Of a stretch of 64,000 bases of DNA, positions 1-64,000 are shown in pieces; the stretch's first letter is position 1, and each line of letters opens with the position of its first letter. The stretch is from Dehalococcoidia bacterium. GTDB taxonomy: Bacteria; Chloroflexota; Dehalococcoidia; Bin125. The position numbers and the translations under genes are program-made. The DNA lies in assembly GCA_963662615.2 (NCBI GenBank), contig CAXXSR010000001.1, positions 1,696,001-1,760,000 of the forward strand, in the 5' to 3' direction. The notes below the pieces were generated by a model. It was not told the origin of the DNA and ran no database searches. It saw only the letters and a program-made list of their open reading frames with translations.

Positions 1-1420
1 GCCGCTCCACCAGACCGTGATGGCGCCATTCCGGCGCTACACAGAGCAGTTCCAGTGTGGCCGTGCCACCTCCGTCAGCGTGTTCGGGCCGCGCGGCGTC
101 GCGATAGGAGAGCGCGACGCCGCCAACGATGCGCCCGTCTTGGACCGCAACCCAAACGCCGCCGTCACCGCCGACGGCACGATCAAACGCCGCCTCAATG
201 GCGGGCTCGCGCTCGGCGCGCTGCGCGGGATCGCCGATGAGCTCGCGATAGCCGGCGGTGTCGGCAGCGCCGGCTGGTCGGACGAGCACTTGGCCGTCGG
301 GAGGCCGCTCGATCGGATACCCGGTGACCAGCACGTCCTCGCCAAAATGCTCAATGGTCACGTCGCGAAGGCGCACGGCGTCCGCGACCCGTTGCGCGCC
401 CGCGCCCCCCACCGCCGTCGCGCCCTCCCCACCAATGATCATGGGCGCGATCACGGCGTGCACCTTGTTCACCAAGCGCGCGTCAACGAAAGAGCCGTGG
501 ACCTGACCGCCGCCTTCTACGAGCAGGGAGACGATGCCATGTTCGCCGCCCAGAATGTCGAGGAGCGGAGCCAGCGCAACACGTCCGTCCTCCCCCGGCA
601 GCTCCAGGACCTGCGCGCCGGCGGTCTCGATTTGCGCTCGCCAGTCCGCCGGCGCCGCGGGGGTCGTGGCGATGAGCGTCCGCGCGATGTCTTGATCCTG
701 GAGCACGCGGGCGCCGGCCGGCGTGCGGCCGCGGCTGTCGAGCACGATACGAAGGGGCTGTGGCACGTTGCTGCTGACCCCGTCCGGCCGAGCGGTTAGC
801 TGCGGGTCATCCAGCAGGATCGTATCCACCCCAACGAGGATGGCATCGATCGTGGGCCGTAGCCGGTGGGCCCAGGCGCGGGTGTGAGGGCCGCTGAGCC
901 AGCGCGAATCGCCGCTGGCAGCAGCGATCTTGCCATCGAGACTGGCGGCAAACTTCAGGATGACGAACGGGCGCGCTGTGCGACGGTGGTGCGTATATGC
1001 CTCATAGTGCCGCCGCGCCTCCTCAGCACCGTCACCGGCGCGCACCGTGAGGCCGGCAGCGCGCAAGAGCTGAATGCCGCGGCCGTCCACGCGAGGATCG
1101 GGATCGCCGGTGGCGACGACCACTTCAACGATCCCCGCCTGCGCAATGGCGTCAGTGCAAGGCGGCGTCCGACCGAGGGTTGAGCACGGCTCCAGCGTGA
1201 CGTACAGCGTAGCGCCGGCGGCGCTGGTTCCGGCGTCGCGGATGGCCATCACTTCCGCGTGAGGCTCCCCCGGGGACTGCGTGGCGCCTTCGCCGACGAG
1301 CCTGCCGTTCTTCACCAGCACCGCTCCCACGGCAGGATTGGGGGAGGTGGCGCCCAGGACGCTGCGGGCCAGGTCCAGCGCATGCCTCATGGAGTCGGAG
1401 ACGCTCTTCTCCACCGTCAC
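1..1420 (-). CDS. ribD: Riboflavin biosynthesis deaminase/reductase RibD with a C-terminal GNAT-like extension; runs off the window edge
   Basis: Manual translation from GTG 1420 (overlaps the dcd stop) gives SPNPAVGAVLV, HAEVMA, TLEPCSTLGRTPPC, KFAASLDGKIA and LLVEGGG. The frame stays open to base 2 (so it is absent from the ORF track) and ends in LCVAPEWRHHGL. Confidence 0.93.
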   Translation of the reverse strand, partial: MTVEKSVSDSMRHALDLARSVLGATSPNPAVGAVLVKNGRLVGEGATQSPGEPHAEVMAIRDAGTSAAGATLYVTLEPCSTLGRTPPCTDAIAQAGIVEVVVATGDPDPRVDGRGIQLLRAAGLTVRAGDGAEEARRHYEAYTHHRRTARPFVILKFAASLDGKIAAASGDSRWLSGPHTRAWAHRLRPTIDAILVGVDTILLDDPQLTARPDGVSSNVPQPLRIVLDSRGRTPAGARVLQDQDIARTLIATTPAAPADWRAQIETAGAQVLELPGEDGRVALAPLLDILGGEHGIVSLLVEGGGQVHGSFVDARLVNKVHAVIAPMIIGGEGATAVGGAGAQRVADAVRLRDVTIEHFGEDVLVTGYPIERPPDGQVLVRPAGAADTAGYRELIGDPAQRAEREPAIEAAFDRAVGGDGGVWVAVQDGRIVGGVALSYRDAARPEHADGGGTATLELLCVAPEWRHHGLVER

Positions 1421-2001
1421 GGCGATCTCCCCACGGGTTCATCCCAGATCCGACTCGCCAGGGCCGCGTCTTGGCCGGAGTACTTGTGATGCCGCTCGCT
1501 GCCGTAGGGCCGCTCAGCCGGGGACGAAAGCTGCTGGAACGTAAAGGCGCATATTCGCATGCCAGGATATAAGGCCACGGGCATGACGCCGAGGTTGCCA
1601 AGCTCCATGGCCGGCTTTCCGTCCCAGCCGGGATGGAAGAGGCTCGCGGTGCTGTGCACGATGATGCCCAGGCGGCCGAGGCTGCTTCGTCCCTCCAAGC
1701 GGCCCACGAGGTCAGGCGCCAGGGTCAGGCGCTCGAGCGTGGTTGCGAGCACGAGCTCGTGGGGATGCACAATGAACGGCTCATCCTGCGCCGGGGTGAT
1801 CTGCCGGGTGGCTCCTTGCGCTGTCTCAAGCCGGCGCGGATCGATGTACGGCAGCTTGGTTCGCTCGAAGACGAGAAACGACGCCCCAAGGCGGAAGTCG
1901 AGCGACGCAGGCCCAAGGCGCTCGGCTAGTCCGTCATCAGGATGGATGACGATACGACCGTCGGCCAAGGCCTCTTTAATGTCCCGATCCGAGAGGAGCA
2001 T
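1417..2001 (-). CDS. dcd: dCTP deaminase
   Basis: MLLSDRDIK, PASLDFRLG, LEGRSSLGRLGIIVHSTA, PGWDG and ELGNLG motifs. Start moved to ATG 2001. Confidence 0.95.
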   Translation of the reverse strand: MLLSDRDIKEALADGRIVIHPDDGLAERLGPASLDFRLGASFLVFERTKLPYIDPRRLETAQGATRQITPAQDEPFIVHPHELVLATTLERLTLAPDLVGRLEGRSSLGRLGIIVHSTASLFHPGWDGKPAMELGNLGVMPVALYPGMRICAFTFQQLSSPAERPYGSERHHKYSGQDAALASRIWDEPVGRSP

Positions 2002-2228
2002 CCAACCCTCCATGCGGGGACAGGAAGCGGGCGGCGCTCCGCCCGCCCGCGCTGCCATCGCACAGGGTATTTTCGCACGGGAGCGAGCGAATGCCACAAC
2101 GACGTGGATTCTAACTCTGGCCCACACATCGTGAGGGGCGGATGGAGCAAGGGAGGGCGAGGGAACGAGAAGCGAAACCGGGAGGGGAGAGAATCGTCGT
2201 CGCCACCGCGAAGCTGGGAGGTGAGCGT

Positions 2229-3517
2229 CTACGCGCGCCTGCGGCGGAACCAGAGAGCAGCGAGCAGGCCCGCGCCCGCGCTGGCCGCCAGCGCGATCTC
2301 GACTGTCAGCAGCCAGTCGTCCCCGCTGCCAGGTTCGTCGCGGGCAACCTGTGCCGGAGGTGCGTCGCTGGAGGGAGCGGGCTGCGCTGCAGGCGCCGCT
2401 GCGCCTGCCGCCGGGCCGGGGGCCGCAGGCTCGGTCCTCAAGGCGGGCGCTTCGCCGCCGCTCGCGCGGGGCGGTACGGATTCGACGTCCGCGGACCGCG
2501 TGGGCGTCTGCGGGGGCTCGTCCCTCGCGTCCGGCGGGGCGGTTGGCGGTGCGGCGTCAGCGGTCCGGGGTTCCTGGGCCGGCGACGCGGGAGCGGCCGT
2601 GGGCTCCTGATCCGTCTCGGGCTCGCTGGGAGCTGCCGCAGCGAGGGCGGCAGCCTCCCCCTTTTCGTCATCGGCGGCGGCTTCCGCCTCGCCGGACAGC
2701 GATTCGGGTGCAGCGGTGTCTGCCGGAGTCCCCTCGGCTGCGGGGATGGCGACCGACTCCGGCTCATCCGGCTCGTCAGCGGTGGCATCCGCGGAGGCGT
2801 CCTGCTCAACTTCCGGCGGAACGGTGGCGGCAGTTGCGGATTCGACCTCGCTGTCTTGGGGCGAGGCTGACGGTGCGGCCTGCTCGTCGCTGGCGCCTTG
2901 ATCGCTGGGCGAAGGGCCCGTCGGCGCGCTCGTGTCTGGAACCGCTTCGGTCGCCGCGGGGGAAGGCAGCGATTCTTGTGGATCCGCCGGGGCAGGCGCT
3001 TCCGCTGGGGAGACGGCAGCCGCGACGGCGGCGCCGTCGTCCGGCCGAGCTTGCGCCGGTGCCGGCGCTTGCGCGGGCTGCTCCTCAAGCGGCACCACCT
3101 CGGCCGCGGAGGGCACGAGTGCGACGGCAGGACTCGTGGTGGAGTCATCCTGCGAGAGATCCACGACGATGACCGCAGCGAGCGCCGCGGCCGCGACGGT
3201 GGAGAACGTCGCGGCGGTGCGCATGCCGAGCACCCCTCCACCCAGGACGCCCCAGCCCCACCGCACGGGTCCGCCCGCGGATGCGGTCCCCGCTGCCTCC
3301 TCAGGGTCAGAGTGAAGCTCCGCCGGGGTTGCACTGCCGGGAGATCGCGGAGGACCGCCTTCGTGGCGCGAAGACTCTCGACCTCCTCTCGCAGGCGCGG
3401 CGAGGCCGTCAGTTGGCGCGAGAAGGCGTCTCGACGGCGCGGCGACAGTTCGCCATCCACGAAGGCGGATGCCTCATCGAACCAGTTGGAGCAGCGCCGG
3501 AAGACACGCCCGATCAC
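2229..3517 (-). pseudogene. Anti-sigma factor (degenerate ZAS-type N-terminus, TM, Pro/Ala/acidic linker, C-terminal TM), frameshifted near 3304-3306
   Basis: The N-terminus SAFVDGELSP...PRRSFTLT is in the 2438..3517 frame and the TM/C-terminal part is in the 2229..3266 frame. Adding one C to CTGACCCTGAG restores SFTLTPEEAA. The start overlaps the sigma stop. Confidence 0.8.
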
Positions 3518-4173
3518 GGGTGACTCCTCGCAGGGGACGGATCAGCTGATCCCTCCCTCTCTGCTAGACGTTGTACCTGCCCGGGTAGTTCCCCTTGCCC
3601 TCGCAGGTAGTCGCGCAGGCGGCTGCGGCCACGGCTAATCCGTGACTTGACGGTGCCGACGGAGGTCCCCATGCATCTGGCGATCTCTTCGTAGGAGTGC
3701 CCGTGCACGTCGGCCAGAAGCACTGCCATGCGTTGATCGGCAGGGAGTGCCGCCAGGCCGCGCTGGATCACGCGTACCGTTTCGGCATCCAGCGACCGCT
3801 CCTCTGGGGAGCGCCCGGCGGCGGGGCCCATGACCGCCTCGCCACTGTCCGCCACCAGCACGTCCAGGGAGTCGGTGGGACGTCGCTTACGCTTGCGCAA
3901 TTCGTCACGGCACTGATTGCCCGCGATGCGGAGAATCCAGGCCTGAAAGGATCCGCCGCGATATCCGCCCAGCCCGCGCCAGGCGGAGATGAAGGTCTCT
4001 TGACTGGCGTCTTCCGCTGCACTCGCCGACGCGAGCATGCGGAGACAGAGCCCGAAAACCGGTCGCTGATAGCGCACAACGAGGGCATTGAACGAGCTGA
4101 GATCGTCGGCTTGTGCGCGCCGTGCAAGCTCGTCATCGCTTAGAGGATGGAGTCGATTGTTCTCGGTCCCCAT
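3514..4173 (-). CDS. ECF RNA polymerase sigma-70 factor
   Basis: AEDASQETFISAWR (region 2), FQAWILRIAGN, SYEEIARCMGTSVGTVKSRISRGR (region 4). Confidence 0.95.
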   Translation of the reverse strand: MGTENNRLHPLSDDELARRAQADDLSSFNALVVRYQRPVFGLCLRMLASASAAEDASQETFISAWRGLGGYRGGSFQAWILRIAGNQCRDELRKRKRRPTDSLDVLVADSGEAVMGPAAGRSPEERSLDAETVRVIQRGLAALPADQRMAVLLADVHGHSYEEIARCMGTSVGTVKSRISRGRSRLRDYLRGQGELPGQVQRLAEREGSADPSPARSHP

Positions 4174-4339
4174 GCCACCCCGCGTTCGTCCGCCCGCGAG
4201 ACGGGCACCCGACAGGCCGAAGCCATGCCTGTCGGAGCACGGACAAGCATCCGCTGGAGTGTATCAGCGCGACATTGTTGGCACAGGCGAGCGCTTGGCG
4301 GCAAGATGAGCGTGGACACCGACTGTCCCGGGAACGTAG

Positions 4340-5185
4340 ATGCCACTGGTCTCTTCTTTGCCGATGATTGCGAGCGCCTTTGGCCGGGGCCGGGCGGTCC
4401 TGGCGTTCAACGTCTCCAGCCTGGAGATGGCGCAGGGCGTGGTGGAGGCCGCCGAAGCAAGCGGCCGTCCGGTCGTTGTGCAGTTCAACCGCGCCGGCTT
4501 GCAACACATTGGCGGCGTGCACGTGGCGGCCAGCGCGATCGGGGCGCTCGCCGGGGCGGCGTCTACACCCGTGGCGTTGCATCTCGACCATGCCGATACC
4601 GTGGCGGAGCTGCACGCCGCCGCCGCAGCAGGCTTCACCTCCCTCATGATCGACGGCTCAACGCTCCCCTTCGCCGAGCATGTCGCCTTGGCGCGTGAGG
4701 GACGCGCGGTCGCGACGAGCGCAGGCTGCCCGCTCGAGGCGGAGCTGGGCCACGTGGCCGGGACCGAGGCCGGTGTACGCATCGCCGCGGAGTCGCTGAC
4801 GGACCCCGAGCAGGCGGCGCGATTCGTGACGGCTACGGGCGTGGAGATGCTGGCGGTCTCTATTGGCAACGTCCACGGCCGGGCGCCGTCCTCACCATCG
4901 TTAGACCTGGTGCGGCTCGAGCGGATCCGCGCGATGACTGCGATCCCGTTGGTGCTTCACGGCGCATCGGGGCTCGCCCCTACGTCGATAGAAGCCGCGG
5001 TCACAAGGGGGGTCGCCAAAATCAACGTTGGGACCGGCGTGCACAGCGCTTTCGTGGCGGGCTTGCGAAGCGGCCTCGCCGGCTCCGACGACGGACGCGA
5101 GGTCCTGGCCGCCGCCCGAGACGCCGTCCGCCATTACGCCGATGCGTTGCTGCGCGCGCCCTATGCCCTGGCCGGAGTTGATTGA
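4340..5185 (+). CDS. fba: Class II fructose/tagatose-bisphosphate aldolase
   Basis: HLDH, SLMIDGS, EAELGHVAG, LAVSIGNVHG, LVLHGASG and KINVGT motifs. Confidence 0.9.
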   Translation: MPLVSSLPMIASAFGRGRAVLAFNVSSLEMAQGVVEAAEASGRPVVVQFNRAGLQHIGGVHVAASAIGALAGAASTPVALHLDHADTVAELHAAAAAGFTSLMIDGSTLPFAEHVALAREGRAVATSAGCPLEAELGHVAGTEAGVRIAAESLTDPEQAARFVTATGVEMLAVSIGNVHGRAPSSPSLDLVRLERIRAMTAIPLVLHGASGLAPTSIEAAVTRGVAKINVGTGVHSAFVAGLRSGLAGSDDGREVLAAARDAVRHYADALLRAPYALAGVD

Positions 5186-5271
5186 GCGCTCGCCATGCAA
5201 CCCAGAGCGATTGGCAGCACTGACGCTCGGGGCTACGCTGAGCAGGGCCCGATCTGGAGCCGGCGGACTCT

Positions 5272-5901
5272 ATGAATCTGCGCTACGGCCTTCTTCGAGA
5301 GCTTGTTGAGATCGCGATCCTGGCGCTCTTGGTGTTCTTGCTCGCGCGCGAGGCGGTTCAGAACTTTCAGGTCGAGGGGTCCAGCATGGCGCCGACGCTC
5401 GACAGCCGCGAGTTTGTCCTTGTCAACAAGTTCTCCTATTGGCAGGTGGATTGGGGACCTATGGACTTCCTGATCCCGGGGAAGAGCAACGGTGACTACC
5501 TGTTCGGCGGGCCCAAGCGTGGCGACGTCGTCGTCTTTCGCTCACCGTTCGACGATTCGCGCGATTTCGTCAAGCGGGTGATCGGGCTGCCGGGCGACAG
5601 CGTGGAGATCCGCGACGGCCTGGTCTTTGTCAACGGCGCGGGGTTGGATGAGAAGGACTACATCTCGGCGCCGCCCTCCTACACGTGCCGCCCGGCGACG
5701 TGCGGGCCCATGACGGTGCCGCCCAACCACTACTTCGTGCTGGGCGACAACCGCAACGCCAGCCAGGACTCTCACGTGTTCGGCCCCGTCCACAAACGGC
5801 TCCTTGTAGGCAAAGCGATCTTCCGCTGGTACCCACTGGATCGGATTGGTGACGCGGGCGGTCAAGATCTCGTCACCGTGGACGGGACGAGCTTGCCGTG
5901 A
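5272..5901 (+). CDS. lepB: Signal peptidase I
   Basis: N-terminal TM, GSSMAPTL (Ser), FVKRVIGLPGD (Lys), GDNRNASQDS. Confidence 0.96.
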   Translation: MNLRYGLLRELVEIAILALLVFLLAREAVQNFQVEGSSMAPTLDSREFVLVNKFSYWQVDWGPMDFLIPGKSNGDYLFGGPKRGDVVVFRSPFDDSRDFVKRVIGLPGDSVEIRDGLVFVNGAGLDEKDYISAPPSYTCRPATCGPMTVPPNHYFVLGDNRNASQDSHVFGPVHKRLLVGKAIFRWYPLDRIGDAGGQDLVTVDGTSLP

Positions 5902-6464
5902 GCGTGGCCGCGGAGCCGCTGCAGCTCCTGCGCGACGCCGGCGCAGTCCTGGAAGGGCATTTCCAGCTCACATCAGGACGGCACAGCGCCATCTACGTTG
6001 AAAAGTTCCGCCTCTTGGAGGACCCAGCCGCGACCGGGGCGCTCTGCCGTCGAATCGCGGATCACTTTCGCGGCGCGGAGCCGGACGTGGTCGTTGGCCC
6101 CACAACGGGCGGGATCATTCTGGCCTATGAGACGGCCCGCGAACTGGCCGTCCGCAGCTTTTTCGCCGAGCCGCGCGGCGACGGCAGCGGGCGCGAGTTT
6201 CAACGAGGTTTTGCGTTCCGGCCCGGCGAGCGCACGCTGGTCGTGGACGACGTGCTCACGACCGGCGGATCGATTCGCGACACGATGGCGGCCGTGGTGC
6301 GAGCCGGCGGTAGGCCTGTCGGCGTTGGGGTGGTCGTGGATCGCAGTGGTGGTCGCACGGAGTTCGGCATGCCGTTCTTCGCGTGTATGACGTTGGACGT
6401 AGAGACGTACGCCGCCGAGAGCTGCCCGCTCTGCCGACAAGGCGTGCCCGCGGTGCAGACCTGA
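5898..6464 (+). CDS. pyrE: Orotate phosphoribosyltransferase
   Basis: GHFQLTSGRHS and the PRPP motif LVVDDVLTTGGS. GTGA overlap with lepB. Confidence 0.93.
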   Translation: MSVAAEPLQLLRDAGAVLEGHFQLTSGRHSAIYVEKFRLLEDPAATGALCRRIADHFRGAEPDVVVGPTTGGIILAYETARELAVRSFFAEPRGDGSGREFQRGFAFRPGERTLVVDDVLTTGGSIRDTMAAVVRAGGRPVGVGVVVDRSGGRTEFGMPFFACMTLDVETYAAESCPLCRQGVPAVQT

Positions 6465-6648
6465 CCGTGGAGCAGCGCCGCTAGGGCCATGGGCTCGGCG
6501 CGAATCGGTCCGGCTTCATCGCCGTGGCGAGGACGATCCCGGCCGTAAGGCCGTGATGGCCGCGCGCCGGGAAGGGCCGGGCCGGCGTCCCGTGGCAACC
6601 AGGGAGTGGACAACGCACGACGTGCGCCATGCGCGGCAAGATGTCGCC

Positions 6649-7344
6649 TTACGCGTAGATGCTGGGGTCCGCCGCTTGGGCGAAGAATCCGGGCGCCAGC
6701 CCCGCGGCGTTGGCAAGCAACGACATGATGACGGCGAAGAGGCTGAATCCGGCGATGTTGGCGACCAGGACCTCCTTGCGCGTGGCATCCGGCACGGCCG
6801 ACTCCAGCGCGGCATTGCTCATGGCGAACCAGGCCATCATGGACAGCAGGCCCACAGCGAAGCTCACCGCGGGGATGACCATGAGCAGCGTCGCCGCGGC
6901 TGGGAGTGTGGCGTAGCCCATGGTGCGGAGCAAGCGAGCACGATCCGCGCCGCGGTTGAACACGGCGGTGAGGGTGAGATGCGCGATCACGACCCAGCCA
7001 AGCCAGAGCGCGAAGGCAAACGTGGCGCCCAGGAGGAACTCACGCACGGCAATGCGGCCCGCGGAGAGCCCGTCGACATCGATGATCAGCCAGAGCCACC
7101 CGCCCACGGCCGAGAGCAGCACGGCGATGACGGCGATGAGGATGGCGGCCAACGTCTGCGAAGTGTCGTCGCGGACCTCTGCGAAGACGGTGGGATCGAA
7201 CCGGCTGAGGCGGCGCACGCGGTCGATCATGGCCCGCAGGTCGACGACTTGATCAGAGGGCCGCGGCGACAGCGAGCGGCACGGCGGGCTGCCAGGGCCA
7301 GGCCGTTCACCGCCGATGCGATCATCGGCGCTGACTTTGGCCAT
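6649..7344 (-). CDS. Yip1-like multi-pass membrane protein
   Basis: About 5 hydrophobic helices, LLRTMGYATLP motif, GAGGTG upstream of ATG 7344 (alternative start 7230). Confidence 0.65.
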   Translation of the reverse strand: MAKVSADDRIGGERPGPGSPPCRSLSPRPSDQVVDLRAMIDRVRRLSRFDPTVFAEVRDDTSQTLAAILIAVIAVLLSAVGGWLWLIIDVDGLSAGRIAVREFLLGATFAFALWLGWVVIAHLTLTAVFNRGADRARLLRTMGYATLPAAATLLMVIPAVSFAVGLLSMMAWFAMSNAALESAVPDATRKEVLVANIAGFSLFAVIMSLLANAAGLAPGFFAQAADPSIYA

Positions 7345-7463
7345 GGGTCACCTCACGGCCTTGGGTCCACCCGTGACTCGCCAAGAACCACACTACGCGC
7401 GTCCCCAAGGCGCGTCAACGCGCCGGAGCCTTTCGCAGATGAGCGCAGAAGCACGCGGCCGAG

Positions 7464-8231
7464 CTACGCTCCGGGGAGCAGGTCAAGCTTCCCCTCTTCC
7501 CCCCACTGCAGCGCGCAGCCGATGCGGGCGAGCTGGGTCAAGGTTTCACCGAACAGCCGATGCAACGCGACTAGGAACGTTGCGTCCTTGATCACGCCGC
7601 CGGTCTCGAAGCCAAGCCTGTTCAGCGCGAACGGCGACACGGGGCTGTTGGCACCGACTATTTTGCTTTCCAGGCGCCCATACTCGTGATCCGAAGCCGG
7701 AGAGCCGGGCGAGGACCAGGCCCCTGTGAGGCATCGCCGAACCTGGTCACGAAGAGTCGGGCTCGAGAAGAGCCGCCGCGCCAGCTGCCCGTCGCTTCGC
7801 TCGACAATGAAGCGGCGATCGAATTCGAGATCCCCCACCCCCATGCCTTGCGCGCGCGCCTGTCTCGCCAGGGGGCCAATGGAACCGGCTCTGCCGACCT
7901 TGAACTGGATGGGGTTCGCGCTGCGATAGTGGGCCACCACGCGGGTGCACCTCGCGGTCGCTGGTTCACCTCTCCCGAAATCTTGCGTGACGGTGTCCAG
8001 CGTCAGCGACCAGGGACCGACGGGCGCAACCACCCTTCGGTCCGTGGTCCTGAAGATCCATTGCTGATGCTCCTCGACAATGAGTTTCCCGCCTACCGTC
8101 GCGGCGAACTCGCGCAGGATGTCCACCTCGCTCTCCCAGGGGATGTTGTGGCGAGGCGCGTTTCGCAGCGCCGCGGCAAGGATCGCCTCCTCGTTCGCCG
8201 CGCTCGCTTCTGCGTCCGCTCCGCTGTTCAT
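7464..8231 (-). CDS. Hypothetical protein, DUF3137-like
   Basis: WSLTLDT...VGDLEFDRRFIV...LFSSPTLR pattern resembles DUF3137-annotated proteins. Start uncertain. Confidence 0.5.
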   Translation of the reverse strand: MNSGADAEASAANEEAILAAALRNAPRHNIPWESEVDILREFAATVGGKLIVEEHQQWIFRTTDRRVVAPVGPWSLTLDTVTQDFGRGEPATARCTRVVAHYRSANPIQFKVGRAGSIGPLARQARAQGMGVGDLEFDRRFIVERSDGQLARRLFSSPTLRDQVRRCLTGAWSSPGSPASDHEYGRLESKIVGANSPVSPFALNRLGFETGGVIKDATFLVALHRLFGETLTQLARIGCALQWGEEGKLDLLPGA

Positions 8232-8666
8232 GGCCGTAGTCGATCTCCCGCTCTGCGCCATGCTAGCGCGCGTGCGCTCGCCCAAACCGCCGAGCCGGCC
8301 ATTGTGCACCGCGTCACTGCCCTGCCGCCCGCCCCTTGTACCACTTCCCAAGTGAGTGCCAGGACCGTTCTGCGAGCCCAGGGGACGGGGTGTGGATGCG
8401 AGATCTCCGAGGCGGCCGACAGCCCACGGTATTGGACTGCGCGAGAGAGCGAAGTGGGAGTAGTACATCGGGGTGGAGGTCGGTTGGTCCGGTCTTCTAC
8501 CGGTTCTTGCCCAGCACCGTGAGGGATCCAATTCCTCCATAGGCGCACCAGATCTCGGGCGGTACAGTCCCTTCGAGCGCAGTACGGTGATGGAAGCAGC
8601 GTATCTGCCGCGGTCGGACGAAGGTCGCTCATGGACGACGACTGTGAGAGCAACCGTAAGGGCGCT

Positions 8667-9990
8667 ATGGCAGCTGAGAAGCTAGGGATGGTTGTTGGCG
8701 GAGGCCCGGCGCCAGGAATCAACGGTGTGATTGCGGCGGCGGGCCTTGAGGCCTTGAATCGCGGGGTGGTGCCCGTCGGCTTCTACGACGGTTTCCTGCA
8801 CCTGACCGCCGATCATTTCGACCCAGACCAACACACGACCGCGCTCTCGTTCGGGTTGTTGAGCCGGATCCATTTTGAAGGAGGGTCCGTCCTTCGGACA
8901 GCGCGAACGCACCTGCTTGACCAGCGTCAGCTCGCGAAATCGCCCGTTGTCCGAGCAGATCCGGAATAAGGTCGCCCGCGTGCGCGAGCGGCTGCTGTCC
9001 ATGGGGGTGACGCGGCTGCTCACAATTGGCGGAGATGATACGGCCTTGAGCGCGCGGTTTCTGGCTGAGGCCTCCGACGAGTCCCTCCGCGTTGTGCACG
9101 TTCCCAAGACTATCGACAACGATCTTCCCCTGCCCGGCGACATTCCGACATTCGGGTTCGCCACCGCTCGTCATGCGGGTGCAGAGATCGTGACAAATCT
9201 CATGAACGACGCGCAGACCTCGCCGCGCTGGTATGTCGTTGTCACGATGGGCAGAAATGCTGGATTCCTGGCGCTCGGGATCGGGAAGGCAGTAGGCGCA
9301 ACGGTGACGTTGATCCCTGAGGAATTCGCGGAGAATACGACCCTCGAAGAGATCGCCGACATCCTGGAGACGTCGATCCTCAAGCGCCGAGTCCTAGGCC
9401 GCCCAGACGGTGTCGCCATCCTCGCCGAAGGCCTCGCTTACAGGCTCGGCGATCGCTCTGAGATCGCCCGATTGATCGGGCGAGACGTGCCCGTCGATGC
9501 CGCCGGACATCCGCAACTTTCGCAAGTACCGCTCGCCCGGCTGGTGGTCGACGTCCTGTCGCAGCGGTTCGGCGCACGCGGCGATTCGCTGCCGATCATC
9601 GGCCACACGCTGGGATGGGAGCTCCGCAGCGCACGGCCACTCACCTCAGACCTGTCATACACGCGAGACTTGGGACACGGCGGCGTGCGGCTTCTTTGCG
9701 ATCCACCCGCGGGACTGCCCACCGGCGCGATGGTCACCATTCAAGGAGGCAATCTCGTGCCGGTTCCGTTCAGTGCAATGATCGACCCCACGACCAACCG
9801 GACACGCATCCGGCAGGTGGATCTCAAGAGCTACACCTATTCCGTGGCGCACGCGTACATGATCCGGCTCACAGCAGCCGACCTTGATTCTCAAGAGCTG
9901 CTCGCAGCACTGGCGAAGGAGGGCGGTTTGACCACCCGTCAATTCCGCGATCGCTTCGGCTACCTCGTCGCCCCCGCGGAGACGCAATGA
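8667..9990 (+). pseudogene. pfkA: Pyrophosphate-type 6-phosphofructokinase, frameshifted at about 8964-8969
   Basis: GGGPAPGINGVI and GGSVLRTAR in one frame end at CCG GAA TAA. IGGDDT, PKTIDNDL and MGRNAG continue in another frame. Removing one base joins them. Confidence 0.85.
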
Positions 9991-11357
9991 TGGTCGTTCC
10001 CTCTCGCCGGCGCGCTATCTACGGCCTGGCGCTGATTCTTTCGCTCGGTGCGCTGCTGGCGGGGGCGTGCGGTGGCAGTGGCGGTGGCAGGGGCGATGTC
10101 GAGCCGGCTCAAGAGCCAGCAGCCGTCGCGGCGCGGCCGGAGGTGGACGAGCAGGCAGCCGCTGACGAACAAGCGGCAGAGCCCGCGCCCGCCCCAGCCG
10201 ACAACGACACCCTGGACATGGGGGCGCCCGGCCCGGATTCGGCGGAACTCTCCATGGGCGAGGCGGCGCTGGGAGGCCAATCGATCACGCGGGCGATCGC
10301 GCGGGACCTCCTGGCCTCCGTCCCGGCAGAGGGGGCCGCCTGGGTGGCATACGCCATTGAGATGGCCCCCGGGGTGTCGGTCACCGTCGAGCATGAAGCC
10401 GCGTTCCTGTACGCAGTCGAGGGCACGGTGCAGGTCGAGACGGGCGGGATCGAGCAGTCGCTCCAGACCGCTGCCGGGACATTCATCCAAGAAGGCGAGT
10501 CGGCGCGAGTCACCGCGGGGCCCGCGGGCGCCGTCATTTGGGATATCCGCTTGGCGCCGGCGGACGGGCAGGCTCCAACCCCGGACGCAAGGCTCGTATT
10601 TGTGAGTGAGCCCTTGCACGACATCCCGCCCGCACCGCTCGTCATCCTCGCCGAGGTGATCGTCCCGAGCGGCGGACTCACGGTTGTCCACACGCACCCA
10701 GGCCCGGAGTTCATCTACGTCACGAGCGGCGTGATCGACTATCAGAACGCCAACAAGCTGTCGGAGGGCGTTGGCGTCGGCACCGCCGAGACGATCGGTG
10801 CGAACGTCGCGGTGCAGAAGCGCAATCCGTACCCGCAAGAGGCCGCCTTCCTCTCGCTCTTCCTTCTCGACGCGGCGCAGGAGTTCGCAACGCCCGCCCG
10901 ATTTGGCGATGCGGATGCGGACGCAGCCGGGGAGCGCAACCTGGCCGCGGCCGCCGAGGGCGCGCGTATCTCTGGCGTCAGCTCCAACTTTGGCGGCGGC
11001 ACGAACGACGCCGTTTGGGGAGCCGCCAGCGCCATTGACGGCGACGCGAGCACGCAGTGGTCGTCCGACGGAGACGGCAACGACGCTTGGATCGAAATTG
11101 AGCTGCCGGTCCGCACCCGTGTAAGGCGCATCGGCTTCTGGACACGCACGATGCAGGCAAGCGCGCAGATCCGCACGTTTCAGATCGTGACGGACGAAGG
11201 GGAGACCGTCGGACCCTTCACGCTCAGGGGCCCGGCGGCCATTGAATACTTCGACACCGACTTCACCGCGACGCGATTCCGGTTCGAAGCGGTCGGGTCG
11301 TCGGGCGGCAATACGGGCGCGGTCGAGGTGGAGGTATACGGAGCCGGGGCCCCCTGA
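9987..11357 (+). CDS. Lipoprotein with tandem cupin domains and a C-terminal F5/8 type C (discoidin)-like domain
   Basis: Lipobox LAGAC, cupin motif HTHPGPEFIYV, then NLAAAAEGARI..AIDGDASTQWSS..WIEIEL..NTGAVEVEVYG. Confidence 0.75.
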   Translation: MMVVPSRRRAIYGLALILSLGALLAGACGGSGGGRGDVEPAQEPAAVAARPEVDEQAAADEQAAEPAPAPADNDTLDMGAPGPDSAELSMGEAALGGQSITRAIARDLLASVPAEGAAWVAYAIEMAPGVSVTVEHEAAFLYAVEGTVQVETGGIEQSLQTAAGTFIQEGESARVTAGPAGAVIWDIRLAPADGQAPTPDARLVFVSEPLHDIPPAPLVILAEVIVPSGGLTVVHTHPGPEFIYVTSGVIDYQNANKLSEGVGVGTAETIGANVAVQKRNPYPQEAAFLSLFLLDAAQEFATPARFGDADADAAGERNLAAAAEGARISGVSSNFGGGTNDAVWGAASAIDGDASTQWSSDGDGNDAWIEIELPVRTRVRRIGFWTRTMQASAQIRTFQIVTDEGETVGPFTLRGPAAIEYFDTDFTATRFRFEAVGSSGGNTGAVEVEVYGAGAP

Positions 11358-11607
11358 GGTCGGAGGATCGGCATGGGGATGTCGACCGCATATGGAAGCG
11401 CCCTCTTTCCCGGCCGAGCACTGGACTCCTGGAGATCCAGGTCACCGCGCTAACGCGCGACTGGCTCTTGACCGTATTCCCTGATCTTCCCGCTCTTCCG
11501 CGCCGTTGAGGTTCCCGGTCATCCTGCGAGTTCGCCGCCCCGTTCCGGATAGACGCCGCAACGGTGTTATTGCGACACTCGCTCCTGGAGCGACCGAAAG
11601 AGGCGCC

Positions 11608-12678
11608 ATGGGCAGCGTACGCAGCCATCCCCTCGACCCTCGCTGGCAAGCCGTCCTCGCCCGCGACCCCGCCGCCGACGGCGCCTTCGTCTACGCCGTC
11701 CGGTCCACCGGAATCTACTGTCGCCCCACTTGCCCCAGCCGGCGCCCCTCCCCTGGGCAGGTCGCCTTCTACCCCAGCCCGGACGCCGCGCGGGCCGCCG
11801 ACTTCCGCCCCTGCAAGCGCTGCCGTCCCGACGACGCCACCCCCTCGGACCTCGATCGGGTTCGGCGAGCGTGTCGTCTCCTCCACGCCGCGGGCGACTC
11901 GTCCCCTACGCTCCCTGCCCTTGCCACGGCGGTGGGCACGTCGCCCCGCCGCCTCCGGCGCGCCTTCATCCGCCTGCTCGGTGTCACGCCCCGGCAGTAC
12001 GGACAGGCGTTGCGCCTCAGTCGGTTCAAAGCGCTCAGCAATGGCGCTCGGGCCACCGTCACCGACTCGCTCTATGCCGCCGGCTACTCCTCACCGTCGC
12101 GCCTCTACGAGATCGCCAGCGGCGCGCTGGGCATGACGCCCGACGCCTACCGTCGCGGCGCCCCGGGGCTCACCATCCGCTACACCACCGCGCGATCTCC
12201 CGTGGGCAGGGTGCTCCTGGCCGCCACGGACCGTGGCATCTGCGCGCTCTCCCTTGGTGACCACACCGCTCCCGCACCCCTGCTCGACGAGCTGCGGCGC
12301 GAGTTCCCCCGCGCCCACATCGAGTCGGACAACGGCACCCTCACTCCTTGGCTTCACCTCGTCCTGCGCCATCTGGAGGGGAAGGCGCCGGCGCTTGAGC
12401 TTCCTCTCCACATCCGCGCCACCGCCTTCCAGCGCCTGGTTTGGCAGGAGCTGCAGCGCATTCCCCGTGGGGGGACGCGGAGCTATACGCAGATCGCCGC
12501 CGCCCTGGGCCGGCCGCAATCGGCTCGCGCCGTGGGCCGCGCCTGCGCGACCAACCCCGTCTCACTCGCCATCCCGTGCCATCGTGCCGTTCGTGCCGAC
12601 GGCGATCTGGCCGGCTACCGATGGGGCCTCCCCCGCAAGCGATCCCTTCTCCGTCGCGAAGCCCGAGAAGCCGAGTAG
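11608..12678 (+). CDS. ada: Bifunctional Ada regulator / O6-methylguanine-DNA methyltransferase
   Basis: STGIYCRPTCPSR and RPCKRC Zn site, AraC HTH, PCHR active site. Confidence 0.95.
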   Translation: MGSVRSHPLDPRWQAVLARDPAADGAFVYAVRSTGIYCRPTCPSRRPSPGQVAFYPSPDAARAADFRPCKRCRPDDATPSDLDRVRRACRLLHAAGDSSPTLPALATAVGTSPRRLRRAFIRLLGVTPRQYGQALRLSRFKALSNGARATVTDSLYAAGYSSPSRLYEIASGALGMTPDAYRRGAPGLTIRYTTARSPVGRVLLAATDRGICALSLGDHTAPAPLLDELRREFPRAHIESDNGTLTPWLHLVLRHLEGKAPALELPLHIRATAFQRLVWQELQRIPRGGTRSYTQIAAALGRPQSARAVGRACATNPVSLAIPCHRAVRADGDLAGYRWGLPRKRSLLRREAREAE

Positions 12679-12820
12679 CGCCCTCCGATCGTAGGCTGCT
12701 GCCGCAGGCGATCCACTCCCCGGCGCCGCACGAGATCGAGGATGAACTCTGCGGCCACAAGACGTCTTTCTATCCACGAGAAGGGAGGCGTGGCTCAGCA
12801 CCAGCCGCGAGGCGAGCTTT

Positions 12821-12900
12821 CGCTCACGGGGCGCTGCGACGTCGCTTCGCGTCGAAGGCGCAGCGTGCCGCGCTCGCGCAGGAACAGCGCCCCGTGAGCG
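12821..12900. repeat. Perfect 16-bp inverted repeat between the convergent ada and methionine synthase genes
   Basis: CGCTCACGGGGCGCTG (12821-12836) / CAGCGCCCCGTGAGCG (12885-12900). Confidence 0.8.
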
Positions 12901-12957
12901 GCTTGAGCTGGGAATCAGGCTCCGTCACACGCGAGCGCTTGGAGTCGCGAGGGCGCC

Positions 12958-13983
12958 TCAGGGCGAGCCAATCTCTTCGCGCACGAGAGCCGCGCCGTCA
13001 ACCAGCGCCCGGAGCTTGCCGCGGGCTACGTGGCGCGCAAGCGGCACCATCCCGCAGTTCGTGCAGGGGATAATCCGCTCGGCGGGCACATAGGCCATGG
13101 CCTCACGGATATTCTCTGCCACTTGCGTGGGCGTCTCGATCTCGTTGCTAGCCACATCGATCACGCCCAGCATGACATCCTTGCCTTTCAACAGCTCCAG
13201 CAGCGGCAATGGAACTCTGGAGCCCGCGCACTCGACGGATACCTGGTCAATTTGGCTCTTGGCGAGAAGGGGGAAGGTTCGCTCATACTGGCGCCACTCC
13301 TGTCCGAGTGTCCCTTTCCAAGCGATGTTCTCCTCGATCCCATAGCCGTAGCAGATGTGAACCGCAGTCAAGCAGCGAATGCCTTCGAGAGCCCGGTGCA
13401 AGGCGTCGATCCCCCAGTCCGCCACATCATCCAAGTAGACGTTAAATGCGGGTTCATCAAGTTGAATGACGTCCACGCCAAGGGCCTCTAATTCGTGCGC
13501 CTCGTCATTAATAAGGCGAGCGAACTCCATGGCGAGACGGGGGCGGTCGCGGTAATACTCGTCGGCGACAGTGTCCACGATGGTCATGGGGCCGGGGATG
13601 GTGAACTTCAGCTTTTTGGCGGTCTGGGCACGGGTAAACCGGACCTCGTCGGCGTGAACCGGCGATGGACGCGCAATTGGCCCCACCACGGTGGGGCAGT
13701 CGGCTTCATAGCGGTCGTCCCGGATGCCGATGCGCTGGCGTTTGGCGAAATCTACGCCGTCGATGTGCTCCACGAAGCCATGGACGAAGTGCTGGCGGAA
13801 CTGTTCGCCGTTGCTCACGATGTCGATGCCAACCGTCTCTTGCTCCTTGAGCGCAATCAGCGCGGCATCCCGCTTGGCCTGCTCAAGCGCCTCACCGGAG
13901 TGCCACCACGGCGCCCAAAGCTTCTCCGGATCTGCGAGCCAGGCCGGCTTGGGAAGACTTCCCGCGATTGTGGTTGGCAACAT
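12958..13983 (-). CDS. Core cobalamin-independent methionine synthase (MetE C-terminal domain only, MesD-like)
   Basis: TTIAGSLPKPAWL, GEQFRQHFV, QLDEPAFN, AVHICYGYG and PCTNCGM Zn ligands. About 341 aa with no N-terminal folate barrel. Confidence 0.85.
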   Translation of the reverse strand: MLPTTIAGSLPKPAWLADPEKLWAPWWHSGEALEQAKRDAALIALKEQETVGIDIVSNGEQFRQHFVHGFVEHIDGVDFAKRQRIGIRDDRYEADCPTVVGPIARPSPVHADEVRFTRAQTAKKLKFTIPGPMTIVDTVADEYYRDRPRLAMEFARLINDEAHELEALGVDVIQLDEPAFNVYLDDVADWGIDALHRALEGIRCLTAVHICYGYGIEENIAWKGTLGQEWRQYERTFPLLAKSQIDQVSVECAGSRVPLPLLELLKGKDVMLGVIDVASNEIETPTQVAENIREAMAYVPAERIIPCTNCGMVPLARHVARGKLRALVDGAALVREEIGSP

Positions 13984-14536
13984 GCTGGTCTTCTCCATCA
14001 ATCAGAACGCCCAGACGGCACCGCCGCGGCGGGGGCGAGTCGCTCCTGACGTTGGTGACGTTCGCACCCGTCAGCCTCAGATCGGTTCCACGCCCGTCTC
14101 CATTTTAATCCATGGCCTGCGTCAGCCGAGACGTTCCGGCGCTCCGGCTATCCAGAGGCGAATGCTCTATCGGGCAGCCCTGTTCGACATTCAGCCGATC
14201 ACGCCGATCGACGCCTCAGACCGCCCGGGACCTCCAGCAGTATCGGACGGCGAGTGCATCGAGCGCCGGCGTTCGGCTGGGTTGCCAAGTGGATCGCATT
14301 GTGTTATGTAAAGGACTCTCGCAAGGGTTGCGCCTAGCGGCGTAGTGTAGCAGCGGTTCGGGACCGCGCCAAAGAACGAGGCGAAGGATCAGCTGAGGTC
14401 CGTCCCCGGCCGGGCCGATGGGAGGGCCGGTTCAGAACAGCATCAACGAGGAGGGCGAATAGACGAAGAGTTTGCCCGACAGATCACGCGGAACCACGTG
14501 GTGACAGACAGCAAGGAAGAGAGAAGGAGGCCGAAC

Positions 14537-16000
14537 ATGGAGCGACGTTTTTGGCGAGTGAGGAGGCTATCGGTTTTCGCCCTCCTCGCACTGATCGCCT
14601 TGGCCATGGCCCTGGCCGCGGCCTGCGGGGATGACGATGACGACGGGGCCCAGCCCGCGGCCGCCGCCGCGCCGGCCGCCCAGCCGGAGCCCGCGCCGGC
14701 CGCCCAGGTGGAGCCCGCACCGGCCGGCGAGCCGGCGCCCGCGGCGGCCGCCCAGAAGACGGCCACGCTTCGGGTCGGCGCGATCATGCCGCTGACCGGC
14801 GGTGGCCTGGCCTTCTACGGGCTCTCCGAAATGACCGGGCTCCGCATGGCCGTTGATATGATCAACACGGGTGAGGCCCGCTGCGTGGCGTCGGGAATCT
14901 GCGAGCCCGGCGGCGGATTCCTCGTTGGCGACACCGTGTACAGCATTGAGCTGGTGGAGCGCGACAACCGTTCCGACCTCAACCTCGCCGTCACCGCCAC
15001 GGCGGAGCTAATTCGGGACGAAGGGCTGAAGGTCATCTTCGGTCCGATCCCGCATGGCGAGGGGCTGGCGGCGCAGGAGATCAGCCAGCCGGCGGAGGTG
15101 CTGCACCTGATGTCGCTGAGCATCCTCAGCTCGCCGGATGGGGTCCTGACGCCGGAGTCGGCCCAGGGCGACAAGAAGTGGCTCTTCCAGACGGAGCCGG
15201 CCGAGGCCGTCCGCAGCACCATCACGGCCGCGGGCGTCCTCGATCTGCTGGGCGCGCAGCCCGGCGACCTGTCCATGGTCTTTGCGACCGACGACCCGTC
15301 CGGGGTGTTCCTGGGCGAGTTCTACAACGACGTCCTGGAGGCGTTGGGGCAAGAGACCAAAGAGGTGATCTACTACCCGCCGGCGATGACCGACTTCTCG
15401 GCGTTGCTGACGCGGATCAAGGCTGACGAGCCCGACTTCTTGCACGTCTGGTACATCGCGGCGATCTCGGCCTTGATCATGCCCCAGGCGCTCGACCTGG
15501 AGGTGGCGACTAAGGGCTACATGGTCATCGGCCCCGACCCCGGCTGGTGGGCCGAGAACCTCGGCATCGACAACGAGATCCCGGTGGCCCTCGCCTGCAT
15601 CAACGTCTGCCGCGACATACCGACTGGTTTCGACAAGGCGGTGGCGACGGGGTACATGTCCGCCATAGACGAGTGGGAGTGCGGCGGCCGGTGTGACCCG
15701 TACGGCATTACCGACATCTCGCTGTGGACGCACGATTACGTCTTCATGATGGCGAAGGCGATGCAGGTCGCGGGGACGGTGGACGACACCACCGCGATCG
15801 CCAACGCGCTGGAAGTGATTGAGTACGACGGCGTGCTGGGGCCGCTCAGTTTCGACGAGTACCACCGCGTCGCGCACGGCTACGACACCTGCCTGGTCGG
15901 AGGTGGCGAGATCACCTGCGCGCACTACAGCAACGCGGAGTACGGCCCGGACGCGCTGGGCGTGAACTACGACGCGGCGGGAGCCATCGTCTTGGACTAA
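14537..16000 (+). CDS. Liv-type (Peripla_BP_6) ABC substrate-binding lipoprotein, paralog 1, orphan
   Basis: AAGGAGG RBS, lipobox LAAAC, LRVGAIMPLTG, TDFSALLTRIKA, YDGVLGPLSFD. Confidence 0.9.
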   Translation: MERRFWRVRRLSVFALLALIALAMALAAACGDDDDDGAQPAAAAAPAAQPEPAPAAQVEPAPAGEPAPAAAAQKTATLRVGAIMPLTGGGLAFYGLSEMTGLRMAVDMINTGEARCVASGICEPGGGFLVGDTVYSIELVERDNRSDLNLAVTATAELIRDEGLKVIFGPIPHGEGLAAQEISQPAEVLHLMSLSILSSPDGVLTPESAQGDKKWLFQTEPAEAVRSTITAAGVLDLLGAQPGDLSMVFATDDPSGVFLGEFYNDVLEALGQETKEVIYYPPAMTDFSALLTRIKADEPDFLHVWYIAAISALIMPQALDLEVATKGYMVIGPDPGWWAENLGIDNEIPVALACINVCRDIPTGFDKAVATGYMSAIDEWECGGRCDPYGITDISLWTHDYVFMMAKAMQVAGTVDDTTAIANALEVIEYDGVLGPLSFDEYHRVAHGYDTCLVGGGEITCAHYSNAEYGPDALGVNYDAAGAIVLD

Positions 16001-16052
16001 ACCCCGTGCGCTGCCGGCTGTTCACCGGAGCGCTCACCGCAAATCCGCTGCG

Positions 16053-16091
16053 GTCGCCCAGCGCCCGTCATCCCGACGGGCGCTGGGCGAC
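16053..16091. terminator. 17-bp perfect hairpin downstream of SBP paralog 1
   Basis: GTCGCCCAGCGCCCGTC-ATCCC-GACGGGCGCTGGGCGAC with no U-tract. Confidence 0.6.
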
Positions 16092-16251
16092 TCTCATTCT
16101 CCCGGCCCATTCGGCAAGGTTGCGACCGTCGGTTCAGCCGACATGACCACGGTCTTGTCCCCGGCGTGCCGCCAGGCAATTTCGTTGGGCCCCCAGAGTC
16201 GCCGCAGAATTGCCTGCTTCGCGAAACGAGTGAAGGAGCGAGAGGCCCCGT

Positions 16252-17073
16252 CTAGGGCGGTGCGATGCGGAAGATCGTGGTGTGACGGATCTGTGCCAAC
16301 TCGCAGCCGTCCTCGCCGACGATGAGCGCGTCGAAGACGATCAGGTGGTGGCCCTTGCGCTCGTACGCGGTCACCACGCGCGCACCCGTGGTGACGGCCT
16401 GGCCGGCGGCGGCCGGCGCCAGGAACTGCACCCGGCTCTCCGTGTGGATCGAATGGGGCAGGGTGTGGTTGTGGCGCATGACCGCCTCGCAGCGGTCGGC
16501 GATCCAGGCGGGGTGCAGGCGCGGACGGGCGCTGGTAAACCGCGCATCCTCACCACGCAGCCGCTGCCGGACGAACCGGGCCGCCGCCGTCGGCGTGACC
16601 ACCTCCCGCTGCGCCGCCCAGTCCCGCCCGACCGGCGCGTCTGCCAGCGCCAGCGGCGCCGGTACGGGGGTGGACGGCGCCAGGGGCGTCGCCGGGCGGG
16701 TGAGCTCCCCGAGCCAGGGGGCGTCGCCCAAGCCAAGCCGGCTCACCACGCAGTCCACGCCGTCTTGGTTCGTCATGCGCAGATCGAACGCGCCGGCCTC
16801 GGCCGCGGCGACGCCCACCGCGAGCCGGTCGCCGGGATAGGTTGGCTGACGGAAGCGCACCGTCGCCCAACCCCGGTCGAGCCAGGCGGCGCCGAGCGCA
16901 GCGAGCACCGCCGGCACGCTCCAGCCCCACACCACCACGCCGGCAACGATCGGACCCCGGAATCCGTACTGCCTGGCCACGGCCGTGGAGTGGATCGGAT
17001 TGTCAATGGTGGGGCTGTCCTCGTTATCCAGAAACGCCTCGACGGTGTCGGTCGCGATGGAGCCGGCGGCCAT
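16252..17073 (-). CDS. Double hot-dog (MaoC-like) dehydratase family protein
   Basis: DNPIHSTAVARQYGFRGPIVAG, VRFRQPTYPGD, second hot-dog domain IHTESRVQFLAPA...YERKGH. Confidence 0.8.
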   Translation of the reverse strand: MAAGSIATDTVEAFLDNEDSPTIDNPIHSTAVARQYGFRGPIVAGVVVWGWSVPAVLAALGAAWLDRGWATVRFRQPTYPGDRLAVGVAAAEAGAFDLRMTNQDGVDCVVSRLGLGDAPWLGELTRPATPLAPSTPVPAPLALADAPVGRDWAAQREVVTPTAAARFVRQRLRGEDARFTSARPRLHPAWIADRCEAVMRHNHTLPHSIHTESRVQFLAPAAAGQAVTTGARVVTAYERKGHHLIVFDALIVGEDGCELAQIRHTTIFRIAPP

Positions 17074-17315
17074 GGGCTGCTCCTTCCTGCCGTGGCACGC
17101 CCCGCTTCGGATGGCGCGCGGCGGCCCCACGATGGTAACCGGCCACCTCCGCCGGCGTCGGTTGCCGCAGCGGCGGGGCGGCCGGCTCCCCCCATGTTGC
17201 ATGGGGAACGCCATGGGGCATTCATCGAACGGTCCCCGGCGCATCGATAGCCGTCGGATGTCCCGAGCGACGAACCGTTAGCATCCAGGCGCATTCGGTC
17301 AGAGGAGGCGAAATC

Positions 17316-18155
17316 GTGCGACTCGAGGGTGTGACCGCGATCATCACGGGGGCAGCCAGCGGCTTCGGCCGCGCCACGGCAGAGCGCTTCGCCCAGGAAG
17401 GTGCGGACGTGGTCGTCGCTGATATCAACGAAGCAGGAGTGCAGGCGACCGCCCAGCGAGTCGTGGATTTGGGTCGCCGTGCCCTTGCCGTTCCCTGCGA
17501 CGTGACTGACCGCGCCAGCGTCCAGCGGCTCGTTGACGACACCGTTTCGGAGTTCGGCAAGCTCGATGTGATGTTCGCCAATGCCGGGATCGTCGAGTCG
17601 ATTCCCTTCCTGGAGATGACGGACGTGGCTTGGGAGACGGTGATGTCCGTAAATCTCGGTGGCGTCTTCCTCTGCGACCAGATCGCCGCTCGTCAAATGG
17701 TCACCCAGGGAAGCGGCGGCGCCATCGTCAACACCTCCAGCCAGCTAGCGGAGTGCGGGGCCCCCATGGCCTCTGCCTATGGCGCCAGCAAGGCCGCGGT
17801 CAAGAACCTCACCAAGTCGGCTGCGATCGCTCTGGCGCCGCACCGCATTCGCGTGAACGCGATTCAACCAGGGCCCATCACCACGAACCTCACCGCTGCC
17901 AGGTATCAGAATCCGCATATCAAAGCGCACGCATTCCAATTCGTCCGCACGCGGCGCCCGGGCGAGGCACGGGACGTCGCCAATGCCGCACTCTTTCTCG
18001 CCTCCGATGAAAGCGGATGGGTGACCGGGCAGTCCATCGTCGTCGACGGCGGCTGGCTACTCAACGCGACCGACGGCACGCCCGAATTTCAGGCCGCCAT
18101 CAGCAAGTACTCCGCGAAGCTCATGGAGGACTGGACCGTCGGCGGCCGGGCCTGA
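17316..18155 (+). CDS. SDR family oxidoreductase (FabG-like)
   Basis: TGAASGFG, NAGI, YGASK, VTGQSIVVDGG. GAGGAGG RBS. Confidence 0.93.
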   Translation: MRLEGVTAIITGAASGFGRATAERFAQEGADVVVADINEAGVQATAQRVVDLGRRALAVPCDVTDRASVQRLVDDTVSEFGKLDVMFANAGIVESIPFLEMTDVAWETVMSVNLGGVFLCDQIAARQMVTQGSGGAIVNTSSQLAECGAPMASAYGASKAAVKNLTKSAAIALAPHRIRVNAIQPGPITTNLTAARYQNPHIKAHAFQFVRTRRPGEARDVANAALFLASDESGWVTGQSIVVDGGWLLNATDGTPEFQAAISKYSAKLMEDWTVGGRA

Positions 18156-18280
18156 AGCCTGAACCGGCAGCGTCTCGGCTCCAGGGACCGCGCGTCCCAC
18201 GACCCAGCACGATACGATCCGCTGGCAGAGCAGGCCCGGGCTCACTGTCGGACGGTCCTGCCCGGGAAAGAGTGGCGCTG

Positions 18281-19006
18281 ATGGGAACCGAGCGACCTGC
18301 CCCGAAGGTCGGTATCCAGCAATCCTCCGCCACATTCGGGATGGATCTCTTCGCGTTCCTGAACGAACTCCAAGCCAACAACAACCGACCGTGGTTCAAC
18401 GCGAACAAAGAGCGCTACGCGGCGAGCGTACGCGCGCCGGCGCTGGAGTTCATTCGCAACATGGTGCCCAGGATCCGCAGGGTCAGCAAGCATTTGACGG
18501 CCGATGATCGAGGGGTCGGCGGTTCGCTCATGCGCGTACACCGCGACATCCGTTTCTCCCCGGACAAGACGCCGTACAAGACCAACGTCGGGATCCAATT
18601 CCGACACAGCGCCGGCCGCGACGTTCACGCACCGGGGCTGTACGTGCACATCGAGCCGGATGACGTGTTCGTCGCGATGGGGATGTGGCGCCCGGAGCCC
18701 GCCGCCCAGCGGCGCATCCGCGCCAAGCTCCACACGGAACAGGGACGCTGGCGGCGCCTTATCAACGCCAAGCGATTTCGGGAACATTTCACGCTCGCAG
18801 GTGGAACGCTGAAGACAGCGCCACGCGGCTATCGAGCCGATCATCCGCTTATCGAGGATCTCCGTCGCACCGACTATCTCGCCATCGCCGACCTCAGTCC
18901 GGCAGCGGTCGTCAGCAGCGAATTCGAAGAGGTCGTAGCGACCCATCTCAGGACCGGAGCCGTGTTCATGCGCTTCCTCTGCGAGGCCGTGGGCCACCCT
19001 TTCTAA
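18281..19006 (+). CDS. DUF2461 (TIGR02453) family protein
   Basis: LQANNNRPWFNANK, RVHRDIRFSPDKTPYKT, LKTAPRGY..DHP. Start may be 18341. Confidence 0.88.
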   Translation: MGTERPAPKVGIQQSSATFGMDLFAFLNELQANNNRPWFNANKERYAASVRAPALEFIRNMVPRIRRVSKHLTADDRGVGGSLMRVHRDIRFSPDKTPYKTNVGIQFRHSAGRDVHAPGLYVHIEPDDVFVAMGMWRPEPAAQRRIRAKLHTEQGRWRRLINAKRFREHFTLAGGTLKTAPRGYRADHPLIEDLRRTDYLAIADLSPAAVVSSEFEEVVATHLRTGAVFMRFLCEAVGHPF

Positions 19007-19167
19007 CCAAGAGCAGGGTCAGATCTCCGCTGATCTGGAATTCCAACTGTCCGCATTGCGGTCGATGGGAGTGGTGTGTGCGTCCCCATGCCGCCACGGC
19101 GCATACGAGCGGTTAGTCCGCGCGTCGCCCCCCGAATCGGCTCTCCCTTGTCAGCGCCACCCCGCGC

Positions 19168-19428
19168 TCACGAGGCGCGCGAATTTCCTTCTCCGGCGAA
19201 GAATCCCGCATCCCGCCACGACGCGATGCCCCCGTCAAGATTGATCAACGCCTCGAAGCCTGTGCGCTCCAGCAACGACACCGCCGTTGCCGTGCGCTGG
19301 CCGCGGGCGCAATAGATGACGAGCGGACGGTCTCGAGGCAGACGGTCGTGCCGTGCCGGAAGCTGCCCCAGCGGCAGCAGGATTGCGCCGGCAATGCGGC
19401 CGGATGCGAACTCATCTGGCTCACGCAC
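19168..19428 (-). CDS. Rhodanese-like domain, short at the N-terminus and overlapping the MFS gene end
   Basis: IDVREPDEFASGRIAGA, active loop YCARGQRT, NLDGGIASW. Confidence 0.75.
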   Translation of the reverse strand: MREPDEFASGRIAGAILLPLGQLPARHDRLPRDRPLVIYCARGQRTATAVSLLERTGFEALINLDGGIASWRDAGFFAGEGNSRAS

Positions 19429-20689
19429 GTCGATACTCGTCGCGCCGTCCCAGCAGCTGCGCCGCAATGAGCCCGGAGGCGGCGGTGAGCGCCGCCACCG
19501 CGTAGATAGCGATCGCAAAGCCGAAGAGGTCCGCCAGCACGCCGGCGAGGAGCGCGCCCACGACCGTGCCGGAGTCGCGCCAGAAGCGGTACACGCCCAG
19601 CGCATTCGCTCGCTCCTTCGGGGCCACGGCGTCGCCCACGGCCGCGAGCAACGTCGGGTACACCAGCGCGGTGCCCGCACCCAGCAGGAGCAGCGCCGGC
19701 AGCCAGATCCCAAATGACGAGCCAGCGCCGATCCACGCGATCGCAGTCGCTTGCAGCAACATCCCGCTGACGATCGGCCCGCGCCGGCCCAGCCGATCGC
19801 TCGCCCAGCCGGTCGGGATCTGCAAGGCCCCCCAAACCAGAGGGTAGGCGGCGGCAAGGATGGCGATCTCGCCCAGCGCGAGCCCGCGGCTGGCGAAGAA
19901 GAGCGGGAGCAGCGCCCACGCCATCCCGTCGTTCAGGTTCTTGACCAACCCTGCCTGCGAGAGCGCGACGAGGTCGCGGCGCCGCCAGCTCGCCTCCGCG
20001 AAGCTGCGCGCCAGGGAGCTACCTCGCCCGGCGACCGCCGAGGCCCGCGCCTCCAGCGCCACGAACCCGGTCGTGTCACGTACGAACAGCGCACTGAACG
20101 CGAGCCCCAGCGCCGCGAACCCTACGCCCAGGTAGAACGGCTCCGGCCGTACGCCCCATGACTGGGCGATCAGGCCGGTGAGGAATGCCGCGACGGCCAC
20201 CGCAGCGTAGCCGGCGGTTTCGTTCGCCCCGATCGCCAGGCCGCGACGCCGCGGGCCCACCAAGTCGACCTTCATATTCACGGTCATGGACCAGGTCAGC
20301 CCTTGGTTGATGCCCAGCAGCACATTGGCTCCCACAACCCAGCTCCAACTCGGAGCCCAGATCAGTAACAGCGGTACCGGCAGGCCGACCAGCCAGCCGG
20401 CGATCAGCACCCGTCGACGTGTCGTCCGGGTAGCGAGGTGTCCGGCCCAGAGGTTGGTGAGCGCCTTGGCACCGCCGAAACTCGCCACGAACGTGACCAC
20501 GACAACGCTGGAGGTGATGCCGAACTCGACCTCGGCGAGCAGCGGCACGATCGTGCGCTCCTGCCCCACCATCCCGCCAACGAATGCGTTGACGGCAACG
20601 AGCAGCGCGAACTGGCGCCAGTTGGCACGCAGCCCGAGCGCAGGTCGCGCGGGTGGGTGGTCGGGAAGGGGTGCCGCTCGCGCGCTCAT
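19421..20689 (-). CDS. MFS transporter
   Basis: About 12 TM helices, motif A GWASDRLGRR, VYRFWRDSG. Confidence 0.92.
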   Translation of the reverse strand: MSARAAPLPDHPPARPALGLRANWRQFALLVAVNAFVGGMVGQERTIVPLLAEVEFGITSSVVVVTFVASFGGAKALTNLWAGHLATRTTRRRVLIAGWLVGLPVPLLLIWAPSWSWVVGANVLLGINQGLTWSMTVNMKVDLVGPRRRGLAIGANETAGYAAVAVAAFLTGLIAQSWGVRPEPFYLGVGFAALGLAFSALFVRDTTGFVALEARASAVAGRGSSLARSFAEASWRRRDLVALSQAGLVKNLNDGMAWALLPLFFASRGLALGEIAILAAAYPLVWGALQIPTGWASDRLGRRGPIVSGMLLQATAIAWIGAGSSFGIWLPALLLLGAGTALVYPTLLAAVGDAVAPKERANALGVYRFWRDSGTVVGALLAGVLADLFGFAIAIYAVAALTAASGLIAAQLLGRRDEYRRA

Positions 20690-20793
20690 CGCCGCAGACG
20701 CGCCGCGCCGCGAGCTGCCTACAGACGAAGGACGGCAGGCATCAGTTCGTGACCGTGGGGGTCACTGCCGAGCCCGAGAGGCGGCCGCGCCGA

Positions 20794-22479
20794 CTACGAA
20801 CTCGTCGCTCTCTCTGATTCTTCCACTGGGACGATCTCGATGTCGTCGCGGAGCGCTTCGATCGGATCCCCCTCGCCCGCGCTTGCTCGCTCCGCTTCCA
20901 GGCCCAGGGCGCTCGCGAGGCGGCGGTACGCTTCAAGCGAGTCGCCGTACTTCCGATGCCCCGCAGTGTGGTTCGCGCAGGCCAGCAAGAGCGTGTCGGC
21001 GTCCTCCGACTTCACATGCTGGTAATCCTCCAGCAGGCAGAGGCCGATCTCCTGGTTGTGCGGGTCGTTCCCATGCTTCGCCGCGCCGAACGCCAGGGCC
21101 TCAATCAACGGCCGACGCTCGTAGCCGGCCTCCAGGTAGGCCCGCGTCCAAGCCACGCTCTGCTCCCGGTCCAGCGCCACCATCGCCGCCTCTAGCCGAT
21201 GCAGGATCGCGTCCCGTGACAGCGCATCGGCGCCGTCCGGGACGGTGACGATCGCGCGGCCGTGGCCGGGCATGTTCCGCGCCCAATGCGCGCACTGGTG
21301 GATGAAGGAACCGGCAACGTACAGCAGCTTCACCCGATGTGGGTGCTCGAACGTCTCGTAGAACCAGCGCAGCGTGTTCGTGTACTCGTAGCCGTGCTGT
21401 GGCATGGAGAAGTTGTCGGGCTGCGCCGTCTCCAAAATCACACGGGCCGCCGCGATCTGAATTGCGTCAAGGATCCGCTGCGGAGCCCGCCCCGCCTTGA
21501 GCAGCCGCGTGATCTGCTCAATGTAGGCCGGCTCCGGCGCCTTCGTGATCGCCTCGATGAGAGACTCCGTCTCCGGCGCCGTCAGCGGCGCGGCGTTGGC
21601 GAAGAGCTCGGCATCGCGGCGGCTCTGCCGTGTCGGCTCCTTCCTCGACGCGGGCGGCTCATCCTCCAGCTCGTACATGGCCACTTGGCACGCCATCTCG
21701 TACGCGGAGTGCCAATGCGGTCCCACCGCCAGATCGGGCACGCCCGCGTAGATCACGTGCCGCGCCCGGTCCCAGCCGATCGCCCGGCCCAGCTCCACGG
21801 TCGCCCGAGCCCGGAAGGCCTTGTGCCCCGTGGTGTACGAGGTGTTCCACAACATGCGGTCCTGGACGTCAATGAGGCCGGCGAAGACAAGTTGCGCTAG
21901 CAGCTCGTCCCGATGCTCCACCTCGTCGAATAGGCCCAGGAACACGCGATAGGCTCGTTGGACCTCGCCCTGCTGGACGAGCGTCAGCCACTCGTTCAGC
22001 CCCTCCTGGAACTCCAGCTCCAGATACAGCGGCTCCTCATCCGGCCAGTGGCATTCGGGCGCGGGGAACTTTTCATCGCCCTGCGCCGATCGCGGTCCAC
22101 GACGGGCGTAGTGACCCGGCATCTTCCCCAGCAGTTGGTTCCAGGGATCGAGGCCCGTTGGCACGTACCAGACCGTCTGGGCCAGCGGCAATGCGCGGTA
22201 CGCCTCAGGTATGAAGCGCCGCAGTCGCAGGGTCGCCGACGCGCTCAGCAGGCAGTGATCGTTGTTGACGAAGCGGAACATCCCACCGTCGATGCGTTGG
22301 TGATAGGGCATGTGGGTGTAGGGGGCGTGGACCCGAACCGTCTCGCTCAGGATCTCTGTGACCGAGCTGCCCGCGGCCAGGAGGTCATACACCACGGTGC
22401 TCGCGCCTATCTGATCCCGGTCCAGAATCCGCGCCTCGAGATCGGCGTACGCGCCTTGAGCTAGGCTATCGTCGTTCAT
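20794..22479 (-). CDS. Conserved hypothetical helical protein with four His-bearing internal repeats
   Basis: Long ORF with coding-like codon usage from ATG 22479. Repeats end in NNDHCLL, TTGHKAF, MPQHGYE and NDPHNQE. Confidence 0.75.
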   Translation of the reverse strand: MNDDSLAQGAYADLEARILDRDQIGASTVVYDLLAAGSSVTEILSETVRVHAPYTHMPYHQRIDGGMFRFVNNDHCLLSASATLRLRRFIPEAYRALPLAQTVWYVPTGLDPWNQLLGKMPGHYARRGPRSAQGDEKFPAPECHWPDEEPLYLELEFQEGLNEWLTLVQQGEVQRAYRVFLGLFDEVEHRDELLAQLVFAGLIDVQDRMLWNTSYTTGHKAFRARATVELGRAIGWDRARHVIYAGVPDLAVGPHWHSAYEMACQVAMYELEDEPPASRKEPTRQSRRDAELFANAAPLTAPETESLIEAITKAPEPAYIEQITRLLKAGRAPQRILDAIQIAAARVILETAQPDNFSMPQHGYEYTNTLRWFYETFEHPHRVKLLYVAGSFIHQCAHWARNMPGHGRAIVTVPDGADALSRDAILHRLEAAMVALDREQSVAWTRAYLEAGYERRPLIEALAFGAAKHGNDPHNQEIGLCLLEDYQHVKSEDADTLLLACANHTAGHRKYGDSLEAYRRLASALGLEAERASAGEGDPIEALRDDIEIVPVEESERATSS

Positions 22480-22678
22480 GGGCTGCGTCTCCAAGCTCTG
22501 CTCCGCCCACGCCCCGGCGCAGCGTCCGCCTTGCGGCCGCGGCGCGGGCCGTCCACCATGATCTCGCGCCCAGTCTCTCTCGACACGCCTGTGTTGGCAA
22601 TGGTACGGCCTTCTGATCGAGTCTGAGCGGCAGACGGCGACCTGACGATGGAGCCAACCGGGACCGGCTCCGGCACCC

Positions 22679-24766
22679 TCACCTGATTGCCGTGCGAACC
22701 AAGATGAGTTGGTCGGCGGCGGACTCGGGCGCCCAGACCTCCCCGGGCCGGCCGAGGATCTGGCGAACGTTCCCCGGAGTGCTGGGGAGGGGAAGGGTGG
22801 TGAAGGACTCGGTCCCAGGATCGAAGCGGTGGAGCGCGTTGCCACCGAAATCGCTCACCCAGATGATGTCGTCGGCGTCCACGAAGACCGCGTAGGCCTT
22901 TGCTGCTTCGCCGGGAAGCGGCCACTCCTGCCACGTCTCATCTGCCGGGTCAAAGCGGGCGAGTTGACCGGCGTTCCATTCGCTGACCCAGATGCGGCCC
23001 AGGGAGTCGGACCAGACGCGACGCGCCCCTTGGTTCGGCGTAGGCGGCTCGAGCACAGTGACCGCTCCAGATTCGAGATCGATGCGGCCCAGGTAACTCC
23101 CGGCGAGGGAAGCGAAATAGACTTGGCCGTCCGGCGTATTGGTGATTCCGTAGGGGCCCCGGCCGCGCGGCGTATCGAAGACGTCCATGTCGCCGGTTGC
23201 GGGATCGAGCCGACCAATGACTCCGTTTTGGCCCGTGAACCAGATGCGCCCCTCGCCATCGAACGTCGCCGTATTGAGATTGGCGCCGGATCTGTCGGCG
23301 GGGAGGGGAAACACCTCGACGGCATCGGTCTCTGGATCGACGCGGACGATGGCATTGAGGCCGCCGTCCGTGATCCAGGGGGCGCCGTCGGGGCCGACGA
23401 TCACGCCGTGCGGGCGCGAGCCGGCGCCGAGAGGGATATGGCGGGTAGCGCCGGTGACGGGATCGAGCCAGCCCAGCGCTCCCGCCCCTTGGGCGGCGTA
23501 CCAGACGCCGCCGTCGGCGGCCGGGGCCACATCATGCGGCCGCGATCCCGCCGGGACGGGGAACGCGTCGATCACCAGCTCCTCGGCCGGGATCGGAGAC
23601 AGCGCCCGCGCCTGGGGAGCGGCCGTCCCCGCCGGGAGGAACTTGTGCACCACGTTGTTCCCGGTATCGGCGAGATAGATGGCCCCGTCCAGGCCGGTGG
23701 CGGTGCCGTGGGGGAAGCGCAAAGGGGCGTCGGAGGGGAAGAGCCCGAGCCGACTTCCCTCCGCGTCGAAGGCTAGGACCTGGCCGTCGCCGGGACCGGC
23801 GAGGTACCAACCGCCGCCCGGGATCGCTGAGATGATCTGCGGGTCGGACAGTCCGAGGTCGTCGTAGATCGCCAGCGGCTCGCCCTCCGGGCTGAACTTC
23901 TGCACGCGCTTGTTGCCCGTATCGACGACCAAGACGTTGCCGTTCACGTCCAGATCGAGCCCGATCGGGCGGAGCAGCTGCCCCGGCGCGGACCCGCGTT
24001 CTGCGAAGCTGAAGAGGAACACACCCGCGGTCGTGAACACTTGGACGCGGTTGTTGCCGAAGTCCGCAACGTACACGCGGCCGTCAGAGCTGATGTCGAT
24101 ACCCATCGCGGACAGGAACTGTCCAGGTCCGTTCCCGTCCCTCCCCCAGCTCGTGACCAGCTCCCCGTCCGCAGTGAATTTTTGCACCCGGTGCGCGCCC
24201 GACTCCGCCACGTAGACGAAGCCATCCGCGTCTACGGCGATCCCCGTCGGGGCCAGGAGTTGCCCGGGCTCCGAGCCCGTACAGCCCCAGCGCGCCAGCT
24301 CGTCGCCGTCGGGGGCGAACTTGAAGACGCGGCCGCCGCTAAACTCGGTCAGATAGACGTTGCCGTCGGGCCCGATGTCGATCTGGTTCGGCCTGTCGAA
24401 GTCGCCGTTCTCGCCCCACACGGCGACCTGCACAATGTCGAGCGCCGGGAGAACCTGCGCCCGCGCGGGCTCCGCGGCTTCCTCCGCTTCCTCCGCTTCC
24501 TCCGCTTCCTCCGCGTCCGCCCCGGGCGCTGTGGTCTCGGCTACGTTCGTGGTGCCCGCCGACGTGTCATCCTCCGCTTGCTCCGCGTCGATCGGCTGAG
24601 ACTCGTCGCTCGGTGTCGCCTGTGCAGCCGGGGCTGCCGGAGGCTTCGGCTCGCTGCCGGAGCCTCCGCAGGCGGCCGTAAGTAGCGCAACGAGGGCCAT
24701 CGCCCCGACGAGCGGACCCAGCCTTCCCTCCCCAAGCCGGCTCAAGGCTCTTTGCACGTCTAACAT
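22679..24766 (-). CDS. Lipoprotein with an NHL-repeat propeller fused to a Vgb-like (virginiamycin B lyase family) propeller
   Basis: Lipobox LTAAC, NHL repeats (PTGIAVDADGFVYVAESGAHRVQKF), Vgb-like blades (PHDVAPAADGGVWY, PYGITNTPDGQVYF). Confidence 0.85.
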   Translation of the reverse strand: MLDVQRALSRLGEGRLGPLVGAMALVALLTAACGGSGSEPKPPAAPAAQATPSDESQPIDAEQAEDDTSAGTTNVAETTAPGADAEEAEEAEEAEEAAEPARAQVLPALDIVQVAVWGENGDFDRPNQIDIGPDGNVYLTEFSGGRVFKFAPDGDELARWGCTGSEPGQLLAPTGIAVDADGFVYVAESGAHRVQKFTADGELVTSWGRDGNGPGQFLSAMGIDISSDGRVYVADFGNNRVQVFTTAGVFLFSFAERGSAPGQLLRPIGLDLDVNGNVLVVDTGNKRVQKFSPEGEPLAIYDDLGLSDPQIISAIPGGGWYLAGPGDGQVLAFDAEGSRLGLFPSDAPLRFPHGTATGLDGAIYLADTGNNVVHKFLPAGTAAPQARALSPIPAEELVIDAFPVPAGSRPHDVAPAADGGVWYAAQGAGALGWLDPVTGATRHIPLGAGSRPHGVIVGPDGAPWITDGGLNAIVRVDPETDAVEVFPLPADRSGANLNTATFDGEGRIWFTGQNGVIGRLDPATGDMDVFDTPRGRGPYGITNTPDGQVYFASLAGSYLGRIDLESGAVTVLEPPTPNQGARRVWSDSLGRIWVSEWNAGQLARFDPADETWQEWPLPGEAAKAYAVFVDADDIIWVSDFGGNALHRFDPGTESFTTLPLPSTPGNVRQILGRPGEVWAPESAADQLILVRTAIR
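24477..24512. repeat. (GCTTCCTCC)x4 coding tandem repeat (EEA linker)
   Basis: Four exact 9-mers. Confidence 0.85.
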
Positions 24767-25788
24767 CGCGCCGCCGCACCCGTCGCCGAGTCCGGCGGGC
24801 TGCCCGCGGCGAGGCGGTACGCATAGTCCATGGCGGAGGTCATATTGGCCGGGTTGGCGATCCCCTGGCCGGCGATGTCGAATGCCGTGCCGTGATCCAC
24901 GGAGGTGCGGATGATGGGCAAGCCGACGGTGACGTTGACGCCTTCGTCGAACGCCAACAGTTTCATCGGCACGTGTCCCTGGTCGTGGTACATCACGACG
25001 ACGACGTCCCAGCGGCCCTCATAGGCCTGGCGGATTGCGGCATCGGCCGGCAGCGGCCCCGCGACTTGCATTCCCTCGCGCACGGCCTCTTCGCAGGCGG
25101 GGCGGATTTCATCTTCGTCCTCGTTGCCGAAGAGCCGGGATTCGCCCGCGTGGGGGTTCAAGCCGCAGACTCCGATCCCGGGTTCCGGGACGCCGAGTTG
25201 TTTGAGGTGGTGGTGCGCAGCCCTGATCGTCTCGAGGATGCGTTCGCGCTTGACCATCTTGACCGCCTGGGCAATGGAGACGTGGGTGCTGACATGGATG
25301 ACGCGGAGCTTCGGGGAGCCCAAGAGCATGAAGTAGTTGCGCGTGCCACAGAGATGTCCGAGGAGGCCGGTGTGCCCGTCAAACTTGTGGCCGGCGACGT
25401 GCAGGGCCTCTTTGTTCAGCGGAGCCGTGACGATTGCGTCGATGCCGCCGGCGAGGGCGAGCTCTGCGGCGCGCACGACGTACTGGTAGGCCGCTTCGCC
25501 GTGGTAGGCCGCAACCTTTCCGGTCTGGACCCGCAAAGGGTCGCAGTTTTCGATGTGCACCACATCGATCGAGCCTTTTTGCGGCGAAGCATCGGCGGGG
25601 TCGCCAATCGCGCGGACGGTCCAGCCGGGAACCCACGCCTCCGCCGCTCCCCGCACCACGCGGGCGTCGCCTACGACCAGAGGGCGGGAGCGCTGGCGCT
25701 CAATTTCTCCCGGCAGCGCCTTGACGGTGACTTCGGGGCCGATCCCCGCCGGGTCACCAATGGTTATGCCGATGACGGGATGGGTCAT
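24760..25788 (-). CDS. pdxA: 4-hydroxythreonine-4-phosphate / D-threonate-4-phosphate dehydrogenase (PdxA2-type)
   Basis: GDPAGIGPE, TAPLNKE, GHT, LNPHAGE, MYHDQGH, RTSVDHGTAFDIAG. Adjacent to a DUF1537 kinase. Confidence 0.93.
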   Translation of the reverse strand: MTHPVIGITIGDPAGIGPEVTVKALPGEIERQRSRPLVVGDARVVRGAAEAWVPGWTVRAIGDPADASPQKGSIDVVHIENCDPLRVQTGKVAAYHGEAAYQYVVRAAELALAGGIDAIVTAPLNKEALHVAGHKFDGHTGLLGHLCGTRNYFMLLGSPKLRVIHVSTHVSIAQAVKMVKRERILETIRAAHHHLKQLGVPEPGIGVCGLNPHAGESRLFGNEDEDEIRPACEEAVREGMQVAGPLPADAAIRQAYEGRWDVVVVMYHDQGHVPMKLLAFDEGVNVTVGLPIIRTSVDHGTAFDIAGQGIANPANMTSAMDYAYRLAAGSPPDSATGAAARC

Positions 25789-27083
25789 CTTGGTGTGTTC
25801 GGCAGGGATCCCAGGTAGGTGAGCAGCCTGGAGATGGTGTGGTCGTCTCCGAATGCCCCGGCTTTGGTGGCAATCACGGTGCCGTCAAGCTCACCGCCGT
25901 CGATGATGCCGGCCGGTACTCCCGGCAATGGCTCGGCGCGGAGAACGATACCACGAGCACGAACGGCGGCCAGGACTCCCAGAGCAGTATCTCCGCCAAT
26001 GATGACCAGTGCCGCGGGTGGCCTGCTCAAGAGCGAGGGACCGATCAGGCGACCCAACATTTCGGTGAGGCGGCTGGCGCCCGTCCGCATCGCCTGTGGT
26101 GAGATGCTGGTGGAGGGGAACGTGAGCCGCGCCCGCATGGCCGAGGGCCTGGGTGCGGGAGCAGATCGCCCGTCGGGATCAGGAGCATCGTCGCCGTCGA
26201 CGGTGACGTTGCCGGACGCGTCCATCGTGAATCGGATCGTGTGAACGGTGAGGCCGTGCGAGTCTTCCGCGGCGGAGAGTTGGCGGTCAACCAAGTCTCG
26301 CTGACTGGCCGTGACGACGAGCACTTGCCCACTCTCGGGCGCCGGGTTCGGTGGCGTGGCCGGCGCGGGAGAGGCAGGAACCTGGCGTGCGAGCGCGGCC
26401 GCGAGGCCGGCAGAGCCGGCGAACAAGATCTTCCCGCCATCCGCCGCAAGTCCGGCGGCGGCGAGTGCTGTGAGGTCGCTTTCGGTTTCTGCGTCGCAGA
26501 CGAGCACTGAGCTGGCGCTGTCGGCGGCAGAGGCAAGGATGGCCGGCAGCCGCGCAGAGCGGACGTCGGCCAGGGGCAGCTCAGTGACCGGCAGAGAGCA
26601 GTCCAGGCGCAGGACATCGGCGACCCTGTCGAACGGCACTGGCGAGAGCGGGTCTTTGCCGACATCGGTTTCGGTCACAAGTCTGCCATCCACGCGAAGG
26701 AGGCCACCGGAAACGGTCCGCCCGTTTTCCGGGAAGGCAGGGGTTGCCACGGTGCATTTCGCCCCCAGTGCCCGGGCGGCGGCGGCGATCTCACAGCCCG
26801 GGTGGCCGCGCATCGTGGAGTCGACTTTTACGTAGGTGACGGCAGGCTGCAGCGCGGCGACTGTCGCGGCCGACGCGGCGGCTACGGGCCCGGCTTGGTT
26901 GGGTGGGAGACGGCGAGTGTCCAGGTTGAGCGAAAGAGCGCCTCGTGGGGTGGGAGGGAGTTCGGGGCCGATTGCGACATACACCGGGTGCGCCCTGCCC
27001 AGAAACGTGGCCGCGCAGTCGACGGCGCCGGTGAGGTCGTCTGCCAGCACTGCGATATTGAGCCTGTCATCAGTGTCGGCCAT
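25785..27083 (-). CDS. Four-carbon acid sugar kinase (DUF1537, DtnK/DenK family)
   Basis: LADDLTGAVD, KVDSTMRGH, PAFPENGR, GSAGLA, GGDTA, TKAGAFG. Confidence 0.92.
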   Translation of the reverse strand: MADTDDRLNIAVLADDLTGAVDCAATFLGRAHPVYVAIGPELPPTPRGALSLNLDTRRLPPNQAGPVAAASAATVAALQPAVTYVKVDSTMRGHPGCEIAAAARALGAKCTVATPAFPENGRTVSGGLLRVDGRLVTETDVGKDPLSPVPFDRVADVLRLDCSLPVTELPLADVRSARLPAILASAADSASSVLVCDAETESDLTALAAAGLAADGGKILFAGSAGLAAALARQVPASPAPATPPNPAPESGQVLVVTASQRDLVDRQLSAAEDSHGLTVHTIRFTMDASGNVTVDGDDAPDPDGRSAPAPRPSAMRARLTFPSTSISPQAMRTGASRLTEMLGRLIGPSLLSRPPAALVIIGGDTALGVLAAVRARGIVLRAEPLPGVPAGIIDGGELDGTVIATKAGAFGDDHTISRLLTYLGSLPNTPR

Positions 27084-27321
27084 GCGCATAAGTTATACGG
27101 CGTGCCGGTCCACTCATGGCAGCGACACCGGCAGGATCGACAGAAGCATCTTCCCCAGCCCCAGGCCGAGCAGTGCTTCCGCCAGGAGTGTGCGCCATGT
27201 GCCGGAGGGTTCGTTCATGGCGTCTCCTCGTCGCACTTGGGACGAGGCGAGGGTGCGCGGTCCAGCACCGAGATCCGCCAGAGCCAACGACCTCTGGTCG
27301 GGCGCATACAATTGAGAAGCG

Positions 27322-28479
27322 ATGGCCACCAAGGGAGACGAGAGCGCGGGATCTACTGATCGCTCGCTGTTGCAAGCGATGAGCGATGCCATCTTGGCGA
27401 TGGCAGCCGAGCCCCGGATCGAGCGAATTCTTCAGGGCCTGGTGGAGAGCGCCGGGGCACTGGTTAACGCCCGCTACGCCGCGCTCGGCATCCCCGACGA
27501 CGAGGGCGATGGCTTCGCCAGCTTCATCTACACCGGCATGAGCGACGAGCTGGTCGCCAAGATCGGCCCGCTGCCTCGGAGGCATGGACTGCTTGGCGCC
27601 ATGCTGCGCGAGACGCGGCCCTTTCGCTCGTCCGACATCGGCAAGGATCCCCGGTTTCAATGGTGGCCGGAGGCTCACCCGCAGATGTCGTCGTTCCTTG
27701 GCGTGCCGATCGTCTCCCAAGGGAACGTGATCGGAGCGTTTTACCTGACGGACAAGATGGAGGCGGAGACGTTCTCCGAAACGGACCAAAAGACCATTGA
27801 GATGCTCGCCGCTCACGCCGCGGTCGCCATAGAGAACGCGCGGCTGTACGAGCGGAGCCGAGAGGCGTCCGTGATTGAAGAGCGGAATCGCCTGGCCCGT
27901 GAGCTCCACGACTCCGTGTCCCAAACCCTCTTCGGCATTGCGCTGACCGCTGAGGCCGCTGCGACCACGGTCGACGAAGAGCCGCACGTCGCCAAGAGGC
28001 AGCTTGAAACCCTCCGCGATTCCGCCCGCGCTGCGCATCACGAGATGCGATCTCTCATCTTTGAGCTGCGCCCGGCGGCACTGGAGTCGGATGGGTTGGT
28101 CCCGACGCTGCGGAAGCATGTCGACGTGTTGCGGCGGGTCACGCACAAGGAGATCGAGCTGCGGGACGCGGACTACACGCGTCAGCCTCCCAAGATTGAG
28201 GGCGAAGCGTTCCGCATCCTCCAAGAGGCGCTGAATAACGCCGTGCAGCACTCATCGGCCAGCCGCATCGAGATTGAGTTGGTCGTGCAGAGCGGACGCC
28301 TGCGGATCGCCGTATCCGACGACGGCATCGGCTTCCAGGCGAGCGATCCGCGAATCAGGGGCCGCCGCCTTGGCATCACGTCCATGGAAGAGCGAGCCGA
28401 AGGCCTGGGGGGCCATCTCCACATCGCCTCGGCAGTTGGCGGCGGGACGCGCGTCGAACTGGAGGTCCCCGTTGACTGA
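27322..28479 (+). CDS. Cytoplasmic GAF-domain sensor histidine kinase (HisKA_3)
   Basis: GAF segment (HPQMSSFLGVPI..FYLTDK), ERNRLARELHDSVSQ, QEALNNAVQHS, DDGIGF. No TM. Confidence 0.93.
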   Translation: MATKGDESAGSTDRSLLQAMSDAILAMAAEPRIERILQGLVESAGALVNARYAALGIPDDEGDGFASFIYTGMSDELVAKIGPLPRRHGLLGAMLRETRPFRSSDIGKDPRFQWWPEAHPQMSSFLGVPIVSQGNVIGAFYLTDKMEAETFSETDQKTIEMLAAHAAVAIENARLYERSREASVIEERNRLARELHDSVSQTLFGIALTAEAAATTVDEEPHVAKRQLETLRDSARAAHHEMRSLIFELRPAALESDGLVPTLRKHVDVLRRVTHKEIELRDADYTRQPPKIEGEAFRILQEALNNAVQHSSASRIEIELVVQSGRLRIAVSDDGIGFQASDPRIRGRRLGITSMEERAEGLGGHLHIASAVGGGTRVELEVPVD

Positions 28480-29122
28480 CACGATTAGCGTCCTGGTGGT
28501 CGATGACCATGCGGTCGTGCGCCAGGGTCTGCGAGCGTTCCTTGACGTCCAGGATGACATCGAGATCGTGGGCGAAGCGGCGGATGGGGATGAGGCGATT
28601 CGGCAGGTGCAGGAGTTGGTGCCCGACGTGGTCCTGATGGACCTCGTCATGCCAAAACTCGATGGTATCAGCGCGATTCGCGAGCTCCGTTCCCGCAGCC
28701 CATCGACCAAGGTGATCGCACTGACCACCTTCGCCGACGACGAGAAGCTGTTCGCCGCCGTGAAGGCGGGGGCCGCCGGCTACCTGCTGAAGGACGTCCA
28801 CCCTCAGCAGCTCGGCGAAGCGATCCGGAGCGTCCATCGCGGCGAAGCGCCTCTCCACCCCACGGTCGCCGCCAAGTTGATGCGAGAGGTCGCTGAGCCA
28901 CGCCGCCGTGCGGACGCTCCAGACGCTCTCACCCCGCGTGAGCTCGAGGTGCTCGGGCTCATCGCCCAGGGCAAGTCCAATAAGGAAATCGCCCTGGAGC
29001 TGCGAGTCGCGGAGAAAACCGTCAAGACCCACGTCAGCAACGTGCTGCAGAAGCTGCACCTGGCCGATCGCACCCAGGCCGCGCTCTACGCCGTTCGCGA
29101 GCACTTGGCGGATCTGGATTAG
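28472..29122 (+). CDS. NarL/LuxR family response regulator
   Basis: VVDDHAVVRQG, VLMDLVMP, LTPRELEVL..GKSNKEIA..TVKTHVSN. TTG start overlaps the kinase stop. Confidence 0.93.
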   Translation: MTDTISVLVVDDHAVVRQGLRAFLDVQDDIEIVGEAADGDEAIRQVQELVPDVVLMDLVMPKLDGISAIRELRSRSPSTKVIALTTFADDEKLFAAVKAGAAGYLLKDVHPQQLGEAIRSVHRGEAPLHPTVAAKLMREVAEPRRRADAPDALTPRELEVLGLIAQGKSNKEIALELRVAEKTVKTHVSNVLQKLHLADRTQAALYAVREHLADLD

Positions 29123-29195
29123 CTCTTCCCCCAGAGGTCGTCCTTCTTCGTCGGCCTCGCCCTTCGTCTCCCTGTGCGCTCCAGGCAACACAGCA

Positions 29196-29209
29196 CCCTA
29201 GGACTAGGG
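29196..29209. promoter_or_regulatory. Palindrome upstream of the SDR gene; candidate response-regulator site
   Basis: CCCTAG-GA-CTAGGG in the RR-SDR intergenic region. Confidence 0.4.
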
Positions 29210-29307
29210 CGAATTACCGACGCCGCGTGCGTCCGCGGTCCGATGTGGCGGGAATGCCGTCTTCCTAGATTGCAACTACACAGGTTGGTTGACCAAGGAG
29301 AACAGTC

Positions 29308-30024
29308 ATGAAACTTGAAAGACGTGTCGCTTTGGTGACTGGAGCCTCGCGCGGCCTGGGGCTCGAGATCGCCAGGGCCTACGCAGGCCGCGGCGCGAAG
29401 TTGGTGATCGCGGCACGAGGCGGGGACAGGCTCGCGGCTGCAGCTGCAGAACTGGAGCGCCGCACTGAGGTCGCTGCGCTCACGCTGGACGTTTCCGAGG
29501 ACGCCGAGCAGTTGGTGGAAGCCGGACTGCGACGCTTCGGGCGCATCGACGTGCTCGTGAACAACGCCTCCGACCTCGGCCCAAGCCCAATGCCCCCCCT
29601 GGATCAGTACCCGTGGCAAGCGCTGCAGCGCGTGCTCAAGGTGAATGTGTTGGCGCCGCTGCATCTGACGCAGTTGGTCCTGCCGGGCATGCGAGCGCGA
29701 GGGGAGGGCGTCATCATCAACGTCACCTCGGACGCTGGAGTTGCGGCCTACCCGGGCTGGGGCGGCTACGGCGCCAGCAAGGCGGCGCTCGAACACATAT
29801 CGCGGACCCTGGGCAACGAGCTTAAGGGGACCGGCGTTCGCGTCTACCTCGTGGACCCCGGCGACATGAACACGGCGATGCACCGACTGGCGGAGCCGGG
29901 CGTCAACCTCTCAGCCCTGCCCGGCCCCGAGGTCGCGGCGCCGGCCTTCGTTCGACTCGTGGAGGACGAGACGGCGCCGTTCGCGCGCGTAGAGGCACAG
30001 GCGCTTGTCGCGCCGAAGCACTAA
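29308..30024 (+). CDS. SDR family oxidoreductase
   Basis: TGASRGLG, NNAS, YGASK, DPGDMNT. AAGGAG RBS. Confidence 0.92.
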   Translation: MKLERRVALVTGASRGLGLEIARAYAGRGAKLVIAARGGDRLAAAAAELERRTEVAALTLDVSEDAEQLVEAGLRRFGRIDVLVNNASDLGPSPMPPLDQYPWQALQRVLKVNVLAPLHLTQLVLPGMRARGEGVIINVTSDAGVAAYPGWGGYGASKAALEHISRTLGNELKGTGVRVYLVDPGDMNTAMHRLAEPGVNLSALPGPEVAAPAFVRLVEDETAPFARVEAQALVAPKH

Positions 30025-30037
30025 GGAGAGACCGACA

Positions 30038-31075
30038 ATGCTTAGTACAATCGAGCGCCCCCAACACCGCCTCGAGTCGCTTGACTTCACGCTCCCACCG
30101 TCGCTGGAAGCCCGCGAGCCTCCAGAGGCGCGCGGGCTTGCGCGCGACGACGTACGGCTCCTGGTGAGCTATCGAGAGGACGACCGCGTCGTCGACACCA
30201 CCTTTCGCGACCTCCCACGGCTCTTGCATCCCGGTGACCTGATCGTCGTCAACGATTCCGCCACGCTCCCGGCAGCGCTCAGCGTCCTGCGAGACGACGG
30301 CAGCCAGCTCGCGCTCCACCTTTCCACGCAGCTCGCCCCAGATGAGTGGGTCGTCGAGCCGCGACACGCCGCGGTGCGGGAGGGCGAGATCCTCGAGCTG
30401 CCGGGCAGAGCGACGGCTCGCCTCCTGGCAACGTACCGCGGATCGAGCCGCCTGTGGGTGGCGCAACTGGCCCTGCCGGCCTCGCTCAGTGCCTACCTCC
30501 ACACCTGGGGCCGGCCGATCTCGTACCCCTACGTGGAGCGCGACTGGCCGCTGGAGGCATATCAGACGGTCTTCGCGAGTCGGCCGGGGTCGGCGGAGAT
30601 GCCCTCGGCTGGGCGCGCGTTGAGCGCCCGCACGCTCGAGGCGCTCGCCGATCGGGGCGTGGCGGTGCGGGCGATTACGTTGCACACCGGTGTCGCGAGC
30701 CCTGAGGCGGACGAGCCGCCGTCCGCAGAGTGGTTCGCGGTCTCAGACGAGACGGCTGCCGCGATCCGCTCTGCCAGGGCGCGGCACAGTCGCGTGGTGG
30801 CGGTGGGCACGACCGTCGTTCGGGCGGCGGAGTCCGCCGCGGACGACAACGGCGACGTGCGGGGCTTGTCCGGCTGGACCGATCTCGTGATCACGCCCGA
30901 ACGGGGCGCCGCCTCGATCGACGCGCTCCTCACGGGATTCCATGAGCCGCGCGCAAGTCATCTGCAGATGCTCGAGGCGATTGCGGGCCGCCGCCACATT
31001 CAGGTCGCGTATGCCCACGCCCTGGACCGCGGATACCTCTGGCATGAGTTCGGCGACCTGCACCTGATCCTCTGA
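30038..31075 (+). CDS. QueA-like protein (SAM:tRNA ribosyltransferase-isomerase family, divergent paralog)
   Basis: LDFTLP, GDLIVVNDS, YQTVFA, AVGTTVVR and GFHEP fit the QueA fold, but the canonical signature motifs are altered. Confidence 0.85.
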   Translation: MLSTIERPQHRLESLDFTLPPSLEAREPPEARGLARDDVRLLVSYREDDRVVDTTFRDLPRLLHPGDLIVVNDSATLPAALSVLRDDGSQLALHLSTQLAPDEWVVEPRHAAVREGEILELPGRATARLLATYRGSSRLWVAQLALPASLSAYLHTWGRPISYPYVERDWPLEAYQTVFASRPGSAEMPSAGRALSARTLEALADRGVAVRAITLHTGVASPEADEPPSAEWFAVSDETAAAIRSARARHSRVVAVGTTVVRAAESAADDNGDVRGLSGWTDLVITPERGAASIDALLTGFHEPRASHLQMLEAIAGRRHIQVAYAHALDRGYLWHEFGDLHLIL

Positions 31076-31091
31076 CAGAGCATCGTCTCCT

Positions 31092-31524
31092 GGTTCTGTC
31101 AGATCGCAGGGCGCGCGAGCTTCGCGTAGCCTCGCCCATGACGCGACGAGGAGACGCCGATGCGCTGACCGCGCTGTCGTGCGACCGCCACGACCACACG
31201 GAAGCGCGCGACATCGCTGCAACTAACATTTGAACAGCTGGATTGCGCAGGATCAGCGGGCCAGCAAGCAGCGCCCCTTCTCCCTGCGTGGGTTCGGGAG
31301 TTTCGCCTCAGCTGCCCAGTTCTGCGCGGCCTTCGATGCGCTGCGCCAGGACGTCCCCGTACGGCCCCGCTCCGGCCTCCCGATCCCGTTAGCGACGCAG
31401 CGCCGGCTGTTCGTCGCCCGTTGGCGGTCCCTGATCCTGGTGATGCTGGCCGCGTAGGACACCATCGGCCGTCGCCGGATCACCACGCTTCGTTTGTCCC
31501 GCTGCCTTCAGATCTGAGAGAACC
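31092..31524 (+). mobile_element. Internally deleted IS6-family element with 14-bp terminal inverted repeats and a transposase C-terminal relic
   Basis: GGTTCTGTCAGATC (31092-31105) / GATCTGAGAGAACC (31511-31524, 1 mismatch). The internal NSWIAQDQRASKQR..RGFGSFASAAQFC resembles IS6 NNRIEQDHR..KQR..GF. Confidence 0.8.
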
Positions 31525-31575
31525 GGCCAGGCCGACCACTGTAGGATTCCGGACAAGCGCGAAAGGGGGAGACCA

Positions 31576-32787
31576 ATGGCAGAGATCAAGGTCTATGGAG
31601 CGCCGTGGTGCCCAGATTGCCGACGGACGAAGGCGTTCCTGGCCGAGCACCACACGCCGTACGACTGGATCGACATCGACGAGGACGCCGCCAGTCTTCG
31701 CTATGTGGAGGATCTGCAGAACGGCGGTCATAGCATTCCTACCGTCGTCTTCGCGGACGGCAGTTTCCTGGTCGAACCGTCGAATGAGGAGGTCGCGAGC
31801 AAGCTGGGCCTGGCCCTGGAACCAGAGCGGTCGTCCTACGACCTGGCGATCGTCGGCGGGGGGCCAGCGGGCCTGGCGGCGGCGATCTACGCGGCGCGCG
31901 AGGGCATGGATACGGTGGTCATTGAGAAGAGCGGCTTGGGCGGACAGGCCGGCGTGACCGAACGGATCGACAATTACCCGGGCTTTCCGGACGGCATTGG
32001 CGGCGGTGAGCTGGCGGATCGCTTCGTGGCTCAGGCTCAGCGCTACGGGGTGGAGCTGCTCTCGGCGGTGGGCGTTACGAAGATTGAGAAGGACGGCGAG
32101 GAAGTGGAGCTACGGCTCAGCACCGGCGCCGCCGTCTGCGCCCACGCGGCGATCGTGGCGACGGGCGCATCGTACCGGCGCCTGGGCCTCCCCGGCGAGG
32201 ACGATCTGATTGGCGCCGGCGTCCACTTCTGCGCCACCTGTGACGGCCCCTTCTACAAAGGCGCGGAGGAGTTGCTGGTCATCGGCGGTGGCAACTCCGC
32301 GCTTGAAGAGGGCCTCTTCCTCTCCCAATTCGCGCAACGCATCCGGATCGTGGAGTTCAATCCGGCGCTGAAGGCGTCGCAACTGCTGCAGGATAAGGTG
32401 CGTGCCCATCCGCAATTCGTGGTGCACACGAACACGGAGGTGACGGCGCTGCGCGGCCGCGCCGGCAAGCTCAGCGAAGTCGTGGCGCGGGACCGCGCCA
32501 CAGGCGAGGAGATGCGCTGGACCCCTGCCGCCGCCTTCGTCTTCATTGGCCTCACGCCGAACAGCGGCTTTCTCAATGGCGCGGTGCGGCTGGACCGGTG
32601 GGGATTCATTGAGAGCGATGCCGTCTTCGAGTCGTCGCTGCCTGGGCTGTTTGTGGCGGGCGACGTGCGGGCCGGCTCCACCAAGCAGTTAGGGTCGGCG
32701 GTGGGAGACGGCATCGCGGCGCTGCTGCACGTGCGGGAATACCTCAAAGAGCACGCGCATGTGAGTCGCACGTCGGTGAACGCGTGA
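31576..32787 (+). CDS. trxB: Glutaredoxin/mycoredoxin-like domain fused to thioredoxin reductase
   Basis: N-terminal WCPDC..SIPTV, then GGGPAGL, CATCDG, GGGNSA, AGDVR. Confidence 0.9.
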   Translation: MAEIKVYGAPWCPDCRRTKAFLAEHHTPYDWIDIDEDAASLRYVEDLQNGGHSIPTVVFADGSFLVEPSNEEVASKLGLALEPERSSYDLAIVGGGPAGLAAAIYAAREGMDTVVIEKSGLGGQAGVTERIDNYPGFPDGIGGGELADRFVAQAQRYGVELLSAVGVTKIEKDGEEVELRLSTGAAVCAHAAIVATGASYRRLGLPGEDDLIGAGVHFCATCDGPFYKGAEELLVIGGGNSALEEGLFLSQFAQRIRIVEFNPALKASQLLQDKVRAHPQFVVHTNTEVTALRGRAGKLSEVVARDRATGEEMRWTPAAAFVFIGLTPNSGFLNGAVRLDRWGFIESDAVFESSLPGLFVAGDVRAGSTKQLGSAVGDGIAALLHVREYLKEHAHVSRTSVNA

Positions 32788-32853
32788 TGGGCTGAGCGGC
32801 GATGCGCGACATCGCGCGGCGGGCCGCGGTCGATCGGGGACCAACGGCGCGCC

Positions 32854-33993
32854 TCACTGTGCCACGAAGGTGCGGCTAACGTCGTTGACGATCACCGTGT
32901 ATTCCGTACCGGAAACGAAATCCGTGCCCAGGGGCACGTTGTGTTCCACTGTGCGGAAAATGTCGATGCAGGCGATCTCCGCCTCCGGCGCGGGCACGAG
33001 ATTCCAGACATCGATGCGGATGGTCGTGTCCTCACGAGTGACGTCATTGCGGTCGAACTCCGCGCAGCCGTCCGGCAGGATGGAGACAATGTGTGCAAAA
33101 TACTGCGGCGGAAACGACTCCGCCACGATCACCTCAAGCGATTGGATGGGCGCGAGCGCCGAAACCGTCGGAAACGGATCGCCACTTGCGGGGATCGTGA
33201 CGGGGAAGAAGTACAACGCGTCGCCCGTCAAGGGGACGCCGTTCGCGGCCGCGCCCCCCAGATCCCCCCACGCCGCGAACACGCTCAGGATGTAGTCGCC
33301 TGGATCGATAGTCGGTGTCCATGTGAGGTCCGGGCCGCCCGTATCGAAGGTGGTGCTCACGCCCGTGCCGACCTGGTCTGGCGTGGATAGGTTCAGGAAC
33401 ACCGAACCGGGGATCGGCTGGTCCCAGCGGAGGCGCACGAGGCCGTCCGGGAGGGGGATGAACGAATCGACGGCGGGGAAGAAAGGTGGGGAATCAGCGC
33501 ACAGCCCAATTCCCTGGACCAGGTCCGCGGGCCAGCAATAGCTGCCGCGCTCGGGCTCGTGGATCTGGTCTCCCACCAGGAGCCGCACGGCGGGTGGACT
33601 TGACGGGAGGCCCGCCGCCCCCGCGGGCGGGAAGCTCCACGTGCGGTCGCTCTGCACGAAGATGAAGTACGGTCGGCCGTGCTCGAGATCGGTGAAGCCC
33701 TGCAGCGCCGACGGGAGCAGCGGCGACTAGAGCAGCCAGGCCTGGCCGACGTTGTCGAACGACCAGATCACGTTGACCCACTCGCGGATGTCATTCAGGG
33801 CCGCGTCGACGGGCAACGTGGGGCCGCCATAGGTCACCAGGTTGCCGCCGTTCACCATGTCCACCGTGGAAGGCTCATGGCCGGCGCTGGCCACGTCCCT
33901 CTGCGACCAGGCGGCAAGAAGAACGGCGCCGGCGACCAACGCACAAGAGACAGCCGCAAAGACGAAGGTCCGCTTGGGTCGAACTGCTGTCAT
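32854..33993 (-). pseudogene. Secreted multi-domain protein interrupted by an in-frame TAG at 33727-33729
   Basis: The signal-peptide ORF 33727..33993 and ORF 32854..33657 are in the same frame. Readthrough gives WLL*SPLLPSALQGFTDLEHGRPYFIFV. C-terminal AESFPPQY..LPDGC domain. Confidence 0.7.
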
Positions 33994-34081
33994 GGGCGAA
34001 TCATCCTCTCGATTCGCGACCCGGACACATCCAGAGGCCGCCGGGCGAGGCGAAAGCGATCGTGTCCTCGCGCACCTCGCG

Positions 34082-35521
34082 TCATGTCAGCTCCATCAGG
34101 GGCGGCTCCGGCGGAATCTCAATGGGACAGCCGGTGGCGCCCCGGACGTCCGCCGGGGTGACCCCGGGGGCGATCTCGCGCAGCACGAGGCCATCCGGCG
34201 TCACATCGATGAGGGCAAGGTTCGTGACGATCGTCGAGACGCACCCTGCTCCGGTGAGAGGGTAGCTGCACCGCGAGACCAGGCGCGGCTCTCCGCTGGA
34301 GGTCGTGTGCTCCATCAAGACAATGACGGGGACGCGGCCGGCGATCAGGTCCATGGCGCCGCCAATGCCACCGATTCCGGCGCCGGGCAGGCGCCAGTTG
34401 GCGAGGTCGCCGGCTGCGGAGACCTGGAAGGCGCCCAGGACGATCGCGTCGAGATGGCCGCCGCGCGCCATGGCGAAGGCGACCGTGCTGTCGAAGGCCG
34501 CGGCGCCGGCCACGGGGGCAACGGGCTGCCCACCGGCGTTGTAGTAGTTGGGGTCCCAGGCGTTCAGATCGTCGACACTGACGTAACCGTAGAGCCCGTT
34601 TTCCGCGTGGAGGAGCGCGGGCGCGCCCACTTCGTCGAGCCAGCCGCCGACGAGCGTCGGCAAGCCGATGCCCAGATTAACGGAGCGGTAGCCGGCGCCG
34701 GCGATGATGCGGGCCACACGGAGCGCCATGAGGTCGCGGGGCAGGCCGGCGATCTCGCGCGGGGCTCTATCGCCCCGCGTCGGGTCACGGCCCAGCGCGA
34801 ACACCTCCGCCATGACCTCCTCACGCGGGATCTCCTCCCGCACCACACGGTCCACGTAGATTCCGGGGACGTGGATCGCCTCTGGCGCCAGGCTGCCGCT
34901 GGGAACGATCTCCTCGACCTCGGCAACAACCGTGTCAGCGGCGGTGGCCATGGCGACATTGAAGTTTTGGCCCACTCCGGAAACCGTGAGATTGCCAAGT
35001 TCGTCCGCCCGCGTGGCGCGCAGGAGGGCGAAGTCCGCCCGCAGCGCCGATTCCAGCAGGTGAGGGCGGCCGTTGAAAACGCGCTTCTCTTTCTCCGCGG
35101 TGTCGGCAATGGTGGCCACCCCGGTCGGCGTGTAGAACGCGGCGATGCCCGCCCCGCCCGCGCGGATGCGCTCCACGAACGTTCCCTGAGGGACAAGCTC
35201 AACCTCCAGCTTGCCCGCCAGCATCTGATCTTCAGAAGCGGTCTTGCGGCCAAGGAAGCTGCCAAACGATCCAATGAATCTTCGGATCAGCTCTCGCTCG
35301 GCCAGGACTTGCGGTGAATAGCGGCCGAAACCGAGAGTGTTGGCGATGATCGTGAGCTCGCCGGCCCCGTGGCCGGCGAGCGCTTGCAGCAGGGTATTGG
35401 GCCAGCCGTGAATGACGGCGAACCCCCCCACCATGACTGCCATCCCCGGCTCAACGTCGCGCACCGCGTCTGCCGCGGTAGCCACGACCTTCGACTCCAC
35501 GGTCGCTCCCTCCGCGGCCAT
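34082..35521 (-). CDS. Fused alpha/beta 3-oxoacid CoA-transferase (family I)
   Basis: VMVGGF, PQGTFVERIRAGGAGI, IHVPGIYVD, VNLGIGLP, catalytic AENG, GIGGAMDL. Confidence 0.92.
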   Translation of the reverse strand: MAAEGATVESKVVATAADAVRDVEPGMAVMVGGFAVIHGWPNTLLQALAGHGAGELTIIANTLGFGRYSPQVLAERELIRRFIGSFGSFLGRKTASEDQMLAGKLEVELVPQGTFVERIRAGGAGIAAFYTPTGVATIADTAEKEKRVFNGRPHLLESALRADFALLRATRADELGNLTVSGVGQNFNVAMATAADTVVAEVEEIVPSGSLAPEAIHVPGIYVDRVVREEIPREEVMAEVFALGRDPTRGDRAPREIAGLPRDLMALRVARIIAGAGYRSVNLGIGLPTLVGGWLDEVGAPALLHAENGLYGYVSVDDLNAWDPNYYNAGGQPVAPVAGAAAFDSTVAFAMARGGHLDAIVLGAFQVSAAGDLANWRLPGAGIGGIGGAMDLIAGRVPVIVLMEHTTSSGEPRLVSRCSYPLTGAGCVSTIVTNLALIDVTPDGLVLREIAPGVTPADVRGATGCPIEIPPEPPLMELT

Positions 35522-35714
35522 GCACCCTCAGCGCCCATGCTACCGCGCTGCCCGGCGGTCGACGCCGTCGGCAAGCCCTTCTACTGGCGTTCAACCCAGG
35601 GCATGAGAGCGGCGGCCCAGCAACAGCAGGAGCCGCTAGACACAGCACGGCGCTGCCGAGACGGCAGCGGCAGTCGCACGGACCAGAGGCGCTGGGGAAT
35701 CGTGGCGGCGGGGC

Positions 35715-36437
35715 CTAGGAAGTCCCCGAACCCAAGTAAAGCTCCTGCATCACGCCCGTGCCCCGCATGTCAGAGAGATCGCCGGACGCCATGATCTCGC
35801 CGGTCTGCATGAGATAGCCGCGCTGGGCCACGGCGAGGGCCAAGCCAGCGTTCTGCTCCACGAGCAAGACGGAGGCGCCGAACTCCTCTTGCAGGCCCTT
35901 GATGATCCCTTGGAGGTCACGGACCAGGACGGGCGAAAGCCCCAGCGACGGCTCGTCCAGCAAGATCAGGGTAGGACGCGCCATCAAGCCCCGCGCGATC
36001 GCGAGCATCTGCTGTTGACCGCCGCTGAGGTCGCTGCCTTGCGCGCCCAGCCGGTCCCGCAGGACGGGGAAATATTCCAGCATCCGCTCAAGGTCCTGCG
36101 GCACTTCCGACTTGTCCTTGCGCGGGTAGGCGCCCAGCTCAAGATTGTCGCTGACGGTGAGGCCTTCGAAGATGCGCCGGCCCTCCGGGACCAGACTGAT
36201 CCCCCCCTTGGCAACGCGGTCGGCCGGCCAGGCGGTGATGTCCTTATCCTGGAAGCGGATGTGGCCGCCCGCCACCTTGAGGAGACCGGAAACGGCGTTG
36301 AGGAGCGTGGACTTGCCCGCCCCATTGGGGCCGAGGATGGCGACGATCTCCCCTTCGTTTACCTCTAGAGAAATCCCGCGGTGGACGCGCGTGCGTCCGT
36401 AGGCTGTATGGAGATCGTCAATTTCCAGTAAGCTCAA
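35715..36437 (-). CDS. livF: Branched-chain amino acid-type ABC ATPase LivF
   Basis: GPNGAGKS, VPEGRRIF, LSGGQQQMLAIARGLM, DEPSLGL. TTG start. Confidence 0.92.
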   Translation of the reverse strand: MSLLEIDDLHTAYGRTRVHRGISLEVNEGEIVAILGPNGAGKSTLLNAVSGLLKVAGGHIRFQDKDITAWPADRVAKGGISLVPEGRRIFEGLTVSDNLELGAYPRKDKSEVPQDLERMLEYFPVLRDRLGAQGSDLSGGQQQMLAIARGLMARPTLILLDEPSLGLSPVLVRDLQGIIKGLQEEFGASVLLVEQNAGLALAVAQRGYLMQTGEIMASGDLSDMRGTGVMQELYLGSGTS

Positions 36438-37161
36438 CGTCGCCTCCCAGATAGACTTCCAGGACCTTGGGATCGTTGCGCACTTCTTCGGGCGGACCTT
36501 CCTTGATCTTGTAGCCGAAGTCAAGCACGATCAGCCGTTCGCAAAGCGTCATCATCAACTTCATGTCGTGGTCAATAACGGCAACAGTGATGTGGCGCGC
36601 CGAGATGGCACGGATGAGGGTGGCGAGGTCGGCGGTCTCGCGGTCGTTGAGGCCGGCGGCGGGCTCGTCGGCGAGGAGCAAGCGCGGCTGGCTGCCCAAG
36701 GCGATGGCCAGTCCCAGCTTGCGCAAATTCCCGAAGCCCAGGTTGGCGGCGCCCTCGCCTGCCAAGTGACTGAGCTCCACAAAATCCAAGATCTCCGTCG
36801 GCGTGGTCAAGCCCCCGTTGGCGCCGTCCTCTCGCTTGCGACTGTGCTGACAGGCAATGCGCACGTTCTCCGCGATCGAGAGAGCGGAGAAGGCCATGGC
36901 CTGCTGGAAGGTGCGTCCGATCCCTTTCTTGGCCACTACGTGCGGGGCCTTGGCGGTAATGTCCTCGCCCAGCCAGGAGACGTGCCCTGACGTGGGACGG
37001 TGGACGCCCGTGATCACGTTGAAGAGCGTGGTCTTCCCGGACCCGTTCGGACCAATAATGCCCAGAATCTCGCCCTCGTTCACGGTCAGGTCGACCCCGG
37101 CCAGCGCGACCACACCGCCGAACCGCTTCTCCAAGCGCTGCACTTCAAGTATCGCGGGCAT
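36418..37161 (-). CDS. livG: Branched-chain amino acid-type ABC ATPase LivG
   Basis: KRFGGVVAL, GPNGSGKT, GIGRTFQ, DEPAAGLN, DPKVLEVYLG. Confidence 0.92.
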   Translation of the reverse strand: MPAILEVQRLEKRFGGVVALAGVDLTVNEGEILGIIGPNGSGKTTLFNVITGVHRPTSGHVSWLGEDITAKAPHVVAKKGIGRTFQQAMAFSALSIAENVRIACQHSRKREDGANGGLTTPTEILDFVELSHLAGEGAANLGFGNLRKLGLAIALGSQPRLLLADEPAAGLNDRETADLATLIRAISARHITVAVIDHDMKLMMTLCERLIVLDFGYKIKEGPPEEVRNDPKVLEVYLGGDVELTGN

Positions 37162-37626
37162 CTCCACCCTCCCGATCATTGACCGCTGCCGCCTGCGGCG
37201 GCAGCGGAAAACGGATACGCACGCCGATCAGCGTGGGCGTTCACTCCCTCAGGCCGATCCAGACGGTCCAGATCTCGCCACCGAACCCCGTCGGCCGCGG
37301 GCTGCCGGCGGCGATCCGGATGATACTGTACGCGATCGCGCGAGCCGACGAACGCCGTAGCCAACGGATCCGACGGCAGGAGCTTCGCGAAGTCCAGCAC
37401 CCTGCTCCGCCAGGGAAGTTTCGGCGGCCCGCCCCTCGTTGACGGGGCGCCACCGCAACGTCGCGCGGAGCGGACGCGGGGGCCTGCAGGCGGTTGCCCG
37501 GCCCTTGCGCGGCCACGGTCCGCAACCAGGGAGGGCCGGCACAAGTCGCCCATCAGGCGGCGGCGGAGGGGCCGGCCGATCGTGGTCGAACAGGAACCGG
37601 CGCCACGCTGCCGCGTCTTCCGCGGA

Positions 37627-38520
37627 TCACTCCTGTGCAACTCGTGATCCCCCCGTGCCTCGCAACAGCCCTTGCGGGCGCACCAGGAGGATGATGATCA
37701 TCAAGCCGAAGGCGTACGCGTTCGTCCATTCCGGGGCGAAGTAGCCCGCACTCATGGCTTCCAGCTCACCAAGCAACAGCGCGGCCAGGACGGCGCCGTT
37801 GACGTTACCGAGGCCGCCAATAATCGCCACGGCAAAACCCTTGATGACGAAGGTGCCGCCAATAAAGGGCGTGATCGGGAAGAGGCCAATCAGCAAGGCG
37901 CCGCCGATCCCCGCGATCGCGCTCCCGCCAAAGAAGACCAACGTGATGTAGCGCCGCACCGGGATCCCCATCAGCGCCGCGGTCTCACGATCCGCCGCGC
38001 TGGCCCGCAACGCCTGCCCCCACCGACTCCGGCCGATGGCGAAGAACACGGCCACCACCAGCGCGGTGGTCATCCCAATGACGAAGATTCGCGTGGAGGC
38101 GATGCGAACGCCCCCGACCTCCCAGACCGTCGCCAGGGGCCGTGGCACCGCCTGCTGGTCGCCCGTCCAGATATCGGCGACGAAATGTTGCAGGATGATG
38201 ATCAGCCCGATCGAGACGATGAATCCGTTGATAGGATTCTGCAGGGTGAATCGAAACAGTCCGCGCTCAAGGACGAAGCCGAGCCCGCCAACGATGACGA
38301 TCGCCGCCAAGAGGCCCAGGAAATACCAATGGAAGCCGGGGCCCAGGCCCGTCTCTTGCTGGACGAACCAGACCGTGTAGCCGCCGATCATGAGCATTTC
38401 GCCGTGCGCGAAATTGACGATCCCGGTCAAACCAAAGATGAGTGTGATGCCCACGGCGACCAGGGCGATGACCGCGGCAATGGAGAGCCCGTTCAGCGCT
38501 TGCTGAAAGAAGATATCCAT
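37627..38520 (-). CDS. livH: Liv-type ABC permease LivH, copy 1
   Basis: GITLIFGLTGIVNFAHGE, ALRASAADRETAALMGI, IIGGLGN, LLVRPQGL. Confidence 0.92.
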   Translation of the reverse strand: MDIFFQQALNGLSIAAVIALVAVGITLIFGLTGIVNFAHGEMLMIGGYTVWFVQQETGLGPGFHWYFLGLLAAIVIVGGLGFVLERGLFRFTLQNPINGFIVSIGLIIILQHFVADIWTGDQQAVPRPLATVWEVGGVRIASTRIFVIGMTTALVVAVFFAIGRSRWGQALRASAADRETAALMGIPVRRYITLVFFGGSAIAGIGGALLIGLFPITPFIGGTFVIKGFAVAIIGGLGNVNGAVLAALLLGELEAMSAGYFAPEWTNAYAFGLMIIILLVRPQGLLRGTGGSRVAQE

Positions 38521-39398
38521 GGCCGGTCAGCCCCCTTGCGCTCCGCCGGCGCGGTCAGCGCGTGGCCCGAGTCCCGATCAGCGGACCCATCGTCCGCCCC
38601 CGCAGGCCACTGGCGCTGGCAGGCATCGCGATTGCTCCCGCCACTACGCCTCTGTGGCCCCCAACCTGACCCGATTCATACCCCGTCGCAGTGCACCGCG
38701 CAACCGACCTCGCTTCGAACTCGGCAGGAAGGCTAATGCTCGTAGGTCCGCGCGGCACCTTAGCTTCGTCAACCGCTCGTGCAGGCTGGCTGCGGCCGCC
38801 GCCGCCGAACGCGCTCCAGCCGGGCGAGGCGTGAGTATCTAACACCGTCACACGGGCGTCAACGTCGCCGCTGGGAACGACCGGTCCGCCCGCACCCCCA
38901 CGTGCGGCCGCCAGTCCTGGTCGCCCCCGAGCAGGAGCCCTGCGCCGAGCCCAGATGCCGGAAAGTCCTGCAGGCGCGAGACGAGGACTCCGGGCAACCC
39001 GCGACGGTCCCGCGGAGAGGCGAAGGCCTGGGGCGCGGCCGTCGCCCACGGTGATCGCACTGGCGGCTGCGTTCGCCGGTCTCCTTACTCTGTCGCCCCG
39101 ACTGCGCCCCAGGTGAACCGTTGCGAAATTCGGCTAATTCTGCTGGCTAAATGGGTCAGAGTGCGGGTCCGGAACGAACCTGCAGCCGGAACTGGAGGAG
39201 TGTGCACAGAGCGAGCAAAAGCTCGACACTCGGTTGAGGGTTGGCGTGAGGCACACGCTGGGGCCTTCTGGGCCGTGGCGGGAGGGGCTGCACGCGGAGC
39301 TGAAGGGGGGCCAGGCTACGTAAATGAAGCGAGGGAGGATTCCGAGTACCGACATACTCAGACACAAGCACGAGAAGGAAGGAAGAAGGAGCGAGAGG

Positions 39399-40862
39399 AC
39401 GAAGCTTCACTTCGGAAAACTGAGGGGGTGGCCTGCTACATTCTTCGTCATCCTCGTTGTCTTAGCGCTCGCGCTGGCCGCGGCCTGCGGCGATGACGAT
39501 GACGACGCGGCCCAACCTGCCGCCGCCGCCGCGCCGGAGCCCGCGCCGGCCGCCCAGGTGGAGCCCGCACCGGCTGCCGAGCCGGAGCCCGCGCCGGCCG
39601 TCCAGAAGACGGCCACGCTTCGGATCGGCGCGGTCTTCCCGATCACCGGCGGTGGCATGGCTATCTACGGGACCTCCGAGATGAACGGGGTCCGCTTGGC
39701 CGTTGAGATGATCAACGCTGGGAACCCCCGCTGCGTGGCGTCGGGGCACTGCGAGTCCGGCGGCGGATTCATTGTTGGCGACACCCTCTATAACATTGAT
39801 CTGATCGAGCGCGACAGCCGTTCCGACCACAACGTGGGCGTCACCGCCACGACCGAGCTGGTTCGGGACGAGGCGCTGAAGGTCATCTTCGGGCCGCTGC
39901 CGCACGGCACGGGGCTGGCGGCGCAGGAGATCACCCAGCCGGCGAAGGTGCTGCACCTGATGGCGCTGAGCATCCTGAACTCGCCGGACGGCGTCCTGAC
40001 GCCGGAGTCGGCGGGCCCCGGCGGCGACAAGCACTGGCTCTTCCAGACGGAGCCGGCCGAGGTTGTCCGTAGCACCATCACGGCCGCGGGCATCCTGGAG
40101 CTGCTGGGCGCGCAGCCCGGCGACCTCTCCATGGTCCTGGCGACCGACGACCCGTCCGGGAAGTTTCTGGGCCTGTTCTACAACGATGTTCTCGAGGCGC
40201 TGGGGCAGGAGACCAGGGAAGTGGTCTTCTACCCGCCCGGGACGACCGACTTCTCGCCGTTCCTGACGCGGATCAAGGCTGAAGAGCCCGACTACATGCA
40301 CAACTGGTACATCGTGGTGGACTCGGTCCTGATCAGCGCGCAGTCGCTCGAGCTGGAGGTGGCGCAGAAGGGCTACATGGTCTTCGGCGCCGACCCCGGC
40401 TGGTGGGCCGAGAACGCCACAACCGACAACGATGTCCCGGTCACGATTGCCTGCATCAACGTCTGCCGGGGCGACCCGGGCGGCTTCGACCCGGAGGTGG
40501 CGGCGGGGCACTACGACCGCGTGAACCAGTTCGAGTGCCCGCCGGCGGGTATCTGTGACCCGGCCCCCATTGCCGACATCACGCTGTGGACGCACGATTA
40601 CGTCTTCATGCTGACGGAGGCAATGCAGACCGCAGGGACGGTGGACGACACCACCGCGATCGCCGACGCGCTCGAAAAGGTGGAGTACGACGGCGTGCTG
40701 GGACCGCTCACCTTCGACGCAACTCACGGCGTCGCACACGGCTACGACTCTTGCCTGATTCTGAGTGGCGAGATCACCTGCAAGCACTTCAGCAACGCCG
40801 AGTACGGCCCGGAGGCGACGGGGGTCAACTTCGACTCGACGGGAGCGGTGATCTTGGACTAA
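39399..40862 (+). CDS. Liv-type ABC substrate-binding lipoprotein, paralog 2 (start codon uncertain)
   Basis: Near-colinear with 14537..16000. The ORF track starts at ATG 39324, but the RBS and alignment point to ACG 39399. Confidence 0.88.
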   Translation, partial: TKLHFGKLRGWPATFFVILVVLALALAAACGDDDDDAAQPAAAAAPEPAPAAQVEPAPAAEPEPAPAVQKTATLRIGAVFPITGGGMAIYGTSEMNGVRLAVEMINAGNPRCVASGHCESGGGFIVGDTLYNIDLIERDSRSDHNVGVTATTELVRDEALKVIFGPLPHGTGLAAQEITQPAKVLHLMALSILNSPDGVLTPESAGPGGDKHWLFQTEPAEVVRSTITAAGILELLGAQPGDLSMVLATDDPSGKFLGLFYNDVLEALGQETREVVFYPPGTTDFSPFLTRIKAEEPDYMHNWYIVVDSVLISAQSLELEVAQKGYMVFGADPGWWAENATTDNDVPVTIACINVCRGDPGGFDPEVAAGHYDRVNQFECPPAGICDPAPIADITLWTHDYVFMLTEAMQTAGTVDDTTAIADALEKVEYDGVLGPLTFDATHGVAHGYDSCLILSGEITCKHFSNAEYGPEATGVNFDSTGAVILD

Positions 40863-40914
40863 CTCCCCGTGGGCTGCCGGCGGCTCCCGCCGGACCGCTC
40901 ACCGCAATCCGCTT

Positions 40915-40957
40915 CGGTCGCCCAGCGCCCGTCAGCCCGACGGGCGCTGGGCGACCG
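40915..40957. terminator. Hairpin downstream of SBP paralog 2, same stem as 16053-16091
   Basis: GTCGCCCAGCGCCCGTC-AGCCC-GACGGGCGCTGGGCGAC. Confidence 0.6.
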
Positions 40958-41082
40958 GCGGGATCTGGCGCTGCTCCAGCCGCGTGCCGGGACGGGCGCG
41001 GCGAGCAGCTCACAGCCAACGTCTCCCCCTTGAAGAACGCCGCAGGGCACAGTAGAGTCCCCCGGTAACCCGTGACAGGCAT

Positions 41083-41126
41083 CCTCCTCGGGCATGAGGA
41101 GCGGTCGCTGCTCATGCCCGAGGAGG
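41083..41126 (+). promoter_or_regulatory. 16-bp stem covering the translation initiation region of livH copy 2
   Basis: CCTCCTCGGGCATGAG / CTCATGCCCGAGGAGG; the 3' arm contains GAGGAGG. Confidence 0.55.
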
Positions 41127-41140
41127 GACAGCGAGCGCAC

Positions 41141-42070
41141 GTGGAAATCTTCTTCCAGCAGGTCGTGAACGGACTCCAGATCGCCAGTGTGATCGCCCTG
41201 ATCGCCATGGGCATCACGATGATCTTTGGTCTCACCGGCCTGGTCATGTTCGCGCACGGCGAGCTCCTAATGCTCGGCGGCTACGTGACGTGGCGGACCG
41301 TAGAGCTGAACGTGTTCGGAGGAGACGCAGCGAACTTCTTCTTCGGTGTCGCGCTCGCTGTCGTGGTCGTGGGAGTGCTGGGGTACTTGATGGAGCGCGG
41401 CCTCTTCCGCTTCACCTTCGCTTCACCCATCAACGGCTTCATCATCTCGTTGGGACTGATCGTCTTCTTGCAGCATGCCATTCAGATCATGCCGCTCCCG
41501 GGGCTTGGGCTCGGGCTCGGGGGCGACCAGAACTGGGGGGCAACCACGATCGCCGTGCCGAAGCCGATCGCCGCCGTGTGGACCGTCTCGGAAGTCCGCA
41601 TTCCCGCCACCCGCGTCCTGATCGTGATCGCAACCATTGTCGTCGTCGCCTTCGCGGTCGCGGCGATCTACCGCACCGGCCTGGGCCGGGCGCTGCGGGC
41701 CAGCGCCTCTGATCGGGACACGGCCGGCTTGATGGGCATCCCCGTGCGGCGCTACATCACGGCCGTCTTCGTGATCGGCAGCGGGGTCGCAGGCCTGGGC
41801 GGTGCGCTCTTGATCGGTCAGTTCGCCATCGACCCCTTCATTGGCGGGCGCTTCGTGATCAAGGGCTTCGCCGTCGCCTTGGTGGGCGGGCTGGGCAACC
41901 CCGTTGGGGCGGTGCTGGCGGCGATCATTCTGGGCTTGGGTGAAGCCATGGGGGCCGGCTACTTCAAAACGGAATGGACGGAGTCCTACGCGTTCATCCT
42001 GATGATTGTTGTCTTGCTGATCCGGCCGCAGGGCTTGTTGACCGGCCTGCAGGGACCGCCAACTCGGTGA
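41141..42070 (+). CDS. livH: Liv-type ABC permease LivH, copy 2
   Basis: GITMIFGLTGLVMFAHGE, ALRASASDRDTAGLMGI, LLIRPQGL. Confidence 0.9.
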   Translation: MEIFFQQVVNGLQIASVIALIAMGITMIFGLTGLVMFAHGELLMLGGYVTWRTVELNVFGGDAANFFFGVALAVVVVGVLGYLMERGLFRFTFASPINGFIISLGLIVFLQHAIQIMPLPGLGLGLGGDQNWGATTIAVPKPIAAVWTVSEVRIPATRVLIVIATIVVVAFAVAAIYRTGLGRALRASASDRDTAGLMGIPVRRYITAVFVIGSGVAGLGGALLIGQFAIDPFIGGRFVIKGFAVALVGGLGNPVGAVLAAIILGLGEAMGAGYFKTEWTESYAFILMIVVLLIRPQGLLTGLQGPPTR

Positions 42071-42104
42071 AAGCGGTGGGGGCGTTGTTGGAACGAGACG
42101 AGTC

Positions 42105-43217
42105 ATGAACGCGCTGCGGACCCAGGAACGGGGCCAGAGGGCGTGGGAAGCGTTCGTGGCCTCGCCGGAGCGGTGGCTCCTCCTGATCGCGGTGCCGGTG
42201 ATCATCCTCGTGCTGCCGAATTTCTTGACCAGCCGGCATCTCTTCCTGGGAACGATCACCGGCACGACCGCCATTGTGCTCTACGGCCTCGCCGCGCTCT
42301 ACGGGCAGACCGGAATCCTCTCCATTGCGCACGGAGGGCTGTGGGGCGTCGGCGCTTACACGGCGGCGATCCTCCACGCCGAGTTCTCCCTCACATACTG
42401 GGAGGTGCTTCCGATTGCGGCGGTGACCGCGGCGATCGCCGCGGCGGTGTTGGCGTATCCGGCCCTCCGCATCCGCGGGCACTTTTACTTGATCACCACC
42501 TTCGCCTTTGCCGAGCTGATACGCATCATTCTGCAGAACGGGGGAGCCTTCGGCAGCGGGGAGACCCTGGGGCTCTTGGTCCTCGGGGGGATTGAAGGCG
42601 GCTTCTTCGGCATCGGCCTGCAGTCAACGAAGTCGATGTTCTACGTGATGGTCGCCCTCCTCTTCTTGGCCATGGCGGGGACGTACTTGATCAGCATTTC
42701 GCCGCTGGGGCGGACCTTCCGGGGCATCCGGGAGAACGAGGACCTGGCGGAATCGGTGGGGATCAATATTGCGCGGTACAAGATCGGGGCGTTCACCCTG
42801 AGCGGCATCTTCGCCGGGGTCGCGGGCGTCCACTACGCATTCTTGCTGCAGCACATTGAGCCGCTGCTCTTCGGCGCCTTCGCCGGCATTCAGATGGCGC
42901 TGATGCTCCTGCTGGGCGGCGCGCTGCCGCTGCTGGGGCCGATCGTCGGGGCGCTCACGGTGAATTTCATCCCCGAGCTGCCCATCGAGGGCTTCGGCGT
43001 CATTGAAGCGCGGATCATCTACGGCGTCGCCCTGATCTTGCTGATCTTGCTGCTGCCGCTGGGACTGGTCCGGGGAGTTTCCTCCCTCTACCTGCTCATC
43101 AAGGAGGCGGCCCTCTCCGGCCTCGCAGGGCGCCGGCCCGTGGAGGTGGTGGCAACACCCGAGGGCTCCGAGCCCAAGGACAACATCGACAGGTGGAAGG
43201 GTCCACCATCCTCTTGA
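42105..43217 (+). CDS. livM: Liv-type ABC permease LivM, copy 1
   Basis: GQTGILSIAHG..GAYT, LRIRGHFY, GIRENEDLAESVGI, LPLGL. Confidence 0.9.
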   Translation: MNALRTQERGQRAWEAFVASPERWLLLIAVPVIILVLPNFLTSRHLFLGTITGTTAIVLYGLAALYGQTGILSIAHGGLWGVGAYTAAILHAEFSLTYWEVLPIAAVTAAIAAAVLAYPALRIRGHFYLITTFAFAELIRIILQNGGAFGSGETLGLLVLGGIEGGFFGIGLQSTKSMFYVMVALLFLAMAGTYLISISPLGRTFRGIRENEDLAESVGINIARYKIGAFTLSGIFAGVAGVHYAFLLQHIEPLLFGAFAGIQMALMLLLGGALPLLGPIVGALTVNFIPELPIEGFGVIEARIIYGVALILLILLLPLGLVRGVSSLYLLIKEAALSGLAGRRPVEVVATPEGSEPKDNIDRWKGPPSS

Positions 43218-43584
43218 GCGTGCAGCCGGCGGCATCTCGGTCCATCTAGGGGAGCCCGTGGGCGCAGGGATAGCACGCGCGCTTCTCGTCGCGCGTGGGA
43301 GCAGGGGGTGAGACGCTTGCGGACAGAGCCGACTTCTGATAGCTAAAAGGCTCAATGGCGGTATTGGGCCGGTCAGGGGCGCAATGGACATGCCGAGCGA
43401 GGGCCGGTAGCGCGTTCCCACGGGGTTGAACGAGAAGCCGAAGGAAGCGACTCGCCCGGAAAGGGCAGGGACGGACGGCTCAGTCGAGATCCCAGAGAGG
43501 GGGCACGGGTACTAAACCACAGAGCGAGTTGATCCCTCCCGAGCGTAGCGACAGCGCAGACAGATTTAGGAGTAACGAAGCGAG

Positions 43585-44964
43585 ATGACAACGCATCAAT
43601 CCAGACGGAGGCGACGGTTGTGGGCATCGGCCTTCATGGTGCTCGTGGTCCTGGCGCTGGCCTTGGCGGCAGCCTGCGGCGACGACGACGATGACGGCGC
43701 GCAGCCCGCAGCGGCGGCGGCGCCGGGCGCCGAGCCGGCGCCAGCAGCGCCTGCCGGGCAGAAGACGGGAATCGTCAAGATCGGCGTGATCGCCCCGAAC
43801 GCCGGCATCTATGAGGCGTTCGGGCACACCTACCACACGGCCTCATCCCTGGTTGAAGATGAGGTCAACAACGGCCGCGACTACTGCGTCAACGTGGTCA
43901 AGCTGTGCGAGCCCGGCGGCGGCATCCTGGTGGGCGACACGCTCTACAAGCTGGAGTTCCACAAGCGGGATGACCGCTCTGACATCAACGCCGCCGTGGC
44001 CGCCGCGCAGGAGCTGGTGCGGGACGTGGGCGTCAAGTTCTGTTTCTGCGGCACCCCTCACGACTTCGCCATTGCCATCTCCAAGATCGTCAACCCCGCG
44101 AAGGTGATCATGTTCTCCGGCTCCAGCACGCTGGAAGAGCAGCTCTCTTTGGAGCGCACCAAGCTGGGCGGCCCGGAGCACTACACCTTCCAGTCCGAGA
44201 CGCGGGAGTGGCAGCGCAGCGGCAGCGTGGCCAAGGGCGCCATTGAGCTGATTGACCCGAACTCCAAGATCTCCGTAATCCTGATTCAGAACGACGCCAC
44301 CGGGCAGTTCCTGTCCGATTTCTACAAGCGGGCGCTGGAGTCCGAGGGCCAGACCGTACCCGAGGTGATCTTCTGGCCGCCGGAGACCACGGACTTCAAC
44401 CCCTTCTTGGTGCGAGCGAAGGCGCACAACCCGGACATCATTCACTTCTGGTACAACCCGGACAAAGAGATGATCGCGCTGGCGCAAGGGATCGAGCTGA
44501 ACGCGGCCAAGTCCGGCTATTTCATGTTCGCCATCGACCCCGGCCAGTGCCTAAGGGAGTGCCCACGAACGGACCTTCCGGTCGCCGCCTCCTGCCCGCC
44601 CATCTGCTGGGGCGCGACCGTCCGCCAAGAAGCGAAAGACTACTGGGTGCGGTATCAGGCGTTCATTGGCGGGGAGCTGCGGCCCTTCTCGGCCGTCTCC
44701 CTGCTGACCTACGACCACTACTACATGCTCTTCCGCGCCTGGAAGGAAGCGGGCACGGTGACGGACACTGACGCCATCGTGGATCGGCTCGTCAACAATC
44801 CGTTCCACGGCGTCGTTGACGACAATTTCACGTACGACGACAATCACATCGTCACCCACGCCACCGAGGTGTGCGTGACCGAGGGGCCCGCCGATAACCG
44901 CACGGCCCGGTGCACCTTCACGTTGCCCACGGTAGCGCCGCCGGGCACGCCGTCGTTCGAGTAG
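43585..44964 (+). CDS. Liv-type ABC substrate-binding lipoprotein, paralog 3
   Basis: AGGAG RBS, LAAACGDDDDD, VKIGVIAP, TTDFNPFLVRAKA. Confidence 0.9.
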   Translation: MTTHQSRRRRRLWASAFMVLVVLALALAAACGDDDDDGAQPAAAAAPGAEPAPAAPAGQKTGIVKIGVIAPNAGIYEAFGHTYHTASSLVEDEVNNGRDYCVNVVKLCEPGGGILVGDTLYKLEFHKRDDRSDINAAVAAAQELVRDVGVKFCFCGTPHDFAIAISKIVNPAKVIMFSGSSTLEEQLSLERTKLGGPEHYTFQSETREWQRSGSVAKGAIELIDPNSKISVILIQNDATGQFLSDFYKRALESEGQTVPEVIFWPPETTDFNPFLVRAKAHNPDIIHFWYNPDKEMIALAQGIELNAAKSGYFMFAIDPGQCLRECPRTDLPVAASCPPICWGATVRQEAKDYWVRYQAFIGGELRPFSAVSLLTYDHYYMLFRAWKEAGTVTDTDAIVDRLVNNPFHGVVDDNFTYDDNHIVTHATEVCVTEGPADNRTARCTFTLPTVAPPGTPSFE

Positions 44965-45056
44965 ACCGGGAGCTCAGGAGGAAAAGCGCAACTGAGACTG
45001 CGCGGGACCGGAGGACCGTTGGGGCCTCCGGCTCCCCGCATCCATTCCGAGAGGAA

Positions 45057-45091
45057 GGCCTCCGGTCCCGGCCAAGCCGGGGCCGGAGGCC
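45057..45091. terminator. GC-rich hairpin after SBP paralog 3
   Basis: GGCCTCCGGTCCCGGC-CAA-GCCGGGGCCGGAGGCC. Confidence 0.5.
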
Positions 45092-45215
45092 GAAGGTTTG
45101 TGGGCGAGCGGCGGTGAGGCCCGTGCGAGTCGCGGGCTCGCGGCGCCCGGCAGCGTGAGGCGGCCGGCCCTGCGGAGACGGTGGCGAGCCAGCCGGCAAG
45201 GCGTGAAGGGGTCTA

Positions 45216-46346
45216 ATGGCGATGGACCAGCGTAGCCGGGCGGGCCTGAAGTCGCGTCTGCCGGACTTCCTCGCGACGGCCTCGCCGGAACGGCTCCTCC
45301 TCCTTGTGGCGGTGCCGCTCCTCCTCATCTTCAGCCCTGACATTCTGGCCAGCTCCCGCCTCCTGGACGTGTCCATCACGTACACGATCTTTGCCATCGC
45401 GCTGACCGGCTTGGCGCTGCTCTACAGCCAGATCGGCTTCCTCTCCATCGCCCACGCGGCGCTCTTCGGCGCCGGCGCCTACACGGCGGCGGTTTTTGTC
45501 AATGAATTGGACGTTGGCTTTTGGGCCGTCTTCCCCATTTGCGCGATCTTCGTCTCCCTGGGGGCCCTCGTGCTGGGATTCCCCTCCATCCGCATCAGCG
45601 GCCACCACTTCGTCATAACAACGTTCGCTTTCAGCGAGCTGTTTGTGCTCGCGATGACGAACATTGGAGGCGACAACGCCCGCCTCGGCATCCTTGGCGG
45701 GGCGCAAGGGCTTGACATCGAGCAGCCGATCGGCTCCGTCCTCGGGCAAAGCTTCAATATCAACATCTCCCTGGAGCCGTTCTTCTACCTGTGCCTGGGC
45801 TTTCTGGGCGTGATGATGGTCCTGGGGTACGCAATCATCAATTCGCGCCTGGGCCGGACGTTCAGGGCCATCCGGGAGAACGAGCCGCTGGCCAAGTCGG
45901 TCGGAATCCAGGCGAACCAGTACAAGATCGTGGCTTTCATGATCAGCGGGGTGTTCGCGGGCGTCGCGGGAGCGCTGTACGCCTACAAGCTGCGTCATAT
46001 CGCCCCTCCCCTGTTCGGCGCGTTCCCAGGCGTCCAGTTCGCCATGATGATGCTGCTGGGCGGGGGGGGCAGCTTCCTTGGTCCCCTGGTGGGGGCGATC
46101 GTGGTGGGCTTCCTCCCCGAAGCGCTGGACCTTGCCGGTCTCCCGGTCGCTCCGTTCGAGCGCCAGATCATCTTCGGTCTTCTGCTGGTCGGGGTGATCG
46201 TGCTGCTGCCTCAGGGGCTCGTCAACGGCATTTCCAGCCTGTACATCTTCGTCAAATCATGGATCCTGGAGGCGGCGCGACCACGGCCGCCGGCTGAGGT
46301 CGCCGCGGCCGCCGGGCGCGACGGCGACGACGGCACCGATTCGTAA
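45216..46346 (+). CDS. livM: Liv-type ABC permease LivM, copy 2
   Basis: GFLSIAHAALFGAGAYT, AIRENEPLAKSVGI, LLGGGGSFLGP, LPQGL. Confidence 0.9.
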   Translation: MAMDQRSRAGLKSRLPDFLATASPERLLLLVAVPLLLIFSPDILASSRLLDVSITYTIFAIALTGLALLYSQIGFLSIAHAALFGAGAYTAAVFVNELDVGFWAVFPICAIFVSLGALVLGFPSIRISGHHFVITTFAFSELFVLAMTNIGGDNARLGILGGAQGLDIEQPIGSVLGQSFNINISLEPFFYLCLGFLGVMMVLGYAIINSRLGRTFRAIRENEPLAKSVGIQANQYKIVAFMISGVFAGVAGALYAYKLRHIAPPLFGAFPGVQFAMMMLLGGGGSFLGPLVGAIVVGFLPEALDLAGLPVAPFERQIIFGLLLVGVIVLLPQGLVNGISSLYIFVKSWILEAARPRPPAEVAAAAGRDGDDGTDS

Positions 46347-46484
46347 ACCGCCCGCCGGCGGACCTCCCGATTCCCGCGGCGCGCGCCTGATATTCTGTCT
46401 CCTGTTCAGGGGGAAGCCGCAGTGCCGCCGCCGTTGGGGCGGCAGCTTGCACGCTCCTGACGGTGACGGAATGGGGGGCATGCG

Positions 46485-47951
<1,467 letters not shown>

Positions 47952-48082
47952 ACGCGCCGGCCCGGATCCCCAACGGCTCCCGTGCGGGCGCACCGAGGCG
48001 GGTCGGTGGGGCGACGGCGGTCACGACCGTCCTGCTCTCCCTAGGCGTTCCTCGGGCACTGTTAGCAAACCGCGCCGGGGCC

Positions 48083-48120
48083 TATTATGGGCGAGAAAAC
48101 CGACCCGTGGGTCGGTTTTC
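48083..48120 (+). promoter_or_regulatory. -10 element (TATTAT) followed by a 12-bp-arm palindrome; candidate operator of the men operon
   Basis: TATTAT at 48083-48088; GAAAACCGACCC-GT-GGGTCGGTTTTC at 48095-48120. Confidence 0.5.
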
Positions 48121-48198
48121 AACGCAGCGGCGGCGGCGCACGCGGGCGCGGCGCATGCCGCGGCGGGCGTTCAGGAAGCGGGTTCGGAAGGCGATCGC

Positions 48199-49668
48199 AT
48201 GGCGGTTCGTCTCGCGCGTTCTCAAGGCGGGATCGCCACGCTCTCGCGGCGGCTCGCGGACGCGCTCCGCGCGGCCTCGGAAGAGCCCAGCGCGCGCGCG
48301 CGCGTGATCAGCGTCGCGGTGCCATGGCCCGCCCACGCCGGTGCCGCGCCCGACCCGCTCGCCCTCTTCGCCGCCGCGGCGGGTCAGGACGCCTTCTACT
48401 GGGAGCAGCCCCGCAAGGGCGTTGCCTTCGCCGCGATCGGCTCGGAGATCACGCTCGACGCCGACGCGCCTCCAGACACCGAAGCCGGCGTCGATCGCAT
48501 CACCGCGGTCGTGTCCCGCTGGCGGGCGTTGGCGTCGAGCGCCGTCACGCGATGCGACGGCACACAGGCCCCCCCGCTGCTGGGCGTGGGAGGCTTCGCC
48601 TTCGACGCGGGTCGCCCGCCCGACGCCGCCTGGGCAGGGATGCCGCGCGGCCTGGTGGTCGTGCCGAGACTGGCCCTGGGCCGCCGTCGTCGGGACCACT
48701 GGATTCAGCTGCAGCTCAAGGTTGACCAAGCGGGGGCTGTCGCCGTTGACTCGGCGCTTGAGCAGCTGGCGTCGCTGCTGTCGGCGGCGCGCTCCAACGA
48801 AATCCTTGAGGCCGGCGCAGCGGACCGGCTGCGGCCCGGGGCACTGGAACTGCTGGACGATCCCCCCGCCGCGTGGTGGCACGAAACGGTCGCGGAGATC
48901 ACGGCGGAGATCGTGGCGCGCAGGCTGCAGAAGCTCGTGCTGGCGCGGCGTCTGCGGCTCACCGGCGAGGATCGGATCGACCCGGTAGCGACTCTGGAGC
49001 GCCTGCGGTCGCGCTATCGCCAGACGACCGTTTTCGCCTATCGGCGGGGCGACCGCTGCTTTCTCGGCGCTACACCGGAGACCTTGGTGTCGCTGGACAA
49101 CGGCGCCATTCGGGCCAGCGCGATCGCCGGTACGTCCACCCGCAACCTCAACGGACGGTCAGGGCCACTCGGCGGCACGCTTCCGCTCCCGTCCGATCCG
49201 AAAGAGCGCCGCGAGCACGGATACGTTGTGGAGGCGTTTCGTGAAGCGCTGGCGCCGGTGTGCCGTCGTCTCCACGTGCCCCAGGCGCCGGAACTGCTGC
49301 AGCTGCCGGATCTGCAACACCTCCACACGCCCATCCGCGGAGAGCTTGCCGCGCCAGGCTCCGTGCTCGATTTGGTCGCCAGGCTGCACCCCACGCCGGC
49401 GGTGGGCGGCGTCCCGCGCGACCGGGTCACGCAGCTCTTGCGACGCTACGAACCGTTCGATCGCGGCTGGTACGCAGGTCCGCTGGGCTGGCTCGATGGG
49501 GATGGCAATGGGGAGTTCATCGTCGCGCTGCGGGCGGCCTTGCTGCAACGGGAGAGCGCCACTCTCTATGGCGGCTGCGGTCTGGTGGAAGGGTCGGACA
49601 GCGCCCGCGAATGGGACGAGGCGCGGCTGAAGATGGAGTCCGTGCTATGGGCGCTGGGGGCGGCCTAG
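48199..49668 (+). CDS. menF: Isochorismate synthase
   Basis: KLVLAR, FLGATPETL, KERREH, LHPTPAVGG, RGWYAGPLG, GCGLV. Upstream of menD. Confidence 0.9.
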   Translation: MAVRLARSQGGIATLSRRLADALRAASEEPSARARVISVAVPWPAHAGAAPDPLALFAAAAGQDAFYWEQPRKGVAFAAIGSEITLDADAPPDTEAGVDRITAVVSRWRALASSAVTRCDGTQAPPLLGVGGFAFDAGRPPDAAWAGMPRGLVVVPRLALGRRRRDHWIQLQLKVDQAGAVAVDSALEQLASLLSAARSNEILEAGAADRLRPGALELLDDPPAAWWHETVAEITAEIVARRLQKLVLARRLRLTGEDRIDPVATLERLRSRYRQTTVFAYRRGDRCFLGATPETLVSLDNGAIRASAIAGTSTRNLNGRSGPLGGTLPLPSDPKERREHGYVVEAFREALAPVCRRLHVPQAPELLQLPDLQHLHTPIRGELAAPGSVLDLVARLHPTPAVGGVPRDRVTQLLRRYEPFDRGWYAGPLGWLDGDGNGEFIVALRAALLQRESATLYGGCGLVEGSDSAREWDEARLKMESVLWALGAA

Positions 49669-51491
49669 AGGCTAGCGGGCACGTCCTGCACCGGTACGTG
49701 GGCGCCTTCGTCCAGGGGCTGGTGGAAGGCGGCGTCCGTGACGTCTGCCTGGCGCCCGGCTCGCGCTCCACCCCGCTCGCCCTCGAAGTCTGGCGGGACC
49801 CTCGCATCAGGGCGTGGCTCCACCTTGACGAACGCTCCTGCGGCTTCTTCGCGCTCGGCATCGCCAAGACGTCGCGCGCGCCGGTCGCGCTGGTCTGCAC
49901 CTCCGGGACGGCGGCGCTCAATTTTGCCCCGGCCGTCGCGGAGGCATCGGCGGCCCGCGTTCCCCTGGTCGTCCTGACGAGCGATCGACCGCCCGAGCTA
50001 CAGGATGTGGGGGCCGCGCAGAGCATGGATCAGACCCGCCTCTTTGGCTCGTTTGCGAAACGCTTTGTGGCGCTGCCCACGCCCGATCCGGCGCCCGCGC
50101 AGCTGCGCTACGCGCACCACGCGGGCGCCCGCGCCGCGGCAATCGCCGTGGCGACGCCCAGCGGGCCGGTGCACGTCAATCTGCCGTTTCGTGAACCGCT
50201 CATCCCCGCCGGCCACGACGAGCCCGCGGCACCAGCAACGGGGATCCGGCTCGACGATGGCAGTGCCGTTGAGCGCCCCTCGATCCGGCAGGCGCCGCGG
50301 CGACCGGAGGCCACGGACGTGACGTCCTACGTCGCGCAGCTTCGAGACGTTGAGCGGGGCATCATCGTTTGCGGGCCACAGAGCGACGCAGCGCTTCCCG
50401 CGCAAGTCGTGCAGCTGGCGCGGGTGCTCGGCTTCCCCATCCTCGCCGACGCCCTATCCGGGCTGCGCTGCGGCCGTCACGACCGCAACCTGGTCGTCGA
50501 CACCTACGACAGCTTCCTTCGCGATGCCCATGTGCAAGGCGTGTTGCGGCCGCAAGCGGTCATCCGGCTGGGGGCGACCCCGACTTCGAAGCCGCTGTTG
50601 CAGTTCCTTGAGTCGTCCGCCAACGGGCGGCCGGGCAGCGCCCCGCGCCCGCTCTTCCAGCTTCTGGTCACGGATGGGGAGGGGTGGAACGATCCTGCCC
50701 TGCTTCCGACCCAGGCGATCGCCGCGGATGCAGGCGCCTTCTGTCAGGCGTTCGGGGAGGCCTTGGCAGAGAGCGACCGGGAACATCCTGCCGGCAGATC
50801 GGATTGGGTCAAGCGCTGGCAGACGTGCGCCGAGGCGGCGCGGGCCGGGCTGATGGAGCACTGGCGCGACGACTCCTCGCTCTCCGAGCCGCGCGTCCTC
50901 AGCGAACTGGCCGACCTGCTGCCGGAGGGCGCCACCCTCTTCGTGAGCAACAGCATGCCGGTGCGCGACCTGGACGGCGTCATCAGCAATCAGCCCAAGG
51001 AGTTGCGGTTTCTGGCCAATCGCGGCGTGAACGGCATTGACGGGATCGTTTCGTCGGCGCTGGGCGCCTCCGTCGCGTGCGCGCAGCCGCTCGTGCTGGT
51101 GCTGGGCGATCTGGCGTTTTACCACGATATGAACGGCCTGCTCGCCGCGCAGCGACACTCGCTCAATGCCACGATCGTCGTGATCAACAACGACGGCGGC
51201 GGCGTCTTCTCCTTTCTGCCGCAGGCGCGCGAGGTGGAGGAGTTTGAGGATCTGTTCGGCACGCCGCACGGGCTCACGTTCGAGCACGCGGCGGCGCAAT
51301 ACGGGCTGGAGCACCGCCGCATTGACTCCGTGGACTTGTTCCGCGCGGCGGTCAACGACTCCATCAGCCGTCCCGGCGTCCAGATCATTGAAGTGCCGTC
51401 GGAGCGGCAAGCGAACGCGGCGTTGCACGATCGGATCTGGTCGCGGATCGCCGTTCGCGCCAGCGCCGCCCTGCGCGAGATCGACGCCTGA
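49647..51491 (+). CDS. menD: SEPHCHC synthase
   Basis: PGSRSTPL, DERSCGFFALG, CTSGTA, NSMPVRD, ANRGVNGIDG, GDLAFYHD, NNDGGGVF. Confidence 0.95.
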   Translation: MGAGGGLEASGHVLHRYVGAFVQGLVEGGVRDVCLAPGSRSTPLALEVWRDPRIRAWLHLDERSCGFFALGIAKTSRAPVALVCTSGTAALNFAPAVAEASAARVPLVVLTSDRPPELQDVGAAQSMDQTRLFGSFAKRFVALPTPDPAPAQLRYAHHAGARAAAIAVATPSGPVHVNLPFREPLIPAGHDEPAAPATGIRLDDGSAVERPSIRQAPRRPEATDVTSYVAQLRDVERGIIVCGPQSDAALPAQVVQLARVLGFPILADALSGLRCGRHDRNLVVDTYDSFLRDAHVQGVLRPQAVIRLGATPTSKPLLQFLESSANGRPGSAPRPLFQLLVTDGEGWNDPALLPTQAIAADAGAFCQAFGEALAESDREHPAGRSDWVKRWQTCAEAARAGLMEHWRDDSSLSEPRVLSELADLLPEGATLFVSNSMPVRDLDGVISNQPKELRFLANRGVNGIDGIVSSALGASVACAQPLVLVLGDLAFYHDMNGLLAAQRHSLNATIVVINNDGGGVFSFLPQAREVEEFEDLFGTPHGLTFEHAAAQYGLEHRRIDSVDLFRAAVNDSISRPGVQIIEVPSERQANAALHDRIWSRIAVRASAALREIDA

Positions 51492-52366
51492 TGCCGCGGA
51501 TCGCAGTGGACGACGTCCGGCTCCACGTCGAAGCGCACGGCGCCGGCAGGCCGCTCCTTCTTCTCCACGGATTCACGGGCAGCGCCCAGACGTGGAGGCC
51601 GTTCGTCGGCGCCTGGGACGGAGCCCGCACCATCGCGGTCGACCTCTTGGGGCACGGTCGCTCCGACAGTCCCGAGGAGGTTCCGCGCTACACGATGGAT
51701 CGGACGGTGGCCGATCTCACCACGGTGCTGGACCGTCTGTCCGTGCCTTCCGCAGTCGTGCTCGGGTACTCCCTGGGCGGGCGCGTGGCGCTGCGGCTGG
51801 CGCTCGCCGCCCCCGAGCGGGTCGGGGCGCTGATCCTGGAGAGTTCGTCAGCCGGCATTGAGACCGAGGGGGCGCGGCGAGCGCGCATCGCCGCCGACGA
51901 GGCACTGGCGACGCAGATCGACCAGGAGGGGATGGAAGCGTTCGTGCGCCACTGGGAGTCGTTGCCGCTGTGGGCGAGCCAGCGGCAGCTCACCGCCGCG
52001 GCGGCGCAGGCGCTGCGGCGACAGCGGCTTCGCAACGCGCCGCGCGGTCTCGCCAACAGCCTGCGCGGCTTGGGCGCCGGCCGCCAGGAGTCGCTTTGGG
52101 CGAAACTCGGGCGAATCGATGTCCCCACGCTGCTGCTGGCCGGCGAGCTGGACGAAGGATACAGGGCGATCGCGGCAAGAATGGCAGAGGCGCTGCCCCA
52201 GAGCCACTTGGAGGTCGTGCCCGGCGCCGGCCATGCAGTCCATCTGGAGCAGCCCTTGCAGTTTCGAGAGCGAGTGGGCCACCTTCTCGCCTCCCTGCCC
52301 CCCGAATCGCCCGCCGCAGCGCGCGCCGGCCAAGGCAGCGCGCCGGGCTATACAAGCGCCCCCTGA
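51491..52366 (+). CDS. menH: SHCHC synthase
   Basis: LHGFTGS, DLLGHG, GYSLGGR, HWESLPLW, AGHAVHLE. Confidence 0.93.
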   Translation: MPRIAVDDVRLHVEAHGAGRPLLLLHGFTGSAQTWRPFVGAWDGARTIAVDLLGHGRSDSPEEVPRYTMDRTVADLTTVLDRLSVPSAVVLGYSLGGRVALRLALAAPERVGALILESSSAGIETEGARRARIAADEALATQIDQEGMEAFVRHWESLPLWASQRQLTAAAAQALRRQRLRNAPRGLANSLRGLGAGRQESLWAKLGRIDVPTLLLAGELDEGYRAIAARMAEALPQSHLEVVPGAGHAVHLEQPLQFRERVGHLLASLPPESPAAARAGQGSAPGYTSAP

Positions 52367-52541
52367 TCAGCTATACAGAAGGCCGATTTTTCGGCGCTGC
52401 GATCAGATGGTGGCTGGGGTGCGGCACCGGCCGGGAGGCCTTGCGAGATTCGGCAGGTGTCAGCAGGAGACCGGGCAGTGAGGGCAGGCCACACGCGCAG
52501 CGCGCGGCGCGGCTCGCATCAGACTGACGAAGGAGGGACGA

Positions 52542-53933
52542 ATGCTTGAACTTGCGATCTTCCAGACCGGGCCGACGGACCTGCCCAGCGTCGCAGCGGA
52601 AGGGATCCGCGTGAACTCGGGCTCGTTGGCCCAGACGCACGAGAGCTTCCAACGGCAGGTAGTGACCCAGGTCCGCCAGGGCGTCCTGGCCGAGGAGCTG
52701 GGCTTCAACTACTGCTTCCCAACCGAGCACCACTTCCAGCCGGAGGGCGTGGAGTGCAGCCCCAATCCGCTGTTCATGGAGATGGCGATCGCCGCGCGGA
52801 CCAAGCGCATCCGCCTGGGGCAGATGGCCAACATCCTCTCCTGGCACCACCCGCTCCGGCTGGCGGAGCAGGCGGCCATGCTGGACGTCTTCAGCGGCGG
52901 CCGCCTGGAGTTCGGGGTCGGCCGCGGCTATCAGTCGCGCGAGACGGAGACCTTAGGCGGGCCGCTGGGCACCACGGTCCAGGACCAAGAGCGCAACCGC
53001 GCCTTCTTTGAGGAGGCGTTTCAGATCCTCCTCAAGGCCTGGACGGAGCCGTCCTTCTCCCACCAGGGCGAGTTCTTCAGCCTGCCGCCTACCTACACCA
53101 AGTGGAACCACAGCCAGACGATGGCCTACTTCAACCAGCCCCAGGTGGAGCGCAACGTGGACGACGTGCTCAACGTGGGGCCGCCGGACATGTACTCCAT
53201 GGGCGCGCCGGTCTACGCCAGCACCACCACGCTGAAGGAGATCAGCGTCTACCCGCAACCGCTGCAGAAGCCGCACCCGCAGATCTGGCAGCCCGTGACC
53301 AGCGCACGCTCCATTGACTGGGCGGCGATCCGCGGGGCGAACTGCTTCACGATCCCGGAGCCCAATTCGCGGGCGAAGGTCAACGTCGATCGCTACTACG
53401 AGCAGCTCGACAAGCACGGCTGGCCCGACCGCCTGAACCGCAAGGAGCCGTTCAAGTTCGGTTGGGACTCCGAGAAAGGGCGGGGCTTCCCGGTCGCGCG
53501 GTACATCCACGTCCTCCCCCGCGGCAAGGAGAAGGAGGACCTGCAACGGTACAAGGAGGGGCTTGAGGTCGCATGGCCGTTCTTCTCGCCCTTCGGCTTC
53601 GGCGCCATCCTCGCCGACGCGGACGAGCCGCCCTTCCCGCCCGACATGAAGATTACCGCCGACCTCACGATCGAGAAGGAGATCGTGATCGTCGGCACGG
53701 CCGACGAGGTCGTGGAGAAGGTCCTCCGGCTCAAGGAGACCGTGGGCTACGACGACTTCCTCTTGCCCGGTTGGTTCGAGATGGGCGGCTACAGCGGCGA
53801 GGAAATCGAGGAGCAGATGCGGACGTTCGCCGCTGACTGCGTCCCCCAGCTGGCGAAGGCCTGCGGCGGTCTCAAAGTGAACCCGGACGTCGCCCCGAAC
53901 CTGGAAGTCGGCGAGCCGGTCGCAGTTTCGTAA
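52542..53933 (+). CDS. LLM-class (luciferase-like) flavin-dependent monooxygenase
   Basis: LAEELGF..TEHHF, RTKRIRLG, HPLRLAEQAAMLD..SGGRLEFGVGRG, PQPLQKPHP. Confidence 0.92.
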   Translation: MLELAIFQTGPTDLPSVAAEGIRVNSGSLAQTHESFQRQVVTQVRQGVLAEELGFNYCFPTEHHFQPEGVECSPNPLFMEMAIAARTKRIRLGQMANILSWHHPLRLAEQAAMLDVFSGGRLEFGVGRGYQSRETETLGGPLGTTVQDQERNRAFFEEAFQILLKAWTEPSFSHQGEFFSLPPTYTKWNHSQTMAYFNQPQVERNVDDVLNVGPPDMYSMGAPVYASTTTLKEISVYPQPLQKPHPQIWQPVTSARSIDWAAIRGANCFTIPEPNSRAKVNVDRYYEQLDKHGWPDRLNRKEPFKFGWDSEKGRGFPVARYIHVLPRGKEKEDLQRYKEGLEVAWPFFSPFGFGAILADADEPPFPPDMKITADLTIEKEIVIVGTADEVVEKVLRLKETVGYDDFLLPGWFEMGGYSGEEIEEQMRTFAADCVPQLAKACGGLKVNPDVAPNLEVGEPVAVS

Positions 53934-53991
53934 CCAGAACGGCGGAGGAGCGGAGGCGCCGCCGCCGCCGCAGCGAGAGAGGAGTCGCGTA

Positions 53992-54828
53992 GTGGGAATC
54001 AAGCTCAAGGGCCTCAACCTGGGATACATGGGGATGGACTACGACCTGTTGGGCTTCCCCAACCCGGCGGAGGTCTTGTTGCCGGGGCGCTCCGAGGGCC
54101 GGCGAAAATGGTATCGCTGCCCCTCCATGGCGTTCATCATTGAGCACCCGGAAGGGCGGATCCTCTTCGATACGGGCATCTCCACCAACTTCAGCAAGGA
54201 ATGGCTCCCGGAGTGGCAGGGGATGATCGATCTCAGCGAAGTCTCAGCCGATACCCTGCTGGTGAGCGGCTTGAAGAGCGCGGGACTGGGGCCGGAAGAC
54301 TTCCGCTACGTGATCTCGAGCCACCTGCACGCGGACCACGCTGGCGGTCTGCGCAACTTCGAGGAGGCCGGGGCCGAGATCCTGGTGCACGAGGACGAGC
54401 ACAAGTTCGTCAGCAAGGTCTGGGAGGCCGAGAACTTTTTCGTCCGGGCCGACTGGGGCTTCCTGTCACGAAAGCGTCCCACGCTGATGTACGGCGACCA
54501 GGAGATCCTGAAGGACCTCTGGACAATCAGCCTGCCGGGGCACACGCCGGGTTCGATGGGGATCGTGACGAAGCTGGACCACACGGGCTGGGCGATCTTG
54601 ACCGGCGACGCGATCGCGACCCACGACGCCTACGGCCCGCCATACCTTCCCAATTTCGTGAACTTCAGCAATGAGAACGCCGCCGCCTCGATGACGAAGA
54701 TCGAGGGCATCGCCAAGGAGACGGACGCCTTCGTCTTCCCCGGGCACGACGAAACCGGGATCAACTACAACAAGGGGAAGATGGAGGTCAAGCAGGTCGA
54801 GTTCCTGCCCAACCACACCTACGAGTAA
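53992..54828 (+). CDS. Metallo-beta-lactamase-fold lactonase (AHL-lactonase-like family)
   Basis: ILFDTG, SHLHADHAGG, PGHTPG, LTGDA, PGHD. Confidence 0.88.
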   Translation: MGIKLKGLNLGYMGMDYDLLGFPNPAEVLLPGRSEGRRKWYRCPSMAFIIEHPEGRILFDTGISTNFSKEWLPEWQGMIDLSEVSADTLLVSGLKSAGLGPEDFRYVISSHLHADHAGGLRNFEEAGAEILVHEDEHKFVSKVWEAENFFVRADWGFLSRKRPTLMYGDQEILKDLWTISLPGHTPGSMGIVTKLDHTGWAILTGDAIATHDAYGPPYLPNFVNFSNENAAASMTKIEGIAKETDAFVFPGHDETGINYNKGKMEVKQVEFLPNHTYE

Positions 54829-54915
54829 GGACGTTGGGGCCACGCCGCAGCGGCGGCGGACGCGCAAATCGAGCGGCGCCAGTGCGATGCTGGCGCCGCT
54901 TTCTTGTCACGCACA

Positions 54916-56058
54916 ATGAGGATCAACCGGCTCCAGTGGGCGCCGTTTCGCCTTGCCTTCGTCACGCGCATGCGTCCGGTCGCCCCTGCGACAACTCTCC
55001 CCGCGCCCAGCCACCGCGAGGGTGTCGTCCTGCGGATCGTCACCGACGCCGGGGGCATTGGCCTCGGGCAGGGCCTCGGGGAGGCTTCGCCGCTGCCCGA
55101 GCGTGATCAAGGCACGGCCGCGGACGTCCTCGCCTTGCTGGCGGAGCATGCTCCCCGCTTCGTGGGATTGAGCGATGACGAAGCGCTCGCCGCGCTCGCT
55201 GAACTGGACCCCCAGCCCGGCCTCCGCGCCCTTGCCTGCGCATTCGACGTCGCCACCCTGGACGCGGCCGGGCGAGCGTCGGGCCGCCCGGTCGCGCAGC
55301 TGCTCCCCGGTGTGCAGAGCAGCCGCCTGGTGCCCGCCGTCGAGGTCAATGCCACCGTCGGCGAGGTGGACGCGGCTACCGCCGCCCGCGCCGCTGCGCG
55401 CGCCGCCGCCGCGGGCTTCCGCACCGTGAAGTTGAAAGTGGGCGGCAGCGAAGATGCGGCCGGGGAAGTCGCGCGGGTCTCGACGGTCCGCGAGGCGATG
55501 GGACCCCACGTCCGGCTTCGCCTGGACGCCAACGGGGCCTGGACGCCTCTCGAGGCGATCGGGCTAATCGAGCGTTTGGAACCGTTCCAGCTGGAATGGG
55601 TGGAGCAGCCGGTGGCCGCGGACGATCTGGACGGGCTGCAGCGCGTTCACGCGGCCGTCTCTACGCCCATTGCCGCGGATGAGAGCGTGCGATCCCTGGA
55701 CGACGCACGCCGGCTCATCGACGCCGCCGCCGCCGACGTGCTCGTGCTCAAGCCCATGTCCCTGGGCGGTCTGCGGCCCTCGTGGGAGGTTGCCCGACTC
55801 GCGTCGGGGACGAGCGTTCGCGTCGTCGTTACGACTACGATCGACGCCGGCGTCGCTACGGCCGCGGCGCTGCATCTGGCGGCGGCGATTCCAGGAGAGA
55901 TTCCCGCCAGCGGCCTGGCCACGGGGAGCCTGCTGGAGGATGATCTGCTGGAGACGCCACTGTCGATCGCGAATGGCCGCATGGACGTGCCCCAAGGCGG
56001 CGGATTGGGCATCGCGCTCAATCCTGCCTCCAGACTCGCCTGGACCGGCGTCCCCTGA
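54916..56058 (+). CDS. menC: o-succinylbenzoate synthase
   Basis: GEASPLP, VNATVG, KLKVG, RLDANGAW, EQP, AADES, VLKP..GG, GLATG. Confidence 0.88.
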   Translation: MRINRLQWAPFRLAFVTRMRPVAPATTLPAPSHREGVVLRIVTDAGGIGLGQGLGEASPLPERDQGTAADVLALLAEHAPRFVGLSDDEALAALAELDPQPGLRALACAFDVATLDAAGRASGRPVAQLLPGVQSSRLVPAVEVNATVGEVDAATAARAAARAAAAGFRTVKLKVGGSEDAAGEVARVSTVREAMGPHVRLRLDANGAWTPLEAIGLIERLEPFQLEWVEQPVAADDLDGLQRVHAAVSTPIAADESVRSLDDARRLIDAAAADVLVLKPMSLGGLRPSWEVARLASGTSVRVVVTTTIDAGVATAAALHLAAAIPGEIPASGLATGSLLEDDLLETPLSIANGRMDVPQGGGLGIALNPASRLAWTGVP

Positions 56059-56204
56059 AGCGCCGCGGACGGCGATTCCGGCCGGCTCTCCTGCGGGCGG
56101 ACGGGGCACCTCGCGGCCTCCGTCATCGGCGCCAGTCGCGCGCTCGGACGAGCGCTTGACCGCGGTCACGTCGCCTGTCAGGCTTGCCGCGACATTGCCG
56201 TTGA

Positions 56205-56291
56205 GGCGTTCTGCGGGGGAAGTCCGGTGCGAATCCGGCGCTGTCCCGCAACGGTGACTCATCCGAGAAGTCCGACCGCCTGCCGAACGCC
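56205..56291 (+). ncRNA. Cobalamin riboswitch, compact form
   Basis: GGGAAGTCCGGTGCGAATCCGGCGCTGTCCCGCAACGGTGA core and AAGTCCGACCGCCTGCC B12 box, closed by GGCGTTC/GAACGCC. Upstream of btuCD-like genes. Confidence 0.9.
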
Positions 56292-56332
56292 GTCGCCTGG
56301 ATGTGGCCTTCGCGGAAAGGCCGGGGCGCCGC

Positions 56333-56364
56333 GCGACTCGCCGCCCCGGCCGAGTCGCTTTTTT
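56333..56364 (+). terminator. Intrinsic terminator of the riboswitch expression platform
   Basis: GCGACTCG-loop-CGAGTCGC followed by T6. Confidence 0.8.
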
Positions 56365-56651
56365 ATTGCCGCATGACCGGGGCTCAAGGCTCCGGCCGTG
56401 CCTTCCCCCCGCGAGGGAGAAGGACGGAGGAGCCACAGGAACGTGCGAGGGCCCGACCGTCGGCATCGCTCTCCGTCAGCGGACGCGGGCACCCGGGTGG
56501 CCGCACCCCGGCGCGCTGCCGGTGACCCGGGCGTCTCGGCATGGGACGCGCCTGCCCCTGAAGTCGGGCCCTCCTGCGCGACCTCGCGCCTACGCCAAAC
56601 CTCTATCGCAATCGCGCGCGGGACGCGGCGCCCGGCCCCCGGCGGCCGACG

Positions 56652-57746
56652 ATGACCGCGATCCGGCTCCCGCTCAAGCGCCCGCAGTCGCTCCTCCAAA
56701 CGTCGGGGGGGCTGACGCTCTTTTTTGGACTCGGTCTGGCGCTGCTGGCTGCGGTTATCGCCCTCGCGACCGCGTCGGGCAGCGCCGGCATCCCGCTGGG
56801 CAGCACCGTTCGCGTCCTCATCGACGCGCTGCCGCTGGTCCAGTTGGATCAGACCTGGACCGACGCCGAGGCGACCATTCTTCTCCAGATTCGGCTCCCC
56901 AGAGTGGTCGCTGCCGCGTTGGTGGGCGCGGCCCTGAGCGCGTCCGGCGTCGTTTTCCAGGGCGTCTTCCGGAACCCGCTCGTGGACCCGTACATCATTG
57001 GCGCCAGTAGCGGCGCGGCGTTCGCGGCGGTGATCGGCTTCCTCATCGCTCCGCAGGCCGGCTTTATCGTCTACGGCTTCTCCTGGGTGCCGGCCCTGGC
57101 GTTCGTGGGCAGTGTCACGACGGTGATCGTCGTGTACGGAATCGCCAGAAGCGGCGGCCGCGTCGCCGTGACGACACTCCTGCTGGCGGGCCTAGCGGTG
57201 GGCGCCTTCCTCACGGCCCTGATGTCGTTCATCATGCTGAGCCAGTCCGACGCGCAATTCCGCCTGGGTGCGATCCTCTCGTGGCTGCTGGGCGGCGTGG
57301 GCACGGTGGGCTGGAATCAGTTCATTCTGCTGGTGCCGTTCATCGCCGGGGGCCTGCTGGTGGCGCGAGCCCTCGCGCAACCGCTGAACGTTTTTGCCCT
57401 GGGCGAGGAGCAGGCAGGCGCGTTGGGCGTGTCGGTGGAGCGCACGAAGCTCGCTCTGATCGGCGCCTCCTCGTTGATGACGGCCGCGGCCGTCGCCGCC
57501 GCCGGCTTGGTCGGATTCGTGGGACTCGTGGTGCCCCACATGATGCGCCTGCTCCTCGGCCCCAATCATCGCCGCCTGCTCTGGGCGGCGAGCCTCTACG
57601 GCGCCGGCTTCGTCGTGCTGGCCGACCTGGTGGCGCGGACACTCCTTTCGCCCCAAGAGATCCCGCTCGGCGTGATCACGGGCATCGTGGGCGCTCCGTT
57701 CTTCTTGCTCCTGCTGCGGCAGGCGAAGGGCCGCTATGCATTCTGA
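56652..57746 (+). CDS. btuC: FecCD/BtuC-family ABC permease (cobalamin uptake)
   Basis: IRLPRV, QGVFRNPLVDP..GASSGA, LGEEQAGALGV, GFVGLVVPH, EIPLG. Lies under a B12 riboswitch. Confidence 0.85.
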   Translation: MTAIRLPLKRPQSLLQTSGGLTLFFGLGLALLAAVIALATASGSAGIPLGSTVRVLIDALPLVQLDQTWTDAEATILLQIRLPRVVAAALVGAALSASGVVFQGVFRNPLVDPYIIGASSGAAFAAVIGFLIAPQAGFIVYGFSWVPALAFVGSVTTVIVVYGIARSGGRVAVTTLLLAGLAVGAFLTALMSFIMLSQSDAQFRLGAILSWLLGGVGTVGWNQFILLVPFIAGGLLVARALAQPLNVFALGEEQAGALGVSVERTKLALIGASSLMTAAAVAAAGLVGFVGLVVPHMMRLLLGPNHRRLLWAASLYGAGFVVLADLVARTLLSPQEIPLGVITGIVGAPFFLLLLRQAKGRYAF

Positions 57747-58587
57747 GCGGGGAGAAGCGGCATTGTGCCTCTCCGATGTGCACTTTGCCTATGCCAAGAA
57801 GCCCGTGCTGCGCGGGCTCTCGCTGGACGTCGCTCGGGGCGAGATGGTCGCGCTGCTGGGGCCGAACGGATCGGGCAAGACCACGATCTTGCGTCTGCTC
57901 ACCGGCGCCCTGCGGGCGCAGGCCGGCGCCATCTCCATCGACGGGCGCCGACGGCAGGCGTACAGCCGGCGTGCGCTGGCCCAACGGATCGCCGTCGTGC
58001 CGCAGGAGCTGTACGTCACCTTCGACTTTCCGGTGCGCGAACTCGTCCTCATGGGCCGCGCGCCTCACCTGCCCTGGTGGCGCGAGGAGGGGCCGGACGA
58101 CCGTCGGATCGCGCAGCGCGCGATGGCGGACACCGGCACCGAGGAGCTTGCCGAGCGGCGCTTTTGGGACCTCTCCGGAGGCGAACGGCAGCGGGTCGTG
58201 GTGGCAATGGCCCTGGCGCAGCAGCCGCGCATCTTGCTGCTCGACGAACCGACCCACAACCTCGACATCGCGCATCAGGCCGCGATCTTTGACCTGATCC
58301 GCCGTCTCAACCGCGAACGCGGGGTCACCGTTTTCGCGGCGATCCACGACATCAATCTCGCCGCGCTGTATTGCGACCGGCTGATCCTGCTCCGGGAAGG
58401 CCGGGTCATGGTGGAAGGCCCTCCCGAGGCTGTCGTGACTGAAGCGAATCTGCGCCGTGGCTACGGCGCCGCAGTGCAAGTCTTCCCGCATCCGCTGTCA
58501 AGGCGGCCGCAAGTGGCGTTGGTGCCTGCGGGGGCTCTGCCGCGCGGTGAGCCGGGCAGCCCGGTCACACCCGGTATTTCTCAATGA
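57736..58587 (+). CDS. btuD: BtuD/FecE-family ABC ATPase
   Basis: GPNGSGKT, LSGGERQR, LLDEPTHNLD, HDINLA. Confidence 0.85.
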   Translation: MHSERGEAALCLSDVHFAYAKKPVLRGLSLDVARGEMVALLGPNGSGKTTILRLLTGALRAQAGAISIDGRRRQAYSRRALAQRIAVVPQELYVTFDFPVRELVLMGRAPHLPWWREEGPDDRRIAQRAMADTGTEELAERRFWDLSGGERQRVVVAMALAQQPRILLLDEPTHNLDIAHQAAIFDLIRRLNRERGVTVFAAIHDINLAALYCDRLILLREGRVMVEGPPEAVVTEANLRRGYGAAVQVFPHPLSRRPQVALVPAGALPRGEPGSPVTPGISQ

Positions 58588-59707
58588 AGCCGGCATCCAG
58601 CTCCAGCCCCAATCCGGGGCCCTCCGGCGCCGGGTAGAGACCGTTCCGGAAAGCAGGGCGATTCGCCAGCAGCCCCCAGAAGACGGGATCGCGCTCTGGG
58701 TGGAAGCACTCGGCGTAGGTCCCGTGCGGGATCGCGCCCAGGAGATGCACGGAGACGTGCGGCTCCTCGTGATGCGCCATGCGGATGTCGAATGCGGCTG
58801 CCATGGCGGCGATGTTGCGCCACTCCGTGGGCCCGCCAACCATAGAGACATCCGCGTTGCAGAAGTCAATGGCGGCGTCGACCATCAGGTCGCGGATGGG
58901 CCCGCGCGCGACTTCGCTCTGACCGGCCGCCGTGGGCAGCCCACCGATTAGGCGCACGTCCCGCATCAGCCGGCGGTCGTTGTCCCAGGCGCAGGGCTCC
59001 TCCAACCAGAGGAGGTCAAGGTCACGGGTCAGTCGAACGAATTCAATCGCCTCCTCGCGGCTGTAGCCCTGGTTGGCATCCGCCATCAGGAGGAAGTCGG
59101 GGCCGGCCGCTTCGCGCGCCACACGGATACGCTCGGCGTCTTCCTGCGGCGAGCGGCCACCCACCTTGAACTTGCAGCCGGCGAAGCCGATCTCGTGATA
59201 CGACTCCATTTCCCGCACGATGTCTTGGCGCGACGGGGCGTAGTAGCCGCCAATGACGATCACCGGCACGGCGTCGCGATAGCCTCCCCAGAGCTGGTAG
59301 AGGGGCACGCCGAAGCGCTTGCCGATCGCGTCCCAGATCGCGGTGTCGACGCAGGCGATCGCCTGCATGGTGAGGACGCGGTTGCGGCGGATGTCGTCGG
59401 TGGCGCCGAAGAACGCCTCCCAGCATCCCTGGACGTTGAGGACGTCGCGCTCGAGAGCCAGCGGCGTCAGAACATCCCGGATGATCTCGACGATCCCGGC
59501 CTGCTCGAGATCGCTGTCGCCAAGATACGCCTCCCCCACGATGCCGCCGCGCGTGTACACCCGAGTGATGATGGTGCGGCGCGTATCGATGGCGTAGCCG
59601 CTGCCGCGAAACGTCCGCTGCAGCTCCACGCGGAGCGGGATCACCTCAATGCGCTCCACTCGGAGATCCTCGCTCACGACCCCGGCCGTCGTCGATTGTG
59701 AGACCAT
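58565..59707 (-). CDS. Mandelate racemase/muconate lactonizing enzyme family protein
   Basis: VDTAIWD, KFKVGG, DANQG, EEP, GQSE, PGLG. Confidence 0.9.
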   Translation of the reverse strand: MVSQSTTAGVVSEDLRVERIEVIPLRVELQRTFRGSGYAIDTRRTIITRVYTRGGIVGEAYLGDSDLEQAGIVEIIRDVLTPLALERDVLNVQGCWEAFFGATDDIRRNRVLTMQAIACVDTAIWDAIGKRFGVPLYQLWGGYRDAVPVIVIGGYYAPSRQDIVREMESYHEIGFAGCKFKVGGRSPQEDAERIRVAREAAGPDFLLMADANQGYSREEAIEFVRLTRDLDLLWLEEPCAWDNDRRLMRDVRLIGGLPTAAGQSEVARGPIRDLMVDAAIDFCNADVSMVGGPTEWRNIAAMAAAFDIRMAHHEEPHVSVHLLGAIPHGTYAECFHPERDPVFWGLLANRPAFRNGLYPAPEGPGLGLELDAGFIEKYRV

Positions 59708-59894
59708 GGCAGCTCCAACTCCTTTCGCTACGCCGCCCCCTCGCGACGCCCAGCGCCTCGTGGGCATAGCGGAGCGAATTGTACTCCTCGCTGAGGAAAC
59801 GGTGCAGATGGGACGCGGGATGTTGGGGGGCTGAGAATGGGCTCCGAGCGCGTGGAGCCAGACGCCGCGTGCTGAGACGAGGAGGGCTGTCACG

Positions 59895-60131
59895 GTGGCC
59901 GTCTTCGAAATCGCCCGGGACAGTCGCGGCGGCACCTGGATTGAGCGTTGCACCTTGTGGGAGCAAGGAACGCGGTACTCCATGACGGTCGATACGTCCG
60001 ACTACCCCTACCCGCTGCGCAAGATGCAGGGGACATGGGGCGTGGAGGGAGTGGCGGATGGGAGCCGCATCAACATGCGGTTCGATTACGCCATGAAATA
60101 CGGACCGGTGGGCTGGATGCTGCAGTGCTAG
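59895..60131 (+). pseudogene. Fragment of an SRPBCC/polyketide-cyclase-like gene
   Basis: WIERCTLWEQGTRYSMTVD..YPYP..MQGTW..MRFDY matches the middle strands of SRPBCC proteins. The N-terminus and C-terminal helix are missing. Confidence 0.5.
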
Positions 60132-60161
60132 GATCGAGCGACCTCAGAATCGCCGGGAGAG

Positions 60162-61043
60162 ATGCGAATGAACACGACAGAGGAAGCGCCGAGCTTCACC
60201 CCCTCGCCCGAACTCTATCCGTTCACCTCTCGCCGATTCGACAGCTCCGTAGGCTCGGTCCACTTCATTGACGAAGGGAGCGGCCGTCCGATCCTGTTCC
60301 TCCACGGCAACCCCACCTGGAGCTTTCTTTACCGCCACATCATCAAGGAGCTGCGTGATGGCTTCCGTTGCGTGGCAGTGGATTACCCCGGCTTTGGGCT
60401 GTCGGTGCGCCCGCCCGGATACGGCTATACCCCGGCGGAGCACGCTGGGGTCGTTCGCGAGCTGGTCGATCATCTGAACCTTGAGGACTTCATCGTCATG
60501 GGTCAGGACTGGGGCGGGCCTATTGGACTGTCGATAGCCGCGTCGTCGCCCGAGCGTGTGCACGGCCTGGTCATGGGCAACACCTGGTTCTGGCCGGTAG
60601 ACACCCGAATGATCAAAACGTTCAGCGTGATCATGTCATCGGCGCCAATGCAGTGGGCCATCCTCAAGCGCAACTTCTTCGTCAAGCCAATGATGCCCAT
60701 GGCGATGTCGAGCAAGCTGTCGCGGCAAGAGATGGATCACTACCGCGCCGTGCAACCGTCGGAGGAGATGCGCAAGGGGGTGGCGGAGTTCCCGCGCCAG
60801 ATTCGAGCGTCGGGGCCGTGGCTCGCCGACCTGGCCGCGCGGGTCCCAGAGACGTTGGCGCAGAAGCCGCTCGTCTTGGTTTGGGGCATGCGAGATTTCG
60901 CGTTCAAGCCCAAGGCATTTCTGCCGCGGTGGCGGGAGACCTTTCGCGACGCCACGCTGGTGGAGCTACCGAAGGCCAAGCACTACATCCAGGAGGATGC
61001 GCCCGCGGAGATCGCCGGCGCGATCCGCGAGCGCTTCGGCTAG
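60162..61043 (+). CDS. Haloalkane dehalogenase-like alpha/beta hydrolase (HLD-III/OleB-like)
   Basis: HGNPTWSFLYR, nucleophile QDWGG, GNTW, WGMRD, KHYIQED. Confidence 0.85.
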   Translation: MRMNTTEEAPSFTPSPELYPFTSRRFDSSVGSVHFIDEGSGRPILFLHGNPTWSFLYRHIIKELRDGFRCVAVDYPGFGLSVRPPGYGYTPAEHAGVVRELVDHLNLEDFIVMGQDWGGPIGLSIAASSPERVHGLVMGNTWFWPVDTRMIKTFSVIMSSAPMQWAILKRNFFVKPMMPMAMSSKLSRQEMDHYRAVQPSEEMRKGVAEFPRQIRASGPWLADLAARVPETLAQKPLVLVWGMRDFAFKPKAFLPRWRETFRDATLVELPKAKHYIQEDAPAEIAGAIRERFG

Positions 61044-61151
61044 CCAGGTCGCCGGGCGTCGCCTCGACGGCCCGAGCGATTCCCTTCTGCGCAGTCGCGT
61101 GCAACCCACCGGGGCGACGAGGCGACGGTTGGTCGTGTTCACAGACGGGCC

Positions 61152-62564
61152 TCAGCCGCTGACGACCTCGGTGTCCGGCTGGAACGCCGCCCAGGCGAAC
61201 CAAAAGTGATCGGTGTGAACTTGGGCCTCCAGCTGAGCGCCGGCCAGCGGCCCCGCCACCGCCTCCCCAAAGATGTTCCAAATGGATCCGGTCTCCTCGT
61301 CGATGAAGGTCTGCTCGTCGTCTGGATTCGCCACGAAGCGGAGGAGCCGGCCGTTCACTTCGCGGGCGAAGACGCCCGTCGAGCCGACCTGACGACTCGT
61401 GTCGATGATGCCGCTCCCGAGCGACGTGGAGGCGCCGGGCGTCCAAAAGACGGCGATCTCCTTCCCCTTGCGCACGTCCTCGTAGACCCGCACCTGCGCC
61501 AGAAGGACGGAGGGATAGGCGACAAACTCATCGCCGAGGTCGAGCGTCACCACGCGCTCGAACGGGCTGAGCCGCGCATCCAACTCGCCGCGGAAAAGAA
61601 ACGGCTGCTGATCAATGCTGTCGTAACCAACGTAGGGATTCTGGCCGTAGCGGCCCTCCGCCGCGTAGCGCGGCTCGCTCAACCGGGACAGGACCAGCCC
61701 ATCCGGGAAGCTCTCGCGGAACTGCTTCCAGGAGACGATTCCGGCCGGGAGGATCGTCAGGCGGGCGCCCACCATGTCGCCCACGATCGCCTTGCCGCCG
61801 ATCTGCTGCCAGAGGCTCTCCGTCTGCCGATCCCACATCACGAGGTCGCTGAAACGGAGCAGGCCGGAGGTACCGAAATCGAGCGTCATCTCCCCGACCC
61901 GCCGGTCGAAGGCGATGGCGCTGTTGCAGAGAGGGCAGAACGTCACCGTGACCGGCACGCCCCCGACGACGTCGTTGACGATCTCATGCCAGGTAAGGAT
62001 GTCCAGACCGTAGGCGCGGACGTCACCGTTCAGCTCGAACTGGATCAGCGGAGAGTTGTCCACGTAGATCTCGTCCGCCGCCGCGACGTCGATGAACTTG
62101 GGGTCGTCCAGGGGGAGGATGCCGTCGCGCGGCGGCCCGCCCGCGAACAGCTCATCCAGCGCAATGATGTGGACGCCCCAGTTGGTCTTCCAGTCTTGGC
62201 TTGAACGCCCCGGGATGGCCTCTGGCGCTTCACGGATGATGCGGTCGCCATCCGGCGTGAATTCGGCATCCGCCGGAAGGAAGAGGAAGCGGTCGTCGTC
62301 GGCGCCGTCCGAAGACTCCTCGGGGCGCGCGGAGCCGACAGCTGTGTCGGCAGGCTCCGGTCGAGCGGGGGTCGCGGCCGGGTCTGGGATCTCGGGGCCC
62401 GGTATCGCCGTGTCTACCGCCCCCTCGTCCGCCGCTGGAGCGCTCTCCGGAGTCGCAGGTGCCCTCGTCCCGGAGGGATCGGCATCGCCGCTGGAGCCGC
62501 CGCAAGCCGCGGCCACGACTCCGATCGCCAGCAGGCCCCCGGCTACCAGGCGTCGAATCGGCAT
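61152..62564 (-). CDS. DUF3179 family lipoprotein
   Basis: Lipobox VAAAC, GGPPRDGI, WHEIVND, TFCPLC, FGTSGLL, DRQTESLWQQ, HFWFAW. Confidence 0.9.
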   Translation of the reverse strand: MPIRRLVAGGLLAIGVVAAACGGSSGDADPSGTRAPATPESAPAADEGAVDTAIPGPEIPDPAATPARPEPADTAVGSARPEESSDGADDDRFLFLPADAEFTPDGDRIIREAPEAIPGRSSQDWKTNWGVHIIALDELFAGGPPRDGILPLDDPKFIDVAAADEIYVDNSPLIQFELNGDVRAYGLDILTWHEIVNDVVGGVPVTVTFCPLCNSAIAFDRRVGEMTLDFGTSGLLRFSDLVMWDRQTESLWQQIGGKAIVGDMVGARLTILPAGIVSWKQFRESFPDGLVLSRLSEPRYAAEGRYGQNPYVGYDSIDQQPFLFRGELDARLSPFERVVTLDLGDEFVAYPSVLLAQVRVYEDVRKGKEIAVFWTPGASTSLGSGIIDTSRQVGSTGVFAREVNGRLLRFVANPDDEQTFIDEETGSIWNIFGEAVAGPLAGAQLEAQVHTDHFWFAWAAFQPDTEVVSG

Positions 62565-62773
62565 GCCGCAGCCCCCGCGCGGCGAATCGCCGCTCCTGAT
62601 CCAGGTACGACCCGCCCGGCCATCTGGACGCGCCAAATGAAGTTCAGGTCCCGTCAGCCGGAGACCGTGGCACGCCAGTACGAGCATGTAGATGCCGGTC
62701 ACTCCGACAAACAAGGCCACCCATTCCGCCCGCGCGAACGTCTCGGCGGCGGGTTCCACGATCCCGTCCAGGC

Positions 62774-64000
62774 TCACTCGCCCGCTCCGGCCGGCTCCGG
62801 CTCCGCAATGGTCACGTCAGGAAAGGCGCTGCGATAGGAAAACCAGTACGCCGTCCGCGTGGGTAGGGGAGTCAACTGCCGGCCTTGCAGGGCCCCATCG
62901 GTCGCGCGTCCAGCGAATGTCCACTCTGTGCCGGTCTCGCGGTCGCGGAACCCGTCCTCCGCCACGTCGAAGGTGAGGCGCTGCCCGTCAACGACCGGAT
63001 CGAAGGCGGCGCCGGTGGGGCCGTCCGCCGACGTGAAGACGACAACCGCGCGTCCGCCCACGTCATCGTTCACGGCCGCTGTGCCGAGCTGATTGAGGGG
63101 GTAGGCGCGCGACGCGGCGCCGACCTCCAGGCCCAAGACCAGCTCCGCCAAGTCCAGCCGCCTATCCGCCAGCACTTCTTCGGACACGGAGAAAGGGAGG
63201 CGCCCGGCGCTGACGATTTCGTCGTACTCCGCGAAGACGTCAACAGCGTAATTGCTGGGGAAGCCGGTGTTGTTGCTCAGAACCAGCGTGTCCGGATGCT
63301 CGCGCAGCCATGACGCCCACGGCATCATCACCGACGGCAACACCGTCAAGCGACTCCCGGTCAGCGGACCGATCACTGCCTTGCCAGCAACCTGGAACCA
63401 GTACGAGTTGGTTTGACGGTCGAACATGACCGCGTCGTTCTGATAAAGCGCGCTGGTATTGCCGAACGTCAGCCCCTCACCATCCACGACGCGGTCATAG
63501 ACCACAGCGCTGCGACACAGGGGACAGAAGGAGATCAGGACCGCGCGTCCGCCCAGCGTGTCATTCACGAACTCGTGGAATTGGAGAATGCCGATCGGAT
63601 AGGCGTAAGGGCGCCCGTCGTCGGCGACGTAGCCCAGCACGGTGGCTTCGTCCGGAAGATAAGAGGCTTCCTCCGCCGACACGTACTCAACCGTGCCCAC
63701 CTGCGCCTGCACCGATTCCGGGAGCAGATCGCGCGCCCCGTCCAGGGGCGGGATGACGTCGATAAGCGCGACGATCGTGGCCTCGTCGACCTCGGCCAGG
63801 GAGATCTTCGAACCGTTGAAGAGGTCGAACTCAATCTCCTCGAGATCGACGGAGCGGATGCTCGTGTCCAGGCCGGCGATGACGCCGCGACCGCCATCCG
63901 CGCGATCCTCGTCGGCTCCTTGCTCATCGGGAAGCCCTTGCTCATTCGGGAGCGTAGCGGGCGCTCCCGCGCCGTCCGCCGCGGACGGCGCTTCGACGGC
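62774..64000 (-). CDS. DUF3179 family protein, second paralog; 5' end lies outside the window
   Basis: The frame is open from 64000 to the stop at 62774. DVIPPLD, FHEFVND, SFCPLC, FGNTSALY, DRQTNSYWFQ, YWFSY. Confidence 0.88.
   Translation of the reverse strand, partial: AVEAPSAADGAGAPATLPNEQGLPDEQGADEDRADGGRGVIAGLDTSIRSVDLEEIEFDLFNGSKISLAEVDEATIVALIDVIPPLDGARDLLPESVQAQVGTVEYVSAEEASYLPDEATVLGYVADDGRPYAYPIGILQFHEFVNDTLGGRAVLISFCPLCRSAVVYDRVVDGEGLTFGNTSALYQNDAVMFDRQTNSYWFQVAGKAVIGPLTGSRLTVLPSVMMPWASWLREHPDTLVLSNNTGFPSNYAVDVFAEYDEIVSAGRLPFSVSEEVLADRRLDLAELVLGLEVGAASRAYPLNQLGTAAVNDDVGGRAVVVFTSADGPTGAAFDPVVDGQRLTFDVAEDGFRDRETGTEWTFAGRATDGALQGRQLTPLPTRTAYWFSYRSAFPDVTIAEPEPAGAGE

Follow-up and report, generated by a model that had tools for sequence, protein, structure and literature searches.

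In passages of PMC1282579 and PMC9092360, one of which calls it unique, QueA (EC 2.4.99.17) is given as the sole enzyme that transfers the ribosyl part of S-adenosylmethionine (SAM). According to passages of PMC5699537, QueA is followed in the canonical pathway by a redox enzyme that acts on tRNA-bound oQ; of the proteins QueG and QueH, the former is described there and in parts of PMC6063277 as a B12/Fe-S enzyme and the latter as a DUF208 protein. The three solved QueA relatives that were found for the protein described below (1yy3, 1vky and 1wdi) all lack bound SAM. On the regulatory side, the closest described systems are the NarL/DosR-type two-component systems with cytoplasmic GAF kinases, of which DosS/DosT-DosR is an example.

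The window studied here is a stretch of 64,000 nucleotides from a Dehalococcoidia bacterium, the source genome of which (2.66 Mb in 2 contigs) is 93.6% complete. At positions 27322–31075 it carries, just as the initial annotation of this DNA had it, four co-oriented genes, which code for a kinase, a NarL-type regulator, a classical short-chain dehydrogenase/reductase (SDR) and a protein of the QueA fold, all on the + strand (Table 1). The SDR and the QueA-like protein probably use SAM for a purpose not yet described, and a literature search on such an enzyme pair turned up no paper. Our best guess is that the cassette, when induced, uses SAM to modify an acceptor other than tRNA. Every comparative prediction of the earlier interpretation that could be tested held, and the interpretation as a whole is regarded as partly supported.

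Table 1. Features of the SDR/QueA-like locus (positions in the window)
Feature	Position	Strand	Remarks
Soluble sensor histidine kinase	27322..28479	+	385 aa; GAF, HisKA_3, HATPase_c (Pfam)
NarL/LuxR-type response regulator	28472..29122	+	REC and GerE HTH (Pfam)
Palindrome CCCTAG-GA-CTAGGG	29196..29209		112 bp before the SDR ATG; candidate operator
Classical short-chain dehydrogenase/reductase	29308..30024	+	238 aa; adh_short 170.5 bits (Pfam)
QueA-fold paralog (QueA-like)	30038..31075	+	345 aa from the likely start, ATG 30038; PF02547

The QueA-like reading frame is open from an in-frame TTG at 30005 (356 aa), and PF02547 matches residues 24–355 of this longer version with 260 bits, from position 2 to position 322 of the 322 in the profile. 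The ATG given in Table 1 is the likely start because an AAGGAG overlaps the SDR stop codon and most of the listed homologues have 334–352 aa. The AF2 model (pLDDT 92, pTM 0.90) has 1yy3, 1vky and 1wdi, all of them QueA, as its only structure matches at E ≤ 0.001, so that the Pfam match and the model both assign the protein to the QueA domain and fold; it resembles these proteins in its two-domain architecture and length, at about 30% identity (sequence E-values from 3e-48 to 2e-44). The replacement of the canonical motifs, which had been noticed earlier from the window alone, is borne out by HMMER alignments to the T. thermophilus (1wdi) and B. subtilis (1yy3) QueA proteins: PLPPYI of QueA reads PISYPYV in the window protein, AAPTAGLHF reads EMPSAGRAL, LHVG.GTF reads LHTGVAS, NFHLP reads GFHEP and YRF.S.GD reads YLWHEFGD.

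The QueA-like protein is a member of a widespread paralog family distinct from QueA, with at least 558 relatives in species-representative genomes, which, where they are named at all among the listed homologues and clusters, are annotated as "S-adenosylmethionine:tRNA ribosyltransferase-isomerase". The window protein scores under the cut-offs of all three NCBIfam QueA equivalog models (NF001140, TIGR00113 and NF002398; 202.1/324, 171.7/267.45 and 91.9/588 bits). A quick IQ-TREE phylogeny (LG+G4) of 78 QueA-like proteins and 20 canonical QueAs drawn from carrier genomes places the two groups on the two sides of a single branch (SH-aLRT 100; combined length about 1.66 changes per column), in agreement with the earlier idea of a paralog apart from canonical QueA. 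All five canonical motifs are replaced across the QueA-like family, the window protein included, and these replacements are family traits rather than drift. In the same 78 and 20 sequences, there are 22 columns at which each group conserves a residue of its own that differs from that of the other group. The QueA-like proteins also differ from QueA in a 4-residue insert, EARG. The window protein keeps 26 of the 26 family-specific near-invariant residues; within the AG(R)PF motif, however, two positions deviate from the family, in that the window protein reads GRAL, with L at the place of the nearly invariant F195.

Another 47 columns are conserved with the identical residue in both groups, including D67, N72, Y175, Q176, H216, E231, T258, T259, R262, E265, H302 and D340, and the motifs YQTV, GS.A.P.AG, LH.G, VGTT..R..E, FH.P and GD are common to QueA and the QueA-like proteins. 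Because of these 47 columns the QueA-like protein is probably still catalytic, and the fold together with the conserved columns suggests that its substrate is SAM. The family has also gained eight conserved Glu/His columns (H94, E107, E187, E223, E303, H308, H336 and E337), at which canonical QueA has hydrophobic or basic residues. These gains and the rebuilt AAPTAGLHF motif would be in keeping with recruitment of the fold for a substrate other than SAM, such as a nucleoside or sugar derivative, possibly with a new metal site, but the identity of the 47 columns, most polar ones included, argues against such a change, which we consider quite unlikely.

The initial annotation's statement that no tgt or other que gene lies nearby was borne out, and none turned up elsewhere in the source genome. 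The check for a separate canonical queA–tgt pair revealed neither: the window gene is the sole PF02547 gene, and PF01702 (tgt) gave no match in the 93.6%-complete sequence. TIGR00276 and PF02677 (QueG and QueH) gave no match in this genome either, and the hits to PF06508 and PF14489 were all short and partial, at about 25 bits. A QueA-like gene that turned out to be the only QueA of its genome had been named in advance as evidence against a separate function; this is literally the case here, but the idea is not refuted by it because no tgt was found to supply preQ1-tRNA. The single PF02547 gene would also fit an ordinary QueA, the tgt and other que genes of which had been missed through incomplete assembly, and at 93.6% completeness their absence is not proven. 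Such an oversight is nevertheless hardly credible, since the protein falls below all QueA equivalog cut-offs and outside the canonical clade, and since a TGT match was found in 0 of the 24 genomes of the same family, 20 of which have listed values of 90% completeness or more and 5% contamination or less. Moreover, 9 of the 30 carrier genomes (the source genome and eight others, with one record titled complete genome among them) gave no match to tgt, and the carriers that do have tgt nearly always (19 of 21) hold a second, canonical queA, which adjoins tgt in 6 genomes. Where both are present, the canonical copy scores 307–455 bits and the paralog 219–278 bits. The QueA-like gene differs from queA in that it occurs in genomes without a tgt match, has an SDR partner or fusion instead of a place near tgt, and comes with dedicated inducible regulators.

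The linkage to the SDR, which had been predicted to be conserved, extends over many phyla, the SDR gene lying directly upstream in 73 of the 75 related loci. By our start-codon calls, the QueA-like gene begins at the final base of the SDR gene in 20 of 54 loci, so that the stop and start codons overlap. One locus (L044) has a single SDR–QueA-like ORF of 581 aa, and at least 10 more of the 120 listed clusters combine adh_short with PF02547 as natural fusions. The window SDR, which has AAGGAG ahead of its ATG, exhibits all the hallmarks of a classical SDR, i.e. the TGxxxGxG cofactor motif, NNAS and the catalytic Ser-Tyr-Lys. In the family alignment (n=43) T11, G12, G16, G18, R37, S141, Y154 and K158 show no variation and N85/N86 almost none; the enzyme is probably NADP(H)-dependent, a preference suggested by the invariance of R37 in the 43 sequences. 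Being linked in function to a QueA-type enzyme, this redox enzyme may have a follow-up role analogous to that of QueG/QueH, although the folds are unrelated and the partner here is a predicted NADP(H)-type classical SDR. In 8 of the 80 loci the SDR and QueA-like genes are separated by a VOC gene or domain (glyoxalase/fosfomycin-resistance fold). The genes downstream of the QueA-like gene are heterogeneous, and therefore there is no third conserved partner that would point to the product.

As an alternative, the QueA-like enzyme might still modify a nucleic acid (tRNA, rRNA or DNA) at another acceptor, for example a base other than preQ1 that bears a primary aminomethyl group, and the SDR (with the VOC protein where present) might process the epoxy-carbocycle on the polymer, replacing QueG/QueH. 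The fold and the 47 conserved columns are, after all, common to the tRNA enzyme QueA, the median pI is close in the two groups (5.8 for the paralogs and 6.5 for canonical QueA), and in the canonical pathway, too, QueA is succeeded by a redox enzyme with tRNA-bound oQ as its substrate (passages of PMC5699537). The 13 conserved basic columns of canonical QueA point both ways, 5 of them being kept in the QueA-like proteins, while 7 are lost and one is charge-reversed. The cassette is accessory (0 of the 24 genomes of the same family as the source have a match), its dedicated inducible regulators would be unusual for a housekeeping nucleic-acid modification, and the neighbourhoods show no recurrent nucleic-acid-binding domain or partner. 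All in all, we judge a nucleic-acid acceptor to be unlikely, and retain a non-tRNA acceptor modified in an inducible manner as the working interpretation.

The kinase consists of GAF_2 (aa 33–171), HisKA_3 (aa 187–254) and HATPase_c (aa 296–384) domains; no hydrophobic stretch in it reaches 18 residues, and so no transmembrane segment was seen, and the protein is free of cysteine. Among the kinases that reach the 90-bit tblastn cut-off, 29 of 30 related loci have a protein of 366–401 aa, and the three distant kinases tested (3/3) have the same three domains. The real start of the regulator (REC 108.7 bits, GerE 78.6 bits) is the TTG at 28472, which is preceded by GGAGG and gives an 8-nt overlap with the kinase stop. 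The combination of HisKA_3 and HATPase_c in the kinase with REC and GerE in the regulator is that of a NarL-type two-component system. The named systems NarX/NarL, MadS/MadR, MctS/MctR and LiaS were considered and rejected, as both proteins, unlike members of the NarL/DosR-type systems with a name, fall below all curated NCBIfam equivalog cut-offs for such kinases and regulators (kinase: best score 117 bits, where 500 are required; regulator: 186.6 against 300 for MadR and 182.4 against 250 for NarL, with the MctR cut-off also missed). DosS/DosT-DosR offers a likeness, with a soluble GAF and HisKA_3 kinase, a REC-GerE regulator and a palindrome upstream of the target operon; here, however, the kinase has one GAF domain and not two, the GAF domain has no invariant His or Cys among the 30 kinases compared, and the predicted target is a single two-gene operon, with 1–3 operator copies per genome. 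Neither the kinase nor the SDR nor the QueA-like protein matches any PADLOC defence model, and the regulator matches the CARF and SduA models only weakly (18–37 bits).

The sequence CCCTAG-N2-CTAGGG has a single exact copy in the 2.66-Mb genome, the candidate operator of Table 1, to which the regulator is predicted to bind. This palindrome shares the core CCTAGGAC with the palindrome GGTCCTAGGACC, which 13 related loci carry at the corresponding place. The class of the operator palindrome ahead of the SDR gene agrees with the kinase class in 23 of the 23 loci that have both (12 of class A, 11 of class B and 0 crossed), which is not independent proof of binding because both classes follow phylogeny. 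Neither operator class is present in 32 of 70 loci. The class B palindrome occurs in 1–3 copies per genome (5 genomes), and one genome has another class B operator immediately upstream of a gene for an MFS transporter.

The predicted conservation of the link to the two-component system is seen in 27 of the 61 loci with at least 4 kb upstream, in which the GAF kinase/regulator pair is found nearby within the fetched DNA. In these 27 loci the sensor gene adjoins the synthase genes and has a promoter region in common with them, as would be expected if the SDR and the QueA-like protein made a SAM-ribose-derived molecule sensed by the GAF kinase, i.e. an autoinduction circuit. GAF domains bind small ligands, and the operator in front of the MFS transporter gene would also agree with such a circuit. 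The adjacent kinase/regulator pair is, however, missing from the other 34 loci, the GAF sequence is poorly conserved between kinase classes A and B, and no conserved exporter was found in the neighbourhoods. The SoxR, ArsR-like or LysR regulators that stand in place of the kinase elsewhere fit an external cue better than a dedicated signal–receptor pair, and we regard autoinduction as very unlikely.

The two-component system is thus one of several controls of the SDR/QueA-like cassette. At locus L074 the SDR–QueA-like pair has a divergent neighbour that codes for a SoxR with the C-terminal cysteine motif, and a SoxR-box-like palindrome, TTCAAGT-TC-ACTTGAA, is located 66 bp before the SDR start; a palindrome of the same type is present at L041. 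SoxR controls oxidoreductase and transporter genes in non-enteric bacteria, and L074 resembles such systems, whereas the window has the GAF kinase/regulator pair instead of SoxR. Because other lineages use SoxR, ArsR-like or LysR regulators and some add a VOC domain, we take a small redox-active or electrophilic molecule to be the most likely acceptor, and stress-induced modification or detoxification to be the most likely role of the cassette, a reading that draws on one verified SoxR locus (L074; adjacent SoxR was found in only 1 of 80 loci) and weak neighbourhood hints.

The explanation that we prefer as a whole, tentatively and with a little less than even confidence, is an inducible two-enzyme cassette of SDR and QueA-like protein without a role in queuosine synthesis. 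The GAF domain of the soluble kinase would respond to a cytoplasmic ligand or redox cue, the kinase would then phosphorylate the NarL-type regulator, and a regulator dimer on the palindrome would switch on the bicistron. The QueA-like enzyme would bind SAM and follow QueA-type chemistry (C5' deprotonation, loss of adenine and ring opening to a vinyl sulfonium), but would capture a nucleophile other than preQ1-tRNA and release methionine, so that the acceptor would end up with a ribose-derived C5 carbocycle. The NADP(H)-dependent SDR might either prepare the acceptor, e.g. by converting a carbonyl or quinone to the nucleophile, or process a hydroxyl or ketone of the product. It is conceivable, though on balance doubtful, that the pair represents a second, non-tRNA use of the rare "ribosyl of SAM" chemistry, widespread, horizontally mobile and stress-induced, which places a SAM-derived cyclopentane or epoxide onto a small molecule.

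If this is true, the cassette would either define a new class of metabolites or signals derived from SAM or be a new way to inactivate redox-active or electrophilic toxins. The finding would also correct a systematic mis-annotation of the QueA-like proteins, which homologue-based surveys of queuosine synthesis, such as that in PMC6063277, could count as QueA. The defined operators and regulators provide direct experimental handles on the inducer and the product, and a distinct, strongly conserved family of QueA paralogs would open a new branch of SAM enzymology.

The QueA-fold protein of the cassette matches Pfam PF02547 at 260 bits, falls under all three curated NCBIfam cut-offs for QueA (202.1 vs 324, 171.7 vs 267.45 and 91.9 vs 588), and exhibits, in alignments to the solved proteins of T. 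thermophilus and B. subtilis, each of the motif changes listed in the initial annotation. In the tree of 78 sequences related to the window protein and 20 canonical QueA genes (19 from TGT-positive genomes that also carry the QueA-like gene, plus the third, divergent PF02547 copy of one such genome), one branch of ~1.66 changes per column, with SH-aLRT support of 100, parts the QueA-like sequences from canonical QueA. The QueA-like proteins possess a 4-residue insert (EARG), have lost 7 of the 13 conserved Arg/Lys columns of canonical QueA and have gained eight conserved Glu/His columns, at H94, E107, E187, E223, E303, H308, H336 and E337, in place of its hydrophobic or basic residues; pI does not separate the two groups. 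The window protein retains all 26 near-invariant paralog-specific residues, its only departure from the family being GRAL instead of GRPF. The AlphaFold2 model (pLDDT 92, pTM 0.90) matches three QueA entries and no others at E <= 0.001; the QueA fold is retained, with the pocket remade. A search of the ESM Atlas returned solely clusters named as QueA family, without a functional lead, and full-text literature searches turned up no publication dealing with a paralog of QueA. That the QueA-like proteins constitute a distinct family of QueA paralogs is firmly supported.

The window genome (2.66 Mb in 2 contigs, 93.6% complete) holds a single PF02547 gene, that of the cassette, with no match to TGT, QueG or QueH and only partial matches (~25 bits) to QueC and QueF; the canonical Tgt-QueA-QueG/QueH pathway is described in PMC5699537 and PMC6063277. 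In a further 24 genomes from its family, neither TGT nor a match to the paralog model occurs. TGT is present in other families of the class, and most of these also match the paralog model, at up to 215 bits vs 513 for the window gene, as expected for canonical QueA. This distribution indicates that the cassette is an accessory element in this lineage, probably acquired horizontally. Among 30 carriers of the QueA-like gene, 9 have no TGT match and the paralog (219–278 bits on PF02547) as their only copy, whereas 19 of the 21 with TGT hold a second copy at 307–455 bits, which adjoins tgt in 6 genomes; the other two, which may be incomplete genomes, have a low-scoring copy only. A plain QueA whose tgt was missed, a reading for which the incompleteness of the window genome might speak, is hardly credible, one of the 9 TGT-less carriers being a record titled complete genome. 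Independence of the QueA-like family from tgt is firmly supported.

Domain matches and gene reading bore out the coordinates and gene calls first proposed for the four-gene module (see the table). The kinase is devoid of cysteine and, as none of its hydrophobic segments reaches 18 residues, is predicted to be cytoplasmic. Its stop is overlapped by 8 nt by the start of the regulator, which is followed by a gap of 185 bp before the SDR gene. The start of the QueA-like gene was favoured because its AAGGAG overlaps the SDR stop and most homologues have 334–352 aa. Scanning of window positions 26900–31700 for sigma-70 promoters and terminators revealed none, and PADLOC gave no defence-system match for the SDR or the QueA-like enzyme. 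The stretch is present in 20 sequencing runs from 7 studies, with no RNA run among those listed, a result that bears on expression in neither direction.

Features of the window, its genome (G000, contigs C1 and C2; L105, a further fetched stretch) and related loci from other genomes (L029, L044, L061, L082; L106, a further fetched stretch)
Feature	Location	Strand	Length	Remarks
Beta-propeller protein	22679-24766	-	695 aa	NHL-repeat / Vgb-lyase-like
PdxA-family dehydrogenase, four-carbon acid-sugar kinase	24760-27089	-		overlapping genes; kinase SBD_N/NBD_C
Four-gene cassette	27322-31075	+
Kinase		+	385 aa	GAF 33-171, HisKA_3 187-254, HATPase_c 296-384
NarL-type regulator	start TTG 28472	+		behind GGAGG; REC and GerE domains
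Palindrome CCCTAG-GA-CTAGGG	29196-29209			class A core; 112 bp before SDR ATG; sole exact copy in genome
SDR	start ATG 29308	+	238 aa	classical SDR; AAGGAG before ATG
QueA-like	favoured start ATG 30038	+	345 aa	PF02547; 13 bases past SDR stop
Flavoprotein fusion	31576-32787	+		glutaredoxin/mycoredoxin-like domain fused to thioredoxin-reductase-like flavoprotein; 500 bp downstream of QueA-like gene
Long ORF	32854-33657	-	267 aa	no Pfam or NCBIfam match
Long ORF	33842-35317	+	491 aa	no Pfam or NCBIfam match
Near-copy of window palindrome, CCCTAGGACTTGGG	G000:C1:1564440 (L105 position 2941)			outside window; one mismatch; between another HisKA_3 kinase/NarL regulator operon and a REC-only gene
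~22-bp stretch	G000:C1, e.g. 2886, 923081, 923777, 930911, 936460, 1422950; reverse 681630, 1192093, 1192921			nine sites with two-mismatch class A match; one copy with one base changed
Class A matches	G000:C2:114439-114540			five, <=2 mismatches, on 15-bp lattice, three adjacent
SDR-QueA-like fusion	L044:5302-7044		581 aa	single ORF
Second class B operator	L106:2992-3009			genome of L061; directly upstream of MFS transporter gene, beside AhpC/TSA-like gene
ORF	L029:4276-4725; L082:4285-4734		150 aa	Rubrobacteraceae; no Pfam match; between class B operator and SDR gene

A scan of species-representative genomes revealed at least 558 relatives, the best 80 loci of which were fetched; these come from Actinomycetota, Chloroflexota, Gemmatimonadota, Acidobacteriota, Latescibacterota, Deinococcota, Bacteroidota (Saprospiraceae), Eremiobacteraceae and Dormibacteria, and strains of Nonomuraea, Actinoplanes, Catenulispora and Kitasatospora are among the carriers. 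Of the 75 loci with 700 bp or more of upstream sequence, tblastn counts place a same-strand SDR directly upstream of the QueA-like gene in 73 (all except L010 and L033). The QueA-like start coincides with the final base of the SDR gene in 20 of the 54 loci with both genes called, a figure that depends on our choice of start codons. Apart from the fusion in L044, at least 10 more clusters among the 120 listed in a search with that ORF combine adh_short and PF02547 in one protein (494–814 aa, 53–100% identity; database entries P0124–P0126, P0148, P0152, P0156, P0158, P0161, P0162 and P0181). P0124 (814 aa) carries in addition a REC domain, perhaps from read-through of the regulator gene. The SDR family retains the cofactor motif, Ser-Tyr-Lys and an invariant Arg, which suggests use of NADP(H); the PDB sequence search identified generic SDRs only (hydroxyacyl-CoA dehydrogenase, FabG, 7-alpha-hydroxysteroid dehydrogenase, YciK), with no specific lead. 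Complex prediction for the SDR and the QueA-like protein with both alignments (score 0.00, mark 0.32) gave no verdict and does not weigh on binding in either direction. A gene of the VOC (glyoxalase) fold separates the SDR gene from the QueA-like gene in 8 of 80 loci, and the SDR of L065 and that of L069 are themselves fused to a VOC domain. Beyond the cassette genes, no cluster of neighbouring ORFs occurs in more than 12 of 81 loci (the 80 and the window), and the gene immediately after the QueA-like one varies from locus to locus (HAD/ACT phosphatase, ArsR-like HTH, CHAT, prolyl oligopeptidase, DUF885, YceI, SOD and others). A predicted functional tie between the QueA-like family and its own SDR is firmly supported by gene order and fusion.

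Among the 61 loci with 4 kb or more of upstream sequence, 27 have the kinase/regulator pair in the fetched DNA, co-directional in 14, divergent in 12 and downstream in 1; 29 of the 30 kinases found have 366–401 aa, and all three distant ones tested share the three domains. Ahead of the SDR gene stand two types of palindrome, both predicted operators: 13 loci have class A, GGTCCTAGGACC, 25 have class B, CCTGT(A/C)C-N4-G(T/G)ACAGG, and 32 of the 70 scored have neither. Operator class agrees with kinase class in all 23 loci with an operator and an adjacent kinase (class A in 12, class B in 11, 0 crossed), and both follow phylogeny. As its sites number 1–3 per genome in five genomes, class B is a candidate operator of local reach rather than the mark of a global regulon; the neighbours of the secondary sites in three genomes (an MFS transporter, a different SDR accompanied by a luciferase-domain ORF, an MlaE permease, a cupin) are unrelated genes and outline no regulon. 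In the genome of L061 and L106 the cassette has no adjoining kinase/regulator pair. Elsewhere in the window genome, the nine ~22-bp copies on C1 suggest a multi-copy element or gene family, and the class A matches on C2 a tandem repeat. Other lineages exhibit other regulators: a palindrome of the type AACAAGG-N4-CCTTGTT precedes the SDR gene in six loci (1 mismatch in two of them, 2 in a third), the QueA-like gene of two scanned loci is immediately followed by an ArsR-like HTH gene, whose cluster recurs at that place in five, L076 has a LysR gene, and L074 a SoxR gene together with a palindrome resembling a SoxR box, a type found also in L041. Predicted expression of the cassette from a regulated promoter region is firmly supported.

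In the window, the PdxA-family dehydrogenase (344 bits on PF04166) scores above the TIGR00557 cut-off and below that of the D-threonate 4-phosphate dehydrogenase model, and the adjacent sugar kinase has D-threonate kinase as its best NCBIfam match, below the cut-off; the two resemble a catabolic pair of the threonate/erythronate type and diverge from the kinase gene of the cassette. The flavoprotein fusion has no match of 50 bits or more in the 80 related loci. The two long ORFs farther downstream may not be real frames in this high-GC DNA.

As to the reaction, 47 columns hold the same conserved residue in the 78 QueA-like and 20 canonical sequences and 22 hold a conserved residue that differs between the two groups. 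As roughly two thirds of the columns conserved on both sides thus keep their residue, SAM binding and the onset of QueA-type chemistry are probably retained by the QueA-like enzyme; in PMC9092360 QueA is 'a unique enzyme' for the SAM-derived carbocycle, and PMC1282579 lists it as the ribosyl-transfer SAM enzyme. Use of a substrate other than SAM, for which the eight gained Glu/His columns might speak and against which the 47 shared columns do, is improbable. The acceptor is probably not tRNA, because specificity-type columns and many basic residues are changed; a nucleic-acid acceptor of any kind, conceivable for a protein that retains the QueA fold and 5 of the 13 Arg/Lys columns, is unlikely. 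Could the cassette instead be a signal-and-receptor module, with the kinase sensing the product of the enzyme pair? The adjacency of the enzyme and sensor genes in 27 loci would fit such an arrangement, and the loci with SoxR, LysR or ArsR-like genes fit it poorly; we regard it as a distant prospect. The varied dedicated sensors (one of them SoxR), the VOC domains of some loci and the distribution of the cassette as an accessory element point, tentatively, to stress-induced modification of a small molecule as the most likely role of the cassette.
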